Source: a virus (taxonomy: Duplodnaviria; Heunggongvirae; Uroviricota; Caudoviricetes). Taken from it: a DNA stretch of 40,078 nt. The notes under the pieces were generated by a model, which was not told the origin of the DNA, ran no database searches, and saw only the letters and a program-made list of their open reading frames with translations. This document shows, piece after piece, positions 1 to 40,078 of the stretch. How positions within the stretch are numbered: position 1 is the stretch's first letter; every line of letters begins with the position of its first letter. The stretch is from IMG/VR virus record IMGVR_UViG_2671181094_000008, positions 1 to 40,078 of that record. The stretch is one strand, 5' to 3'. Made by a program: the position numbers and the translations under genes.

Positions 1-297
1 TTCGGTGAACGCACTATGGCGACGCTGGGGCGTCTTATGAGCCTGCTGTCACCCTTTGACGTGGTGATATGGATGACGGATGGCTGGCCGCTGTATGAAT
101 CCCGCCTGAAGGGAAAGCTGCACGTAATCAGCAAGCGATATACGCAGCGAATTGAGCGGCATAACCTGAATCTGAGGCAGCACCTGGCACGGCTGGGACG
201 GAAGTCGCTGTCGTTCTCAAAATCGGTGGAGCTGCATGACAAAGTCATCGGGCATTATCTGAACATAAAACACTATCAATAAGTTGGAGTCATTACC
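1..297 (+). mobile_element. IS1 right-end fragment, truncated by the window edge
   Basis: Encodes the InsB C-terminus ending ...HYLNIKHYQ and ends with the IS1 terminal inverted repeat AAGTTGGAGTCATTACC at 281..297. Whether the element is complete upstream cannot be seen. Confidence 0.85.
16..282 (+). CDS. insB: IS1 transposase InsB, C-terminal fragment (partial)
   Basis: The 88-aa translation matches my recollection of the IS1 InsB C-terminus; the ORF begins at the window edge region, so it is partial. Confidence 0.8.
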
Positions 298-315
298 GGG
301 CCATAGTTATTTCCA

Positions 316-346
316 TAAAAAAACCCGCACTAGGCGGGTTTTCTTA
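316..346. terminator. Bidirectional rho-independent terminator
   Basis: A-run, then 6-bp GC-rich stem ACCCGC/GCGGGT (323..339) with 5-nt loop, then TTTTCTT. It sits just 3' of the minus-strand acyltransferase gene. Confidence 0.6.
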
Positions 347-364
347 AACTGGTTAAAATATAGA

Positions 365-1423
365 TTAGGTTGTCACTTGCTTCGATTTTACGCTGAAAAA
401 ATTCTTTCTGAATCTTTCAGATGGATTTTCAACAATAAAATACATCGCTATACCAAATGCTATCACAAAACAAAATGATAGCATTGAAATCAACATTGAT
501 GAACTCTCTCTTGGTATAACCCAAAATACATAATTATATAGATAAATTGAAAAAGAACACTTACCAACAAATGAAAGCAATCTCACTACTATCGTAGGGT
601 TAACATTACCCTTGCCTCCAACAACAAACGACCACATAGAAATTGCCGCAAAAGTAGAAGCAACTATTTCATAAAGTTTAACATTGTTATTAAATCCATC
701 ACCCTTATAGAAAAGCATAACAACTAAAGCGACAATGGAAGATATCCTTATTGCTTTTAATTTACGAAAGCTTAAGCCACAGTCGGATGAGACAAACAAA
801 ACCCAACCCAAAACAAAAAGATAAAGGTAGGATATTATTGACCACGTCAACACCCTATCCACGGTTATAAGATTAATAACGATGGAAGATACAGCGCAAA
901 TCGCAAGCAATATAATTCTATTGCGATCTGTTTTGCAAATCAAAACAAAAATTGGCAACAACAAATAAAACTGCATTTCTACAGCTAACGACCAATAAAC
1001 ACCGCTAATGCTAAACATTGTACTTTCATTTAAGTTATGTATGAATGTCATGTGAGTTAAAATGTCATATATTCCAGTTGGCTTTTCTGCCACTCCATAA
1101 CATCTTATCAATACTATCCAAAACAAAATAGAAATGTAGTACGGAATCGCAATCCGTAGAAAACGCTTTGAGAAATAAAGAAAATAACTTGACTGTGAAA
1201 CACCATTTGAAAACATGTTTCTTGTTGACATTCCCATGCAGTACCCGGAAATAACGAAGAAAATCCCAACCCCTATCCATCCATTCCCAAATGGACCATA
1301 AAGGTCAAAATAGTTACCCAATGGCAGCCCACCAGAAGAAGACCAGAGGAAAATGTGGAACGATGTCACCAATAGAACAGCGACTCCTCTGAATGCATCT
1401 ATGATGTAGTTTCTTGTTTTCAT
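365..1423 (-). CDS. Acyltransferase family 3 membrane protein (OafA/Oac-like, candidate O-antigen acetyltransferase)
   Basis: 352-aa polytopic membrane protein with N-terminus MKTRNYIIDAFRGVAVLLV...FHIF typical of acyltransferase_3. Markedly AT-rich compared with the phage backbone, and placed beyond the tail genes as a moron. Confidence 0.75.
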   Translation of the reverse strand: MKTRNYIIDAFRGVAVLLVTSFHIFLWSSSGGLPLGNYFDLYGPFGNGWIGVGIFFVISGYCMGMSTRNMFSNGVSQSSYFLYFSKRFLRIAIPYYISILFWIVLIRCYGVAEKPTGIYDILTHMTFIHNLNESTMFSISGVYWSLAVEMQFYLLLPIFVLICKTDRNRIILLAICAVSSIVINLITVDRVLTWSIISYLYLFVLGWVLFVSSDCGLSFRKLKAIRISSIVALVVMLFYKGDGFNNNVKLYEIVASTFAAISMWSFVVGGKGNVNPTIVVRLLSFVGKCSFSIYLYNYVFWVIPRESSSMLISMLSFCFVIAFGIAMYFIVENPSERFRKNFFSVKSKQVTT

Positions 1424-1475
1424 ATGGAATTACCCAATTTTAGATCATTGGATTATACCACATAAGTAGAATTTA

Positions 1476-1988
1476 TCACCACCCAACAGCTACATAACTA
1501 AAATTATCCACGTTGCCTGATGATCCTGAGATCCATCCAAAAACATCAAACCCATTCAGGGTATGATTAGCTGACGACACATATCTATTCGTATCGGTAA
1601 TTTTTGACGGTATTACTGCAAGTACATTATTGGTAAAAGGTTTAGGGAAACTAACAGTACCAGACGATGCATTTATTACTGACTTTCCTGCTTGAATGGT
1701 AATCACCACATCGTTAAAAATATCTTTTACTGTAAAGCAAATCCCCAATGGGTTACTTTCCACCGTCACATTATTGCCAAGGAATCTTTTAATCGCTTTA
1801 AAAACTTGATTGTCATCCTCCGGGTTAAGCTCCATCCCTGAACCTTCCACCACGCCAATTAACTCGCGTTGGAAAGTGTTCAACATCTCGGCATTGATAA
1901 TAGTCGGTGAAATCCCATTAGCAACATTGCCATTAGTATATTCACCATTAGCATCAGCAGTATCTGTAGTGCTTCCAACTTTTCTCAT
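1476..1988 (-). CDS. Putative short tail-fibre / receptor-binding protein
   Basis: Lies directly downstream of the gp48-like gene where Mu-type tails place the fibre. The segment EMLNTFQRELIGVVEGSGMELNPEDDNQVFKAIKRF resembles a motif I recall in enterobacterial tail fibres. Only 170 aa and lower GC. Confidence 0.45.
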   Translation of the reverse strand: MRKVGSTTDTADANGEYTNGNVANGISPTIINAEMLNTFQRELIGVVEGSGMELNPEDDNQVFKAIKRFLGNNVTVESNPLGICFTVKDIFNDVVITIQAGKSVINASSGTVSFPKPFTNNVLAVIPSKITDTNRYVSSANHTLNGFDVFGWISGSSGNVDNFSYVAVGW

Positions 1989-2004
1989 GATTAACCTTTA
2001 AATG

Positions 2005-2688
2005 TTAGTTTCCTGAAATGTATCCAGAGGCGATATCAAAAATAGTTGCAAACTCAGGGGTAACTTCATACACCCCTTCGTCATTAAACCCAAAATAGAT
2101 ATAACCGAATTTTACAAGCGTATAGGATGGAGACAGCGCTGAAATGCGACACTCTAGTTGCCTGTTTCCCCATGAACGTAATGGGTCTCCGCAATAACTT
2201 ATCCCGACTCGGGAGTATGTTATATTCGTTTCCTCTCCTTCAACCATCCAGACAAATGGCCAGTCATCACCATTTAACCCATCACCACAAACTGATAATC
2301 CCGCTCGCGCCTGTCGGTATTCTTTAATTGAGATGGTATAACCCATTGCGGCAGCAATACTGATGAAATAGCTTTTTGACTGACCGCCGGTGCTTATTAA
2401 TTTTGAGACGATTGCATTTTGTCGCTTGGCGATTGTGTCGACCTCGCCAATGGAGCAATCATCAGGTAATCCGAGCGTATTTTCCCAGTCAGTAAGCATG
2501 ATGGTCGCTGTCTTCGGGAAAGCGCCACTAAGAAGAGCCTGAGCGTCATTATCACTACGTTGAAAACTCCTTGCCAGCGCTCGAAGCACTGCCGTCTGCA
2601 CTGCATTTTTATCTCGTGTCCAGGCTCTTCCTGACGGGATTAGTGCCTGTAGCGCTTTAAGGTAGTCGTCAGTTGAGAAGAGGCTCAT
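2005..2688 (-). CDS. Phage tail protein, Mu gp48-like (DUF2313 type)
   Basis: Position after the baseplate J gene and N-terminus MSLFSTDDYLKALQALIP...; start overlaps the upstream gene's stop. Confidence 0.55.
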   Translation of the reverse strand: MSLFSTDDYLKALQALIPSGRAWTRDKNAVQTAVLRALARSFQRSDNDAQALLSGAFPKTATIMLTDWENTLGLPDDCSIGEVDTIAKRQNAIVSKLISTGGQSKSYFISIAAAMGYTISIKEYRQARAGLSVCGDGLNGDDWPFVWMVEGEETNITYSRVGISYCGDPLRSWGNRQLECRISALSPSYTLVKFGYIYFGFNDEGVYEVTPEFATIFDIASGYISGN

Positions 2689-3833
2689 GTATAGTTCACC
2701 TCGCCACGAACGGCCATCTCCCCTATTCCCGGCTCAATATTTGCAGATGGGGAGACCAGAATAAAACCAGCCGTGCCTGAAACGTCCCCTATCGCACGGT
2801 TGAGGTCTGAAAGATAGATTTTTCCTGTTCCGAGAGGATCAGCAGATTCAAACAAAACACTGTCAATAGCGTCAGCTATAGCAGCAGTTGTCGTGCTACT
2901 CGCATCAGAGATACCGCTTATCTCAAAATCAATAACCAGCTCAGTAGGCGAACAGATGTAATTCAGGGAAGTCACAGGGGCAAGTGGGTACATATAATCG
3001 GCTACCCTTCCCTGATCGCCCGTGGCCTTTACTGCACCCCATTCTTCCAGTTGTGATACGCCATCCGTGCCAACCGGGAACCCATGGTTTGTCTTGTCGT
3101 TTCCATCACACATGATGTAAATCACAACGGTACCGGGACCCATTCCTCTACGGCGGACCCATGCACGTGTAACACCGGATACGGCCAGAGCCCATGTACG
3201 ATAATCCGTATCGCTCCCTCCTTGTGGTGGATTCTGGAACGCCAGCAGCCCCCGCTGTCGAAAATCTTCTTCATTTTCGATGTCGGCGCCGCCGGTAGCC
3301 GGTTCAATTAACGTAACCGAGCTGTCAATACCCGGCACGTTGGCATCCAGTGTCAGGAGCGTTCCGGCATCGGCATTTCCCCGGCTGCCACCGCCAGTGA
3401 TATCCTCTGAGATATCTGGTAGTCTGGCCGTCACCGCAACAGTAGCGCTGCCCGTGGAATCAATCATTACACTGGCGTCCGTGCTGTACTGGTAGCCATC
3501 CGCACGGTTAATTACAGAGCCCCTGGCTAAAACCCGCCCCGGTGTTCCGGTAATTTGCGCTGCCGGTGAGCGAGCCGCGGTCGCCGCTTTACGGTAGATC
3601 TGCTTCAACGCCATCCATCCGGCAAGCCATTCATCGGTTGATGTGAACGGCGTGCTCTGTCTGGCGATATAATCCAGATAGGCATAATGCAGGTGCGCCA
3701 TACCCGCGTCCATGTCGGCAAGCACTTTCAGATTACCGAATCGTAGCAGCGCGCCAACGTTCTCCAGCTCTGCCTGCATGAACTGGCGGTTCTCGTCACG
3801 GAGCTCACTCAGTGTTTTCCGTTTAAATGGCAT
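2685..3833 (-). CDS. Baseplate J-like protein (Mu gp47 / P2 gpJ family)
   Basis: 382 aa; gene order and size fit a Mu-like baseplate wedge protein. Confidence 0.7.
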   Translation of the reverse strand: MPFKRKTLSELRDENRQFMQAELENVGALLRFGNLKVLADMDAGMAHLHYAYLDYIARQSTPFTSTDEWLAGWMALKQIYRKAATAARSPAAQITGTPGRVLARGSVINRADGYQYSTDASVMIDSTGSATVAVTARLPDISEDITGGGSRGNADAGTLLTLDANVPGIDSSVTLIEPATGGADIENEEDFRQRGLLAFQNPPQGGSDTDYRTWALAVSGVTRAWVRRRGMGPGTVVIYIMCDGNDKTNHGFPVGTDGVSQLEEWGAVKATGDQGRVADYMYPLAPVTSLNYICSPTELVIDFEISGISDASSTTTAAIADAIDSVLFESADPLGTGKIYLSDLNRAIGDVSGTAGFILVSPSANIEPGIGEMAVRGEVNYT

Positions 3834-4272
3834 TATTCAGTTGCTCCCATAGCCAGAAGAATTTGAACTCCTGCCAGTCCCCTGCCGGCGGCAAATACCG
3901 GATGATCAGATTCAACCTGTCAGGGAAGACGATTTCCGATTGCGCCTGTATCTCTGCCACAATGCCATCCGATTTCATCCAGGCCAGCGCCTCTTCGGCA
4001 TAATCTTCCGCTCTCATCGCCACTTCGCGAGTCAGCTTTTCACGTCGCAGTAGCCACAGCCTTGAGCCAATATTCCGATCGTTGTCCAGATCACCCCACC
4101 AGCCGCGGCGGTCGGTTCCTTCATAATTGTCGTCAGCGCGCGCCAGCCCGTCGGTAAACAGGCTGATAATCACTGCCGTGTACATGTCATTTTCTGAGGT
4201 TAAGATGCCGTTTCCGGCCTGCCAGTCTGCGTGAAGGGCATCAACATTCCAGAAAGAGGAAATATCACTCAT
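3823..4272 (-). CDS. Phage GP46-like baseplate protein
   Basis: 149 aa, between the spike and J-like genes, overlapping its neighbours. Confidence 0.55.
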   Translation of the reverse strand: MSDISSFWNVDALHADWQAGNGILTSENDMYTAVIISLFTDGLARADDNYEGTDRRGWWGDLDNDRNIGSRLWLLRREKLTREVAMRAEDYAEEALAWMKSDGIVAEIQAQSEIVFPDRLNLIIRYLPPAGDWQEFKFFWLWEQLNNAI

Positions 4273-4850
4273 ACCTGACTCTCTGTTTTTTCGCTGGTTA
4301 TGGTGCTGTCACCGGACTGAACTTTTTTAACGTCATGGTCATGTTCATTGTGAGCATCACGCAGTTCTTTGAGCGTTTTATCGTTCGTCTCACAGTTATC
4401 GATGACGTCTCCGGTCACCAGAAGTCTGGGGGTAACCAGCTTTACCTGCTCCGTTGCCGTCGCAGTGATGTTTGCAGCATTGCTGATCTCTACATCCTTA
4501 CCTTTGGCATCAATGAAAATGCCCGACTCGGTCAGATGGATATTCAGCCCCCACTGGTTGTAGACTACCGTTTCCCCTGGTTTCAGCCCGGTATGTCGAT
4601 AGCCCTGATGGTTAGAGGCGATGACGACGGGGCTGGAACGATCACCTCCCAGAAATGCAATAACCACATCAGCACCTGCCGGTAGCCCCGATGAAAAGCC
4701 AAAATCAGAAAACCGCGGCGCGCTGGCCACTTCCAGCGGGGTCTGATACTGCACTTCCTGTACCACCCCGCTATCTTTCTGGCTGGTAATACGACCAATG
4801 CCCAGCATGCCCGCGATGCGGGTCGCCGCTTTTCTTAAATTTTGAATCAT
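4269..4850 (-). CDS. Baseplate assembly protein V / spike (Mu gp45-like)
   Basis: 193 aa, in the conserved position between hub and gp46. Confidence 0.6.
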   Translation of the reverse strand: MIQNLRKAATRIAGMLGIGRITSQKDSGVVQEVQYQTPLEVASAPRFSDFGFSSGLPAGADVVIAFLGGDRSSPVVIASNHQGYRHTGLKPGETVVYNQWGLNIHLTESGIFIDAKGKDVEISNAANITATATEQVKLVTPRLLVTGDVIDNCETNDKTLKELRDAHNEHDHDVKKVQSGDSTITSEKTESQV

Positions 4851-5932
4851 TGGTTTAATCCCGGGATTTGCTGATAGAAGGCACAGGGCTGGACGCTGAA
4901 GGCTTCCGGCGGTAGCAGGTACATTCTGGCGTGAGTGCCGTCGCTGTCTCTGATGTAGGTCACCTCAGCAATCAGCATTTCCGTATCCGGAAGTTGCATT
5001 GAGGGGATATTTACCGGGATCAGCGTGTTCGGCTCCCAGAGTTTTCCCGCTTTATCGCGCCAGGAATCAATCGTGACGCTCAATGGCTTTGAGCGGCCGT
5101 ATCGTCGGTTCATCTCCCAGTCGATGGCGCGCTGCGCCTGCTGGGATGCCATCAGCGTACTTTCAACGATAATGATCCGTTTCCGGTAGCGCATGCTTGC
5201 CGCCTCCGGATCACGCGCTGTCGCCAGCGTCACCGAGTCATAAGCTGTATCCGGTGAGAATCCTGCAATCGGAGAAATGCTCATCGATACGCCGACGTAA
5301 TCAGAAAAGCGGTCTGCCATCGAACGGCGGTAATAAGCCTGTTCGATATTTACCCCTTCAGCGATACCGCTGGACGCGCGCTTTGCGCCCACCCGGGTAA
5401 GAAATAAATTGCCGTCAGGCTGATCGTAATAGAGCAGAGCTGACCAGCGGGAGACCCGTTCAAGTATTTCCTGCGGCGACTCCCCCCAGTTGAGCGTGAA
5501 CTGGGGAACGCTGACTAAATCATCGATATCAGTAGAAACCGTAATGTCGTAATACGATGCAAGCCTGGATGCTATATCCAGCGCATTGCCGCCGTTGATA
5601 ACGTTGTTCGGCCATTCTGCCGAGCAATCGACAAGATCACAGCACTTATTGCGCCCCGTTGCCCTGACTTCATGGCGAGACCGGGAAAGTGATGGTGACC
5701 AGTCGTCTACATAGCCTGTTATAACCAGATCGCTGCCTAGTTTTACCTGGCAGGGCATCCCCTCCTTCACCAGCTGTTTCTGATCACTACCGGGAAAATA
5801 ATCCATCAGACCCAGATCAAAATCGGAGGGGAAACGCTCAATGCCGCGGGTCACCCGCACAGAATCCCACCCCTCAATAACTTTCCCGCCCACAGTCAGA
5901 GAGACGATATCCTGATCGTTATCCGTACTCAT
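4847..5932 (-). CDS. Baseplate hub protein (Mu P / P2 gpD late-control-D family)
   Basis: 361 aa, directly downstream of the DNA-circularisation gene. Confidence 0.6.
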   Translation of the reverse strand: MSTDNDQDIVSLTVGGKVIEGWDSVRVTRGIERFPSDFDLGLMDYFPGSDQKQLVKEGMPCQVKLGSDLVITGYVDDWSPSLSRSRHEVRATGRNKCCDLVDCSAEWPNNVINGGNALDIASRLASYYDITVSTDIDDLVSVPQFTLNWGESPQEILERVSRWSALLYYDQPDGNLFLTRVGAKRASSGIAEGVNIEQAYYRRSMADRFSDYVGVSMSISPIAGFSPDTAYDSVTLATARDPEAASMRYRKRIIIVESTLMASQQAQRAIDWEMNRRYGRSKPLSVTIDSWRDKAGKLWEPNTLIPVNIPSMQLPDTEMLIAEVTYIRDSDGTHARMYLLPPEAFSVQPCAFYQQIPGLNQ

Positions 5933-7329
5933 TGTCTCAACACCTTCATCGTCGTCGGCATAAACGCCGGATGCGGCACACTGGCTTCCTGTATCAGTTC
6001 ATTTGCCCGTAAGGCATCCTGATACAGACGGTTAGCCATAACCAGTGCAGGAATGGGCAGCGTGGTATTAACCTGCATCAGATCACTCAGCCCGGCTGAA
6101 ATCTGGGACATGGTGTCCAGGAAGGCGCTTCTCACTGTCATCAGCGCGCTATAGAGATCGTCATCCGCCCGGTCGCCCGCCAGAAGTAACGCTGCATCCA
6201 GCTGCGTGGCCACGCGTTGCGTGATTTCCTCGGTCTCATTACGACTGGTAGGGTTGTAATCGGCCGCCGCATTCGTCATCGCCCCGCTGCACAGCACAAT
6301 GATGAGCGTATTCATTGTGCCAGCCAGTTGCTGGCTACTTTCGGATCGCTGGTATTCGGTACTGGTTGATGCCGCCAGTTTTTCAAACGCAGCAATTTTA
6401 TCGCTCACGCTGCCGGCGCTGGTCAGAATGCGATTAATAACATCGGCAACGCCCTGAACAAATTCATCAGCAGATACCGATTCATTCAGTGCAGCGGTCG
6501 TATCAAGTACAGCCTGTCGGTCCATCACGGCCTGTGCGGAAACTAGTTCAGATAAAGCCTGATAGTCTTCTGTATCGTCAGCATCACGATTTCCGTTAAT
6601 ACCCGAAGAACTCCCGCCAACCGTCCCTTTGCTGTACCGACCGTACCGGTTGTTCCCGAAGGTGGAATTCAGCACGTTACTGACGTTCGTCACCTCACTG
6701 ATGGTGTTGTCCACCATATTGGTCCAGAACGTCACGGTTCCCTTTATGGTCTTAATCCCCTGGCTCACGCCGCGGATCTCACTTTTGATTCTCGCCAGGG
6801 TACTGGCAACCGCCGTGCTGACCAACTTCAGATAGTTGGTGCCGACGGTGTCACCCGCGGCGGTGCTGTCTGTAATGGCGAAGACCTTTAACCCCGACTC
6901 AATCACCATCAGGGTAAACTCAAACGAACGACCATTATCGGCGGAGCCGGAGAGTCTTAACCCGTTCTCAGGTATGGAAACGGTCATTTCCCCCAGCGTG
7001 GGGTGAATGAGCGTACCGCTCCCCTTAGCTTCACACGCATTAATCAACGCCTGTCGCTGGGAAATGACATCCCCGCCACCGTAGACCAGACTGTTCTGGA
7101 CGATAAAACCACGGATAATAAATCGCCGCGTCCCTCGCCCCATGTCCTCAATCCAGGCGGTATCACGGTATGGATATTCGTGGACGGCCTGCCGGCGACC
7201 ATGGCTGCCTTCCTCATTAACCACAGCAAAGGGCACGCCACGGAAGGAGCCTGGCCGTAATTGACCCAGCCAGTCCTCACTACCGCCTCCGCCCATCAGG
7301 GAAGTTATTGCATCCTGAATAATTGCCAT
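5929..7329 (-). CDS. DNA circularisation protein (Mu N / gp43-like)
   Basis: 466 aa with N-terminus MAIIQDAITSLMGGGG...GVPFAVVNEEGSHGRR typical of the family; sits between tape measure and hub. Confidence 0.65.
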   Translation of the reverse strand: MAIIQDAITSLMGGGGSEDWLGQLRPGSFRGVPFAVVNEEGSHGRRQAVHEYPYRDTAWIEDMGRGTRRFIIRGFIVQNSLVYGGGDVISQRQALINACEAKGSGTLIHPTLGEMTVSIPENGLRLSGSADNGRSFEFTLMVIESGLKVFAITDSTAAGDTVGTNYLKLVSTAVASTLARIKSEIRGVSQGIKTIKGTVTFWTNMVDNTISEVTNVSNVLNSTFGNNRYGRYSKGTVGGSSSGINGNRDADDTEDYQALSELVSAQAVMDRQAVLDTTAALNESVSADEFVQGVADVINRILTSAGSVSDKIAAFEKLAASTSTEYQRSESSQQLAGTMNTLIIVLCSGAMTNAAADYNPTSRNETEEITQRVATQLDAALLLAGDRADDDLYSALMTVRSAFLDTMSQISAGLSDLMQVNTTLPIPALVMANRLYQDALRANELIQEASVPHPAFMPTTMKVLRQ

Positions 7330-7342
7330 CGGGCCTCCGGAA

Positions 7343-7367
7343 TAAAAAAACCGCCAGGGCGGCGGTT
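7343..7367 (-). terminator. Intrinsic terminator-like hairpin inside the late tail operon
   Basis: On the minus strand the stem ACCGCC/GGCGGT is followed by TTTTTTTATT; located between the tape-measure stop and the next gene's start. Confidence 0.45.
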
Positions 7368-7375
7368 TAAACGGG

Positions 7376-9229
7376 TTAGTAATTCATGGCGGTTGTTATT
7401 CTGCCATTATCCTCAACGTTATAGGTTTTCTTCTCCCCCTTATCATTGACCAGGGTGATTTCCAGCTTCATTTTCTGATCGGCCATCGCCTCTTTGAGAG
7501 ACCGGGTCAGGTTTTCACTGGCTGCCTCTCTCCCGTTGCCGGAGGCTGTCAGGATAGAAGAGCTGTCAAACGTATCAGGCTGAGGCGCGAGGATATTCTG
7601 TCTCTGCTGGCTGAGTACACTACTATCACGAAGACCTGACCAACGCGGGTCACTGATGGCCGTTTGAATTGCAGCCTGTATCTCATCTTCAGAATATGGC
7701 TGCGCGCCATTCTCATGCTGAATCATGGCTGCCATGACAGATTTCAGTACTTCCGGGTTATGCAGATCCATCCGCTGCTGGGGCTGAAATCCCGTCGCGG
7801 CTGAGACTGAATTGATATAGGACTGAGTGTCATTTTCTGACCGCGGCGCATAGGTGTGGATCATGCTGTTCAGCGTGTTATTCCCACGATCGCCATATAA
7901 CATCAGCTGCCTGGCCATTGCCGCCAACCCGTCGTTGCTATTGTCATAAGTGACGAAACCACGATTCACCCCGGTCGCATTAGGCGCTATCCGGAGATTG
8001 CCCGGGTTATTATTTCTGAGGCCCAGCGCCTGGTTAGATGGCTGGCTGTAATTCACCTCCCCGCGTGGAGCTGCTGCACCTGCTGGCAGGATAACAGACA
8101 AATCATTACGGAGTTGTTCAGCTCTGTCACTGGCGCCATATTGCGCGTCGTAGCGTTTCCGGACGGCATCCGTCATAAAGCCGGCATCTACCGCCCCGCG
8201 CTCACGCCGGGAAAGGGTGTTATACAGCGCTTTATCACCCTGAATGCGGCGTAGCTTCCCGGCATCCTTGCTACTGATAAACCCCAGCGCATGCGACAGC
8301 CCGGTGAAATCGCCATTCGTGAACAAGTCGGTCACACCTTCGAGACCGTCTTTCACCGAACCATCGGAAAGCAATCCCTTAAACAGAGAGTTTTTCGAAC
8401 GTTTTTTCAGCCCATCCCATGCTGCGCCCAGCTCATTCATGGTGCCGTTAACCTCGGACAATTGCCGGTTAAGTTCCAGATCAACCGTCAGGCCAAGTTC
8501 ATCAGATTTAGCCAGCAATGCTTTCATCCGTACGCCTTCACGCATCAGCGCCAGCATTTCCGGCGTCAATCCGAGGGCATCGGAAACCGACTTCTGCTGG
8601 TCAGGACGCAGGCTCGGGAAAACGCGCGCTATCGACTCCAGCGTTCTCAGCGTATCAACGGAGCCGTCATTGTTTTTCTGGATCTGAACGCCAATCTGCG
8701 ACAATGCGCCAAGCACCTGGCTGTTGGCACCGCTGGCGGCCTCCTTCAGGCTTTTAGCCATCCCCTCGATGGAAGCGTTGGCACTGTCACCATCAGCCCC
8801 CAGTATCCGCATGGCGCCGGACAGTCTGGAAAAATCCTCCACCCGCATACCCGCATTTTTCGCGGCAACATCGAGGTTATAGGCTTCCCTTGAGGCCTCA
8901 TGGAAACCGTAGGCAATCTGTTTTAACCCGTATCCCGCCGCCCCGACCACGCCCAGCGACGCCAGCTTACCGGAGAGCTCACCGACCATCTTCAGCGGCG
9001 GCACCATATCCCCGATATACTGCACGTTATCACGGGCATTTTTGGACAGATTTTCGAAGCGGGAGATAAAGCCGTTCAGGCCATCGAGGGTCTCCTGTCC
9101 TCCTAACTGGAGTCCCTCTTTGGTTTTATCCAGCTTTGGCTCCAGATCACGGATAGCCTCATTGATACGCTCAATGGCTTCCGTCGCCTGATCGCTGGCC
9201 ACCAGCTCAAAGTCGAAAGAATTACTCAT
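7376..9229 (-). CDS. Tail tape measure protein
   Basis: 617-aa protein placed between the chaperone pair and the DNA-circularisation gene. Confidence 0.65.
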   Translation of the reverse strand: MSNSFDFELVASDQATEAIERINEAIRDLEPKLDKTKEGLQLGGQETLDGLNGFISRFENLSKNARDNVQYIGDMVPPLKMVGELSGKLASLGVVGAAGYGLKQIAYGFHEASREAYNLDVAAKNAGMRVEDFSRLSGAMRILGADGDSANASIEGMAKSLKEAASGANSQVLGALSQIGVQIQKNNDGSVDTLRTLESIARVFPSLRPDQQKSVSDALGLTPEMLALMREGVRMKALLAKSDELGLTVDLELNRQLSEVNGTMNELGAAWDGLKKRSKNSLFKGLLSDGSVKDGLEGVTDLFTNGDFTGLSHALGFISSKDAGKLRRIQGDKALYNTLSRRERGAVDAGFMTDAVRKRYDAQYGASDRAEQLRNDLSVILPAGAAAPRGEVNYSQPSNQALGLRNNNPGNLRIAPNATGVNRGFVTYDNSNDGLAAMARQLMLYGDRGNNTLNSMIHTYAPRSENDTQSYINSVSAATGFQPQQRMDLHNPEVLKSVMAAMIQHENGAQPYSEDEIQAAIQTAISDPRWSGLRDSSVLSQQRQNILAPQPDTFDSSSILTASGNGREAASENLTRSLKEAMADQKMKLEITLVNDKGEKKTYNVEDNGRITTAMNY

Positions 9230-9413
9230 CGGGTTTGGTATTCCTGAGTTTATTGATACGGGTGGCCTGCGATACCCACCACTTCAGACGGGCATAGGTC
9301 ATGCCCCACGCCCTGTCTTCTGTCCAGCGGAAATAAAATGTGACGTCAGCGGCCGTTTCCTGCCAGGCGGTCAGGGCTTCCAGGTCAAAAAACCGAGCAA
9401 AAACTCCTCGCAT
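9222..9413 (-). CDS. Tail assembly chaperone, -1 frameshift extension (gpE'/GT-like)
   Basis: Overlaps the 3' end of the upstream chaperone ORF in the -1 frame; slippery heptamer TTTTTTG (minus strand, plus coordinates 9386..9392) lies in the overlap. Confidence 0.55.
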   Translation of the reverse strand: MRGVFARFFDLEALTAWQETAADVTFYFRWTEDRAWGMTYARLKWWVSQATRINKLRNTKPDE

Positions 9414-9649
9414 TTTCGGAAGTCGATAAAATCCATCGGCTGAAGCACACTTTCCCGCGTATCCGTGACCAGCGAGATCAGCAGACGCATTGCCGCCAGA
9501 GAAGTGGACGATGTCTGCTTTTCGTAGAACTGCTCTGCCTGGCTGAGCGTCGGTGCCTTCAGCTCCAGTTGCTCATAGCGCGTTTTTTGCGCCTCATCGA
9601 CAAGAGGCTTGATGAGAGGAATGACTTTGGTGCGTTCAAGTTCTGCCAT
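9371..9649 (-). CDS. Tail assembly chaperone (gpE/G-like)
   Basis: 92-aa ORF between tube and tape measure genes, containing the slippery site near its 3' end. Confidence 0.6.
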   Translation of the reverse strand: MAELERTKVIPLIKPLVDEAQKTRYEQLELKAPTLSQAEQFYEKQTSSTSLAAMRLLISLVTDTRESVLQPMDFIDFRKCEEFLLGFLTWKP

Positions 9650-9650
9650 C

Positions 9651-10022
9651 TTAGTTCTCCGTTACGTCCCGACCTTCCCAGCGAACATCAAACACTGCGT
9701 CTTCGCTTTCCACCTCCTGAACGTTAACCGTCCAGAGTGCGCGACCGATAATAGTCTTTCCGTTCGCCAGCTCGGCGATCACGTTGACGTTCGTCTGACC
9801 GTTAAACCCCAGCACGTTAGTCCCGCCACTGTCACGCAGACGGGCTGAAATATACGGGGCAACCGGTTTTTCTTTATAACCATGTACTCCGTCCATGCCT
9901 GTCAGCGTGGTGCGATTGACAGTAGCTGACTGGTATTTAAACGAACCCTCCACCATCACAGTCACCCCATTGACGGTGACATAAGCGGTACCCGCCAGGC
10001 GGTTAGTGGTATCTCCTGCCAT
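9651..10022 (-). CDS. Contractile tail tube protein
   Basis: 123 aa, immediately downstream of the sheath gene. Confidence 0.7.
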   Translation of the reverse strand: MAGDTTNRLAGTAYVTVNGVTVMVEGSFKYQSATVNRTTLTGMDGVHGYKEKPVAPYISARLRDSGGTNVLGFNGQTNVNVIAELANGKTIIGRALWTVNVQEVESEDAVFDVRWEGRDVTEN

Positions 10023-10025
10023 GAT

Positions 10026-11537
10026 TTATGCTCCTGTTGACTCAGCCTGCAGGCGGAACTGATTAAGCAACGCGAAGATGCGCAACTGGTTCATAAGCGT
10101 TCCCGGCCACAGTACGTCAACGCGGTTCGGGTTCGTTTTGTTCTGCTCAACAATAATGTTTCTGGCAAAGGCCTCTTCGTCCTGCGCATAGCCGTTAAAG
10201 ACCAGCGTCTGGTATTCCGCAATCTGATCGGCCCTGATGATGTTAGGTGTCACAATCGCCGCCCCCGGCGCAAAACGCGTGCCGTCCGCGGCCAGCTTCA
10301 TGCGACCAAATTTACTGGTGACTGCAGTGCGGAGATATCGCGTGACAAACATCAGGCTGAACAGCGTTTCCACCTGCAGGTAACTGTCGTCTTCGTCGCC
10401 ATAGCTGTTTTTCTGGTAGGTGGTAATCAGGTTTTCAATCATCACCGTCCCGTCATCACCTACGGTGTAAGTGGAGATGCCGCTGTACAGCAGGTTGTTG
10501 CGCTCTGTCAGCTCAAAGCGATCCGCCAGATCCGGCGCCAGCACGCCATAAACAGGCAGACTTTGTAGCGGGCGTCCGGGGTCGTTACGCAGGCTGGGTG
10601 CGGCGGCCCCAGTCAGTGCCGCCGCCCAGATATAACGCGGTGACGGTGAGCGATACACGCCAAGCAGTGACTCATGCTGGTTATTACGGGTTTCCCCTTT
10701 GGTGCCAAGCTCAGCGTAAGTGCCGTTGGTGGTAGTGAAAGCGTGGCCATAAAGCTGTTTATCCCATGCCCAGCGGCCGGTTGCATCGTTCAGAAATTCT
10801 CTGATGGCATCCAGTGATGCGGTGTCATCATAAGGGTTGATGACAAAATCAAAGGTCTTATCCTGCAGGTTGCCCAGGGCATCAACAAAATCCGGCGCAC
10901 CGGCGCCGCCGGCCATGCCCGTGATGGTCAGCGTCAGTCCTGCGGGCGTCACCTCACCACCCTGAACACCGAGATAATTCAGCCTGATATCAATACCATT
11001 GCCCAGTAACCCGGCATTCTTGGCCGTCAGTGTCAAGGTATCTGTGGCATCGGCTTTTACAGCAGCGGTCACCGGCAGTTCCGTTTTACGGGTAATCGCC
11101 GCGACCAGCGCAGTGGCAATCTGAGCCGGAGTGTCAGTCGCCAGTACGGTCAGTTGTACGCGAACACCAGCAATATAAAGAGAGATAACGCCGGTTTCTG
11201 TCGCCTGTGTGGCAACCTTGATACTGCCTGTTGCCACTGCCATCGAATCCGCATCATCAGCCAGCGGAAGGATCCAGACCTCCGCAGCAGTATCGTTTTT
11301 TTGATACGCCGTCATCATGCCATGTAGCATTGAGCCTTTTCCGGTAAGCTCACCCACCGCATTGGGAGAAGAGACTTTTACCGGGATTTTTTCCTGTGCA
11401 GAGCCCGATGCCAGCATCTGACCAATCAGCAGCGTTCGCTGTGTAGCGGTCGCCGTGTTGGCCATGGAGTTATCAAACTCCACATAAAAAAGCGGCACAC
11501 GTAAATTGCCGGGAACTCGCGAAAATGGAACGGTCAT
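10026..11537 (-). CDS. Contractile tail sheath protein
   Basis: 503 aa, in the canonical sheath-tube-chaperone-tape measure order. Confidence 0.8.
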   Translation of the reverse strand: MTVPFSRVPGNLRVPLFYVEFDNSMANTATATQRTLLIGQMLASGSAQEKIPVKVSSPNAVGELTGKGSMLHGMMTAYQKNDTAAEVWILPLADDADSMAVATGSIKVATQATETGVISLYIAGVRVQLTVLATDTPAQIATALVAAITRKTELPVTAAVKADATDTLTLTAKNAGLLGNGIDIRLNYLGVQGGEVTPAGLTLTITGMAGGAGAPDFVDALGNLQDKTFDFVINPYDDTASLDAIREFLNDATGRWAWDKQLYGHAFTTTNGTYAELGTKGETRNNQHESLLGVYRSPSPRYIWAAALTGAAAPSLRNDPGRPLQSLPVYGVLAPDLADRFELTERNNLLYSGISTYTVGDDGTVMIENLITTYQKNSYGDEDDSYLQVETLFSLMFVTRYLRTAVTSKFGRMKLAADGTRFAPGAAIVTPNIIRADQIAEYQTLVFNGYAQDEEAFARNIIVEQNKTNPNRVDVLWPGTLMNQLRIFALLNQFRLQAESTGA

Positions 11538-11719
11538 TTAGTTACGCCCTCTTTTTTTACGGCGTTTTTAACGCCCTTTTCCGGTACCAGGCTGACGTCA
11601 CCATCCTTCAGGCGGCGGTGCCAGAACGTATTATCAGGTACCTCCGCGCCATCTTTGGGCAAAGGCTCCCCCCTGACAGGGCAGCGAACGCTGAGCCCGT
11701 CCTTCGGTTTTACAAACAT
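11534..11719 (-). CDS. Small phage protein (DUF2635-like) preceding the sheath gene
   Basis: 61-aa ORF whose stop overlaps the sheath start; a small gene is commonly found here in Mu-like tail clusters. Confidence 0.4.
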   Translation of the reverse strand: MFVKPKDGLSVRCPVRGEPLPKDGAEVPDNTFWHRRLKDGDVSLVPEKGVKNAVKKEGVTK

Positions 11720-11721
11720 GA

Positions 11722-12267
11722 TTACTCCTGAAGGTCTATTTTTACGCCCGGCTGCGGCGTACCGTCCGGCATGTTAATGGTGATGTCGATCCCCGCCAGC
11801 GGTACCGTATCGACCGGATAAAAGTCTTCCGGTCCCTGATAGTGCTCAATATCAATTTCGATAAGCAGCTGGCCCATATGCGCTTCGCCATCCGCATCAA
11901 CATCAATCGTCGAGCGAACCTCCGCATATTTCTGGATGTTCCGGGTCAACTCGTAGCTGTTAATCACCGCCCTTTCTACCTGTTCCCGGAGCTCCTCCAG
12001 TGCAACCTCCGCGCGCATGGCGCCATCATCAGTGGTTTCACTGTCATACTCCTGAACCCGGCCGGTAATACGAACGGTGGTCAGAGAGGTGAAGGCCGGG
12101 GTATTTCGCCCCTGCGCCTTTTTGTGATCAAATGGCGTCTGAACAAGCAATGCAGGGTACAAGTCCGGCGAAGTTGCCCAGTCACGCGGGGAATACACAC
12201 GATCGCTGGCGGCGGTTTTATCTTTCAGCGCGGCCACGACCATTTGTCGTATTGCGGAAGCATTCAT
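11722..12267 (-). CDS. Tail completion / virion morphogenesis protein
   Basis: 181 aa, between head-completion genes and the sheath; overlaps the upstream gene. Confidence 0.45.
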   Translation of the reverse strand: MNASAIRQMVVAALKDKTAASDRVYSPRDWATSPDLYPALLVQTPFDHKKAQGRNTPAFTSLTTVRITGRVQEYDSETTDDGAMRAEVALEELREQVERAVINSYELTRNIQKYAEVRSTIDVDADGEAHMGQLLIEIDIEHYQGPEDFYPVDTVPLAGIDITINMPDGTPQPGVKIDLQE

Positions 12268-12623
12268 CGGGTTTTCGCCACATTGAGAACGAGACGCGAG
12301 CCGCCATGGCTGTCCGGTTCGACGTTGGACACAACAAATAACTGATTGATGACCTGACCCCCGACCGTTTTAATAAACACACGGTCAGATACGGCAGGCT
12401 GCGGTTTACCCAATTGACGAAATTCAGCATCACGCACACCCAGCATCGGGCTGGAGGTGTTAATTTCTGATTCACCATCAAGATTTTCTGCAATCTGCGC
12501 ATAGCCACGGTCAAAAATACCGTTAATCGTAAAAGGAGTACCGTTGCGGGGACGGTACTCATGCTCATCGCCAAACACGCCATGGAGCGGACTCAGAAGA
12601 TGTAAATCCCAGTCCACGCCCAT
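12264..12623 (-). CDS. Head-tail connector / head completion protein
   Basis: 119 aa, positioned at the head-to-tail module junction. Confidence 0.4.
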   Translation of the reverse strand: MGVDWDLHLLSPLHGVFGDEHEYRPRNGTPFTINGIFDRGYAQIAENLDGESEINTSSPMLGVRDAEFRQLGKPQPAVSDRVFIKTVGGQVINQLFVVSNVEPDSHGGSRLVLNVAKTR

Positions 12624-12627
12624 CTGC

Positions 12628-13008
12628 TTACTCCGTTGTGATTTTCACACCACGCACAGCAGATAATGCACGCTGTCGCAGAGCATGGACATCGGCAATT
12701 ACACCTGCTGCCAGCAGACGCTCGGCATCCTTACCGGAGACCGGAATAAGGGAGTTTTCCCGATAGACCTCACCGTCATGGCGGATGCAATTCCCTTTCA
12801 GCACCACAAACTCAGGCTCCGGGGCATCTTCCTGGTCATCTTCTTCAGCGGTATCCTCATCATCTGATGGTTCGCCGTGTTTATCGTCATGCTGTTGGGT
12901 CTCATGAACGCTGCCACCAGCATTCAGGTCGTCGATATTCAGGGCGTCTTCGGTGGCGCCTTCCGCATTCAGATCATCGCCCAGTACAGTTTTGGTTGTT
13001 TTAGCCAT
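12628..13008 (-). CDS. Acidic head-associated protein of unknown function
   Basis: Start MAKTTKTV... chosen just after the capsid stop (the ORF track's longer start at 13038 would overlap the capsid gene); D/E-rich centre. Confidence 0.35.
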   Translation of the reverse strand: MAKTTKTVLGDDLNAEGATEDALNIDDLNAGGSVHETQQHDDKHGEPSDDEDTAEEDDQEDAPEPEFVVLKGNCIRHDGEVYRENSLIPVSGKDAERLLAAGVIADVHALRQRALSAVRGVKITTE

Positions 13009-13009
13009 A

Positions 13010-14059
13010 TCAGACCACCGTTGCACAAAGGGATGCATTTACCCGGCTCGGAATAACCAGCGGAGAGGATTGCATCAGGATAAGACGCTGGGCCGGATCT
13101 TCTTTCACCCAGGATTTTGGCGCATAGGCCAGGGGACCGTAGTTAAATGCCGGGTCCAGGATAACGCCAAAAGCGCGGGTACCCATCAGATCAGCGCCAG
13201 ACATAATAACAGCGCCGTCGGGGATCATCGGCTTCTCGACATTATCAAGTGGGTCAATAAACCAGTCGTTATATAACCAGAGGTCAAAGTTACCCCAGCG
13301 TCCTTTATAAATAGCGCCCTTCATCGCCTGTGGGCCAGCGTTAATCTGGTTACCAAACGGGCTCAGCGCCGGGAACGTGATGGCGTTATCTTTGATGGTG
13401 GTGTCCAGTCGGAAAGCACGCCATGACTTGCTTGTGAACACCAGATCCGTCGCGACGGAACCGGATTCTTTCAGGAAAAGCGTCTGCCAGATTTCAATAT
13501 CATCAGAGGGCTGGGTATTAGTGGCACCCGCGGCAACCGTCAGCGGCCACTTATCTGAACCACTCAGAGTGATAGTCAAATCCGGAGAGCGCCCGAAATC
13601 CACTACTTTGGTTTCATAGCCTTCCCCGGCAACCGTGACGGTACCGGACACCAGCGCGCTGGCCGCCATCCACTCAAGACGACGGTTGATCATGTCAATC
13701 TGATCGGTCATCTCAAACTGCAGGTTCAACATTTCGCGTTCTGCGGCGGTATATTCACCGCCAATACGCTCACCAATCTGGCGACGAATCGGTTTACGCA
13801 GATCCGGCGCGCGCTTATCTTTGATATAAGCTGGTTTGAACGTATTGGTCTGGTATTTACGGGACTCGACCAGCTTACCTTCCACCAGCGGGGAGACGAA
13901 TGGCGCCATACGACGCAGGCCGACATCCACGTCAATCGCCACTTCTTCAGTCTCATAAGTCACGACGTTCGGGAAGAAGCGATCAAGCAGCCAGTTCTGA
14001 CTGGTTTTCAGGTTAGGAACGACCTGTACCAGCACACTGGTATCATAAATATTTTCCAT
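13010..14059 (-). CDS. Major capsid protein (lambda gpE family)
   Basis: 349 aa with N-terminus MENIYDTSVLVQVVPNLKTSQNWLLDRFFP typical of the E family; follows a decoration gene. Confidence 0.85.
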   Translation of the reverse strand: MENIYDTSVLVQVVPNLKTSQNWLLDRFFPNVVTYETEEVAIDVDVGLRRMAPFVSPLVEGKLVESRKYQTNTFKPAYIKDKRAPDLRKPIRRQIGERIGGEYTAAEREMLNLQFEMTDQIDMINRRLEWMAASALVSGTVTVAGEGYETKVVDFGRSPDLTITLSGSDKWPLTVAAGATNTQPSDDIEIWQTLFLKESGSVATDLVFTSKSWRAFRLDTTIKDNAITFPALSPFGNQINAGPQAMKGAIYKGRWGNFDLWLYNDWFIDPLDNVEKPMIPDGAVIMSGADLMGTRAFGVILDPAFNYGPLAYAPKSWVKEDPAQRLILMQSSPLVIPSRVNASLCATVV

Positions 14060-14075
14060 ATTCAGTCTCTTGATA

Positions 14076-14096
14076 ATGCCAGCCGCACGCTGGCAT
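14076..14096 (-). other. Perfect 8-bp stem-loop between decoration and capsid genes
   Basis: ATGCCAGC-CGCAC-GCTGGCAT; no U-run follows on the transcribed strand, so more likely an mRNA structure than a terminator. Confidence 0.35.
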
Positions 14097-14157
14097 AAAT
14101 TTTAAATGGGTCAACGCCTGCCGGTTAAAGCATTCGCCAGGAGAAATGAGGGATAAA

Positions 14158-14565
14158 TCAGGAGGTGGTTAAAGGTGCCTGGGCGCTGTCTTTCAGGAAG
14201 ATGGCCAGCGGGCGTAGTGCTGTTTTCAGTTCCGACGCAGTCCAGGAAGTGTCAAAAATAATATGATTCTGGTTGAACTCCCCCATCAGATACAGGCCGC
14301 CGGACTGATCGCCATGAGTGGAAGCGTCAACATCATCAACCAGAATGGCCGCCGGCGTCTCGCTACCATCCGTTGCGGTTTTCACACTGACGGTGTATTT
14401 ACCACTGGCGGTGATCATGCCAAGCACAGTGCCACGCTTATACACACCGCCGGTGATAGTGCCGGTATCCGTGACCAGTTGCAGCGTACCGGCAATTAAC
14501 TGATCCGGCACAAACGCTGAACTCTTCATGCCAGGTGCAAAGGCATTCTGACCAAATTGATCCAT
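14158..14565 (-). CDS. Head decoration protein (lambda gpD family)
   Basis: 135 aa, N-terminus MDQFGQNAFAPG...; lies between scaffold and capsid genes. Confidence 0.8.
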   Translation of the reverse strand: MDQFGQNAFAPGMKSSAFVPDQLIAGTLQLVTDTGTITGGVYKRGTVLGMITASGKYTVSVKTATDGSETPAAILVDDVDASTHGDQSGGLYLMGEFNQNHIIFDTSWTASELKTALRPLAIFLKDSAQAPLTTS

Positions 14566-15152
14566 TATTTCTCTCCTTTAATGGAGTTGTAGAGGCCGGT
14601 CATCTGGTTTACCAGTGCCGATTTACCGCTCTCTTTCTTGCCACTATCCGGATTCAGACGGGCCTGATGGCTGGCCTGCATCCGCTGGTCAAGTGAACGC
14701 TTGCGGGTTGTGGCTGGCTGCGAAACTGGCGCGGTTGAAGCCAGAACATTGATGGCGGCAGCTGAGCTCATGCCGGTATTGAATGCCAGCGACGCGGCCA
14801 GTGAAGGATTCGCCGCAGCGTGCTTACTGCCGAAGATACGGGCACAACGTTTACGCTCGGCGGCGCGGGCATTTTTCACCGCTTTGCTTTCTTTGCGGTC
14901 ATCGTCGCCATCATCTTCGGAATCGTCATCGTCTTCCGCCGCATCCGGGTCGTCACCGTCATCTTCAGCGTCATCATCACGCTCGTCGTCTTCCGCGTCA
15001 TCTTCGCGTTCATCGTCCTCGGCATCATCTTCGCGCTCATCCTCTTCCGCGCGACGGCCTTTCGCTTTTTTGGCCTTTTTGTCTTCTTCCTCTTCGGAAG
15101 CAGTCGCGCCACGGCCAATAAGATGAGCAAAACTAAATGTTTTCTTCGCCAT
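14565..15152 (-). CDS. Putative head scaffolding protein with acidic tandem repeat
   Basis: Start MAKKTF chosen 2 nt after the protease stop; contains the periodic acidic repeat EDDEREDDAEDDEREDDAEDDERDDDAEDDGDD; in the lambda Nu3 position. Confidence 0.5.
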   Translation of the reverse strand: MAKKTFSFAHLIGRGATASEEEEDKKAKKAKGRRAEEDEREDDAEDDEREDDAEDDERDDDAEDDGDDPDAAEDDDDSEDDGDDDRKESKAVKNARAAERKRCARIFGSKHAAANPSLAASLAFNTGMSSAAAINVLASTAPVSQPATTRKRSLDQRMQASHQARLNPDSGKKESGKSALVNQMTGLYNSIKGEK

Positions 15153-15153
15153 T

Positions 15154-16020
15154 TCAGGCTCCTGTTTTTTCAAGTAAGTTTCTGAACGCAGCATCAGGAG
15201 GACACACCTCATCAGCCAGTCCAAGTTCCACACCATCAGCAGCCATAAAACAGGCAGCCTGAGTACTTTTGATAACCTTTGCGCTAATCCCCCGATTTCT
15301 GGCGACGGTATTCACAAACAATTCGCCCATGGTGTTGATGTCCTGCTGAATAGCCGCCAGCGCTTCATCTGACAGTTCTCTCAGCGGTGACCCCTCAGCC
15401 TTACGGGAACCGTAGGTGATGATGGTGACTTTGAGGCCGTCATCTTTTATCCGCTGGGTCCAGTCAAGGTGCATAGTGATCACACCAACTGAACCAACAC
15501 CACCGGTTCGGGGAACAGAAATCCGGTCCGCCGCACTGGCAATCGCATAGGCGGCGGAATAGGCGCTTTCCGTCAGAATGGCATGGATGGGCTTTTTCCC
15601 CCGGGCGCCATAAATGACATCGACCAGATCGAAACATCCGGCGACCTCGCCACCGGGCGAATCAATATCCAGGCAGATCCCCGTAATATCGGGGTCTTCC
15701 ATCGCAGTCAGGAAGGCCTGACGAATGCCGTCATAGCCTGTCATGCCACTGTATGGACGCAGGCTGCCCAGCTTCTGCACCAGGGTCCCACATATCGGGA
15801 TGACAGCGACGCCCAGCACATTGTCATAACCCGGGTCGCTACGGGATTCCCGCCCCCGGTTATCGTCGTATCCATACCAGTCATCATCCATGGCAAGAGA
15901 GGATTCGATTTTACTGATGCCAAACCGGTCCATAACGGATGCCATGATGACTTCAGCTTTACTTGGGTGCAGCGCCAGCGGTGTATTAAAAAGGCGCTGG
16001 GCCAGATGAGGTAGATTCAC
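15154..16020 (-). CDS. Head maturation protease (S49 / ClpP-like, lambda gpC family)
   Basis: 288 aa, between portal and scaffold genes. Confidence 0.75.
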   Translation of the reverse strand: MNLPHLAQRLFNTPLALHPSKAEVIMASVMDRFGISKIESSLAMDDDWYGYDDNRGRESRSDPGYDNVLGVAVIPICGTLVQKLGSLRPYSGMTGYDGIRQAFLTAMEDPDITGICLDIDSPGGEVAGCFDLVDVIYGARGKKPIHAILTESAYSAAYAIASAADRISVPRTGGVGSVGVITMHLDWTQRIKDDGLKVTIITYGSRKAEGSPLRELSDEALAAIQQDINTMGELFVNTVARNRGISAKVIKSTQAACFMAADGVELGLADEVCPPDAAFRNLLEKTGA

Positions 16021-17651
16021 TTTTCCTCCGGATCGGTAATTGTCTGGCTGGCGAACTGGTCCGCCTGCGCCCAGCTCGGTAATGGAAGTCCGCGCTTCAG
16101 GCAGGACTCAATTTCCCGCTGGCGCTGATCAAGTATCTCTTCCCAGTCCTCACCCACGTTTTCACCCACTTCAATTTCGAGAGTGGAAAGGCCCGCATCG
16201 AGGCCGAGGATGGCGCCTTTTTTCTCTGCCACCGGATCAACCCATCCTCGTCCCGGCCCCATCCAGCGCGCACGGGAATACGCTGCCCGGGCCTCAACAA
16301 AATCGGGGGCATTCGACGGAAGAGGCAAATCCTCGTTATCGTGGACCTCTTCAACAAAGGCTGTCAGCACAGGCTGCGCGGTACCCATAGCAAAATCATC
16401 GCGCCGGCGGGTGAGTGTTTTCCATGCCTCCAGCAAGGAGGAACGCGCAGAGCTGTAATTCACATCAGACCAGTCCTGTGTAACCTGCTGCGGAGATAAC
16501 CCCGTGCCGGAAGAGAAATTACGCAGAACTGCAGACTCGAAAACCTCAAAGTTGCTGTACGGACGGGCAGCATTGACCGTTGTTATTTTCTCGCCGGGGT
16601 ACAGGATTGGCATGCGGGCGCCATTCTGCAGCGTTAAACGACGATCATTATGAAATTCAGCCCGGCCGTCCTGATATGCCCCTAACCCTTCCTCGAAGTT
16701 TTCCCCCAGCGCGGACTGGATCATTTCGGGATCGTATGGAGACTCAATATACGCGGCGAAGATAGCATTCAGAATTGCCGCTTCCAGCTCGCTCTGGTCG
16801 TACTTCACCAGCATCTTCAGACGTTGCACCACTGGAGTCAGAATGCCATTACCCCGATGCTGAGCTCCACGCTCATGGTCAAAGTCGTGCACAACGTGCG
16901 GGCGCCCCCAGTCGGTTTCCCGCGGTATCCTCCGCCATGTCATCGTTTTGGCGCCACTCCACCAGTCACCGATATGTGCTTCACGTATGTGATATGCCAC
17001 AGGTGCGCCATCAGCATCTATTTCAACGCCGCCGCGAATATTGGGCATATCAAAATTCTGCTGTGGGTTGCTGAGTCTGTCGGGATCAACAACCTGCACC
17101 GTCGTGGCATAACGCCCCTTACCTGGTCCAAGGCGATCGGTGCGATACTGGAGCACCATCAGGGCGTCGCCATCTATCAGCTTGTGGCGAAAGGCCAGGC
17201 GTAACATTTGTGGAACGGTTAGCTTGCGCTCAACGTCACAATAACGGCCTGTGTCGTATGCCCAGGTTCTCCAGTGGGAAGCGAGTGCTTTTCCGTACTC
17301 TTCCGCCCATACTGCGTCAAAACTTTTATTACCTGTCATCATCCGTAATACACGATAGTCAGGCTTCATGATCGGACGGAAATTGGCGCCGACCGCATTA
17401 TCAAGCAGGCGAGTTATGGCACCATTGGCCCATCCATCATTTCGGACCAGATCGCGCGCACGGGAAACGATACGGTCACGGTAGATATTAATTTCATTAT
17501 CCGGTGACCATAGTGCGGGCTGCCAGTTCGCCAGTTGATCGCTGAAGGAATCCGCGGCGTCATATGGCACCCGGCTACCGCCCGTCAACATGCTGGGTTT
17601 TGGTGCCTGATAAGGTCTCCCGTCAGGACCAAGGATTTGCACTTTATTCAT
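16017..17651 (-). CDS. Portal protein (lambda gpB family)
   Basis: 544 aa, downstream of large terminase and gpW. Confidence 0.8.
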   Translation of the reverse strand: MNKVQILGPDGRPYQAPKPSMLTGGSRVPYDAADSFSDQLANWQPALWSPDNEINIYRDRIVSRARDLVRNDGWANGAITRLLDNAVGANFRPIMKPDYRVLRMMTGNKSFDAVWAEEYGKALASHWRTWAYDTGRYCDVERKLTVPQMLRLAFRHKLIDGDALMVLQYRTDRLGPGKGRYATTVQVVDPDRLSNPQQNFDMPNIRGGVEIDADGAPVAYHIREAHIGDWWSGAKTMTWRRIPRETDWGRPHVVHDFDHERGAQHRGNGILTPVVQRLKMLVKYDQSELEAAILNAIFAAYIESPYDPEMIQSALGENFEEGLGAYQDGRAEFHNDRRLTLQNGARMPILYPGEKITTVNAARPYSNFEVFESAVLRNFSSGTGLSPQQVTQDWSDVNYSSARSSLLEAWKTLTRRRDDFAMGTAQPVLTAFVEEVHDNEDLPLPSNAPDFVEARAAYSRARWMGPGRGWVDPVAEKKGAILGLDAGLSTLEIEVGENVGEDWEEILDQRQREIESCLKRGLPLPSWAQADQFASQTITDPEEK

Positions 17652-17878
17652 CAGAATCTGAACCTCACTGGCTTCCGTGGCCGGGCGACAATTCCCAGTT
17701 GCGCCTGCAGCAACTGAATCAGCGCCAGCAGGTCGGCAAGAGAGCTTTGCTGATAGGAGACAGAGCGCGTCCCATCACCCTGCGTATAGGAGAATGAGAC
17801 GCCACGGCTGCCTGTAGTCAGGTCGATATAAGCCTGCTGCGCTTTCTGCAGAGCGTCTCTGAGCTGCTCATCAGTCAT
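17651..17878 (-). CDS. Head-tail joining protein gpW-like
   Basis: Short protein between terminase and portal genes with lambda W-like character; start MTDEQLRDAL chosen over the longer ORF-track start. Confidence 0.7.
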   Translation of the reverse strand: MTDEQLRDALQKAQQAYIDLTTGSRGVSFSYTQGDGTRSVSYQQSSLADLLALIQLLQAQLGIVARPRKPVRFRF

Positions 17879-17922
17879 CCCACCAGCAAGTAAGCTCGTG
17901 TTTCGATTAAACATGGTTTTCC

Positions 17923-20055
17923 TTATTGCGGCAGGAGTTTAGAAATGTTCTTACGCTTAACGGGAGCCATAGCCTCATCCACGATGGCACCCGGTAATTC
18001 GTAATTGATTTTTTCTTCTGGCTCGGCTGGCGCCGGCAGGAACTTATCGGGATCGGCCTGAAGGTTAGCGGCCCGAACATTGAGTTTTAGTCCCATATGT
18101 TTCAGTCCGCACAGCGCGGCATAGCTGTATACGAGACAGTCGAGCGCTTCGTTCGCCCGGCCGGGAATGGGCTCCCAGACACTGAATCGCTGTCCGGCCA
18201 CCACTTTGTAAACCAGTCGCTCTGCCAGTAGCTGGTTGAAATATCCGAGGTCACGATCATCCGGGAAGTGCATATAACCCACACCTGCAGTACCTAAAGC
18301 CGGCGGTTCAAGATGCAGACGACCACGGACAACATCTTTCGCAGAGTTCACGCCAAGAATAATTGGCCTGAAGCTGGCTTTACTTTTCGACGTCGGTCGC
18401 TTGGTTGGCCAGACGGGGTTACGTTTACCGCCCTGCGCAGACTCCCCCTTGATAGCCCAGATGCGTCGCCCAAGGCGCTCTTTACAGAACTCATAAACCT
18501 TTTGCGTGTGGTGACCACCGGAATCCATACATGCAGCCAGAATATTCAGCCCTCGCCCGTCACCGCGTCGCCATATCTGTTTCAAATACGCATCAAGGCG
18601 CTTCCACGGTTCCTCTGTTTCCAGGTCACCATAAATGACGTCATGCGCAACTGACCACGATTCCTCGTCCCGTCCCCAGCCAGTGATCGTGATTTCGAAT
18701 CGGTCATCCTGGGTATCGACGCCGGCAGTTAACAATGCCACGCCATCAGGAACGACGGCCGGGAAGACTTCACGGCGCGCCAGCAGGACATCAACCGGGA
18801 GCTGTTTCCCGTGGTTAGGTCGGTGCGGCAACCCCATCTGGGTGTTCCACCAGGCCTGTTCCTTATCCGGATCCCCTTTCGCATCGAGGTATTTCTTTGC
18901 AATGTCCGACGGCTTATCTTTCTGCCAGGGACTAAACAGCTTTGACGCCTGGTATCCGGCGTGGTGATTATCCAGCGCCTCAGCCCCACAGTCCGGGCAA
19001 ATCGCCCGGTATACGGCATGCCGTTCCGACTCCGACCATCGCCAGACAGTATCAATACTTCCCTCATCGCCTTCATGCCATTTCTGGTCGTATTCCATTA
19101 ATGGTGAATGGCGGGAACCACAACATTCAAACGGTTTGGTCTGATGCCAGCGGATTGTCTGTAATGCCCGCAGACGCTCACCCTCTGACCAGCCAGCACC
19201 ACAACATTCACAATGGATCATGGCCGATTTGGTCAGGTGCTTATCACCTTCTTTTGGCCATTGAACATGTTTGAAGAAATCAAGGAACTGTCGGTGCCCG
19301 CAATGGGGGCAAACTACAGAGGCCCGCCGCTGATCTGAATCTTCGTAACTGTCAGCAATCCGGCTTTCATCTTCAACCGTCGGCGAACAGGCCCGCACAG
19401 AAAGCCAGTTAAGGCCAAATGTTGCGGTTCGTTCTTCCGCCAGGGCAATGGGATCACCTTCACGTGTAATCGGGTATTTATCCACCTCATCCGCCAACAG
19501 AACACGGATAGGTCGGCGCGCAAGGTTATCTGGACTACCGGCGCCGGCCAGCGCCAGAAATCCGCCAGTGAAAGCTTTATACAGAATGGTTTCTTTTGAA
19601 CTCTTCTGCTTTGAGTCACCTATGATGTTACGCAGAACTGGCGTTACCCTAACCAGCGGGCTGATGCGTTCTTTGGAAAACTGCTCGGCGGCCTCTTCCT
19701 TCGGCTGCAGGAGCAAAATCGGACATGGGTCGAGGTGCGCGAAATAACCAAACAGGTTTTCCAGCAGCGCGGTTTTCATTAACTGGGTACAGCACATCAC
19801 GGTGATAATGTGGACGCCCGATTCCGTCGCGGCCAGCATAGGACCGCGGGCAATTTCAACCGTTGATGTTTCCCAGTTCCCGGAGGTGCTGCCAGCTTCT
19901 TTCGCCAGCTTCCGGTAGTCATCGGCCCATTGAGGGACGCTGATACGTGGTGGTGGTGTCCATCCCTTACGGACACTCAGTTGAAGGCGTTCAATCTTCT
20001 GCTGGGTTAAATTCTGGTTCTCCGAGGACTGAGATATGTTTGTGGACATGTTCAA
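17923..20055 (-). CDS. Terminase large subunit (lambda gpA family)
   Basis: 710 aa, follows the small subunit and precedes gpW and portal. Confidence 0.9.
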   Translation of the reverse strand: MNMSTNISQSSENQNLTQQKIERLQLSVRKGWTPPPRISVPQWADDYRKLAKEAGSTSGNWETSTVEIARGPMLAATESGVHIITVMCCTQLMKTALLENLFGYFAHLDPCPILLLQPKEEAAEQFSKERISPLVRVTPVLRNIIGDSKQKSSKETILYKAFTGGFLALAGAGSPDNLARRPIRVLLADEVDKYPITREGDPIALAEERTATFGLNWLSVRACSPTVEDESRIADSYEDSDQRRASVVCPHCGHRQFLDFFKHVQWPKEGDKHLTKSAMIHCECCGAGWSEGERLRALQTIRWHQTKPFECCGSRHSPLMEYDQKWHEGDEGSIDTVWRWSESERHAVYRAICPDCGAEALDNHHAGYQASKLFSPWQKDKPSDIAKKYLDAKGDPDKEQAWWNTQMGLPHRPNHGKQLPVDVLLARREVFPAVVPDGVALLTAGVDTQDDRFEITITGWGRDEESWSVAHDVIYGDLETEEPWKRLDAYLKQIWRRGDGRGLNILAACMDSGGHHTQKVYEFCKERLGRRIWAIKGESAQGGKRNPVWPTKRPTSKSKASFRPIILGVNSAKDVVRGRLHLEPPALGTAGVGYMHFPDDRDLGYFNQLLAERLVYKVVAGQRFSVWEPIPGRANEALDCLVYSYAALCGLKHMGLKLNVRAANLQADPDKFLPAPAEPEEKINYELPGAIVDEAMAPVKRKNISKLLPQ

Positions 20056-20572
20056 TCAGCACCTCTGTCATCCTGTCCGCCGGCACGCCCAGATCAGCAG
20101 CCATTAATGGTGCCACTCTTGACGGCCAGTTAAGCCAGGCGTCACGCTGTTGGCGAAAGGCGTTGAAAAGAACCTCCTCGGCGGCAGCCATCTCAATGAG
20201 TTGGCCATCTTTTTGCTGAAACTCTAATTTTGTCAGTAACGCCAGGTAGTTTTCCTTTACCCGGCGCGCTTCATCCAGCGATAACTCAGCGCCGTTTTCA
20301 AGGAGGAAATCCCGCGCAAGCCCCTCCAGTGACGAGTCACTTTCTTCCGGCGGCTCCCGCGCAGGCAACAGCCGGTCAGCTTTCTTTTTTTCTGGCGCAG
20401 ACGTTTTCTGTTTATCGGGTCGGTTAACGCTTTTCCTGTACTTTTCGAGTTGTGCATTTGAAGCGACAACATCGATATCATCGCCGGACATGATCAGCCA
20501 TCCCCGGCTTTTCCACATCGTAACGGTCTTGCGGCTAACGCCATGTAACCGTGCAAAATCTGACTGGTTCAT
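19991..20572 (-). CDS. Terminase small subunit (Nu1-like)
   Basis: 193 aa with N-terminal HTH-like segment MNQSDFARLHGVSRKTVTMWKSRGWL; 3' end overlaps the large-subunit start. Confidence 0.75.
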   Translation of the reverse strand: MNQSDFARLHGVSRKTVTMWKSRGWLIMSGDDIDVVASNAQLEKYRKSVNRPDKQKTSAPEKKKADRLLPAREPPEESDSSLEGLARDFLLENGAELSLDEARRVKENYLALLTKLEFQQKDGQLIEMAAAEEVLFNAFRQQRDAWLNWPSRVAPLMAADLGVPADRMTEVLIEHVHKHISVLGEPEFNPAED

Positions 20573-20823
20573 TGTTACCTCACCGGCAGTCTGATCTGTT
20601 ACCTGACACTGTTACCCAACCAGAAGAGGTAACATCGAGGGTAACGGCCAATTGATGGGAATATTTTTGTAATCAAGAACAAAGCTCAATACGTAACAAA
20701 ACGTAACTGTTACCTGTTACCTAAATTTGAAAATTTGTAGCTAGGAAAACACTGCGGCGCGCAATGCCCGTGCCTTACAAAAGTCTCAGGAAGGACCCAA
20801 ACCCTATGGGGTAGGTATTCAGG
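20573..20823. promoter_or_regulatory. Putative cos / terminase-binding region
   Basis: Non-coding AT-rich gap directly upstream of the small terminase gene, with clustered GTTACC/GGTAAC motifs in both orientations. cosN itself is not identified. Confidence 0.4.
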
Positions 20824-21462
20824 TCATTTTGCCGTTCGAATCGCTTCCTCAATCGCCCTACTCAGCGCGCCGGGCATTAAGCCGGCTGCCATTGACCGTG
20901 AGCGGTTCATGTAGTCAAGCGTAGGCGTAACAGGTAGAGCATCACCAAACCTCACCAGCAGCTTAGGAGCACGCTGTTTCCGCTTTGGTCTGCGCGTACC
21001 ATTCGCTGAGCGCCGGGCTCGTTTCTTTTTCGCCTTCTTCGGTTTACGCCTCTGCCAGACAGCATCAACACCATTGACCTCACCTACGAACACATTCGGC
21101 TTCGCTTTCAACTGCGACAGCTTATTTCGCGGCATGTTGCCGTATTTGTTCAGTTTGATGTTCTTTGGATTGAGCAGCGCCTGGCTGTTCAGTTTATGTT
21201 CACCACCAAATTCAAAGGGTTCGAGATATTCAGCGGCGACATCGCGCACAAAGACTTTTGCGCGGAGGTTGTTCTTTCTGGCGCCAGCAGCGCCCACTGA
21301 GTTGACGGTGAACGGCGTCGGCGATTCCAGTTTTCGTCCCAGCGCCACTTTTTGCGCTGCGGCGATATCCCTTACTACCGATGTCATGGCTTGCGCCGTG
21401 GCGAAAGGGATTTGCTTCTGCAGCTGCTTTAGCTGCCGGGATAAATCCTTAAGCGTTGACAT
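20824..21462 (-). CDS. Hypothetical basic protein between lysis cassette and cos
   Basis: Start MSTLKD preceded by GGAGGA at 5-nt spacing; contains a K/R-rich tract RRKPKKAKKKRARR. Confidence 0.5.
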   Translation of the reverse strand: MSTLKDLSRQLKQLQKQIPFATAQAMTSVVRDIAAAQKVALGRKLESPTPFTVNSVGAAGARKNNLRAKVFVRDVAAEYLEPFEFGGEHKLNSQALLNPKNIKLNKYGNMPRNKLSQLKAKPNVFVGEVNGVDAVWQRRKPKKAKKKRARRSANGTRRPKRKQRAPKLLVRFGDALPVTPTLDYMNRSRSMAAGLMPGALSRAIEEAIRTAK

Positions 21463-21512
21463 GGTTTCCTCCAACATTATCGAGCCACCTCTGGAAGTGG
21501 CTCTGTAATGCC

Positions 21513-21980
21513 TTACTTCAGGCATTGCGTGGTGATGTATTCCTGCAGGGCTCTCAGGGCTGTTTGGTCGCTGAGGATTCCGGATCGGATACCGAGAACG
21601 TTTCGTCCAGCAACTGCAGAGAGTTCGACGGTGGCATCATCGCCCATGCTGGAGGCGCCGGTGGTTTGGGTTGAGGCTGACACTGGACATTTGCCTTTGA
21701 CGAGCACCCGACCACCATTATCAAGCTTGCGCTGCAGAGCATCATTTTCAGCTTTTGCATCGGCTAATTCCTTCGTGTATTTGGCATCGAGCGCTGCGAC
21801 GTCTCTCTGACGGGTCTGCATGTCAGCGATGGTGTCTTTCGCCAGGCTGAGCTGCTCAGTCACTTTATCGCGCTGCCTTTTGAACTCGGTGGCGTTGTCA
21901 TGGTAGTGGCTAGCCAACCATCCGAGACTGACTATCAGGCAGATCACAATGGCGCTGATAATGGTGGTTAATCGGCTCAT
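21513..21980 (-). CDS. Rz-like i-spanin
   Basis: N-terminal transmembrane segment then a periplasmic coiled coil; start MSRLTT chosen right after the endolysin stop; harbours an embedded ORF in another frame. Confidence 0.75.
21554..21760 (-). CDS. Rz1-like o-spanin, embedded within Rz
   Basis: Lipoprotein-like N-terminus with lipobox-like MVVGC followed by a proline-rich periplasmic region; entirely inside Rz in a different frame. Confidence 0.7.
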
Positions 21981-22480
21981 TTCTGCCCCCACAAACAAAC
22001 TTCACGCTCAATCTCGCGGCGAGTTACCAGGCCTTTCCACTGCTTGCCCTTGGCGTAAGTCCAGCGGCGCAGCTGGTCGCACGCACCTTTCTGGTCGCCC
22101 TGGTTGATTTTGCGCAGCAGCGTGGAGGTCTGGAAGTTTCCAGCGCCGACGTTATACGCGAATGAGTACAGAGCCCCGCGCATTGTTTCGGGGATCGGCT
22201 TCTGGATGTAAGGGTTAATCTGGCGGGCGACGGTGTTCAGGTCTTTACTGAGCAGCGCACGGCATTCAGCCTCGGTGTACTTCTTGCCGAGCATGATGTC
22301 TTTGCCAGTGTGGCCATAACAGACAGTCCATACGCCTACCACATCCTGATAGGGATCGTACCGCACACCTTCAAGACCATCATTACCAGTTGGCCCAGTG
22401 ATGAGCGCAGAAGCAATGGCTATGGCGCCACCGCCGACGGCAGCGATAACGCTATTCCTCAGTTTTGGTGTCATAGCCAT
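21977..22480 (-). CDS. SAR endolysin (lysozyme, phage 21 R-like)
   Basis: Gly/Ala-rich weakly hydrophobic N-terminus [18 protein letters not shown] followed by a lysozyme-like E...D...T segment ([16 protein letters not shown]); strongly resembles phage 21 R as I recall it. Confidence 0.8.
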
Positions 22481-22721
22481 TGAGCCGATCCTCGCGTTCT
22501 TTCCGCCGGTAGTACCAGTTCACCCCACAGGTGGTAATGGTGCAGGCGATACCGACAATAATTGCCCAGTCACTCAGGGTCATCCCCGCTATTTTGTCGG
22601 CCAAAATCCATACCTCTGCCTTAACTGCCCCGGCATACGCCTTTGCTGAGACACCGCAGCCCGTCAGTGCGGTCCCGGTGCCGTATGAAAGTCTGCTGTA
22701 AATGGTGCTCATTTTTGTCAT
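22452..22721 (-). CDS. Holin with dual-start motif (pinholin-like topology)
   Basis: Begins MTKM (two Met codons separated by a Lys); a weakly hydrophobic first TMD and strongly hydrophobic second TMD; directly upstream of the SAR endolysin. Confidence 0.65.
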
Positions 22722-22929
22722 AACCTCACCTCCGTTGATGACGGATGGCGCTGTGCGTAAAGGGGAAAAGAGGCCCAGACCCTGCGGGCTGATTTATCAA
22801 CAAAGCACGTCGGGGATGATTCCCGAGGGTCTGGGCATGCTCAATAAAAAAATCCCGCTCAAGGCGGGAAGAAATACCAAGGGTAAAAGCGACGGCGCGG
22901 TAGCCGTAATGGTCCCAAGGTAGAGGGAT

Positions 22930-23004
22930 TGGAGCATCTGGCGGGGATCGAACCCGCATTTTCTGGTTGGAAGCCAGATGTAATTACCAAACTACGACAG
23001 ATGC
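22930..23004 (-). tRNA. Phage-encoded tRNA, anticodon UCC by manual folding (tRNA-Gly-like)
   Basis: 75-nt cloverleaf: acceptor GCATCTG/CAGATGC, D-loop with GG, anticodon stem TCTGG/CCAGA, loop CTTCCAA, T-arm GCGGG-TTCGATC-CCCGC, discriminator T and encoded CCA. Confidence 0.7.
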
Positions 23005-23194
23005 AATCTGGTTCAGGGCTCTGCGCGGAAGGGTTTTGACGTGTCGTGCAGCACGTCTCTACCCAAGAGCCCTGACCGGATCGCAGGCATAAAAAAGCCC
23101 CGGCGGATTGCCGAGGCTAATTTTACAAACTGGTATATGACTATCATCTTCATGCCGCCACTTAAAGTTAAGGCAGCATATCAAAGTAGACTCA

Positions 23195-23223
23195 AATATG
23201 ACGTATTTAATTGACTTTTGCAA
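23195..23223 (-). promoter_or_regulatory. Candidate late promoter (pR'-like) at the 3' end of the Q gene
   Basis: On the minus strand TTGCAA, 17-nt spacer, CATATT; overlaps the Q stop region and points toward the tRNA and lysis genes. Confidence 0.3.
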
Positions 23224-23896
23224 GACCCTGCTGCGAAAAAGTCGCTTTTTGTTGTGATCGTGTTCTCACAGCACAGAGAAGAGAGTCGCTATCAAGCCGC
23301 TTAAAAATGGCGCACATAGCCCGCCAGTAATCAGCGTAGTTATGGCACCAGTTATCAGGCTTAACGCCACACAGGGCTGCAAGGTCCTGGTGCTGATATA
23401 CATACTTACCCGCCAGCTCTGCTTTCACGTCCTGTGCCGCCAGCCATATCAGTTTCTTCAGCCGCTCCATCGTCTTGCCGGCCACTTTCTTAGCGCCGAG
23501 TTGATCACGGAATTCTTCCCATGCCCACTGTGTTATCGCTACCTGATACTCAAAGCGGATATTGTCGCTGTAGTTCCACAGCAACCAGGATTTCTGGTGG
23601 TCTTCCAGCGACAGGAGGGCGCGGCGCCAGCTGGCTGTCGAGTATTCAACGGGCAGAACGAGAGCGATTGAGGAACCCTTAGCGCGGCACTGGCTGCCGC
23701 TCATCGGCGGTCCATCCGGGTTAACCATTTTTTGCTTCACCTCGCTATACACCTTCTTCCGGCCACGGCTGCGCGCCGTAGCGGTAAATTGCGCGTTCTC
23801 TGCAAAAGCTACCAGTTGCCCTTTCGTCGCACCACTCAGATCGGCGGTGGCCACTATCAGCTGCTGGCGAACAAATTCCAAGTATTGAGCTGTCAT
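23207..23896 (-). CDS. Antitermination protein Q-like
   Basis: 229 aa, located between the nin-like region and the tRNA/lysis cassette as in lambdoid phages. Confidence 0.65.
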   Translation of the reverse strand: MTAQYLEFVRQQLIVATADLSGATKGQLVAFAENAQFTATARSRGRKKVYSEVKQKMVNPDGPPMSGSQCRAKGSSIALVLPVEYSTASWRRALLSLEDHQKSWLLWNYSDNIRFEYQVAITQWAWEEFRDQLGAKKVAGKTMERLKKLIWLAAQDVKAELAGKYVYQHQDLAALCGVKPDNWCHNYADYWRAMCAIFKRLDSDSLLCAVRTRSQQKATFSQQGLAKVN

Positions 23897-24029
23897 GCTG
23901 CTTCTCCCAGGCGCTTATAGATACGGACGAAATTGCGTAATATTTTGTAGTCGACCAGCACGGTGCCGCGGCTACGCAGGAGGCGAAGCTTTTGCCAGCG
24001 GTCGCGGATGCGTTCGATAACGTCACGGC
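23892..24029 (-). CDS. Small basic protein, possibly NinH-like (absent from the ORF track)
   Basis: 45-aa [49 protein letters not shown]; its start abuts the RusA stop and its stop overlaps the Q start (ATGA). Confidence 0.35.
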
Positions 24030-24392
24030 TCATGCGGACTCCATTTCGGTAATGGTTAGCTCAAGCCGCCCACCTTTGACGACAGGCATTCTCTTCACGC
24101 TGTAGTAGTCAACCTGCTGGTCATCGAGCCAGAAACCCGATTTCGTCAGGGCGTCGAATGCTGCCTTTTGCAGATTGTCCAGGTCACGGCGCCGGCGATC
24201 CGGCATGTGACACTCAATACGGATTTTCAATGGCGTGGCCAGGCCGATATCAAGCATCGAGTCTTTGATGATTCTGGCGACGCTGTCGCGGTATGCCTGC
24301 CCTTCCGCGCTGATGTGTGTGCGTCCCCGGTTGTGCCGGTAGTAGCGGTTGTTGCTTGGCGGCCAGGGTAATGAAATGCGATATTGGTTCAT
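24030..24392 (-). CDS. rusA: Holliday junction resolvase RusA
   Basis: Near-identical to E. coli RusA as I recall it ([21 protein letters not shown]..., ...[29 protein letters not shown]...); start [12 protein letters not shown] overlaps the upstream stop. Confidence 0.9.
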
Positions 24393-24679
24393 GCTTTTAT
24401 CAACCCCTCTTTCATCCAGATAACCTGCGTTCTGGCCATTCCCTCCAGCGCGCACTCCTTCGCATACTCCGCATCTACCAGGCGCGTGCGGCGGTCTATT
24501 TCATCGTGACAGGATGAACAGGCGATAGCGGCGAGCAGATCAGGCGGCTTAATCCCCGTCCCGCACAATCCAGCAATGCGGATATGGGCCAATACCGTGG
24601 TTTCAGGGTTGCCGTTGCAGACGCCCGGGATGCGAACCTGGCATTCACGACCGCGAGCTGCTTTACGAAGATTGGCCAT
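24389..24679 (-). CDS. DUF1364-like putative zinc-binding phage protein
   Basis: Start [32 protein letters not shown]; cysteine-containing motifs. Confidence 0.45.
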
Positions 24680-24681
24680 GC

Positions 24682-24891
24682 TCACCCCCATATACGTTGA
24701 CGAAGTGATCGCGGAGTATGCTCCGGGCGAACACAAACCGGCAGCCGGGCGCTGACCGTCCAACTCAGATAATCCGCGTTAAGGCTTTTCTCTGTGACAA
24801 TGCCTCGCGCCTGATATCTGGACACTAACTGTTCGGCCTGCTCGGTTGTGCAGTCGGGATGCTGGAACCATGAGTATTTCATCGCCATCAC
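24682..24891 (-). CDS. Hypothetical protein
   Basis: 69-aa ORF tightly packed between neighbouring genes. Confidence 0.3.
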   Translation of the reverse strand: MMAMKYSWFQHPDCTTEQAEQLVSRYQARGIVTEKSLNADYLSWTVSARLPVCVRPEHTPRSLRQRIWG

Positions 24892-25484
24892 CCCGCAAAG
24901 CTCAGCAGCTGACTGGCGGCGTTTTCAGCCTCAGCCGGCGAGTGGAACTTGCGACGCAGAATGTAGTTCCAAAGCACATTCAGCACTGATTTGTAGACGC
25001 CGTTAAACTGGCTGTCGTCCATGCTGGCGAAGGAGATCGACTTTGCGACACGACGACGGCTACCGTCAGGCATCTGGTATTCGTCGTAAAAGCCAGCCTG
25101 AATGGTTGCCCACTCGCGGAAGGATTCGAAGTGTTTCAGCAGCGCTATATCGCGGGAACGAGAAATACCGACCGAAGAGAGATACATCTCCGCGGCGTTC
25201 TGGAGCGCAGCGCGCTGATCGAAGTCGGATGAAAGGAAGTCGATAAACCCGGATATGAGGTTGCGCTCCGCGGGCTCAATGAGACCACCGGAAGGCGTCC
25301 AATAGTGATACCCGAGAGTCAGAAGCTTGAAAAACTTCTTGTGGAATGCGTAATTTCTGGGCTTGCGGAACTCACCGCAAAGCAGCTGCCCTACCGGGAT
25401 AAGTTGCAGGTATTCGCTGGTTCCCGGCTCTGCGGGAATCAGTACGTTTTGATAACTCTTCTCAAATTGCAGTGTTTGCGCCAT
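24888..25484 (-). CDS. DUF1367-like phage protein
   Basis: 198 aa; common nin-region protein of lambdoid prophages as I recall. Confidence 0.5.
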   Translation of the reverse strand: MAQTLQFEKSYQNVLIPAEPGTSEYLQLIPVGQLLCGEFRKPRNYAFHKKFFKLLTLGYHYWTPSGGLIEPAERNLISGFIDFLSSDFDQRAALQNAAEMYLSSVGISRSRDIALLKHFESFREWATIQAGFYDEYQMPDGSRRRVAKSISFASMDDSQFNGVYKSVLNVLWNYILRRKFHSPAEAENAASQLLSFAG

Positions 25485-25574
25485 GTGTCCCCACTTGGCG
25501 CCGGGGTAAAGTTGTCAGTTGTCCAGACTGACCAAGTAATTATGGATGGCTGATGCTTATAAATCAATGGACAA

Positions 25575-25853
25575 CTAATGGGTAAATTCCTTGGGAACAG
25601 GAGATATACCAGATAGAGAAATTAAATCAGGCAACTCATTGCCATGTAAAGTTCGCCCAACACCAACCGCGTAGACTTTGCCATCTACTGGAATCAAATG
25701 AACATCATATGAACGATTGAATTGTGCGTTTGGCGGCCGATGACTACTGCCTACTGATGATTCAAAAATAGTCAACCTGCTTTTTAATTCTGTATCTTCA
25801 TGGATTTCTCCATCACGCCCGTATCCTACTAGCAAATATTGAATTTTATTCAT
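25575..25853 (-). CDS. Hypothetical protein, AT-rich moron
   Basis: Start MNKIQYLLVGYGRDGEIHED chosen just after the upstream stop; local GC clearly below the backbone. Confidence 0.4.
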   Translation of the reverse strand: MNKIQYLLVGYGRDGEIHEDTELKSRLTIFESSVGSSHRPPNAQFNRSYDVHLIPVDGKVYAVGVGRTLHGNELPDLISLSGISPVPKEFTH

Positions 25854-25872
25854 TTCACCCTCGATTAATCGG

Positions 25873-26130
25873 CTATTTCTTAGAGTTCTGCTCGGCCATT
25901 TCAATATAGCGCGGATCGGATGCCTTGGGGAGTTGGATGCTCTGCTCGCGGTAGTAGCGGACGCGCTCCATGAAATACTCACGTAGATGCTCAGGTTGTT
26001 CTCTGGCTACCACTTCGGCGACAACTGGCATGTTCAGGCGCTCTTTGTAGGCGACGCCGGACGCTGCCAGGTCGACGTTGACCTTGTCTCGCTCTTCCTG
26101 GCTTTTGGCTGCAATGTTGTATTTTGACAT
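25873..26130 (-). CDS. Hypothetical protein
   Basis: 85-aa ORF, start overlapping the upstream gene's stop. Confidence 0.4.
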
Positions 26131-26417
26131 TAATCTGCGGTCCTCCCACGCCAGCGCTTATTGCTATCAGGAATACGGGCTGTATCCACGGACTCCACAA
26201 CCCCTTCACCAAACCGAATTGCATTGGCTATATCCAGTGATTCTTTGGCGCTTTTTGCGGCAGAATTAAAACCCCTTCTACCTTTAGACTTGAACTTACT
26301 GATACGCAATTGAGCCGCCAAATGAGCTTTTGCCTCTGTTCGGTTAGTTGGCTTTATTTTTACCAGTTCAACATCTAATTGATACTGCTGTTTGGAAGAG
26401 AGTTTCTTCTTTTTCAT
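26130..26417 (-). CDS. Hypothetical basic protein
   Basis: 95-aa ORF with K-rich N-terminus. Confidence 0.4.
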
Positions 26418-26436
26418 TTGATGTCACTCTTGAGAG

Positions 26437-26462
26437 AGTTTTTGTCATCATAAACGAAAAGG
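26437..26462 (-). terminator. Rho-independent terminator
   Basis: GGCCC-TTTT-GGGCC hairpin followed by TTTTCGTTT on the minus strand. Confidence 0.55.
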
Positions 26463-26589
26463 CCCAAAAGGGCCTTGATTAAAGTCTATGTAAAGCGTTG
26501 TGTCCTACGCGAGCTTTATGCATCACCAACACCCCATAGCTCCCAAGCCGATGAATGCGATAGTGAGATAAATTTTCAGCGCTCTGCCA

Positions 26590-26958
26590 TCACTCAGCCT
26601 CCACCTTGATGCCAGCGGCGGCCAGCGCCGCGTTAACTTCTGCCTCGGGGTATGCGTATATTGCGCAGTGCGCCGCAGTGAACTCTCGGCGATGCAAAAC
26701 GCTAATAGGCTTCGGCAGCTTCACGGTGCGGGACTCCAATGACGACAAAAGCGCTTTAATTTCTCCTTGCTGAAATGCAATCGTCTCCTGCGCCTTCTCC
26801 AGCGCCTCTACCAGCGCGATGACATTGTTTGGGTTAGCCAGGGCGTAAAATTTCTCCGCCGCCGCACGGCCTTTCGAATACCGGGCGATAATGGCGAGCT
26901 CTTTGGCATCGATCGCTGCCGCTTTCAGGCTCTGCGCCAGTTCGGTGATATCAGTCAT
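26590..26958 (-). CDS. ead/Ea22-like protein
   Basis: N-terminus MTDITELAQSLKAAAIDAKELAI... resembles the ead/Ea22 family. Confidence 0.5.
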   Translation of the reverse strand: MTDITELAQSLKAAAIDAKELAIIARYSKGRAAAEKFYALANPNNVIALVEALEKAQETIAFQQGEIKALLSSLESRTVKLPKPISVLHRREFTAAHCAIYAYPEAEVNAALAAAGIKVEAE

Positions 26959-27214
26959 TGGCCTTTCCCTCGCTGCGGAACATCATGATTGTCAGGTCGC
27001 CTTTAGTGGCCAGGCGAACGGTAGAGCCAGGTTCCAGGCTGTTAAGCTCAAAGGCGTCATAAAACTCATTCACAGCTTTCTGGCGGCGAGATTCCTTACG
27101 ACGCTTGTCCCACTGCCTCAGAGCATTTTTGGTAATCCACTGGCCTGTTTTAACCATGATGTATGCCCATCCAAGAATGGCTAAACCGGTATTGAGATAA
27201 GTAGCGATGCTCAT
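26951..27214 (-). CDS. Hypothetical small membrane protein
   Basis: Start MSIATYLNTGLAILGWAYIMV with one predicted TM helix. Confidence 0.4.
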   Translation of the reverse strand: MSIATYLNTGLAILGWAYIMVKTGQWITKNALRQWDKRRKESRRQKAVNEFYDAFELNSLEPGSTVRLATKGDLTIMMFRSEGKAND

Positions 27215-27657
27215 TTCCCGGCCCCCTCGCGCAGCGAGTCTGCCAGCCACTGCAAATTCATGATCTGCACGCCGATATTGCTGAACTTTTTATCCAGGTG
27301 AGCGATGGCCTTCTCAACTCCGCGCGCCTCGGCTTCGGCCATGATGCGATCGGTGGCGGGGGTTTCGATATTGTTGAGAGCGTCAGTAAACCCGCCCCTT
27401 TCCATGCCAAGTTCGGCTTCATAGTCGGCATCAAATGCAGCGTTTTTGCAGAAATTCTTCAGCGCCACATTCTCCGCAGCCAGCTGAGCATTTTGGTCTG
27501 CCAGCATATTCCCGGTTTTTATGGCGGCATCCAGTGAAGCGCTGCAAATGCGGAACTCTTTCGCCAGCTTCAGGAACTTCTGTTCTCTGATCGACGGCTC
27601 GCCTGCGCTCTCAAGGGAGGCGATGAGCTCGTTTACTGCCTGTAATGTGATAGTCAT
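27211..27657 (-). CDS. Hypothetical protein
   Basis: Start MTITLQAVNELIASLES chosen after the upstream stop. Confidence 0.4.
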   Translation of the reverse strand: MTITLQAVNELIASLESAGEPSIREQKFLKLAKEFRICSASLDAAIKTGNMLADQNAQLAAENVALKNFCKNAAFDADYEAELGMERGGFTDALNNIETPATDRIMAEAEARGVEKAIAHLDKKFSNIGVQIMNLQWLADSLREGAGK

Positions 27658-27947
27658 GCTGATGTTCTCCCGTAAACAGCCAGTACCCGTTTCATCGCCG
27701 GGCTTTGCCGACACTCGTTGAAAATCTGATTGGTGCTCTTCCTGCCTGAAATTTCTTCTTCAGTGGCCAGCCGGTAGTAAACCGTCCGCCACACCCGAGC
27801 TTCCGCTACCAGTACCCCCTGCTTTGCCAGGATATTGGCAGCCTGGTTGATGCAGGTATGCGTCATCCCGGAAGCCGCGGCGACATCTGGAGAGCTGCAG
27901 GTTTTATGCGTTTTCAGGTAGTTCAGAATTGCGTCTTTTCCTGTCAT
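27654..27947 (-). CDS. Hypothetical protein, possible winged-helix DNA-binding
   Basis: 97 aa, overlaps both neighbours. Confidence 0.35.
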   Translation of the reverse strand: MTGKDAILNYLKTHKTCSSPDVAAASGMTHTCINQAANILAKQGVLVAEARVWRTVYYRLATEEEISGRKSTNQIFNECRQSPAMKRVLAVYGRTSA

Positions 27948-28795
27948 GACCGGTTCTCCCGATAGCTGTCCCAGGTAAACGAAATCGTGCAGCCGCCGCC
28001 GTCGTTCATGCGGTCGATGACGCGCTCGCCGATAAACTGCGTCAGCTCATCCTTCGGCAGGTTGCTGATCAGGATCGTCGGCTTCAGGCGCTCGTAGCGG
28101 GTGTTGATGATTTCAAACATGATCATCTTCTCGGCTTCGCTGCCAAACTGCACACCAACCTCATCGACAATCAGAAGGTCTGGCTTCGTGAAGTAGCGGA
28201 TCACCTCATCCTCAGTGCGCGTGGCTGTTTTTGACCAGGTCGATTTAAACTCCCGGGCAATCTTCAGCGCCGTCGTGAAAATGACTGAGCTTTGGTGGTG
28301 CTCAATCACATGACGGGCAATGGCCAGCGCAAGGTGGTTTTTACCGGTACCAGGCTTGCCACACATAACCAACCCACCGCCCTGCTGGAGGCGATCAGTC
28401 CATTTCGATGCGTAGGCCTGGCAGACCCGTAATGCTCGCTCAGAATCCTTCCCAACAGGCTTGTAGCTGTCCAGAGTGCACGTGGAGAATCGCTCTGGTA
28501 TGTCCAGCTGGCGAAGCAGCCTTTCTGCAGTTTGCTGGCGAACTCGCTTATCCCAGCGAACCTTTTCATCCTTCAGAAAATTCAGTTCGTCTTGCAGGCA
28601 GCCCGGGCAGCGTGTCGGCGGTGATGGCAGATTGATGATGCTGCTGGTCAGGATCCGCTTACGCTGCTCATACTCGCCATGCTTTTCGCAACAGACGCGC
28701 TCGATAACCACCTCGCAATTCGGGATGTCTTCCGGTGGCTTACTCAGCTGATCAAGCATCCGCTCAATGGCAGTGATTTTTTCTTCCAGTTCCAT
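27944..28795 (-). CDS. DnaC-like replicative helicase loader (IstB-like AAA+ ATPase)
   Basis: Walker A GKPGTGKNHLA and Walker B LLIVDEVG; directly downstream of the O-like initiator. Confidence 0.8.
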   Translation of the reverse strand: MELEEKITAIERMLDQLSKPPEDIPNCEVVIERVCCEKHGEYEQRKRILTSSIINLPSPPTRCPGCLQDELNFLKDEKVRWDKRVRQQTAERLLRQLDIPERFSTCTLDSYKPVGKDSERALRVCQAYASKWTDRLQQGGGLVMCGKPGTGKNHLALAIARHVIEHHQSSVIFTTALKIAREFKSTWSKTATRTEDEVIRYFTKPDLLIVDEVGVQFGSEAEKMIMFEIINTRYERLKPTILISNLPKDELTQFIGERVIDRMNDGGGCTISFTWDSYRENRS

Positions 28796-28797
28796 GA

Positions 28798-29652
28798 TCA
28801 GTCCCTCGCCCATGATGGGATTTCAGTCTGCCCGTAATCCTTCCCTGAGAAATTTTCGGCAACTCGCACCTGTTGACTTGGTTGAGGCTTGGCACCATTT
28901 GGCTCAAACAGGCCTTGCCAGCCATTGGCGATGCTGCGGTTGATAATTTCTTCGGGCGAGTAACCGTTCAGTCTGCAGCGGTCCAGCAGGTTGATAGCCT
29001 GGGTGACCGTCTGCTGAGACTTGATCGGCTTTTTCAGGTCGCGACGATATGCCACCCATGACGACCAGATTTCTGCAGAAAGCCAGTCAGGCAACTGAAC
29101 AGCTAACGCATCGAACGAAACCGCCCGGGGGGATTTAGGGGGGTTATTAATATTGTCTTTATTGTCTTTTGTATGTTTGTCTTTTGTGTTTACCTGATTC
29201 GGGTAATAGGCGTTACCTGATTCGGGTAAACTTTTCTTACCTGATTCGGGTAATGTTACCTTTTTCAGGTAAGGTTTTTTTTCTTTACCTTTTACGGGTA
29301 AAGATGACCATTCGCTGACCGTTTTATTAATCCCGATAACACGACCGGTTTGAGTTAATATCCCCCGCTTAACCAGGACGCTTTTTGCAGCTGAGCACTT
29401 ATGCGGGAGAATGCCGGTCAGCTCCGAGAGCTGCTCGTTACTGACCCAGTCAGATTTCTTGTTGAAGCCGTATGTTTTGCGCATGACAGCCATGAACACC
29501 AAAAGCTGATGCTGCGACAGACCCGCACGCATGACAGCTTCAAGGAGCTCATTGGCGATGCGCGTAAACCCATCGTCGAGATCTGCCACGCGCAGCTCCT
29601 GTAGTGCCACGACAGGCACAGGGAAATTGATTACCTCGGCAGTATTTGCCAT
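28798..29652 (-). CDS. Replication initiator, lambda O-like
   Basis: Position after cII, an internal iteron array with a K/D/N-rich linker in the reading frame, followed by the helicase-loader gene. Confidence 0.75.
   Translation of the reverse strand: MANTAEVINFPVPVVALQELRVADLDDGFTRIANELLEAVMRAGLSQHQLLVFMAVMRKTYGFNKKSDWVSNEQLSELTGILPHKCSAAKSVLVKRGILTQTGRVIGINKTVSEWSSLPVKGKEKKPYLKKVTLPESGKKSLPESGNAYYPNQVNTKDKHTKDNKDNINNPPKSPRAVSFDALAVQLPDWLSAEIWSSWVAYRRDLKKPIKSQQTVTQAINLLDRCRLNGYSPEEIINRSIANGWQGLFEPNGAKPQPSQQVRVAENFSGKDYGQTEIPSWARD
29144..29302. repeat. Replication origin: five iterons plus adjacent AT-rich tract inside the O-like gene
   Basis: Iterons TACCTGATTCGGGTAA at 29191..29206, 29214..29229, 29238..29253, with degenerate copies TACCTTTTTCAGGTAA (29257..29272) and TACCTTTTACGGGTAA (about 29287..29302); each is an internal palindrome TACC-N8-GGTA. 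AT-rich tract at 29144..29190. Confidence 0.75.
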
Positions 29653-29737
29653 AATTACTCCTGTGAATTGATCCAGTTAATTCGCGTAGAAAGCCGTTAG
29701 TGTTGCTGCACTGCGGCTTTCGCCTTTCTGTTCCCAC

Positions 29738-29959
29738 TCATGCTTCAAAATCACCTTTCTCTCCCGGCCTGTTAGAAATCAGGATGGCCAGCAGCAGCGA
29801 CATGTTCGGCAGCAGACTTTCCCGCCAGCGACTCACCGTCGACTTATTCACTCCGGCCACTTTGGCGATATTCGTGGTTCCCAGTTCAGCTATCTGGCTG
29901 TGTAACCAGCTTTCTATCCTGCGAGCCTCCACTTTGTTGCGTGTCGTTGAACTCTCCAT
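29738..29959 (-). CDS. CII-like transcriptional activator
   Basis: 73 aa, similar to lambda CII as I recall it (RIESWLHSQIAELGT...STVSRWRESLLP..MSLLLAIL); sits between cro and O. Confidence 0.65.
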   Translation of the reverse strand: MESSTTRNKVEARRIESWLHSQIAELGTTNIAKVAGVNKSTVSRWRESLLPNMSLLLAILISNRPGEKGDFEA

Positions 29960-29999
29960 TTGTGATACTTCCTCTGGTGTTGTTTGGAATGGCCGCTGG

Positions 30000-30227
30000 T
30001 TAGGCGGCCGGTGAATGCGCGCTCAGCAACTGAGCAAGGTCAGGCCTGATCTCTGCCGCCTTAATCTTGCCGTTGGTCGCAGACACGATTTTCATTACAT
30101 AGCGAGCGTCAATTCCGCCGCCATGCAGCCAGCGCCAAACTGTCGGCTGCGCTACGCCACACAGATCGGCCAATTTTTTCTGACTGCCAGCGATATCAAT
30201 TGCCTTCTGGATGGTTTTGTTCGTCAT
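30000..30227 (-). CDS. Cro-like HTH repressor
   Basis: Start MTNKTIQKAID preceded by AGGAA; first gene of the rightward operon, divergent from cI. Confidence 0.6.
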   Translation of the reverse strand: MTNKTIQKAIDIAGSQKKLADLCGVAQPTVWRWLHGGGIDARYVMKIVSATNGKIKAAEIRPDLAQLLSAHSPAA

Positions 30228-30259
30228 GTTCCAATTCCTATAAGTATTGGTGCAAAATG

Positions 30260-30288
30260 ATAATAGCAATGCGTATTGGTTTTAGCAA
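30260..30288 (-). promoter_or_regulatory. PR-like early promoter with embedded operator
   Basis: Minus strand TTGCTA, 17-nt spacer, TATTAT; operator palindrome CAATGCGTATTG (30267..30278) in the spacer. Confidence 0.55.
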
Positions 30289-30302
30289 TAGCAAAACGTG
30301 TT

Positions 30303-30330
30303 TTGACCAGTAATACGCAAGCGTATAAAT
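30303..30330 (+). promoter_or_regulatory. PRM-like promoter for cI with overlapping operator
   Basis: TTGACC, 15-16-nt spacer, TATAAA(T); near-palindrome ATACGCAAGCGTAT (30313..30326) in the spacer; transcript would be almost leaderless. Confidence 0.45.
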
Positions 30331-30338
30331 TTGAGATT

Positions 30339-31037
30339 ATGAAAAAAGAAACTCTTGCAGATCGTTTAAACGAGGCCATGGCTTCGGCTGGAATGTCACA
30401 AGGGGCGCTTGCGAAGGCCTCAGGTATTGCTCAGCCAACCATTTGGCGCCTGGTGAGTGGAAACGCCAGGGGTTCAACAAAAATTGTCGAGATAGCTAAT
30501 GCTTTGGGCGTCAGGTCTGAATGGTTATCAACCGGAAATGGACCGATGCGCGATGACGGCCAGCTCCCTCGCGCTGCCCAGGTTAAAAGCCAGGATACTG
30601 ATGCATTCAGGATTGATGTGCTGGACCTTATGGTTAGTGCCGGGCCGGGCATCGTGAACCAGGAGTTCGTCGAGATTCTCCGTTCTGTTGAGTATGAGCC
30701 AGCTGAAGCCCGGCACATGTTCGATGGGCGTAAGGCTGAGAACATCCGGATCATCAACGTCCGGGGCGACAGCATGTCTGGGACGATTGAGCCGGGTGAT
30801 CTGCTGTTCGTCGACATCAGCGTTAAGAGCTTCGACGGCGACGGGATATACGCCTTCCTGTACGACGACACTGCTCACGTCAAGCGCCTGCAGAAGATGA
30901 AGGATAAGCTGCTGGTTATCTCAGATAACAAGAGCTATGCCCCTTGGGAACCGATCGAGAAAGATGAGATGAATCGGGTGTTCGTGTTCGGCAAGGTGAT
31001 CGGCAGCATGCCGCAGACGTACAGGAAGCATGGGTAA
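30339..31037 (+). CDS. CI-like repressor (HTH plus S24 LexA-like autopeptidase domain)
   Basis: N-terminal HTH, C-terminal GDSMSG (Ser nucleophile) and VKRL (Lys); divergent from cro. Start MKKETLADRL chosen over the upstream ATG to leave room for the operators. Confidence 0.85.
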   Translation: MKKETLADRLNEAMASAGMSQGALAKASGIAQPTIWRLVSGNARGSTKIVEIANALGVRSEWLSTGNGPMRDDGQLPRAAQVKSQDTDAFRIDVLDLMVSAGPGIVNQEFVEILRSVEYEPAEARHMFDGRKAENIRIINVRGDSMSGTIEPGDLLFVDISVKSFDGDGIYAFLYDDTAHVKRLQKMKDKLLVISDNKSYAPWEPIEKDEMNRVFVFGKVIGSMPQTYRKHG

Positions 31038-31059
31038 AGCCTTAGCACACAGAGGAAGC

Positions 31060-31179
31060 ATGTCTGATCTGATTATCCCAATACTCATTACTTTGCTGAT
31101 TATCGGGCTGGTTGGGATCGTGCTCAGGCTAGATAAGATTTTCTTCAAGCGAAGGGATGAGCGGGATGACTTTGAATAA
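31060..31179 (+). CDS. Small hydrophobic membrane peptide (39 aa), absent from the ORF track
   Basis: MSDLIIPILITLLIIGLVGIVLRLDKIFFKRRDERDDFE: one TM helix and charged tail; GAGG 4 nt upstream of the ATG; 22 nt downstream of the cI stop. Confidence 0.4.
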   Translation: MSDLIIPILITLLIIGLVGIVLRLDKIFFKRRDERDDFE

Positions 31180-31304
31180 GCCAGACCGGTAGTTCGATGT
31201 GTTTTTGGTAATGCCGAAGACGTACAGGAAGCATGGATAGCCAGCCAGTGGCCTGACAAGGTGTTTGGGTGATGAGAAGATAGCAATAACTTAGAGGCTT
31301 AAAT

Positions 31305-32069
31305 GTGATCAGAATAGGAAGGTTACTACCTGGCGGCATTGCAATTGACGAAGGGCAACATCACCCGATAAAGGGCGTTGCTCTTTTGATAAAAGAAAAT
31401 AGCGAACCAGAAGAGATTGTTGTTTTTGCAAAAGAAATATCTTCTAGGAGCATTTCTATAGAAATAACCTGCGCAGCCTTGGGAAGAGCTCTATCCCTGC
31501 CTATACCCGAGCCAGTACTACTGTTTGACAGCTCAAACAAAGCATTTTTTGGTAGTGTTGATGCTACCTATCCGAGTTTCATGAAGTATGTTTCTAACTC
31601 TTCAGATCAGGCCGTTTCTGATGCTTTGGCATCATGGCCGTTATTGAAAAAAGCTAGCTATTTTGATGAGTGGATTGCGATGGATGACCGTCACAACGGA
31701 AATTTGCTTTTCAATGGTGATGGTTTCTTCCTGATAGACCATGAATCGGCAATTCCCCAAGGTCTTGCCCCTGACCTTTTCGGGATAGATTATTACTCCA
31801 ATCAATTGCTGCAGGTAGCAACTTACATACTCGATAGAAGTAATGATATAGCCGTTCAGATGATGGCAAATGAGGCGAGAGCTTGGACCATGTCTTGCAA
31901 GAGTAACACCCTAACGCTATTAGATGGAGAGATATCCGAAACAGTTCAAGGTAAAGAGAAAAATCAAATAATGTCTTTCCTTTCATCTAGAATTGAGTTA
32001 CTAGGAGACATTCTTTATGATCAAATCAAGCCCCAACAAACACAGATGATATACGATGCTAAATCTTGA
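31305..32069 (+). CDS. HipA / PI3-4-kinase-like fold protein
   Basis: GTG start with AGAGG 8 nt upstream; catalytic-loop-like DRHNGNLLF and downstream FFLIDHES; AT-rich; co-oriented downstream of cI. Confidence 0.5.
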   Translation: MIRIGRLLPGGIAIDEGQHHPIKGVALLIKENSEPEEIVVFAKEISSRSISIEITCAALGRALSLPIPEPVLLFDSSNKAFFGSVDATYPSFMKYVSNSSDQAVSDALASWPLLKKASYFDEWIAMDDRHNGNLLFNGDGFFLIDHESAIPQGLAPDLFGIDYYSNQLLQVATYILDRSNDIAVQMMANEARAWTMSCKSNTLTLLDGEISETVQGKEKNQIMSFLSSRIELLGDILYDQIKPQQTQMIYDAKS

Positions 32070-32937
32070 TCAGCTTCTTAAGTCAGCTCCTGCTATGCCT
32101 GCAACATCAGGGCGCTGGGCATCTGTTTATCTTGAACCAATGATCGGCTCAGGAGAGCGGCTCACGGTAGCAGTTGCCACGATAACATCATCTGGTGAAA
32201 TTTTAGTTAAGCCGGCAATCAGAAAAGAAGTTATAGAAGCTATGTATGGCTTCAAAGCACCAGCATTTATCAATGTGGTTGATCTGATTTTGTCGAGTTT
32301 GAAGTTGCATCTGGCTGCTAAGGGGGATTTCGTATCATGGCATCCTCCAGTTACAGGCGTCACTATAAGCGCCGTAAGGAATGCTGCGTCATCAAGCCCT
32401 GTTGGCATACTCCGCCAAGCGGTATCATTGTCATCGAGTTTGTCATCACTCCTTGAGGCTGAAGAAGATTCCGATGGGTTGCCAGCTAAGCAATCAAGAA
32501 CTAAAGACAGGTGGCCAATTCAAATCTTTGATGCGGTTATCAGCGCTGACGGACGCAGGGATATTTTTTTCAATAGAAGCTTCACCTTTAGTGATGGACA
32601 CAGACCGGCTAAAATTTTCTATCTAAGCGATCATGCAGCTATCAACACCGGAAAACTGTTACCCCACAACTTGAATGAGCAGGTTAAGGATGGAAAAGCA
32701 AAAATATCTGACTTATCAATGATAAAAAGGCAAGGCGATATTTTTCCAAGAGAAACTCATCAAATGATTATCTACAAACCGGAAGATGATAGCCCTGCAT
32801 ACAATGATAGGCACATAGCATCAATAAATAGTGCGTACCTTTCTTTACAGGACTTGGCTAACACCTACGATGTATCAATCACTTCTGTAAGCACTGCCGA
32901 GCATGCAGCAAGGTTAATATTGCAAACTGCAGCATAA
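32056..32937 (+). CDS. Hypothetical protein, translationally coupled partner of the kinase-like gene
   Basis: 293 aa; start overlaps the upstream gene by 14 nt; no motif I recognise; AT-rich. Confidence 0.5.
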   Translation: MLNLDQLLKSAPAMPATSGRWASVYLEPMIGSGERLTVAVATITSSGEILVKPAIRKEVIEAMYGFKAPAFINVVDLILSSLKLHLAAKGDFVSWHPPVTGVTISAVRNAASSSPVGILRQAVSLSSSLSSLLEAEEDSDGLPAKQSRTKDRWPIQIFDAVISADGRRDIFFNRSFTFSDGHRPAKIFYLSDHAAINTGKLLPHNLNEQVKDGKAKISDLSMIKRQGDIFPRETHQMIIYKPEDDSPAYNDRHIASINSAYLSLQDLANTYDVSITSVSTAEHAARLILQTAA

Positions 32938-32945
32938 CTTTTGAT

Positions 32946-32970
32946 CCGGCCACCGCGCCGGGTTTTTACT
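32946..32970 (+). terminator. Rho-independent terminator ending the cI-cassette operon
   Basis: CCGGC-loop-GCCGG hairpin followed by GTTTTTAC immediately after the cassette stop. Confidence 0.5.
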
Positions 32971-32973
32971 GCC

Positions 32974-33177
32974 CTACTCTTCCCTCAGCATCAGCACGTC
33001 CAGCGCCAACTCCACAGCCAGATCGACCTGGTCTTCCTGCCACAACACCTGAATCATCTCTATCAGCGCCTCTCTTGATGGCTCGCGCCTCTCAACCAGC
33101 AGCTGCATAACCGCTATCCCGATGACCTGCGCAATCTGCGGGTGCATCTCTGCGAAAAACTCATCCTCATTCGACAT
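32974..33177 (-). CDS. Small acidic hypothetical protein, convergent with the cI operon
   Basis: Start MSNEDEFFAEMHPQ chosen; gene begins at the edge of the OL-like operator region. Confidence 0.4.
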   Translation of the reverse strand: MSNEDEFFAEMHPQIAQVIGIAVMQLLVERREPSREALIEMIQVLWQEDQVDLAVELALDVLMLREE

Positions 33178-33289
33178 GGCGCTACCCTTTTTGGCGTTTT
33201 TTTGAGCATAACAGCACAATAGGAAAAAATAAATTCATTTAGCTATCAATGATTTAATAGCAATAGCTATCAAATAATAACAATACGTA

Positions 33290-33318
33290 TTGCTATGGTT
33301 AATACTCATTGCTATTAT
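33290..33318 (+). promoter_or_regulatory. pL-like early-left promoter with OL-type operators
   Basis: TTGCTA, 17-nt spacer, TATTAT (same architecture as PR); perfect palindrome CAATACGTATTG at 33281..33292 overlapping the -35, plus TAGCAATAGC-type repeats upstream. Confidence 0.55.
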
Positions 33319-33397
33319 CATCTCATCCAAACAACACCGGCAACGCCGGGGTGAAGTCAAAACGTCCCGTTAGCCGCGATAAGGCAAAGGTGAAGAG

Positions 33398-33505
33398 ATG
33401 ATCCGCGAAGAAGACAAGCCTGCATGGCGTAATTTTTGGTTAAAGGTCGTTCCGTTTTTGGTTGCTGTTCTCGCAGTTAGCTATCCGTGCTGGGGTGGCA
33501 AATGA
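33398..33505 (+). CDS. Small membrane peptide (35 aa), first gene after pL
   Basis: MIREEDKPAWRNFWLKVVPFLVAVLAVSYPCWGGK; AGGTGA 6 nt upstream; ATGA overlap with the next ORF; not in the ORF track. Confidence 0.35.
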   Translation: MIREEDKPAWRNFWLKVVPFLVAVLAVSYPCWGGK

Positions 33506-33612
33506 GCAAACAAGGCATTCGTTCACTGATTTACTGCCTGCTGATCTGCGGCGTTATCTGGTCGGCTGTTGTTATCAAAATTCTGCACGTTACGGGGGTG
33601 TTCAATGGCTAA
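33502..33612 (+). CDS. Small membrane peptide (36 aa)
   Basis: MSKQGIRSLIYCLLICGVIWSAVVIKILHVTGVFNG; overlaps both neighbours; not in the ORF track. Confidence 0.35.
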   Translation: MSKQGIRSLIYCLLICGVIWSAVVIKILHVTGVFNG

Positions 33613-33799
33613 CTCAATTCCTAACAGCGGACGCGCCGTGATGATGCGTAACGCTAAAACTGGCGCCACCTGGAAGGTTTCACGTGACTACCTGAAAGAA
33701 ACCTTCTGGTTCGAGCCACAGGGCAACCTGCGCCACATTCGCAAAGCATTTGAGGCACGCGACCTGCTGCCGAATCTGGTTCCAGCCGGGACGCATTAA
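33605..33799 (+). CDS. Hypothetical protein (64 aa)
   Basis: Start MANSIPNSGRAV with a G-rich Shine-Dalgarno upstream; third of three overlapping small genes. Confidence 0.4.
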   Translation: MANSIPNSGRAVMMRNAKTGATWKVSRDYLKETFWFEPQGNLRHIRKAFEARDLLPNLVPAGTH

Positions 33800-33886
33800 C
33801 CGCGCATATCAGCGCACGAATTTAACTGAGCTATCAGGCAGCCAATACGGTGCCGGGATTCTTACAACCAAATTTCAGGGGAAACC

Positions 33887-34858
33887 ATGAGCGAAATAAT
33901 GGATTTAGTCGTCATCGAGAAAAAGAACGCGATGGCGGTTTTCACCAATAACGACCAACTCGATCCGCTTATCGAAGCGATCGAAAAAGAGGCTCGCAGT
34001 CTGGTGCCGGACGTGACCACCAAAAAAGGCCGCGATGCTATCGCATCCATGGCTCACAAGGTCGCGCGCTCTAAAACCTACATCGACAACGCAGGTAAAG
34101 CCCTGGTCGCTGAGCTGAAGGCGCTGCCAAAGCAGATTGATGAAAGCCGCCGCGTTGTCCGTGAGCGTCTCGATGCACTGAAAGATGAAGTGCGTCGCCC
34201 GTTGACCGAATGGGAGGCGGAGCAGGAACGCATTAAGGCCGAAGAAACCATGAACGCCCTTCACGTCGAAGCACTGGCCATGAATGAAGAGTTCGATCGG
34301 CAGCTGGCAGCTCGGATTGAGTCTGACCACGAAATGGCCCTGCTGATGAATGACGCTTTCGACCGAGAGCAGGCGGATAAAGCAGCTGAGGCTGAGCGCC
34401 AGCGCATTGCCCATGAAGAAGAAATTAAGCGAATGGCAGCCGCCGCAGCAGCCCGAGAAGTTGAGCAGCGCGCACAGCGTGAACGTGAAGAAGCGGCGCA
34501 TCGCGAAGCTGTGTTGAAAGCACAAGCTGAGCAGGCAGAGCGAGATCGCATTGCAGCCGAGAAGAAAGCTGAGGCTGACAAGCAGGCCGCTATCGAAGCG
34601 GAGCGCCGCAAAGCTCAGGAGGAAGCCGATCGCATCCGCCGCGAGGCAGAGCAACGCGAACAGGCCCGCCTGGCTGAGGAGAAACGTAAAGCCGATGAGC
34701 AGGCTCGCCGCGAAGCCGACGTTAAGCACCGCAAGGCTGTAGGCACTGAAATCGTCAAAGCTCTTCTGGCCAATACCAGCCTTACTCGGGATCAGGCTAT
34801 CGAGGTGCTTACAGCGGTTAAAGACGGCTGCATTCCCCATACCGGTATCAGTTACTGA
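33887..34858 (+). CDS. Coiled-coil protein with E/R/A/Q-rich central domain
   Basis: 323 aa; AGGGGA Shine-Dalgarno; long charged heptad-like region AEQERIKAEE...REAEQREQARLAEEKRKADEQARREAD. Confidence 0.5.
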   Translation: MSEIMDLVVIEKKNAMAVFTNNDQLDPLIEAIEKEARSLVPDVTTKKGRDAIASMAHKVARSKTYIDNAGKALVAELKALPKQIDESRRVVRERLDALKDEVRRPLTEWEAEQERIKAEETMNALHVEALAMNEEFDRQLAARIESDHEMALLMNDAFDREQADKAAEAERQRIAHEEEIKRMAAAAAAREVEQRAQREREEAAHREAVLKAQAEQAERDRIAAEKKAEADKQAAIEAERRKAQEEADRIRREAEQREQARLAEEKRKADEQARREADVKHRKAVGTEIVKALLANTSLTRDQAIEVLTAVKDGCIPHTGISY

Positions 34859-34859
34859 G

Positions 34860-35150
34860 GTGCTTATGAACGCATACCGCGCATACGACGCTATCGAAGA
34901 AAGGAAATGGGCTGAACAGTCGCTAACCGAAGAGAAGCAAAAGTGGATTGACGATCGGGCGCAGGAAATTATCGACGCCCTGCCGAAAGAGCCGTCAGGT
35001 CTGTTCCGCTTCTCTGTGCCGATGGACAAAAGCCCATACGAAGGCCTCCGCAGCGATGCAGCTGGCGAGGCATATAACGATCTCATCTCGGCAGTAGCTT
35101 ACGCCCAGGCGGAATACGACTGGGATCACCGCACCGGCTGCCCGTTTTAA
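34860..35150 (+). CDS. Hypothetical protein
   Basis: 96-aa ORF starting 2 nt after the upstream stop. Confidence 0.4.
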   Translation: MLMNAYRAYDAIEERKWAEQSLTEEKQKWIDDRAQEIIDALPKEPSGLFRFSVPMDKSPYEGLRSDAAGEAYNDLISAVAYAQAEYDWDHRTGCPF

Positions 35151-35166
35151 CTTTGAGGGGAATTCT

Positions 35167-35913
35167 ATGAGCACAGCACTTTCTACAATGGCCGGGAAGC
35201 TTGCCTCCCGCCTCGGCATGGATGCCGGAACTGACCTGATGAACACTCTGAAAAATACAGCATTTAAGGGTGGGAATGTCACTGATGAGCAGTTCACGGC
35301 ACTGCTGATCGTCGCCAACCAGTACGGACTAAATCCGTGGACGAAGGAGATTTATGCATTCCCGGATAAAGGCGGAATTGTTCCAGTGGTCGGCGTTGAC
35401 GGCTGGGCTCGAATCATCAACGAACATCCTCAGTTTGATGGAATGGAGTTTGCCTACGACAAGGAAGAAGGCGCGTGTACCTGCAAGATATACCGGAAAG
35501 ACCGCACACACCCGACCATCGTTACTGAGTACATGGGAGAGTGCAAACGCAACACTCAGCCATGGCAGTCCCACCCTACCCGTATGCTTCGTCACAAGAC
35601 GCTGATCCAGTGTGCGCGTCTCGCATTTGGGTTTGCTGGCATCTTCGATCAGGACGAAGCCGAACGTGTCATTGAAGGGAGTGCGACAGAGGTTCATGTA
35701 GGGCATGAATCGGATGATCGCCGCCCGGAACTGATCGCAAAAGGCGAGTCTGCCGCACGCCTTGGAACTGTTAAGTATCAGGAATTCTGGGTGGCGTTAA
35801 GCGCAGAAGAGAAACAGGTTATCGGCGCGGTTGAGAAGCGTCGCATGTATGACATGAGCCTTGCAGTCGACAACGCAGAACCTGTCGATGCCGCAGCGCC
35901 GGAGGATAAATGA
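35167..35913 (+). CDS. RecT-family single-strand annealing recombinase
   Basis: Contains NQYGLNPW...EIYAF and other RecT-like segments; followed by the YqaJ-type exonuclease. Confidence 0.8.
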   Translation: MSTALSTMAGKLASRLGMDAGTDLMNTLKNTAFKGGNVTDEQFTALLIVANQYGLNPWTKEIYAFPDKGGIVPVVGVDGWARIINEHPQFDGMEFAYDKEEGACTCKIYRKDRTHPTIVTEYMGECKRNTQPWQSHPTRMLRHKTLIQCARLAFGFAGIFDQDEAERVIEGSATEVHVGHESDDRRPELIAKGESAARLGTVKYQEFWVALSAEEKQVIGAVEKRRMYDMSLAVDNAEPVDAAAPEDK

Positions 35914-36533
35914 TGGAACAACGCACCCCAGAATGGTTTGCCGCTCGCTGCGGAAAAGTCACAGCCAGCCGCCTTGCTGACGTCATGGCCAGAACCAAGT
36001 CTGGCTATGCCGCAAGCCGACAGAACTACATGGCCGAGCTGATTTGCCAGCGCCTCACCGGGAAGCTTGAAGAAGGTTTCTCCAACGCCGCAATGATGCG
36101 CGGAACAGAACTCGAGCCGGTAGCGCGCGAAATGTATGCGCTGAATGAGTTCGATGCCGAAATCACTGAAGTGGGGCTTATCGATCACCCATCTATACCA
36201 GGATTTGCAGCAAGCCCTGATGGGCTTGTTAATGGTGATGGGCTTATCGAAATTAAGTGCCCCAACACCTGGACTCATCTTGAGACCTTAAAAACTGGCG
36301 AGCCAAAACGCCAGTACCTGCTGCAGATGCACGCTCAGATGATGTGCACAGGGCGTAAATGGTGTGATTTCGTTAGTTTCGACGATCGTCTACCACCAGA
36401 CCTCGCCTATTTCAAAAAGCGCATTCACTTCGACGAAGCACTGGCAAATGAGATTGAGTCCGAAGTGAAAAAGTTCCTGGAAGAGCTGGAGAAAGAAATT
36501 TCCAGCATAAAAAACCACGACCATGCCGCATGA
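35910..36533 (+). CDS. YqaJ-like recombination exonuclease (lambda Exo-type fold)
   Basis: N-terminus MMEQRTPEWFAARCGKVTAS typical of YqaJ; start overlaps the RecT stop. Confidence 0.8.
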   Translation: MMEQRTPEWFAARCGKVTASRLADVMARTKSGYAASRQNYMAELICQRLTGKLEEGFSNAAMMRGTELEPVAREMYALNEFDAEITEVGLIDHPSIPGFAASPDGLVNGDGLIEIKCPNTWTHLETLKTGEPKRQYLLQMHAQMMCTGRKWCDFVSFDDRLPPDLAYFKKRIHFDEALANEIESEVKKFLEELEKEISSIKNHDHAA

Positions 36534-36561
36534 GAAAGGCAGACACGAAAAGAGGTGCGCA

Positions 36562-37089
36562 ATGACTGATTTCGGCGGGTCGAAAACTCCAAAAAATGAA
36601 CGTGACTACTGGCAAACACCGATTGAAATTTTCAACGCGCTCGACCGCGAGTTTGGCTTCTGGCTGGATGCTGCAGCCTCTGAGAGTAATGCGCTATGCG
36701 CTCACTACCTCACTGAGCTGGATGACTCGCTGAACAGTGAATGGACGTCATACGGGGCGATATGGTGTAACCCGCCCTATTCCGATATTGGGCCGTGGGT
36801 GGAAAAGGCAGCCGAGCAATCCCGGGCGCAGTCTCAGGCCGTAGTGATGTTGTTACCGGCTGACATTTCTACCGGCTGGTTTATTTCAGCCATGCAATCA
36901 GCTGATGAACTCAGACTCATAACCGGCGGCCGTGTTCAGTTTGTTCCGGCATCCGTTACAGGAAAGCGCCGGAGCAACCCCAAAGGCTCGCTTCTGTTTA
37001 TCTGGCGTCCGTACATCACCCCGCGACACATCATCACGACTGTATCGCTGGCTGAGTTAAAGCGGATCGGGAATCTGGAGGCTGCATGA
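36562..37089 (+). CDS. Phage-type DNA N6-adenine methyltransferase
   Basis: Catalytic WCNPPYS motif; start MTDFGGSKTPKNE chosen; no adjacent restriction endonuclease. Confidence 0.75.
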   Translation: MTDFGGSKTPKNERDYWQTPIEIFNALDREFGFWLDAAASESNALCAHYLTELDDSLNSEWTSYGAIWCNPPYSDIGPWVEKAAEQSRAQSQAVVMLLPADISTGWFISAMQSADELRLITGGRVQFVPASVTGKRRSNPKGSLLFIWRPYITPRHIITTVSLAELKRIGNLEAA

Positions 37090-37302
37090 CGCCAGAAGAA
37101 AAAGAAAACGCTCTCCGCGCCCAGGCTCGTCGCTGCGCAGAAGAGATAACCAAAGCGATGAGCGTAAAGCCTAAACCGAAGTGGAACGCTGTATGCCCCC
37201 CATCCTTCGCAAGCACTACGAGAAGGTAAAGCCGATGGGTGTCAGCCTGGTGAAATTTGTCAGTGTTATTGGCCACATGAATGGGCGGTATGGAGTGGAA
37301 TC

Positions 37303-37503
37303 ATGAGCAAGTATCCAAGAGTCGGCAGTGTTGCTGCCAAAAGCAAAAATACCTCTGCCAGATGCAAATGCGGTGCAGTTGCGAAGTTTAAAACCACGGT
37401 TGAAGTAAATGTTTTCCGTGGTGATGACGAAGTGGTCTGGACTTGTAACGAGCACAAAAAAGACTGCTCATTTTTAGTCGGCGGGCAAGGCGGTGCTGTA
37501 TGA
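37303..37503 (+). CDS. Hypothetical Cys-containing small protein
   Basis: 66-aa ORF with CKCG and C...C spacing. Confidence 0.35.
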   Translation: MSKYPRVGSVAAKSKNTSARCKCGAVAKFKTTVEVNVFRGDDEVVWTCNEHKKDCSFLVGGQGGAV

Positions 37504-37514
37504 AAGAACGCGGA

Positions 37515-38156
37515 ATGATTTTTAACGGGGAGATGGTGCGGGCCATTCTCGACGGACGGAAGACGCAGACGCGGCGCCCGGTAAAGTTTCCGGTTTTAGA
37601 TAAAAACCTTGGGTGCGAGCTGGCTGGCAATGAACTGGCTGGGGAGCTGTCGGCAGGCAACTATCTGAACAGCGCATTTGGTAAACCAGGCGATCGAGTT
37701 TGGGTGCGCGAGACGTGGGGAGTCGTCAGTCACGAACTTGATGAGGATGGTCGAATCCAACCATGGACGCCAAACCGACCTGCTACAGCCATTCACGAAA
37801 TGCCGTTTGGCAATGGCTATTACTCTGGCCACGCCATTTATGCAGCTGATGGTGATTTTACCTGGGGTGATGACGATGGTTATGAAGATGGCCGTTCGTG
37901 CTGGAGGCCATCCATTCATATGCCGAAAGCAGCCAGCCGCATTCTGCTGGAAATCACCGACGTGCGCGTTGAGCGCCTACGCAGCATGAGCCAGGACGAT
38001 GCACGCGCCGAGGGTGTTATTGCCGCATCTGGCCCTATGGAAGCCGGTTTAGCATTCCGCGAGCTGTGGGACTCAATCTACGGCGAGGAGAGCTGGAAAG
38101 CCAACCCCTGGGTTTGGGTTATCGAGTTCAAGCGAGTTGAAGGCGGTGCAGCATGA
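37515..38156 (+). CDS. Hypothetical protein (possibly ASCH/PUA-like)
   Basis: Start MIFNGEMVRAILDGRKTQTRRP; assignment by recollection only. Confidence 0.35.
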   Translation: MIFNGEMVRAILDGRKTQTRRPVKFPVLDKNLGCELAGNELAGELSAGNYLNSAFGKPGDRVWVRETWGVVSHELDEDGRIQPWTPNRPATAIHEMPFGNGYYSGHAIYAADGDFTWGDDDGYEDGRSCWRPSIHMPKAASRILLEITDVRVERLRSMSQDDARAEGVIAASGPMEAGLAFRELWDSIYGEESWKANPWVWVIEFKRVEGGAA

Positions 38157-38371
38157 GCGCAGAACTCATCGATCAGGCCAACGAGCTGGCAGAGCGCCGG
38201 CTGGAAATGACCATCCATAACATGCGCATCAACCATGCTGCAGTTTCAGCTACCCACTGCCGCGACTGCGGGGAAGAGATACCCGAGCGGCGCCGGGAAC
38301 TGGTGGCGGGATGCCAGCGCTGTGCTGATTGCCAAGAAGAGTTTGAAGAACGTGGTAAGCACCTGAGGTGA
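38153..38371 (+). CDS. TraR/DksA-family C4 zinc-finger protein
   Basis: CRDCGEEIPERRRELVAGCQRCADC (CxxC-N17-CxxC). Confidence 0.7.
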   Translation: MSAELIDQANELAERRLEMTIHNMRINHAAVSATHCRDCGEEIPERRRELVAGCQRCADCQEEFEERGKHLR

Positions 38372-38383
38372 TGTATGTGGGTA

Positions 38384-38509
38384 ATGATGAAGATTAAACG
38401 TACTGGGCAGGAGATGTATTTCCAGTGTTACGACAGCAGGGAAACGGCTGAAATGGCGATTAAGGTTATGAATTCCGTCGCCAGTAGCTGGGAATTCTAT
38501 ATCAGTTAA
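38384..38509 (+). CDS. Hypothetical small protein (41 aa)
   Basis: MMKIKRTGQEMYFQCYDSRETAEMAIKVMNSVASSWEFYIS; not in the ORF track. Confidence 0.3.
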   Translation: MMKIKRTGQEMYFQCYDSRETAEMAIKVMNSVASSWEFYIS

Positions 38510-38530
38510 AGAGTGCGGCAGAGGTGATGC

Positions 38531-38776
38531 ATGCAGACAATAATCCAGATCGAGCCAAACGAATGGGTTTCAGAGGACTTGCTGATGGCAGTCACAGGGA
38601 TGAAACGTGGAACCATTACACGGGCCCGCAAATCATCCTGGCTGCTTGGGCGTGAGTATAAGCACGTTTCCCCTGAAGGTGACCCAAAGCCAACCAGCGA
38701 ATGCATGTACAACCGCAAAGCGGTAGACGCATGGATTCAGGCGCAAAAGCAACCATTGGGTGATCGGGCGGTATGA
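38531..38776 (+). CDS. Excisionase-like protein
   Basis: 81-aa protein immediately upstream of the integrase. Confidence 0.55.
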   Translation: MQTIIQIEPNEWVSEDLLMAVTGMKRGTITRARKSSWLLGREYKHVSPEGDPKPTSECMYNRKAVDAWIQAQKQPLGDRAV

Positions 38777-38818
38777 AACAGGTAAACTTGCAACGCTCCT
38801 GGACGTCGGGAGGGATAA

Positions 38819-40078
38819 ATGAGTAAAGAATCATACCCAACGGGCGTTGAGAACCACGGAAAGTCACTCCGCATATGGTTCATTTTTAAAGGTAAGCGTG
38901 TCAGGGAAAACCTCGGTGTCCCTGACACCGCTAAAAACAGGAAGGTGGCCGGGGAGCTGAGAACGTCAGTTTGTTTCGCTATCCGCATGGGGACCTTTGA
39001 CTATGCGGCCCAATTTCCCAACTCGCCAAATCTGAAAACTTTCGGCATCGGGAAGAAAGATATCACCGTAAAAGATCTGTCTGAAAAATGGCTTGAGCTT
39101 AAACGGATGGAGATCTGCGCTAATGCCATAAACAGGTATGAATCGGTGGTGAGAAGCATGCTGCCGAGGGTTGGCGCGAATAAGCTGGTTTCGTCTGTGA
39201 CAAGAGAAGAGCTTCTCTATATCAGGAAGGATATGCTGGCGGGGGATAAAGGGTTGAGTGTGGTGACGGTAAACTACTACATGACCACGATCGCGGGTAT
39301 GTTTCAGTTCGCTGTTGATAATGGCTATGTGAGTGAAAACCCGTTTAACGGCATCAAGCCGCTAAAGAGGGCTAGGATAGAACCAGATCCGCTCACACGT
39401 GATGAATTCGTTCGCTTCATTGATGCCTGCAAGCATCAGCAAACGAAAAACCTGTGGTCAATTGCGGTATACACAGGATTACGTCACGGTGAGCTGGTAT
39501 CCCTCGCATGGGAAGACATAGATCTGAAAACTGGAACGATGACCATACGCCGGAATTATACGAAACTCGGTGATTTCACTCTACCAAAAACCGAAGCCGG
39601 TACCGACAGGGTCGTTCACCTGATCAAGCCAGCCATTGACGCTTTGAGGAACCAGGCGGAAATGACCAGGTTAGGCAGGCAGTATCAGGTTGAGGTACAA
39701 CTGCGGGAGTATGGCCGAACGGTCATTCACGACTGTACATTTGTGTTCAATCCTCAGTTGGTTAAAAAAAGTGGCAGCGTAGGTTACCTGTACAAAGCCG
39801 ATTCAGTTGGTGACTCATGGGATGCGGCGCTTAAACGGTCAGGTTTAAGGCACCGCAAGGCGTATCAGTCGAGACACACTTACGCCTGCTGGTCGCTGTC
39901 TGCCGGGGCCAACCCGAGTTTCATTGCCAGCCAGATGGGACACGCCAGCGCCCAGATGGTTTTCAATGTTTACGGCGCCTGGATGGCCGACAGCAGCAGC
40001 GATCAGATTGCTATGTTGAACCAGAAATTATCGGACTTTGCCCCATCCATGCCCCATGGCATGGCGATAGGAATATGA
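38819..40078 (+). CDS. Tyrosine site-specific integrase
   Basis: 419 aa with C-terminal catalytic-domain segments (...RHTYACWSLSAGANPSFIASQMGHASAQMVFNVYGAWM); the stop coincides with the window end, so attL is outside the window. Confidence 0.9.
   Translation: MSKESYPTGVENHGKSLRIWFIFKGKRVRENLGVPDTAKNRKVAGELRTSVCFAIRMGTFDYAAQFPNSPNLKTFGIGKKDITVKDLSEKWLELKRMEICANAINRYESVVRSMLPRVGANKLVSSVTREELLYIRKDMLAGDKGLSVVTVNYYMTTIAGMFQFAVDNGYVSENPFNGIKPLKRARIEPDPLTRDEFVRFIDACKHQQTKNLWSIAVYTGLRHGELVSLAWEDIDLKTGTMTIRRNYTKLGDFTLPKTEAGTDRVVHLIKPAIDALRNQAEMTRLGRQYQVEVQLREYGRTVIHDCTFVFNPQLVKKSGSVGYLYKADSVGDSWDAALKRSGLRHRKAYQSRHTYACWSLSAGANPSFIASQMGHASAQMVFNVYGAWMADSSSDQIAMLNQKLSDFAPSMPHGMAIGI

Follow-up and report, generated by a model that had tools for sequence, protein, structure and literature searches.

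What does a lambda-like prophage carry between cI and the leftward operator and promoter (OL/pL), in the slot that lambda fills with rexA and rexB, and what might such cargo do? The DNA analyzed here, a whole stretch of 40,078 nucleotides referred to as the window, is a lambda-like prophage in the orientation opposite to the lambda map, and its slot holds a cassette of two overlapping genes that a first-pass annotation had read as encoding a kinase-like protein and a partner. The features of the region are as follows.

27944-28813, minus strand: DnaC-like gene
28798-29652, minus strand: O-like replication gene
29738-29959, minus strand: cII
30000-30269, minus strand: cro, divergent from cI
30339-31037, plus strand: cI-type repressor gene, with a likely ATG start at 30339 within the ORF 30276-31037
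31008-31036, plus strand: first copy of a 29-nt direct repeat (found by repeat search), at the 3' end of cI
31030-31179: small hydrophobic ORF of 49 codons, between cI and gene 1
31211-31239, plus strand: second copy of the 29-nt direct repeat, at the left edge of a variable cargo slot
31305-32069, plus strand: gene 1, encoding a 254-aa HipA_2-type Ser/Thr-kinase-like protein
32056-32937, plus strand: gene 2, encoding the 293-aa partner of the kinase
32943-32967, plus strand: hairpin followed by U5, probable intrinsic terminator of the cI operon
32974-33177, minus strand: conserved 67-aa gene (phrog_3946, E 4e-39), convergent with the cassette and part of the backbone, not of the cassette
33235-33320: OL-like operator inverted repeats and pL-like promoter

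The cargo slot between cI and pL

Both genes were confirmed at the coordinates first proposed, overlapping by 14 nt and lying downstream of cI on the same strand, and their boundaries are the same in the RefSeq annotation of four E. coli chromosomes, where the cassette is 99.9-100% identical to that of the window. Gene 1 starts with GTG, with AGAGG 7 nt upstream, and the cI product matches Peptidase_S24 (E 2.8e-18) as well as HTH_3 and Phage_CI_repr in Pfam. Some finer points of the first-pass annotation needed amendment. Its "directly downstream of cI" is correct as to the strand but overlooks the small ORF that intervenes; the cassette does lie upstream of OL but does not abut it, the 67-aa minus-strand gene standing in between; and the terminator placed before OL/pL is present as a hairpin (8 bp, GC-rich) followed by TTTTT, but is modest (dG -12.3 kcal/mol, z -1.9) and was not called as a terminator by the consensus scan. 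The 67-aa gene also adjoins RexAB in MK448231 and is found in E. coli prophages too, and the pL-like promoter (TTGCTA-17-TATTAT) shares its hexamers with the pR-like site at 30288-30260. No terminator-like site was called by the scan between cI and gene 1, and co-transcription of the cassette with cI is plausible on this ground only. The possibility that gene 1 or gene 2 has its own promoter was considered and rejected, with promoter-like sites occurring at chance level (8 found, 6.2 expected); the sole plausibly placed one inside the cassette lies at 31993-32021, upstream of gene 2.

The early claim that both genes are richer in AT than the backbone was borne out, the GC content being 42.4% in the cassette, 51.9% in the window and 53.8% in cI; of 769 windows of 1633 bp, no more than 25 have a GC content as low as that of the cassette. 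The limits of the slot became apparent from two Klebsiella phages, vB_Kpn_RAH1 and ST101-KPC2phi6.1, whose identity to the window, 93-98%, extends as far as 31240/31241 and resumes at 32946-32957. Between these points RAH1 has small unrelated ORFs and ST101-KPC2phi6.1, syntenic with the window on both sides, has genes annotated as RexA and RexB, which upholds the proposed equivalence of the locus to that of rexAB. Because homology to the sister phages stops at 31240/31241, the second copy of the 29-nt direct repeat coincides with the left edge of the slot; the same repeat pair is carried by the sister phages. The hairpin coincides with the right edge, since homology resumes at 32946-32957. In E. 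coli prophages with another repressor and another recombination module (RecE/RecT), homology to the window runs from the repeat (31211) to 33611, and because the cassette is 100% identical in these prophages of different backbone, its horizontal acquisition, also part of the early reading, found support. The cassette is a horizontally exchanged AT-rich module, swappable with rexAB.

The kinase and its partner

The product of gene 1 matched the Pfam family HipA_2 (PF20613) with an E-value of 9.6e-6 and 25.5 bits, just under the gathering cut-off of 27 bits, and the PF20613 assignment is precomputed for most of its homologues. In PADLOC the protein matched model PDC-M66A (E 2e-6), which also recognized all 34 aligned family members (best E 2e-11), with DS-6A, the kinase of the DS-6 system considered below, as positive control (6e-15). 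Comparison of the family profile with DS-6A by hhalign gave a probability of 97.4% (E 1.3e-11); DS-6A is itself a HipA_2 member at 258 bits in Pfam. The 78 homologues, of about 250 aa, come from Enterobacterales, Morganellaceae, Pseudomonas, Shewanella and methanotrophs. Among 34 sequences, down to 25% identity, K43, E53, D128, R129, N133, D145 and H146 are invariant, as are an IPEP hinge and N166. The key positions map as follows.

31431-31433, plus strand: K43
31686-31703, plus strand: catalytic loop D128-R-H-N-G-N133
31737-31742, plus strand: metal-binding D145-H146

The motifs DRHNGNLLF (aa 128-136) and FFLIDHES (aa 141-148) had first been equated with the DxHxxN catalytic loop and the metal-binding Asp motif of the superfamily, which stands for the invariant residues D128, R129, N133, D145 and H146 but not for H130, a position occupied by H, S, N, G or C in the family. 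Direct searches of the PDB with the gene 1 sequence returned only noise, and a profile search yielded weak matches to RIO1/Bud32-type kinases, with the catalytic loop and IDH motif of the family aligned to those of RIO1. The AlphaFold2 model (pLDDT 77.5) was matched by Foldseek to CtkA (E 1e-6), VPS34/PI3K, PI4KIIIbeta, RIO1 and HipT, and a protein-kinase-like fold with the ATP-binding Lys, alphaC Glu, catalytic Asp/Asn loop and metal-binding Asp was recognized. With Pfam, PADLOC, profile-profile comparison, Foldseek on the predicted structure and the invariant catalytic residues all in agreement, the gene 1 product is, as judged from sequence and modelled fold, a HipA/PI3-4-kinase-like kinase.

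The product of gene 2 had no match among Pfam, PADLOC or NCBIfam models, the last offering nothing useful for either cassette protein, and corresponds to phrog_21150, of unknown function, in PHROGs. An exhaustive profile search placed it in a large family, with 718 cluster representatives (clustering at 50% identity) reaching E <= 1e-3 and 540 reaching E <= 1e-10; the best 150 of these 718 relatives are mostly some 290 aa long, with matches that span almost the whole protein. The structural model of the gene 2 product (pLDDT 82) splits into two domains with an acidic, disordered linker between them (aa 129-149), and its elements are as follows.

About aa 15-128: N-terminal domain
32134-32160, plus strand: near-invariant motif E27-P28-x3-S32-G33-E34-R35
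aa 124-133: Ser-rich segment
aa 150-293: C-terminal domain of restriction-endonuclease-like fold

Conservation of this EPxxxSGER motif in the family reaches 99% for E27, 97% for P28, 95% for S32, 91% for G33 and 100% for E34, with a basic residue at position 35 in 95%. The best-conserved residues of the C-terminal domain are F172, K214, K216 and L220; at position 236 most members have E, the window protein Q. The top structural match of the protein was the catalytically dead central domain of ERCC1; against the PDB, direct sequence search gave noise only and profile search nothing. Because 76 diverse members share no conserved D...(D/E)xK triad, the C-terminal domain is probably non-catalytic, like that of ERCC1, and for the same reason the partner was ruled out as an active nuclease. 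A literature search found no paper mentioning WP_001548450, WP_001548449, phrog_21150 or PF20613.

In 11 lineages, including that of the window, the kinase gene is followed by the adjacent partner gene with an overlap of 4-17 nt, and both proteins diverge in parallel, with identities to those of the window falling from 100% to 29% for the kinase and from 100% to 22% for the partner. All 11 contexts are phages or prophages. The expected enrichment of homologues at immunity loci was found, the pair lying directly downstream of a repressor-type gene in six of the 11 lineages; in the remaining contexts it lies beside tail-fibre genes or between tail-tube and tape-measure genes.

Window phage and E. 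coli prophages: pair after a cI/LexA-family repressor
Methylocucumis prophage: pair after an HTH_3 gene
Alteromonas phage P24: pair after an HTH gene
Acinetobacter phage qsb1: pair after an Arc-like gene
Morganella prophages: order cI, DUF3024, kinase, partner, N
P. syringae prophages: pair after cI
Hafnia: pair beside tail-fibre genes

The kinase and the partner form one phage-borne unit with obligate pairing.

Relation to DS-6, RexAB and Hip systems

A HipA-like kinase with a DUF3037 protein constitutes the PADLOC candidate system PDC-M66, described as DS-6 and renamed HipAD (DeWeirdt, Mahoney & Laub, Science 2026, PMC13092281, which cites Brenes & Laub, Cell Host Microbe 2025). DS-6 protects E. 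coli by up to 5 logs and a D139A catalytic mutant loses protection; an AlphaFold3 prediction has the kinase in complex with its DUF3037-DUF1829 partner, with a weaker contact between partner and DNA (PMC13092281). A HipA/DUF3037 pair in the Retron-Sda1 operon defends alone, and in that pair deletion of the kinase abolishes defence and deletion of the DUF3037 gene is toxic (PMC12548924). The cassette shares with DS-6 a homologous kinase of about 250 aa with D-R-x3-N and IDH motifs, a kinase-first order in which the partner gene overlaps the 3' end of the kinase gene (by 4 nt in DS-6 and 14 nt here), a partner of about 280 aa composed of an N-terminal domain, a linker and a nuclease-like C-terminal domain (of DUF1829 type in DS-6B and perhaps in gene 2), and an association with prophages. 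In the terms of PDC-M66, the cassette has the kinase component, recognized by PDC-M66A, and the operon of coupled genes with the kinase first, but gene 2 is not recognized as the partner component (DUF3037, PDC-M66B), so that the PADLOC comparison proposed at the outset returned a match for gene 1 and none for gene 2. The first-pass view had the partner as devoid of recognizable motifs and missed the two-domain layout shared with DS-6B. DS-6 is experimentally validated as a defence system; the cassette is a candidate one.

The differences are considerable in both proteins. The cassette kinase belongs to a divergent branch (25.5 bits on HipA_2, against 258 for DS-6A), and its partner carries EPxxxSGER where DS-6B carries PxxETEEFxNxG. 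DS-6B is detected by DUF3037 (7.6e-24) and PDC-M66B (3.8e-16), the cassette partner by neither: Pfam at permissive E-values found no DUF3037 or DUF1829 in gene 2, 34 close relatives and 76 diverse relatives, and PDC-M66B matched neither gene 2 nor 10 of its relatives in PADLOC (E <= 10). Searching each partner-family HMM against the members of the other family (hmmsearch) gave noise only, and hhalign of the gene 2 family profile against the single DS-6B sequence gave nothing. Family against family, hhalign returned a weak alignment (probability 4.7%, P 0.0085), colinear over 229 columns, in which P28, S32 and E34 fall on the conserved P14, T18 and E20 of DUF3037; probabilities in these family comparisons ranged from 4.7 to 8.6%. 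The C-terminal domains aligned with each other weakly as well (P 0.0039), the N-terminal domains did not do so significantly (14 of 200 column shuffles reached the score), and cross-domain controls gave nothing. None of 200 column shuffles reached either the full-length score or that between the C-terminal domains, a result that can mean a shared fold class and not ancestry, because shuffling destroys secondary-structure periodicity. Gene 2 and DS-6B thus probably have the same architecture and the same C-terminal fold, and common ancestry of their N-terminal domains is possible. Because of the model misses, the noise in HMMER and the low hhalign probabilities, the partner may be analogous to DS-6B and its role could differ.

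RexA and RexB of lambda occupy the same slot, downstream of cI and upstream of OL/pL, with presumed expression in the lysogen, and are likewise a two-gene cargo of the abortive-infection or exclusion type. They have no sequence or fold relationship to the cassette, no Rex model having matched in PADLOC, Pfam or NCBIfam, and only the position is shared. RexB is a membrane protein of the ion-channel type, in contrast to the soluble kinase effector proposed for the cassette. With HipBA and HipBST the cassette would have in common a toxin kinase of the HipA/PI3-4-kinase superfamily, as proposed for gene 1, but HipA has about 440 aa with N-subdomains, against 254 aa without them in gene 1, which Pfam places in HipA_2 and not in HipA_C/HipA_N. 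Nor is there a HipB-type HTH antitoxin, the partner being encoded downstream, having no HTH match and adopting another fold. The hipIN, hipJS and hipMP loci encode short Hip kinases with downstream two-domain putative antitoxins, which comprise a kinase-neutralizing domain and a DNA-binding domain, HIRAN or resolvase-like (Gerdes et al. 2021, PMC8262856). This logic of a downstream partner is the one proposed for gene 2, although no HipS or HIRAN domain was detected in the cassette. Most probably, the cassette is related to the HipA-kinase/DUF3037 system DS-6 but has diverged from it and has escaped detection until now. The class is already known (DS-6/HipAD, PDC-M66), and what is new here is a divergent HipA_2 branch together with a partner family that has no model.

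A candidate abortive-infection system

Our main reading, to which we assign a probability of roughly 60%, is that the cassette is a lysogen-expressed, kinase-based abortive-infection or superinfection-defence system of toxin-antitoxin-like design, in which the partner keeps the kinase under control until a phage cue arrives. We favour it because the kinase is homologous to one validated in defence, the pairing is obligate and coupled, the sites are phage-borne immunity or moron loci, and the cassette exchanges with rexAB. As a mobile two-gene prophage "moron", the cassette would be transcribed with the repressor in the lysogen. Gene 1 would encode an active small HipA_2-type Ser/Thr kinase acting as the toxic effector and gene 2, translationally coupled to it, the cognate neutralizer and sensor. 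The N-terminal domain of the partner, with its EPxxxSGER loop, may inhibit the kinase by binding it; nucleic acid or a phage cue may be bound by the C-terminal domain, nuclease-like in fold and devoid of conserved catalytic residues. A superinfecting phage would then cause release of the kinase, whose phosphorylation of a phage factor, or of an essential host factor such as, by analogy, a translation factor, would abort the infection. Lysogen expression, toxicity, neutralization by the partner, trigger, substrate and defence phenotype are the parts of this scheme that we infer.

It is also quite possible, if not what we expect, that the partner family, which has neither a model nor a solved structure, is not DUF3037 at all but an independent sensor and neutralizer built from a new N-terminal domain, with its invariant EPxxxSGER loop, and a dead nuclease fold, which would make the cassette a distinct kinase-based abortive-infection system, invisible to present detectors and exchanged by phages for rexAB in the immunity region. 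Other readings fare worse. A plain addiction module, in which a toxic kinase and its antitoxin partner stabilize the prophage and play no part against phages, would account for the toxin-antitoxin-like organization of two overlapping genes, for their mobility and AT-richness, and for the toxicity of partner deletion in the related HipA/DUF3037 pair (PMC12548924). We nevertheless regard it as unlikely, as the closest characterized relatives defend against phages in a kinase-dependent manner (PMC13092281, PMC12548924), the pair sits in classical defence-moron slots (the rexAB position, beside tail-fibre genes, within the tail module), and a 293-aa two-domain partner with a fold of the nucleic-acid-binding type exceeds the needs of a simple antitoxin. 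Inverting the roles, so that the partner is a nuclease-fold effector and the kinase a sensor or activator that phosphorylates it, for example in the conserved Ser-rich segment or at S32, is very improbable given the missing triad and the resemblance to the dead ERCC1 domain, and toxicity in the related system results from deleting the partner and not the kinase (PMC12548924). Least probable is a lysogenic-conversion or regulatory kinase acting on host physiology (persistence, tolerance) or on the lysis-lysogeny circuit of the prophage instead of in defence: HipA-family kinases do cause growth arrest and tolerance (PMC8262856) and the cassette is located in the cI operon, but the same pair also turns up among tail genes and in phages that are unrelated and differ in their immunity regions, which speaks against a dependence on any single regulatory circuit.

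As a candidate abortive-infection system, the cassette offers a firm lead to a large defence-type family that has had no annotation and to a well-defined hotspot, but no new principle. The PADLOC rule for PDC-M66, for which both genes are needed, and the DUF3037 model would miss this subfamily because its partner has diverged beyond HMM recognition. The EPxxxSGER loop and the dead nuclease-like domain offer handles on how such kinases, that of DS-6 included, are restrained and triggered. The otherwise syntenic Klebsiella phages constitute a natural experiment: one and the same slot, about 1.7 kb long, holds RexAB, the cassette or some further cargo depending on the phage. Delimited by the 29-nt repeat and the terminator hairpin, this slot between cI and pL is a defined defence hotspot to mine. 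If the cassette does defend, the HipA-kinase class of defence systems extends to a large phage- and prophage-borne subfamily across the Gammaproteobacteria.

The cargo slot behind cI and the neighbouring 67-aa gene

On the far side of the variable cargo slot behind cI is a small gene, convergent with the cI operon, which stands between the slot and OL and was present in all sister phages, irrespective of cargo. A promoter-like site on the minus strand (33302-33274) overlaps the operator region.

32974-33219, minus strand: conserved 67-aa gene (phrog_3946, function unknown), ATG at 33177

The contents of the slot differed among the relatives, as listed here in the coordinates of each phage.

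Klebsiella phage ST101-KPC2phi6.1 (L004, MK448231.1), 2161-3444: RexA/RexB
Klebsiella phage vB_Kpn_RAH1 (L003, PV539235.1), 2743-3267: small unrelated ORFs

In a further relative, ST11-VIM1phi8.2, a ParA-like protein is annotated near this position. The slot appears to serve as a general hotspot for cargo or defence genes.

A repeat of the cI 3' end and additional genes

The 3' end of cI is duplicated in the window, with the two copies, 93% identical, flanking a small hydrophobic ORF whose product is probably a 39-aa transmembrane peptide (ATG at 31060).

31008-31036 and 31211-31239: 29-nt direct repeat of the cI 3' end
31030-31179: small hydrophobic ORF, start region overlapping the cI stop

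The repeat pair and the ORF were arranged likewise in the sister Klebsiella phages; cassette-bearing E. coli prophages had a single repeat copy and no such ORF. The repeat has the look of a recombination joint through which cargo modules can be stacked behind cI.

Homologous kinase-partner pairs were also accompanied by other genes. In the Methylocucumis prophage (L005) the pair is followed by two, encoding proteins of 324 and 124 aa, the latter with a weak match to DUF4325, and in the Morganella prophages one gene precedes the kinase gene.

L014/L015, 4632-4973: gene for a 113-aa DUF3024 protein, between cI and the kinase gene

These genes may be accessory or further stacked cargo.

An AT-rich gene near the window start

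GC content is at its lowest in the window (~36%) across a gene just downstream of tail-fibre-like genes.

365-1423, minus strand: gene for a 352-aa multi-pass membrane protein

Judged by sequence alone, its product looks like that of a lysogenic-conversion gene of the acyltransferase-3/O-antigen acetylase type.

A promoter-like site within the kinase gene

The 3' end of the kinase gene contains a sigma-70-like site, about 35 nt upstream of the start of the partner gene, in a region where the count of such sites is within chance expectation.

31993-32021, plus strand: TTGAGT-17-TATGAT

A parallel may be drawn with pLIT, the promoter that gives the rexB product in excess: if the site is real, the partner could be produced in excess over the kinase.

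Follow-up and report, generated by a model that had tools for sequence, protein, structure and literature searches.

The small acidic gene and its surroundings

The window analysed here, a 40,078-nucleotide Caudoviricetes sequence (IMG/VR record IMGVR_UViG_2671181094_000008), carries a small gene on the minus strand (32974–33177) in its prophage immunity region, with an ATG at 33177, a TAG at 32974–32976 and a Shine-Dalgarno sequence, AAGGG on the gene strand (33185–33189), read from the sequence 7 nt 5′ of the ATG. The 67-residue product, MSNEDEFFAEMHPQIAQVIGIAVMQLLVERREPSREALIEMIQVLWQEDQVDLAVELALDVLMLREE, is an AriR/YcgZ-like member of the phage family phrog_3946, with 15 acidic (D+E) and four basic (K+R) residues, a pI of 4.1 and a net charge of −11. 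Convergent with it on the plus strand run cI (30339–31037) and a cassette of two open reading frames (31305–32069 and 32056–32937), which end at the intrinsic terminator of the cI-cassette operon (32943–32967, plus strand; hairpin 32943–32964, T5 32963–32967, −13.4 kcal/mol). Six nt separate the stop codon of the small gene from the T-run of this terminator. On the other strand the same hairpin is directly 3′ of the small gene, and the variable cassette has its right-hand edge here. The original prediction had described a small acidic ORF on the other strand, immediately 3′ of the cassette terminator, and had noted that in lambda nothing is transcribed leftward from OL. The ORF is indeed an extra gene, read away from PL, for which the established lambda map shows no counterpart at this place; the immunity region of lambda is not known to carry anything from the cI-operon terminus up to OL.

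The protein matches phrog_3946, a family of unannotated function, over its full length (E 2.1e-39, residues 1–67 to profile positions 1–67 of 67), and acidity is common to most members. Its homologues form 528 clusters at 90% identity. The dN/dS of the gene is ∼0.11 (1,986 pairwise comparisons), and variable sites are distributed 33/18/57 over the three codon positions, the third being dominant. The ATG and Shine-Dalgarno are kept in all loci aligned, with a purine-rich GGG or GAGG at the Shine-Dalgarno place. The small ORF is thus a real, strongly conserved gene, and absence from related prophages, which would have spoken against the original prediction, is not what was found. An 81-residue frame opening at a TTG (33219) was dropped, since coding-type conservation starts at the ATG, which is favoured by the Shine-Dalgarno as well.

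An exhaustive phmmer search of 1.8 billion representatives returned 48 matches, many of them fragments, from which we consider the family narrow. Two long matches among these, a 321-residue repeat protein (P0155) and a protein of 1,828 residues (P0160), look spurious. Scans of the small protein against Pfam, NCBIfam and PADLOC matched no model, a PDB sequence search gave matches at chance level, and the BFVD viral structure library gave nothing better than E 1.5. All records examined leave the gene unannotated or call it ‘hypothetical’, the epsilon34 genome paper gives it no annotation, and a literature search on it, on STMMW_03522 (see below) and on DUF2767 found nothing.

The same slot between N/PL and cI is occupied in Klebsiella phage RAH1, in Salmonella phages SPN9CC, S107 and ST104, in 80 IMG/VR loci and in a relative of 40% identity (P0157). 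Many Klebsiella, Salmonella and some E. coli lambdoid and P22-like prophages thus have the gene as a constant constituent of their immunity region. The layout is as follows: the PL operon is read outward from PL/OL, the small gene is read the other way from its own promoter to the terminator, and cI, followed by a variable cassette, converges on that terminator from the far side. Mosaic accessory genes with expression in the lysogen are known to concentrate in the interval between cI and N, a hotspot (PMC7067206, PMC8585504) that also houses lambda rexAB, bstA of the Salmonella prophage BTP1 and other cI-downstream ‘moron’ genes. Unlike rexAB and bstA, the small gene is the invariant flank of the hotspot and not an exchangeable cassette, and it is read from the other strand, from a predicted promoter of its own, instead of being cotranscribed with cI.

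A conserved putative promoter beside OL

Upstream of the small gene a putative extended −10 element, TGTTATGCT, lies on the minus strand at 33205–33213 (TG at 33213–33212, hexamer TATGCT at 33210–33205), which would place the transcription start near 33198. Of 89 loci, 87 have the pattern TGnnAnnnT 26–31 nt 5′ of the start codon, the Salmonella loci and the relative of 40% identity among them. The A/T block ATTTATTTTTT (33224–33234, minus strand), present in 88 of the 89, holds a −35-like TTTATT (33233–33228) with a 17-nt spacer. Sequence upstream of this block varies with immunity type, and the block is where a conserved promoter module gives way to the immunity-specific OL segment, a stretch of ∼95 bp that is bracketed by conserved blocks.

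That segment holds OL3 (33251–33270), OL2 (33277–33296) and OL1 (33296–33315). OL2 is a 20-bp near-palindrome, ATAACAATACGTATTGCTAT, to which OL3 and OL1 are related by repeats and inverted repeats, and the operator consensus reads ATAGCAATAC-GTATTGCTAT. The exact half-site ATAGCAAT occurs seven times in the 40-kb window, three times within the 60-bp OL stretch and once in OR (30263–30282). A promoter scan places PL (TTGCTA-17-TATTAT, 33290–33318, plus strand) here, divergent from the small gene and of the same design as PR at OR. As the ORF starts only 74 bp from OL3, the nearest clear operator, the placing of its 5′ end at the edge of the OL-like cluster in the original prediction, where it was said to abut OL, is a fair description.

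Approximately 65 nt upstream of the gene are conserved over at least four Klebsiella operator types plus the Salmonella types, and this, together with the near-universal extended −10, argues for a promoter of the gene’s own, with no borrowing of PL or OL. The protein is 91–99% identical over two CI families and several operator types and so does not co-vary with repressor specificity; with a core block that is independent of operator type, this favours an autonomous promoter. The gene would then be transcribed from its own sigma-70 extended −10 promoter, in the lysogen included, and its promoter and terminator would be autonomous in the manner of a ‘moron’. A possible fourth, weak operator-like site (33227–33246, ATAGCTAAATGAATTTATTT on the gene strand) overlaps the −35-like element, and for this reason the promoter may be less than autonomous. 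By eye the site matches the operator consensus at 12 of 20 positions, equal to OL3, and it is kept in type-A loci, the type of the window, and in BTP1, so that CI or Cro may modulate the gene.

Taken further, the operator-like site would make the gene a CI/Cro-controlled component of the switch itself. Its promoter would answer to OL: it would be silenced by repression in the lysogen and fire together with PL upon induction, or else CI would activate it as it does PRM. The product would act on the circuit of the phage, be it as an anti-repressor, as a modulator of CI cleavage or by helping the early genes. The gene’s 74-bp distance from OL3, the centre of the operator-like site near −38 of the putative start, a second minus-strand promoter-like site straddling OL2 in the promoter scan (33302–33274) and the constancy of the gene in the immunity region even where there is no cassette are all consistent with this idea. 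We nevertheless regard it as rather unlikely, since the core promoter persists across the operator types while the distance to the nearest clear operator centre changes with them (near −62 for type A and near −56 for type C), the protein is near-constant over both CI families, the predicted fold contains no helix-turn-helix or other DNA-binding element and carries a charge of −11, and lysogens transcribe the BTP1 gene of this slot in every condition. A role of the protein inside the phage switch, e.g. on CI, Cro or RecA, may still be envisaged.

Several other candidates in this interval were rejected. The minus-strand TTAACC-17-TATTAT with TG at 33302–33274 was set aside as the main promoter, since it falls within the immunity-specific segment and lacks conservation between types; an upstream TTGATA-18-TATAAA looks like a good promoter in BTP1 and is absent from the Klebsiella versions; and a supposed LexA box upstream of the gene reads CTGT-N8-AAAA, not ACAG. 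In the interval from PL to the gene, plus-strand ‘ORFs’ (clusters 23, 27, 44, 50, 82 and 98), like a 48- or 95-residue frame (cluster 1), are junk frames over the PL leader.

Probable relation to the YcgZ, YmgA and AriR connectors

An AlphaFold2 model of the small protein contains three helices (pLDDT 84, pTM 0.69) and has the three-helix fold of the YmgB structure (2OXL); its best structural match is a signalling connector, in a comparison that starts from the predicted model of a small helical protein. Profile comparison points the same way. Against a combined YcgZ, AriR and YmgA profile, hhalign gives P 2.1e-4 (39 columns, score 26.1, probability 46%), with reversed alignments scoring 15–16 and 200 column shuffles no higher than 16.6. 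Against the single families the values are P 0.0012 for YcgZ, 0.0056 for YmgA and 0.053 for AriR, on a scale where YcgZ against AriR gives P 1.6e-7, and the register is equal in every pairwise test, P13 and G20 of the phage protein corresponding to P24 and G31 of YcgZ. Family models do not reach this far: the window protein and 20 family members are unmatched by PF10798 (the YmgB/AriR family, including YcgZ) even with E values up to 10, while the positive controls, YcgZ (24.9 bits) and AriR (90.3 bits), both pass.

YcgZ and YmgA are the best relatives at the sequence level, with a P-x6-G and an LSR(K/E)S-type motif in common. The similarity stays under the family thresholds, the acidity of the phage protein is far higher, and the genes differ in genomic surroundings and in regulation. 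Like the phage protein as predicted, AriR (YmgB) of E. coli K-12 is a small, acidic, cytoplasmic three-helix protein (2OXL, PF10798), and the two have the motif (V/I)(L/I)GxAVxxL...(S/N)(R/K)xx(I/L) in the same register. Identity is however ∼12–15%, and the phage protein lacks the ∼25-residue N-terminal extension of AriR. Arginine 74, which AriR needs for SpoT binding (PMC10704370), corresponds to E55 in the window protein, an assignment that is indicative given the weak alignment of the C-terminal helix. The ariR gene belongs to the BluR-controlled ycgZ-ymgABC operon, whereas the phage gene lies in an immunity region behind its own promoter. A chromosomal relative of the phage protein (P0158, 43% identical) heads a small-protein operon by a GGDEF gene near icd, reminiscent of ycgZ-ymgA-ariR(-ymgC) near icd in E. 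coli K-12; the window gene is monocistronic and not part of an operon of small paralogues near icd. From model and profiles, the small protein is probably a distant relative of the YcgZ/YmgA/AriR(YmgB) connectors, and a regulator-type protein, as in the original prediction, is its most likely nature.

The slot of the small gene is filled differently in the Salmonella prophage BTP1. There STMMW_03522 (BTP1_037) sits between N/PL and the cI operon (cI-bstA in this case), in exactly the same position and orientation and with the same promoter block and terminator hairpin, and the BTP1 CI is 83% identical to the window CI with a near-identical helix-turn-helix, i.e. of the same immunity type. The annotation of STMMW_03522 appears too short, giving 56 residues for a 69-residue frame that opens at a GTG. 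The 69-residue protein has weak profile similarity to the small protein in the same register (P 0.0014) but belongs to a different family, DUF2767 (PF10965, E 4.5e-34; phrog_5948), its match to phrog_3946 being only E 0.13, and with a charge of −2.4 it is far less acidic than the window protein. The window protein is unmatched by PF10965, and the chromosomal relative P0158 reaches E 0.032 and 14.7 bits against a cut-off of 20.7. Since DUF2767/BTP1 compared directly with YcgZ by hhalign gives only P 0.26, any link between DUF2767 and PF10798 runs through phrog_3946 as an intermediate and through context, and we tentatively regard the three, so far handled as separate, as linked families of small proteins.

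BTP1 also provides a view of expression. RNA-seq gives STMMW_03522 a TPM of 17–53 in all 17 lysogen conditions, where CI is present, against 3.6–28 for N and 1–10 for most lytic genes, values inflated for the lytic genes by the high spontaneous induction of BTP1 (Table S5, PMC7067206). By analogy, the small gene would be expressed in Klebsiella lysogens, with the qualification that the BTP1 values belong to a distantly related protein in the slot behind a somewhat different −10 region.

The acidity of the protein raises a further possibility, that it acts in anti-defence as a helical mimic of nucleic acid or by blocking a restriction or defence factor of the host. DNA mimicry is the mode of Ocr and ArdA, and Ral follows a different route. 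Eleven net negative charges in 67 residues, in a family that is mostly acidic, are suggestive, as is the adjoining early left operon, home of ral and abc in P22-like phages; the gene, however, is transcribed away from that operon and not inside it, the protein in the BTP1 slot carries a charge of only −2.4, the best structural match is a connector and no known DNA mimic, PADLOC and anti-defence families are unmatched, and the homologue of 43% identity is encoded on the chromosome, by an ordinary gene of a small-protein operon. On balance we consider anti-defence improbable.

Variable cassette, constant gene and a proposed function

Across 84 related loci, 35 different families supply the convergent neighbour, whereas identity of the small gene is 91–99% and its promoter block and terminator hairpin are constant. 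The hairpin, CCCGGCGCGGTGGCCGGG, follows the small-gene stop in nearly all loci, and the sequences diverge just beyond it. In one locus (L086) T-runs flank the hairpin on both sides, which makes it bidirectional there; in the window no U-run follows it on the gene strand (AUCAAAAG), and read-through antisense to the 3′ end of the cassette is conceivable as a result.

The read-through, and the fact that the module always brackets the variable region, could mean that the locus matters mainly in cis, with convergent transcription and the shared hairpin shielding PL/OL from cI-operon read-through or damping the cassette by antisense, and with coding secondary. Such a role seems very unlikely to us, given purifying selection on the amino acids (dN/dS 0.11, variation mostly at third positions), the retained ATG and Shine-Dalgarno, a confidently predicted fold and a chromosomal homologue outside any arrangement of this kind. 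The original suggestion of an antitoxin-like partner of the cassette, broadened to include a self-immunity or regulatory partner, scarcely merits belief and is refuted as stated, because the cassette takes 35 forms and is absent from the relative of 40% identity (P0157, where the gene lies 29 nt from the cI end) while the gene is constant: the common terminator, the direct adjacency and the weak resemblance of cassette ORF 1 to HipA_2-like kinases (E 1e-5, short of the Pfam cut-off), along with its weak PADLOC candidate match, are set against unrelated first neighbours, conservation that ends exactly at the hairpin and three loci (L086–L088) with the gene and no cassette at all.

Our preferred explanation, to which as a whole we give about an even chance, is an independently transcribed, fixed immunity-region gene for a connector-like protein that modulates a partner. 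Like its cellular relatives, the small protein would bind and modulate another protein, of host or phage, rather than DNA, a mode of action we infer by analogy. Direct binding to SpoT and, independently of it, activation of Rcs and capsule are documented for YmgB (PMC10704370, PMC11709261, PMC3509220). The partners known for AriR are SpoT and the Rcs phosphorelay with its capsule, biofilm and envelope-stress output. The phage protein would in this way alter host physiology or surface properties to the benefit of the prophage, and it would be neither antitoxin nor immunity factor of the neighbouring cassette.

A more specific combination of these elements is speculative, and we think it unlikely. 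The protein would be a lysogen-expressed mimic or antagonist of the host’s YcgZ, YmgA or AriR that reprogrammes Rcs and with it capsule and envelope properties, CI bound at the fourth operator would possibly stimulate the promoter beside OL as OR2-bound CI does PRM, and the module would double as a recombination anchor. Capsule is the main phage receptor in Klebsiella, and for that reason such a protein, if this is true, would be a superinfection-control or fitness device built into a large share of lambdoid prophages, with the promoter-gene-terminator module as the fixed anchor behind which defence cassettes are swapped downstream of cI.

A whole lineage of lambdoid and P22-like prophages in Klebsiella, Salmonella and E. 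coli carries a conserved gene with its own putative promoter where lambda has none. The gene and its hairpin form the fixed right-hand border of the cI-downstream hotspot of defence and accessory genes, a border that may serve as a landmark in the search for new defence systems. The link to the connector fold leads to the concrete hypothesis that Rcs, capsule or stress signalling, or another protein partner, is modulated; the small gene is found in thousands of clinical Klebsiella genomes, and capsule regulation matters there for virulence and phage susceptibility.

The small gene at the OL edge

The prophage runs reversed relative to the lambda map, with the replication gene, cII and cro (28798-30227, minus strand) followed by OR (~30260-30330), which carries the same operator motif as OL, and by cI (30339-31037, plus strand), encoding helix-turn-helix and Peptidase_S24 domains. 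A 49-residue ORF with one predicted membrane helix (31030-31179, plus strand) overlaps the last cI codons; after it come the cassette ORFs (31305-32069 and 32056-32937, plus strand) and their intrinsic terminator (hairpin 32943-32964 plus five T residues, -13.4 kcal/mol). Directly beyond this terminator, on the opposite strand, lies the small gene (32974-33177, minus strand), with an ATG start, a TAG stop, an AAGGG Shine-Dalgarno sequence 7 nt upstream and a product of 67 residues (pI 4.1, net charge -11). Three 20-bp OL operators (33251-33270, 33277-33296 and 33296-33315), related to ATAGCAATAC-GTATTGCTAT, and PL (TTGCTA-17-TATTAT, 33290-33318, plus strand), which drives the recombination and early genes, complete the region. 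From this layout of ORF, terminator and OL/PL, the original prediction of a small acidic gene beyond the cassette terminator, at the edge of OL, is accurate in coordinates, terminator and operators.

The 49-residue ORF directly follows cI in many loci irrespective of cassette (our 'cluster 18'), and its product is apparently an invariant small membrane protein made from the repressor's transcript. The operator half-site ATAGCAAT also stands alone, in an exact copy, at 31280-31287, between this ORF and the first cassette ORF; this copy is one of seven in the window, four of them within OL/OR, and is probably due to chance. No N antiterminator is recognisable in the window's PL operon (33330-33800, plus strand); N is present in related Salmonella loci and in those carrying P0157, a 40%-identical relative of the window protein. 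The operon starts with two tiny hydrophobic ORFs (35 residues at 33398-33505 and ~36 residues from 33504, plus strand), followed by a 64-residue phrog_3722 protein. The hairpin CCGGCAACGCCGG in the conserved PL leader (33337-33349) is followed on the opposite strand by a T-rich run, creating a terminator-like site facing OL.

The match of the window protein to phrog_3946 covers its whole length (E 2e-39), and full-length relatives reach down to ~40% identity. Homologues form 528 clusters at 90% identity in a large protein collection, all 'hypothetical' and mostly from Klebsiella. An exhaustive search of 1.8 billion representatives gives 48 hits in all; the family is narrow and enterobacterial. 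The gene is very common in Klebsiella; among 5,426 complete E. coli genomes, 40 carry it. The ORF is conserved in related prophages, at 91-99% identity across a gene-cluster map of the 84 loci around it, and 64 distinct nucleotide versions give a dN/dS of 0.11, with 33, 18 and 57 variable sites at the three codon positions. The ATG and ribosome-binding site are kept in all loci aligned. Premature stops at codons 6, 17 and 46 in three of ~83 loci (L044, L075 and L068, gene at 5001-5201) are expected from occasional prophage decay.

Predicted promoter and indirect evidence of lysogenic expression

An alignment of 260 nt upstream of the small gene divides into three parts: the PL leader, which is conserved and whose gene-strand sequence ends ...GGATGAG; ~95 bp specific to the immunity type and containing PL and the operators, with no fewer than four unrelated versions among Klebsiella loci and further ones in Salmonella; and a block of ~65 nt down to the ATG, kept in all loci, which on the gene strand reads ATTTATTTTT(G)TAAAG.GTGCTG(G/T)TA(A/T)GCTCAAAAAAAC..CA..AGGG....ATG. 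In 87 of 89 loci, including Salmonella loci and the 40%-identical relative, the start codon is preceded at 26-31 nt by an extended -10 element, TGnnAnnnT, in which the critical A2 and T6 are kept. Conservation thus places a putative -10 TGTTATGCT at 33213-33205, a -35-like TTTATT at 33233-33228 and a transcription start near 33198, all on the minus strand. At locus L058, beside a 530-residue ORF, unrelated sequence replaces the promoter block, probably through insertion of a mobile element.

The promoter module is the same irrespective of operator type, and the centre of the nearest clear operator shifts from ~-62 in the window's type to ~-56 in another, making a fixed repressor-promoter geometry unlikely. 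An operator-like sequence at 33227-33246 overlaps the -35-like element, shares 12 of 20 positions with the consensus, equal to OL3, and is kept within the window's immunity type and in Salmonella prophage BTP1, so CI or Cro may modulate the promoter. That the gene is a component of the phage's switch under CI/Cro control we regard as unlikely.

The window CI is 83% identical to that of BTP1, with a nearly identical helix-turn-helix, suggesting a shared or closely related immunity type. BTP1 has the same promoter block, first codons and terminator hairpin as the small gene, around a different gene body encoding a 69-residue protein, a clear DUF2767/phrog_5948 member. The annotated frame of this gene, STMMW_03522 (BTP1_037; 2570-2779 in the BTP1 locus, L085), begins at an internal ATG and has 56 residues; a 69-residue protein starting at GTG 2570 is indicated by the conserved Shine-Dalgarno sequence and the full-length DUF2767/phrog_5948 match (1-69). 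With the caveat that spontaneous induction is high in the BTP1 lysogen data, STMMW_03522 has a TPM of 17-53 across all 17 conditions (Table S5, Owen et al. 2020, PMC7067206), and in the same table the ranges are 3.6-28 for N and 1-10 for most lytic genes; in intracellular-type conditions the values are 44-53 for STMMW_03522 and 5-10 for N (PMC7067206). Under the same repressor the slot is therefore transcribed in BTP1 lysogens, with the further caveats that the protein there is a different one and the -10 region differs somewhat.

Fold, relatives and candidate function

An AlphaFold2 model of the window protein (20-sequence alignment; pLDDT 84, pTM 0.69) has three helices (residues 3-28, 35-45 and 53-63), and the top-ranked Foldseek entry is the YmgB/AriR structure 2OXL, pointing to a YcgZ/YmgA/AriR fold. 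Pfam gave no match at sequence level. All profile-profile comparisons agree on the motif aligned and on its register, window PQIAQVIGIAVMQLLVERREPSREALIEM pairing with YcgZ PTQQETLGEIVTEILKDGRNLSRKSLCAK, at P 0.053 for the AriR family, 0.0056 for YmgA, 0.0012 for the YcgZ family and 2.1e-4 for the combined profile (probability 46%, score 26.1); reversed alignments score 15-16 and 200 column shuffles at most 16.6 (mean 9.7, sd 2.0). On this scale YcgZ against AriR, both in Pfam PF10798, gives P 1.6e-7. The window protein is thus probably a distant relative of YcgZ/YmgA/AriR, and is not a demonstrable PF10798 member.

P0158, a 43%-identical relative of 65 residues, is encoded on an enterobacterial chromosome by the first gene of a small-protein operon (L089, 4001-5045), followed by genes for an 89-residue protein, whose N-terminus resembles a signal peptide, and for a DUF2767 protein. 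The operon adjoins a GGDEF gene near icd, recalling ycgZ-ymgA-ariR-ymgC by e14/icd in E. coli K-12, a prophage-rich neighbourhood (PMC3509220). The phrog_3946-like and DUF2767 proteins, which alternate in the phage slot, are here adjacent, which fits a set of diverged paralogues. AriR itself weakly matches phrog_3975 (E 0.039, 68-residue profile) and phrog_31514 (E 0.043), and there may be further phage-borne relatives of the fold.

YcgZ, YmgA and AriR are 'connectors', working through protein-protein contact. Given the lack of a DNA-binding fold, the charge, the predicted autonomous promoter and lysogenic expression in BTP1, the phage protein is by analogy most likely a small modulator, which would be made in the lysogen, contact a host or phage protein and alter its activity. 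YmgB binds SpoT directly and, separately from this, switches on the Rcs phosphorelay, so that cells turn mucoid and produce capsule (PMC10704370); the Rcs effect is RcsF-independent and reportedly exerted via the cytoplasmic part of RcsC (PMC11709261). Rcs and capsule modulation in Klebsiella is an attractive speculation; the SpoT-contact residue R74 of AriR is not conserved in the window protein, in what is a weak alignment. A role as a DNA-mimic anti-defence factor seems improbable, and a mainly cis-acting role as an insulator more improbable still.

A fixed border to a variable cassette

In Klebsiella phage RAH1, Salmonella phages SPN9CC, S107 and ST104, and 80 IMG/VR viral contigs, the homologue is flanked by the N/PL side and by the cI operon and is encoded on the strand that neither of them uses. 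Across the 84-locus map CI falls into two families (56 and 21 loci), and while the small gene stays constant its first convergent neighbour is drawn from 35 different families. In the 3' flank the stop codon and the hairpin CCCGGCGCGGTGGCCGGG are both conserved, and similarity breaks off at the hairpin's last base. The P0157 loci have no cassette at all: 29 nt separate the ends of the small gene and cI, and one hairpin with T-runs on both sides, a bidirectional terminator, serves both. The cI-to-N interval is a known accessory-gene hotspot (PMC7067206, PMC8585504), of which the small gene, constant beside a changing or absent cassette, is the fixed border rather than the partner of any particular cassette. 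These observations rule out the proposed antitoxin-like cassette partner, the sole alternative to be clearly refuted.

The interval from cI to the hairpin is hypervariable (31305-32937 in the window; downstream of the small gene in L004-L083). The first ORF of the window's cassette is a HipA_2-like kinase (Pfam E 1e-5, below cut-off) with a weak PADLOC PDC-M66A match, and overlaps by 14 nt a 293-residue phrog_21150 protein; the pair recurs in six loci, and this cassette is likely to be a module of the defence or abortive-infection type. In four loci (L030, L050, L069 and L079) a second small same-strand gene, encoding 58 residues (MRPPITKEEVELLMQDMEMLAEQHLVG...) and with its own Shine-Dalgarno sequence, lies ~30 nt past the small gene's stop and replaces the hairpin.

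The small gene is listed solely as a hypothetical protein or a phrog of unassigned function; several reference phages (epsilon34, ST104 and g341c) carry it without annotation, and the literature searched makes no mention of it. The description that suits it best is a new phage-borne variant among known small regulatory proteins, occupying a conserved, previously undescribed place in the immunity region. The comparative anatomy is clear, the function and target are inferred, and the link to AriR/YcgZ opens the way to direct experiments.

Follow-up and report, generated by a model that had tools for sequence, protein, structure and literature searches.

A candidate kil module opening the early-left operon of a Klebsiella-type lambdoid prophage without N

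Lambdoid prophages in which Q is present and N is absent form a group that is common in Klebsiella and E. coli, and this group poses the question of how delayed-early transcription is secured. The locus described here comprises the three small genes that open the early-left operon of such a prophage. The DNA analyzed, referred to below as the window, is the whole 40,078-nucleotide stretch of IMG/VR virus record IMGVR_UViG_2671181094_000008, and it represents a lambdoid prophage of Klebsiella type.

A 1.1-kb stretch around the small genes shares 99% identity with a prophage of E. coli ES2, and approximately 26 Klebsiella phage records match the same region at 82-96% identity. The module is found almost exclusively in phages and prophages of Klebsiella and Raoultella, with spillover into E. 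coli; the 1.1-kb region has a match in 63 of 5,426 complete genomes. In the RefSeq annotation of the ES2 copy, the cro, cII and replication genes lie on one side and are followed by CI, two accessory genes, a 67-aa gene on the opposite strand and the small genes; beyond these come a 323-aa protein, GamL, Bet, Exo, a methylase, Xis and Int. The window has the order ORF1-ORF2-ORF3-(323 aa)-gamL-bet-exo. Farther along the right operon the annotation of the ES2 relative contains Q and no N. The gap between cI and pL is variable in relatives, where it holds RexAB, a ParA-like gene, or a pair of a kinase-like and a DUF3037 gene. PADLOC returned no match for ORF1-3, the 67-aa protein or the 323-aa protein. 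Relatives were gathered from IMG/VR as 80 loci retrieved via ORF3 and 160 more via ORF2; IMG/VR contains 352-370 loci with an ORF2 relative.

The early-left promoter and the three small genes

The operators of this region (oL, 33277-33315, no strand assigned) comprise a near-perfect 20-bp palindrome, ATAACAATACGTATTGCTAT (33277-33296), and a weaker second site (33300-33315). A promoter scan identified pL at 33290-33318 on the plus strand, with a -35 element TTGCTA, a 17-nt spacer and a TG-extended -10 element TATTAT. The operator word ATAGCAATRCGTATTG, which is the half-word of the palindrome, overlaps pL and occurs in the window only at 33277-33296, at 33300-33315 and at 30263-30278 (oR, between cro and cI), against a chance expectation of 0.04 matches. 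Because the word is limited to the pL region and the cro-cI interval, the site is oL/pL, and the term “early-left operon” is correct. The transcript probably starts near 33325; in heteroimmune relatives, conservation begins about 7 nt past each phage's own -10 element.

The original prediction placed three overlapping small genes directly behind pL. All three are found where it put them, and pL itself is supported by the operators and the promoter scan. ORF1 (33398-33505, plus strand) encodes a 35-aa peptide, MIREEDKPAWRNFWLKVVPFLVAVLAVSYPCWGGK, and ORF2 (33502-33612, plus strand) a 36-aa peptide counted from its ATG, MSKQGIRSLIYCLLICGVIWSAVVIKILHVTGVFNG; hydropathy marks both as putative single-pass membrane peptides. 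ORF3 (33605-33799, plus strand) encodes a 64-aa basic, predicted soluble protein. Overlaps of the ATGA type had been proposed throughout, and this is true of the ORF1/ORF2 junction (33502-33505), while ORF2 and ORF3 share a different, 8-nt overlap, ATGGCTAA (33605-33612). A G-rich Shine-Dalgarno-like run precedes every start by 4-7 nt. For ORF1 the sequence reads AAGGTGA (33387-33393, plus strand), which is nearly invariant in the alignment of the leader; the run of ORF2 (GGGGTGG) lies within the 3' end of ORF1, and that of ORF3 (GGGGGTG) within the 3' end of ORF2. Rare natural ORF2-ORF3 fusions are seen in which one G is lost from the run of five; these may be real variants or sequencing errors.

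Both peptides keep their size and character in spite of extensive divergence. ORF2 is exactly 36 codons long in 65 of 67 distinct peptides of relatives, which fall into four allele groups with less than 60% identity; residues M1, S2, G5, R7, S8, L9 and W20 are invariant in an alignment of ten sequences of representative alleles. The 71 distinct ORF1 peptides have 35-38 codons and form five such groups. For ORF1 the maximal 19-residue Kyte-Doolittle mean, taken over approximately 70 distinct peptides, is 2.13 with a minimum of 1.53; for ORF2, over a similar number of peptides, it is 2.44 with a minimum of 2.02. Other frames score about 0-0.6. Thus, the predicted hydrophobic nature of two of the three products is borne out by membrane-helix hydropathy in every allele. 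Each peptide has what defines small single-pass inner-membrane peptides, that is, one hydrophobic stretch of approximately 19-23 residues kept despite divergence and short polar ends, and we infer that both belong to this type.

Substitution patterns are less uniform. The dN/dS ratios of ORF1 (0.36) and ORF3 (0.22) lie below those of shifted frames (0.7-1.7), whereas that of ORF2 (0.88) is not better than shifted frames and therefore indicates weak constraint at the level of residues; in addition, 105 of 119 sequences have a second open frame across ORF2. This is the weak point of ORF2, whose case as a gene is made by a length, a start, a stop and a hydropathy that stay constant while the alleles diverge strongly. 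Judged by these sequence properties, ORF1, ORF2 and ORF3 are confirmed as real genes and more than chance. At the C-termini of ORF1 and ORF2, the conserved stretch is also the one that carries the start signals of the next gene. ORF1 is unannotated in the RefSeq record of E. coli ES2.

ORF3 belongs to phrog_3722, a family of unknown function. Searches of Pfam gave no match even at E <= 10, including PF06301, and searches of NCBIfam gave none, including NF008465. The family is tiny: it comprises 23 clusters in a collection of 5.8 billion proteins, and its profile has 31 matches among 1.8 billion representatives. The AF2 model of ORF3 is of low confidence (pLDDT 60) and shows an all-beta arrangement of four to five strands with a disordered N-terminus, so that ORF3 is probably a soluble, basic, all-beta protein. 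A Foldseek search with this low-confidence model against the PDB and viral models returned nothing significant and no link to Kil or KilR.

The gene slot behind ORF2

Kil-type proteins illustrate how host division is arrested by temperate phages, and they are also employed as probes of FtsZ and as leads against it. Through ZipA, lambda Kil prevents the assembly of FtsZ (PMC3961180), and KilR, which is predicted to be mainly beta-sheet with disordered ends, inhibits FtsZ and MreB (PMC12482147). Homologues of both were found in the position of ORF3. With ORF2 as query, tblastn pointed to Klebsiella phage ST405-OXA48phi1.2, where an ORF1-like gene of 35 aa and an ORF2-like gene of 36 aa are followed, at an 8-nt overlap, by a 97-aa protein that matches PF06301, Lambda_Kil (E 1.8e-10, 40.5 bits; curated cut-off 27.6). 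In phages Mulock, GZ7 and other relatives, the same slot holds a protein of 68-74 aa. The 68-aa protein matches the NCBIfam family NF008465, “FtsZ inhibitor protein”, at E 6e-19, under the 92-bit cut-off of the family, and aligns to KilR of K-12; sources call such proteins “cell division inhibitor protein”. Its AF2 model has six strands (pLDDT 84). Among 202 distinct ORF2 regions, the gene lying over the ORF2 stop belongs to the ORF3 family in 101, is lambda-Kil-like in 54, KilR-like in 46 and something else in one, and its offset relative to ORF2 is -8 in every case listed.

We read the interval as the kil slot, or kil module, of this phage, with which the CI-repressed early-left operon of a prophage without N opens, and give this reading about an even chance. 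Since the slot is held by Kil or KilR homologues in sister phages, ORF3 itself most likely represents a third such inhibitor, unrelated to them in sequence, that would block host division or morphogenesis early in lytic growth, a role that its position suggests and that we hold to be evenly balanced. Two points weigh against it: ORF3 has no homology to Kil or KilR that is detectable by Pfam, NCBIfam, BLASTP or hhalign, and positional replacement in mosaic phage genomes is no guarantee of equal function. Specifically, ORF3 and KilR gave no BLASTP alignment and an hhalign probability of 0.4%, so that together with the Foldseek result, remote homology or a common fold of the two is unsupported. 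The label “cell division inhibitor” was rejected as support for ORF3, because in Mulock and GZ7 it belongs to the KilR-like allele of 68 or 74 aa; the Mulock paper does not discuss the label. The original prediction that the two peptides may be Kil-like was sensible for the region, yet the occupants of the slot in relatives make the 64-aa third gene, not the peptide pair, the candidate. Its other suggestion, exclusion factors, fits poorly, as genes behind a repressed pL would be silent in the lysogen.

The ORF1-ORF2 cassette lies behind a conserved C/A-rich leader in 135 regions and behind an unrelated Rac-like leader in 52, every one of the latter with a Lambda-Kil-like allele. Gene insertions before ORF1 or between ORF1 and ORF2 are seen in relatives, and two Klebsiella loci have ORF2 and a KilR-like gene without ORF1. 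The cassette is thus a portable companion of whichever kil-type gene comes next, with ORF2 as the tighter partner of the slot. With three unrelated proteins found behind the same pair, a specific physical complex of the peptides with all of them seems unlikely.

If the slot is a kil slot, events at this locus could proceed as follows. Once CI leaves oL, pL would fire and produce a transcript from about 33325 with a short leader. Ribosomes would load at AAGGUGA, translate ORF1, pass to ORF2 at the AUGA junction and reach ORF3 at the 8-nt overlap, the putative ribosome-binding site of ORF3 being inside the 3' end of ORF2. Given this overlapping anatomy, which suggests coupling, one would expect joint synthesis of the three products and an operon whose 5' end stays covered by ribosomes. 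ORF1 and ORF2 would then insert into the inner membrane with a single pass, as the hydropathy conserved across divergent alleles suggests, and ORF3 would, to judge from its position, inhibit host division or morphogenesis early in lytic growth. The peptide pair might attack the divisome from the membrane side, act on FtsH in the manner of cIII or meter the toxic downstream product.

A doubtful alternative is that the slot behind ORF2 is a mere recombination hot-spot for small accessory genes and that ORF3 does another job, for example in anti-defence, restriction alleviation or protease control. ORF3 is unrelated in sequence to both Kil families, lambdoid genomes exchange unrelated genes at conserved junctions, as the cI-pL gap of the same phages illustrates, and the conserved junction itself (the ORF2 C-terminus GVFNG with the overlapping ATG) could be purely a recombination linker. 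However, there are only three occupants in 201 of the 202 distinct loci, and the two identifiable ones share a known function; more diversity would be expected of a free-for-all slot.

In the other direction, the kil-slot reading can be extended. ORF1-ORF2 would then represent a new class of small-membrane-protein takeover factor that works with cytoplasmic Kil-type inhibitors, and ORF3 a third, structurally distinct Kil. We consider this extension unlikely. It may take the form of a membrane-side block of the divisome or of a cIII-like restraint of FtsH, through which the choice between lysis and lysogeny would be linked to the division block.

In another explanation, ORF1 and/or ORF2 are functional replacements of lambda CIII and, as small membrane-associated peptides, would hold back FtsH and stabilize CII. 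FtsH is a membrane-anchored protease, and CIII is a membrane-associated amphipathic peptide. In lambda the gene overlapping the kil start is cIII, and here, as in the relatives that carry Lambda_Kil, it is ORF2; the CII gene is present according to the RefSeq annotation of the ES2 copy, and no CIII was found either in that annotation or by tblastn of the window and approximately 360 related loci, a search that is insensitive at this protein size and also missed true Kil homologues. The cIII position next to kil, along with a cII gene that has no detectable cIII, thus makes cIII-like action on FtsH one candidate role of the peptides. As a full explanation it appears distinctly unlikely: neither peptide has sequence similarity to CIII by Pfam or tblastn, their helices are fully hydrophobic and not amphipathic, the pair is likewise present in Rac-like phages, whose immunity system is different, and some loci have ORF2 without ORF1.

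We regard as improbable the explanation in which ORF1 and ORF2 are mainly upstream frames that deliver ribosomes to a toxic kil-type gene and protect the transcript from Rho without N, the peptides themselves having little function. The tight overlaps, the embedding of each next ribosome-binding site in the preceding ORF, the dN/dS of ORF2 and the conserved C-termini that double as downstream start signals are all consistent with it, as is the silencing of Rac kilR by Rho/NusG (PMC5793797). On the other hand, all of the approximately 70 alleles of each peptide retain membrane-helix hydropathy, a fixed length and a conserved charged N-terminus, and W20 of ORF2 is invariant, none of which a mere spacer ORF would need. 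The dN/dS of ORF1 also argues for a functional peptide.

The leader and its C/A-rich motif

In agreement with the original prediction, no N-like protein is evident: there is no PHROG, Pfam or NCBIfam match of that kind, and no arginine-rich (ARM-like) ORF in a plausible position. In tblastn searches lambda N had no match in the window, and none in related loci except one unrelated motif-scan locus, which agrees with the annotation of Q and no N in ES2. ORF3 was rejected as an N-like protein, being beta-rich in its model, without an arginine-rich motif and without homology to N.

The pL transcript begins with a leader of 73 nt (33325-33397, plus strand) that is conserved across at least eight operator/promoter types and before at least six different first genes. 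It has no match in Rfam and folds no better than shuffled sequence (single-sequence fold z about -0.1); RNAalifold predicted seven pairs, with zero compensatory changes. A basic mini-ORF of 16 codons in the leader (GTG at 33352, ATGA overlap with ORF1) was rejected because leader variant C lacks a start codon in that frame.

A GC hairpin, CCGGC-AAC-GCCGG, with a 5-bp stem and an AAC triloop had been proposed at about 33339-33351 as a nut-like or processing element. The hairpin exists and its true position is 33337-33349 (plus strand), 2 nt to the left. Its conservation had been set beforehand as the test of the proposal: it is kept in 92 of the 135 relatives with this leader, and the remaining 43 have other sequence in its place. 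Variation within the hairpin is confined to the loop, so there is no covariation. Neither boxA nor boxB was found in the early transcripts, and the pL hairpin is not boxB-like. With its GC triloop, its poor folding score and no counterpart at pR, the hairpin does not look like a nut site.

The leader also contains the C/A-rich 12-nt motif CCAAACAACACC (33327-33338, plus strand), which lies within the first 15 nt of the pL transcript. The only other exact copy in the window, at 29987-29976, is in sense in the pR transcript. There, on the minus strand (29976-30009), a GC hairpin that spans the cro stop codon (30009-29991) is followed by CATTCCAAACAACACC, which contains the motif, and then by the cII ribosome-binding site. 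At least 59 IMG/VR loci show this arrangement, with diverse cro genes in front of it, and the motif is conserved in relatives on both sides, including heteroimmune ones, with at least eight immunity types on the left. The pL and pR transcripts have only this unstructured motif of 12-15 nt in common: the pR hairpin differs in sequence from the pL hairpin, and the order of motif and hairpin is opposite on the two sides.

The 12-mer may be an N-independent regulatory RNA signal of the N-less lambdoid group. A translational enhancer, a target of an sRNA and a recombination linker are further roles that it may have. As for a specific sRNA, duplex energies of the whole leaders with GcvB were no better than those of shuffles. 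A Rho-loading site at pR is unlikely, because the untranslated gap between cro and cII is only about 45 nt.

That the leader hairpin and/or the motif form a nut-like or put-like antitermination or processing signal, working with an unrecognised phage factor, with a host factor or alone, would fit the position of the exact 12-mer, which both early transcripts carry in sense immediately beyond the immunity region, its conservation across immunity types and cro genes, and a terminator-like hairpin in the pR operon before the nin/Q region (26476-26459; a tR'-like one follows Q). We consider it highly improbable in view of the missing N-like protein, boxA, boxB and Rfam match, a triloop hairpin that a third of relatives lack and that shows no covariation and no pR twin, the reversed order of elements, the short cro-cII gap, a pL operon strand on which no convincing intrinsic terminator was found, and the occurrence of the small-gene module behind an unrelated Rac-like leader.

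Resemblance to known systems

The likeness of the C/A motif to lambda nutL and nutR is one of placement, as all are conserved, lie just outside the immunity region and are in sense in both early transcripts. In contrast to the lambda N/nut system, the window has no N, no boxA and no boxB with a GNRA-like pentaloop at pL or pR; lambda N is classically the first pL gene and is arginine-rich, whereas the first three pL genes here encode two hydrophobic peptides and a 64-aa protein that is beta-rich in its model. HK022 put is a conserved RNA of approximately 70 nt with two stem-loops that is present in both early transcripts, and neither such a structure nor any covariation was found in the early transcripts here.

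Small membrane proteins that interfere with division provide a possible parallel for the peptide pair. Caulobacter SidA and DidA are small single-pass membrane division inhibitors. Like gp56 of phage SPO1, a short transmembrane division inhibitor (10.1101/2020.02.06.938217), they represent a class of short transmembrane proteins of phage growth or stress that block late divisome proteins. By analogy, this class could be a precedent for ORF1 and ORF2 acting beside a cytoplasmic FtsZ inhibitor; no homology was found. Lambda CIII resembles ORF2 in being a small peptide encoded directly upstream of, and overlapping, kil. It has no sequence similarity to ORF1 or ORF2, which are two in number and have fully hydrophobic predicted transmembrane helices.

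Rac KilR (NF008465; PF27398) is a soluble, beta-rich protein of 68-74 aa with disordered ends, and ORF3 is likewise small and, in its model, beta-rich, although homology between them is not detectable by NCBIfam, BLASTP or hhalign. In 46 relatives, among them Mulock and GZ7, the place of ORF3 is taken by a KilR homologue that likewise overlaps ORF2 by 8 nt. The kilR gene of Rac lies behind a long leader and the KilS sRNA. The genes that come first past the Rac repressor, ydaG and ydaF, do not encode membrane peptides; they were rejected as counterparts of ORF1 and ORF2 because both products are non-hydrophobic.

A positional parallel is lambda kil, which is, like ORF3, a small early-left gene just upstream of gam-bet-exo whose start is overlapped by the preceding small gene. 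In lambda, cIII (33299-33463, lambda coordinates) overlaps kil (33187-33330), and ORF2 likewise overlaps the slot gene, by 8 nt, in all sampled loci. ORF3 differs from lambda Kil in having no PF06301 match and in its predicted all-beta fold; lambda Kil is reported to contain a helix-turn-helix core (PMC11762379). Upstream of kil, lambda has cIII rather than membrane peptides. Homologues of lambda Kil are nevertheless found in the ORF3 position behind ORF1-ORF2 in 54 relatives. The locus is probably a variant of the phage kil module, and what is new in it is an uncharacterised third slot family and a conserved, largely unannotated peptide pair. If the assignment by position holds, ORF3 represents a candidate third, sequence-unrelated Kil family, very small and limited to Klebsiella-type phages, and a pair of membrane peptides of about 35 aa, mostly missed by annotation, accompanies all three Kil types.

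Gene content around the peptide pair and ORF3

The segment downstream of pL varies among related phages and prophages, both in the membrane-peptide pair that heads the operon (ORF1, 33398-33505; ORF2, 33502-33612) and around ORF3 (33605-33799), the third gene. Two proteins in public data, P0016 and P0017, are natural ORF2-ORF3 fusions of 98 amino acids. The relevant stretch of the window is 33590-33612, where the loss of a single G within the G5 run (33594-33598) accounts for them. Such fusions may be genuine variants or may stem from errors in sequencing. Some relatives carry a soluble, phrog_2201-like protein of 71-89 amino acids inserted between ORF1 and ORF2 (loci L010, L013, L022, L023, L026, L033, L044, L054 and L080), approximately 315-330 nt before ORF3 begins; the same MSK start junction serves the inserted gene, and its overlap is again ATGA. 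In further relatives, different small genes separate the leader from ORF1. In phage ST405-OXA48phi1.2, the sequence preceding ORF1 is similar to the one that precedes kilR in the Rac prophage of E. coli K-12 (L206 3130-3396 and L287 3731-3900, minus strand), where the similar region lies near the annotated KilS sRNA. Judging from this likeness, the ORF1-ORF2 pair in this phage looks like an insertion that separates a Rac-type leader from a kil gene.

Between ORF3 and gamL lies a gene (33887-34858, plus strand) for a 323-amino acid protein (phrog_1376), the long middle part of which is rich in Ala, Glu, Arg and Lys and is probably a coiled coil. The gene is missing in some relatives, for example phage ST11-VIM1phi8.2.

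Elements of the early transcripts

A 12-nt motif, CCAAACAACACC, is present in the sense orientation in both the pL and pR transcripts, flanking the immunity region just outside it. The pL-side copy is at 33327-33338 (plus strand). On the pR side (29976-30009 together with a GC hairpin, minus strand), the hairpin spans the cro stop codon and is followed by CCAAACAACACC and, immediately after, by the cII ribosome-binding site. The motif is kept in heteroimmune relatives.

Two terminator-like hairpins were found on the minus strand, which carries the pR and late transcripts: a strong one just 3' of Q (23096-23118), in a tR'-like position, and one in the gap that precedes nin/Q (26459-26476), in a tR2-like position. 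The latter poses the question of how Q is reached in a phage in which no N-like antiterminator was found. Two copies of TTACCTGATTCGGGTAA, spaced by 24 nt (29213-29253, plus strand) within the replication-initiator gene (28798-29652, minus strand), look like origin iterons.

Genes between cI and pL

The interval between cI and pL contains two accessory genes that overlap each other (31305-32937, plus strand). One encodes a 254-amino acid protein with a weak PADLOC match to PDC-M66A (E 2e-6), and the other a 293-amino acid DUF3037 protein (phrog_21150). Relatives have RexAB or a ParA-like gene in this position instead, which suggests that the pair is a swappable defence or exclusion cassette, co-expressed with cI. 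A GC hairpin seen by eye, ccggccaccgcgccgg followed by TTTTT (32942-32975), separates these genes from the next one and could be the end of the cI-side transcript; it was not among the predictions of the terminator scanner.

That next gene (32974-33177, minus strand) is divergent from oL/pL and encodes a very acidic protein of 67 amino acids (phrog_3946). A promoter-like sequence, TTAACC-17-TATTAT (33302-33274), overlaps the operators. The gene stays adjacent to pL in heteroimmune relatives; lambda is without an equivalent.
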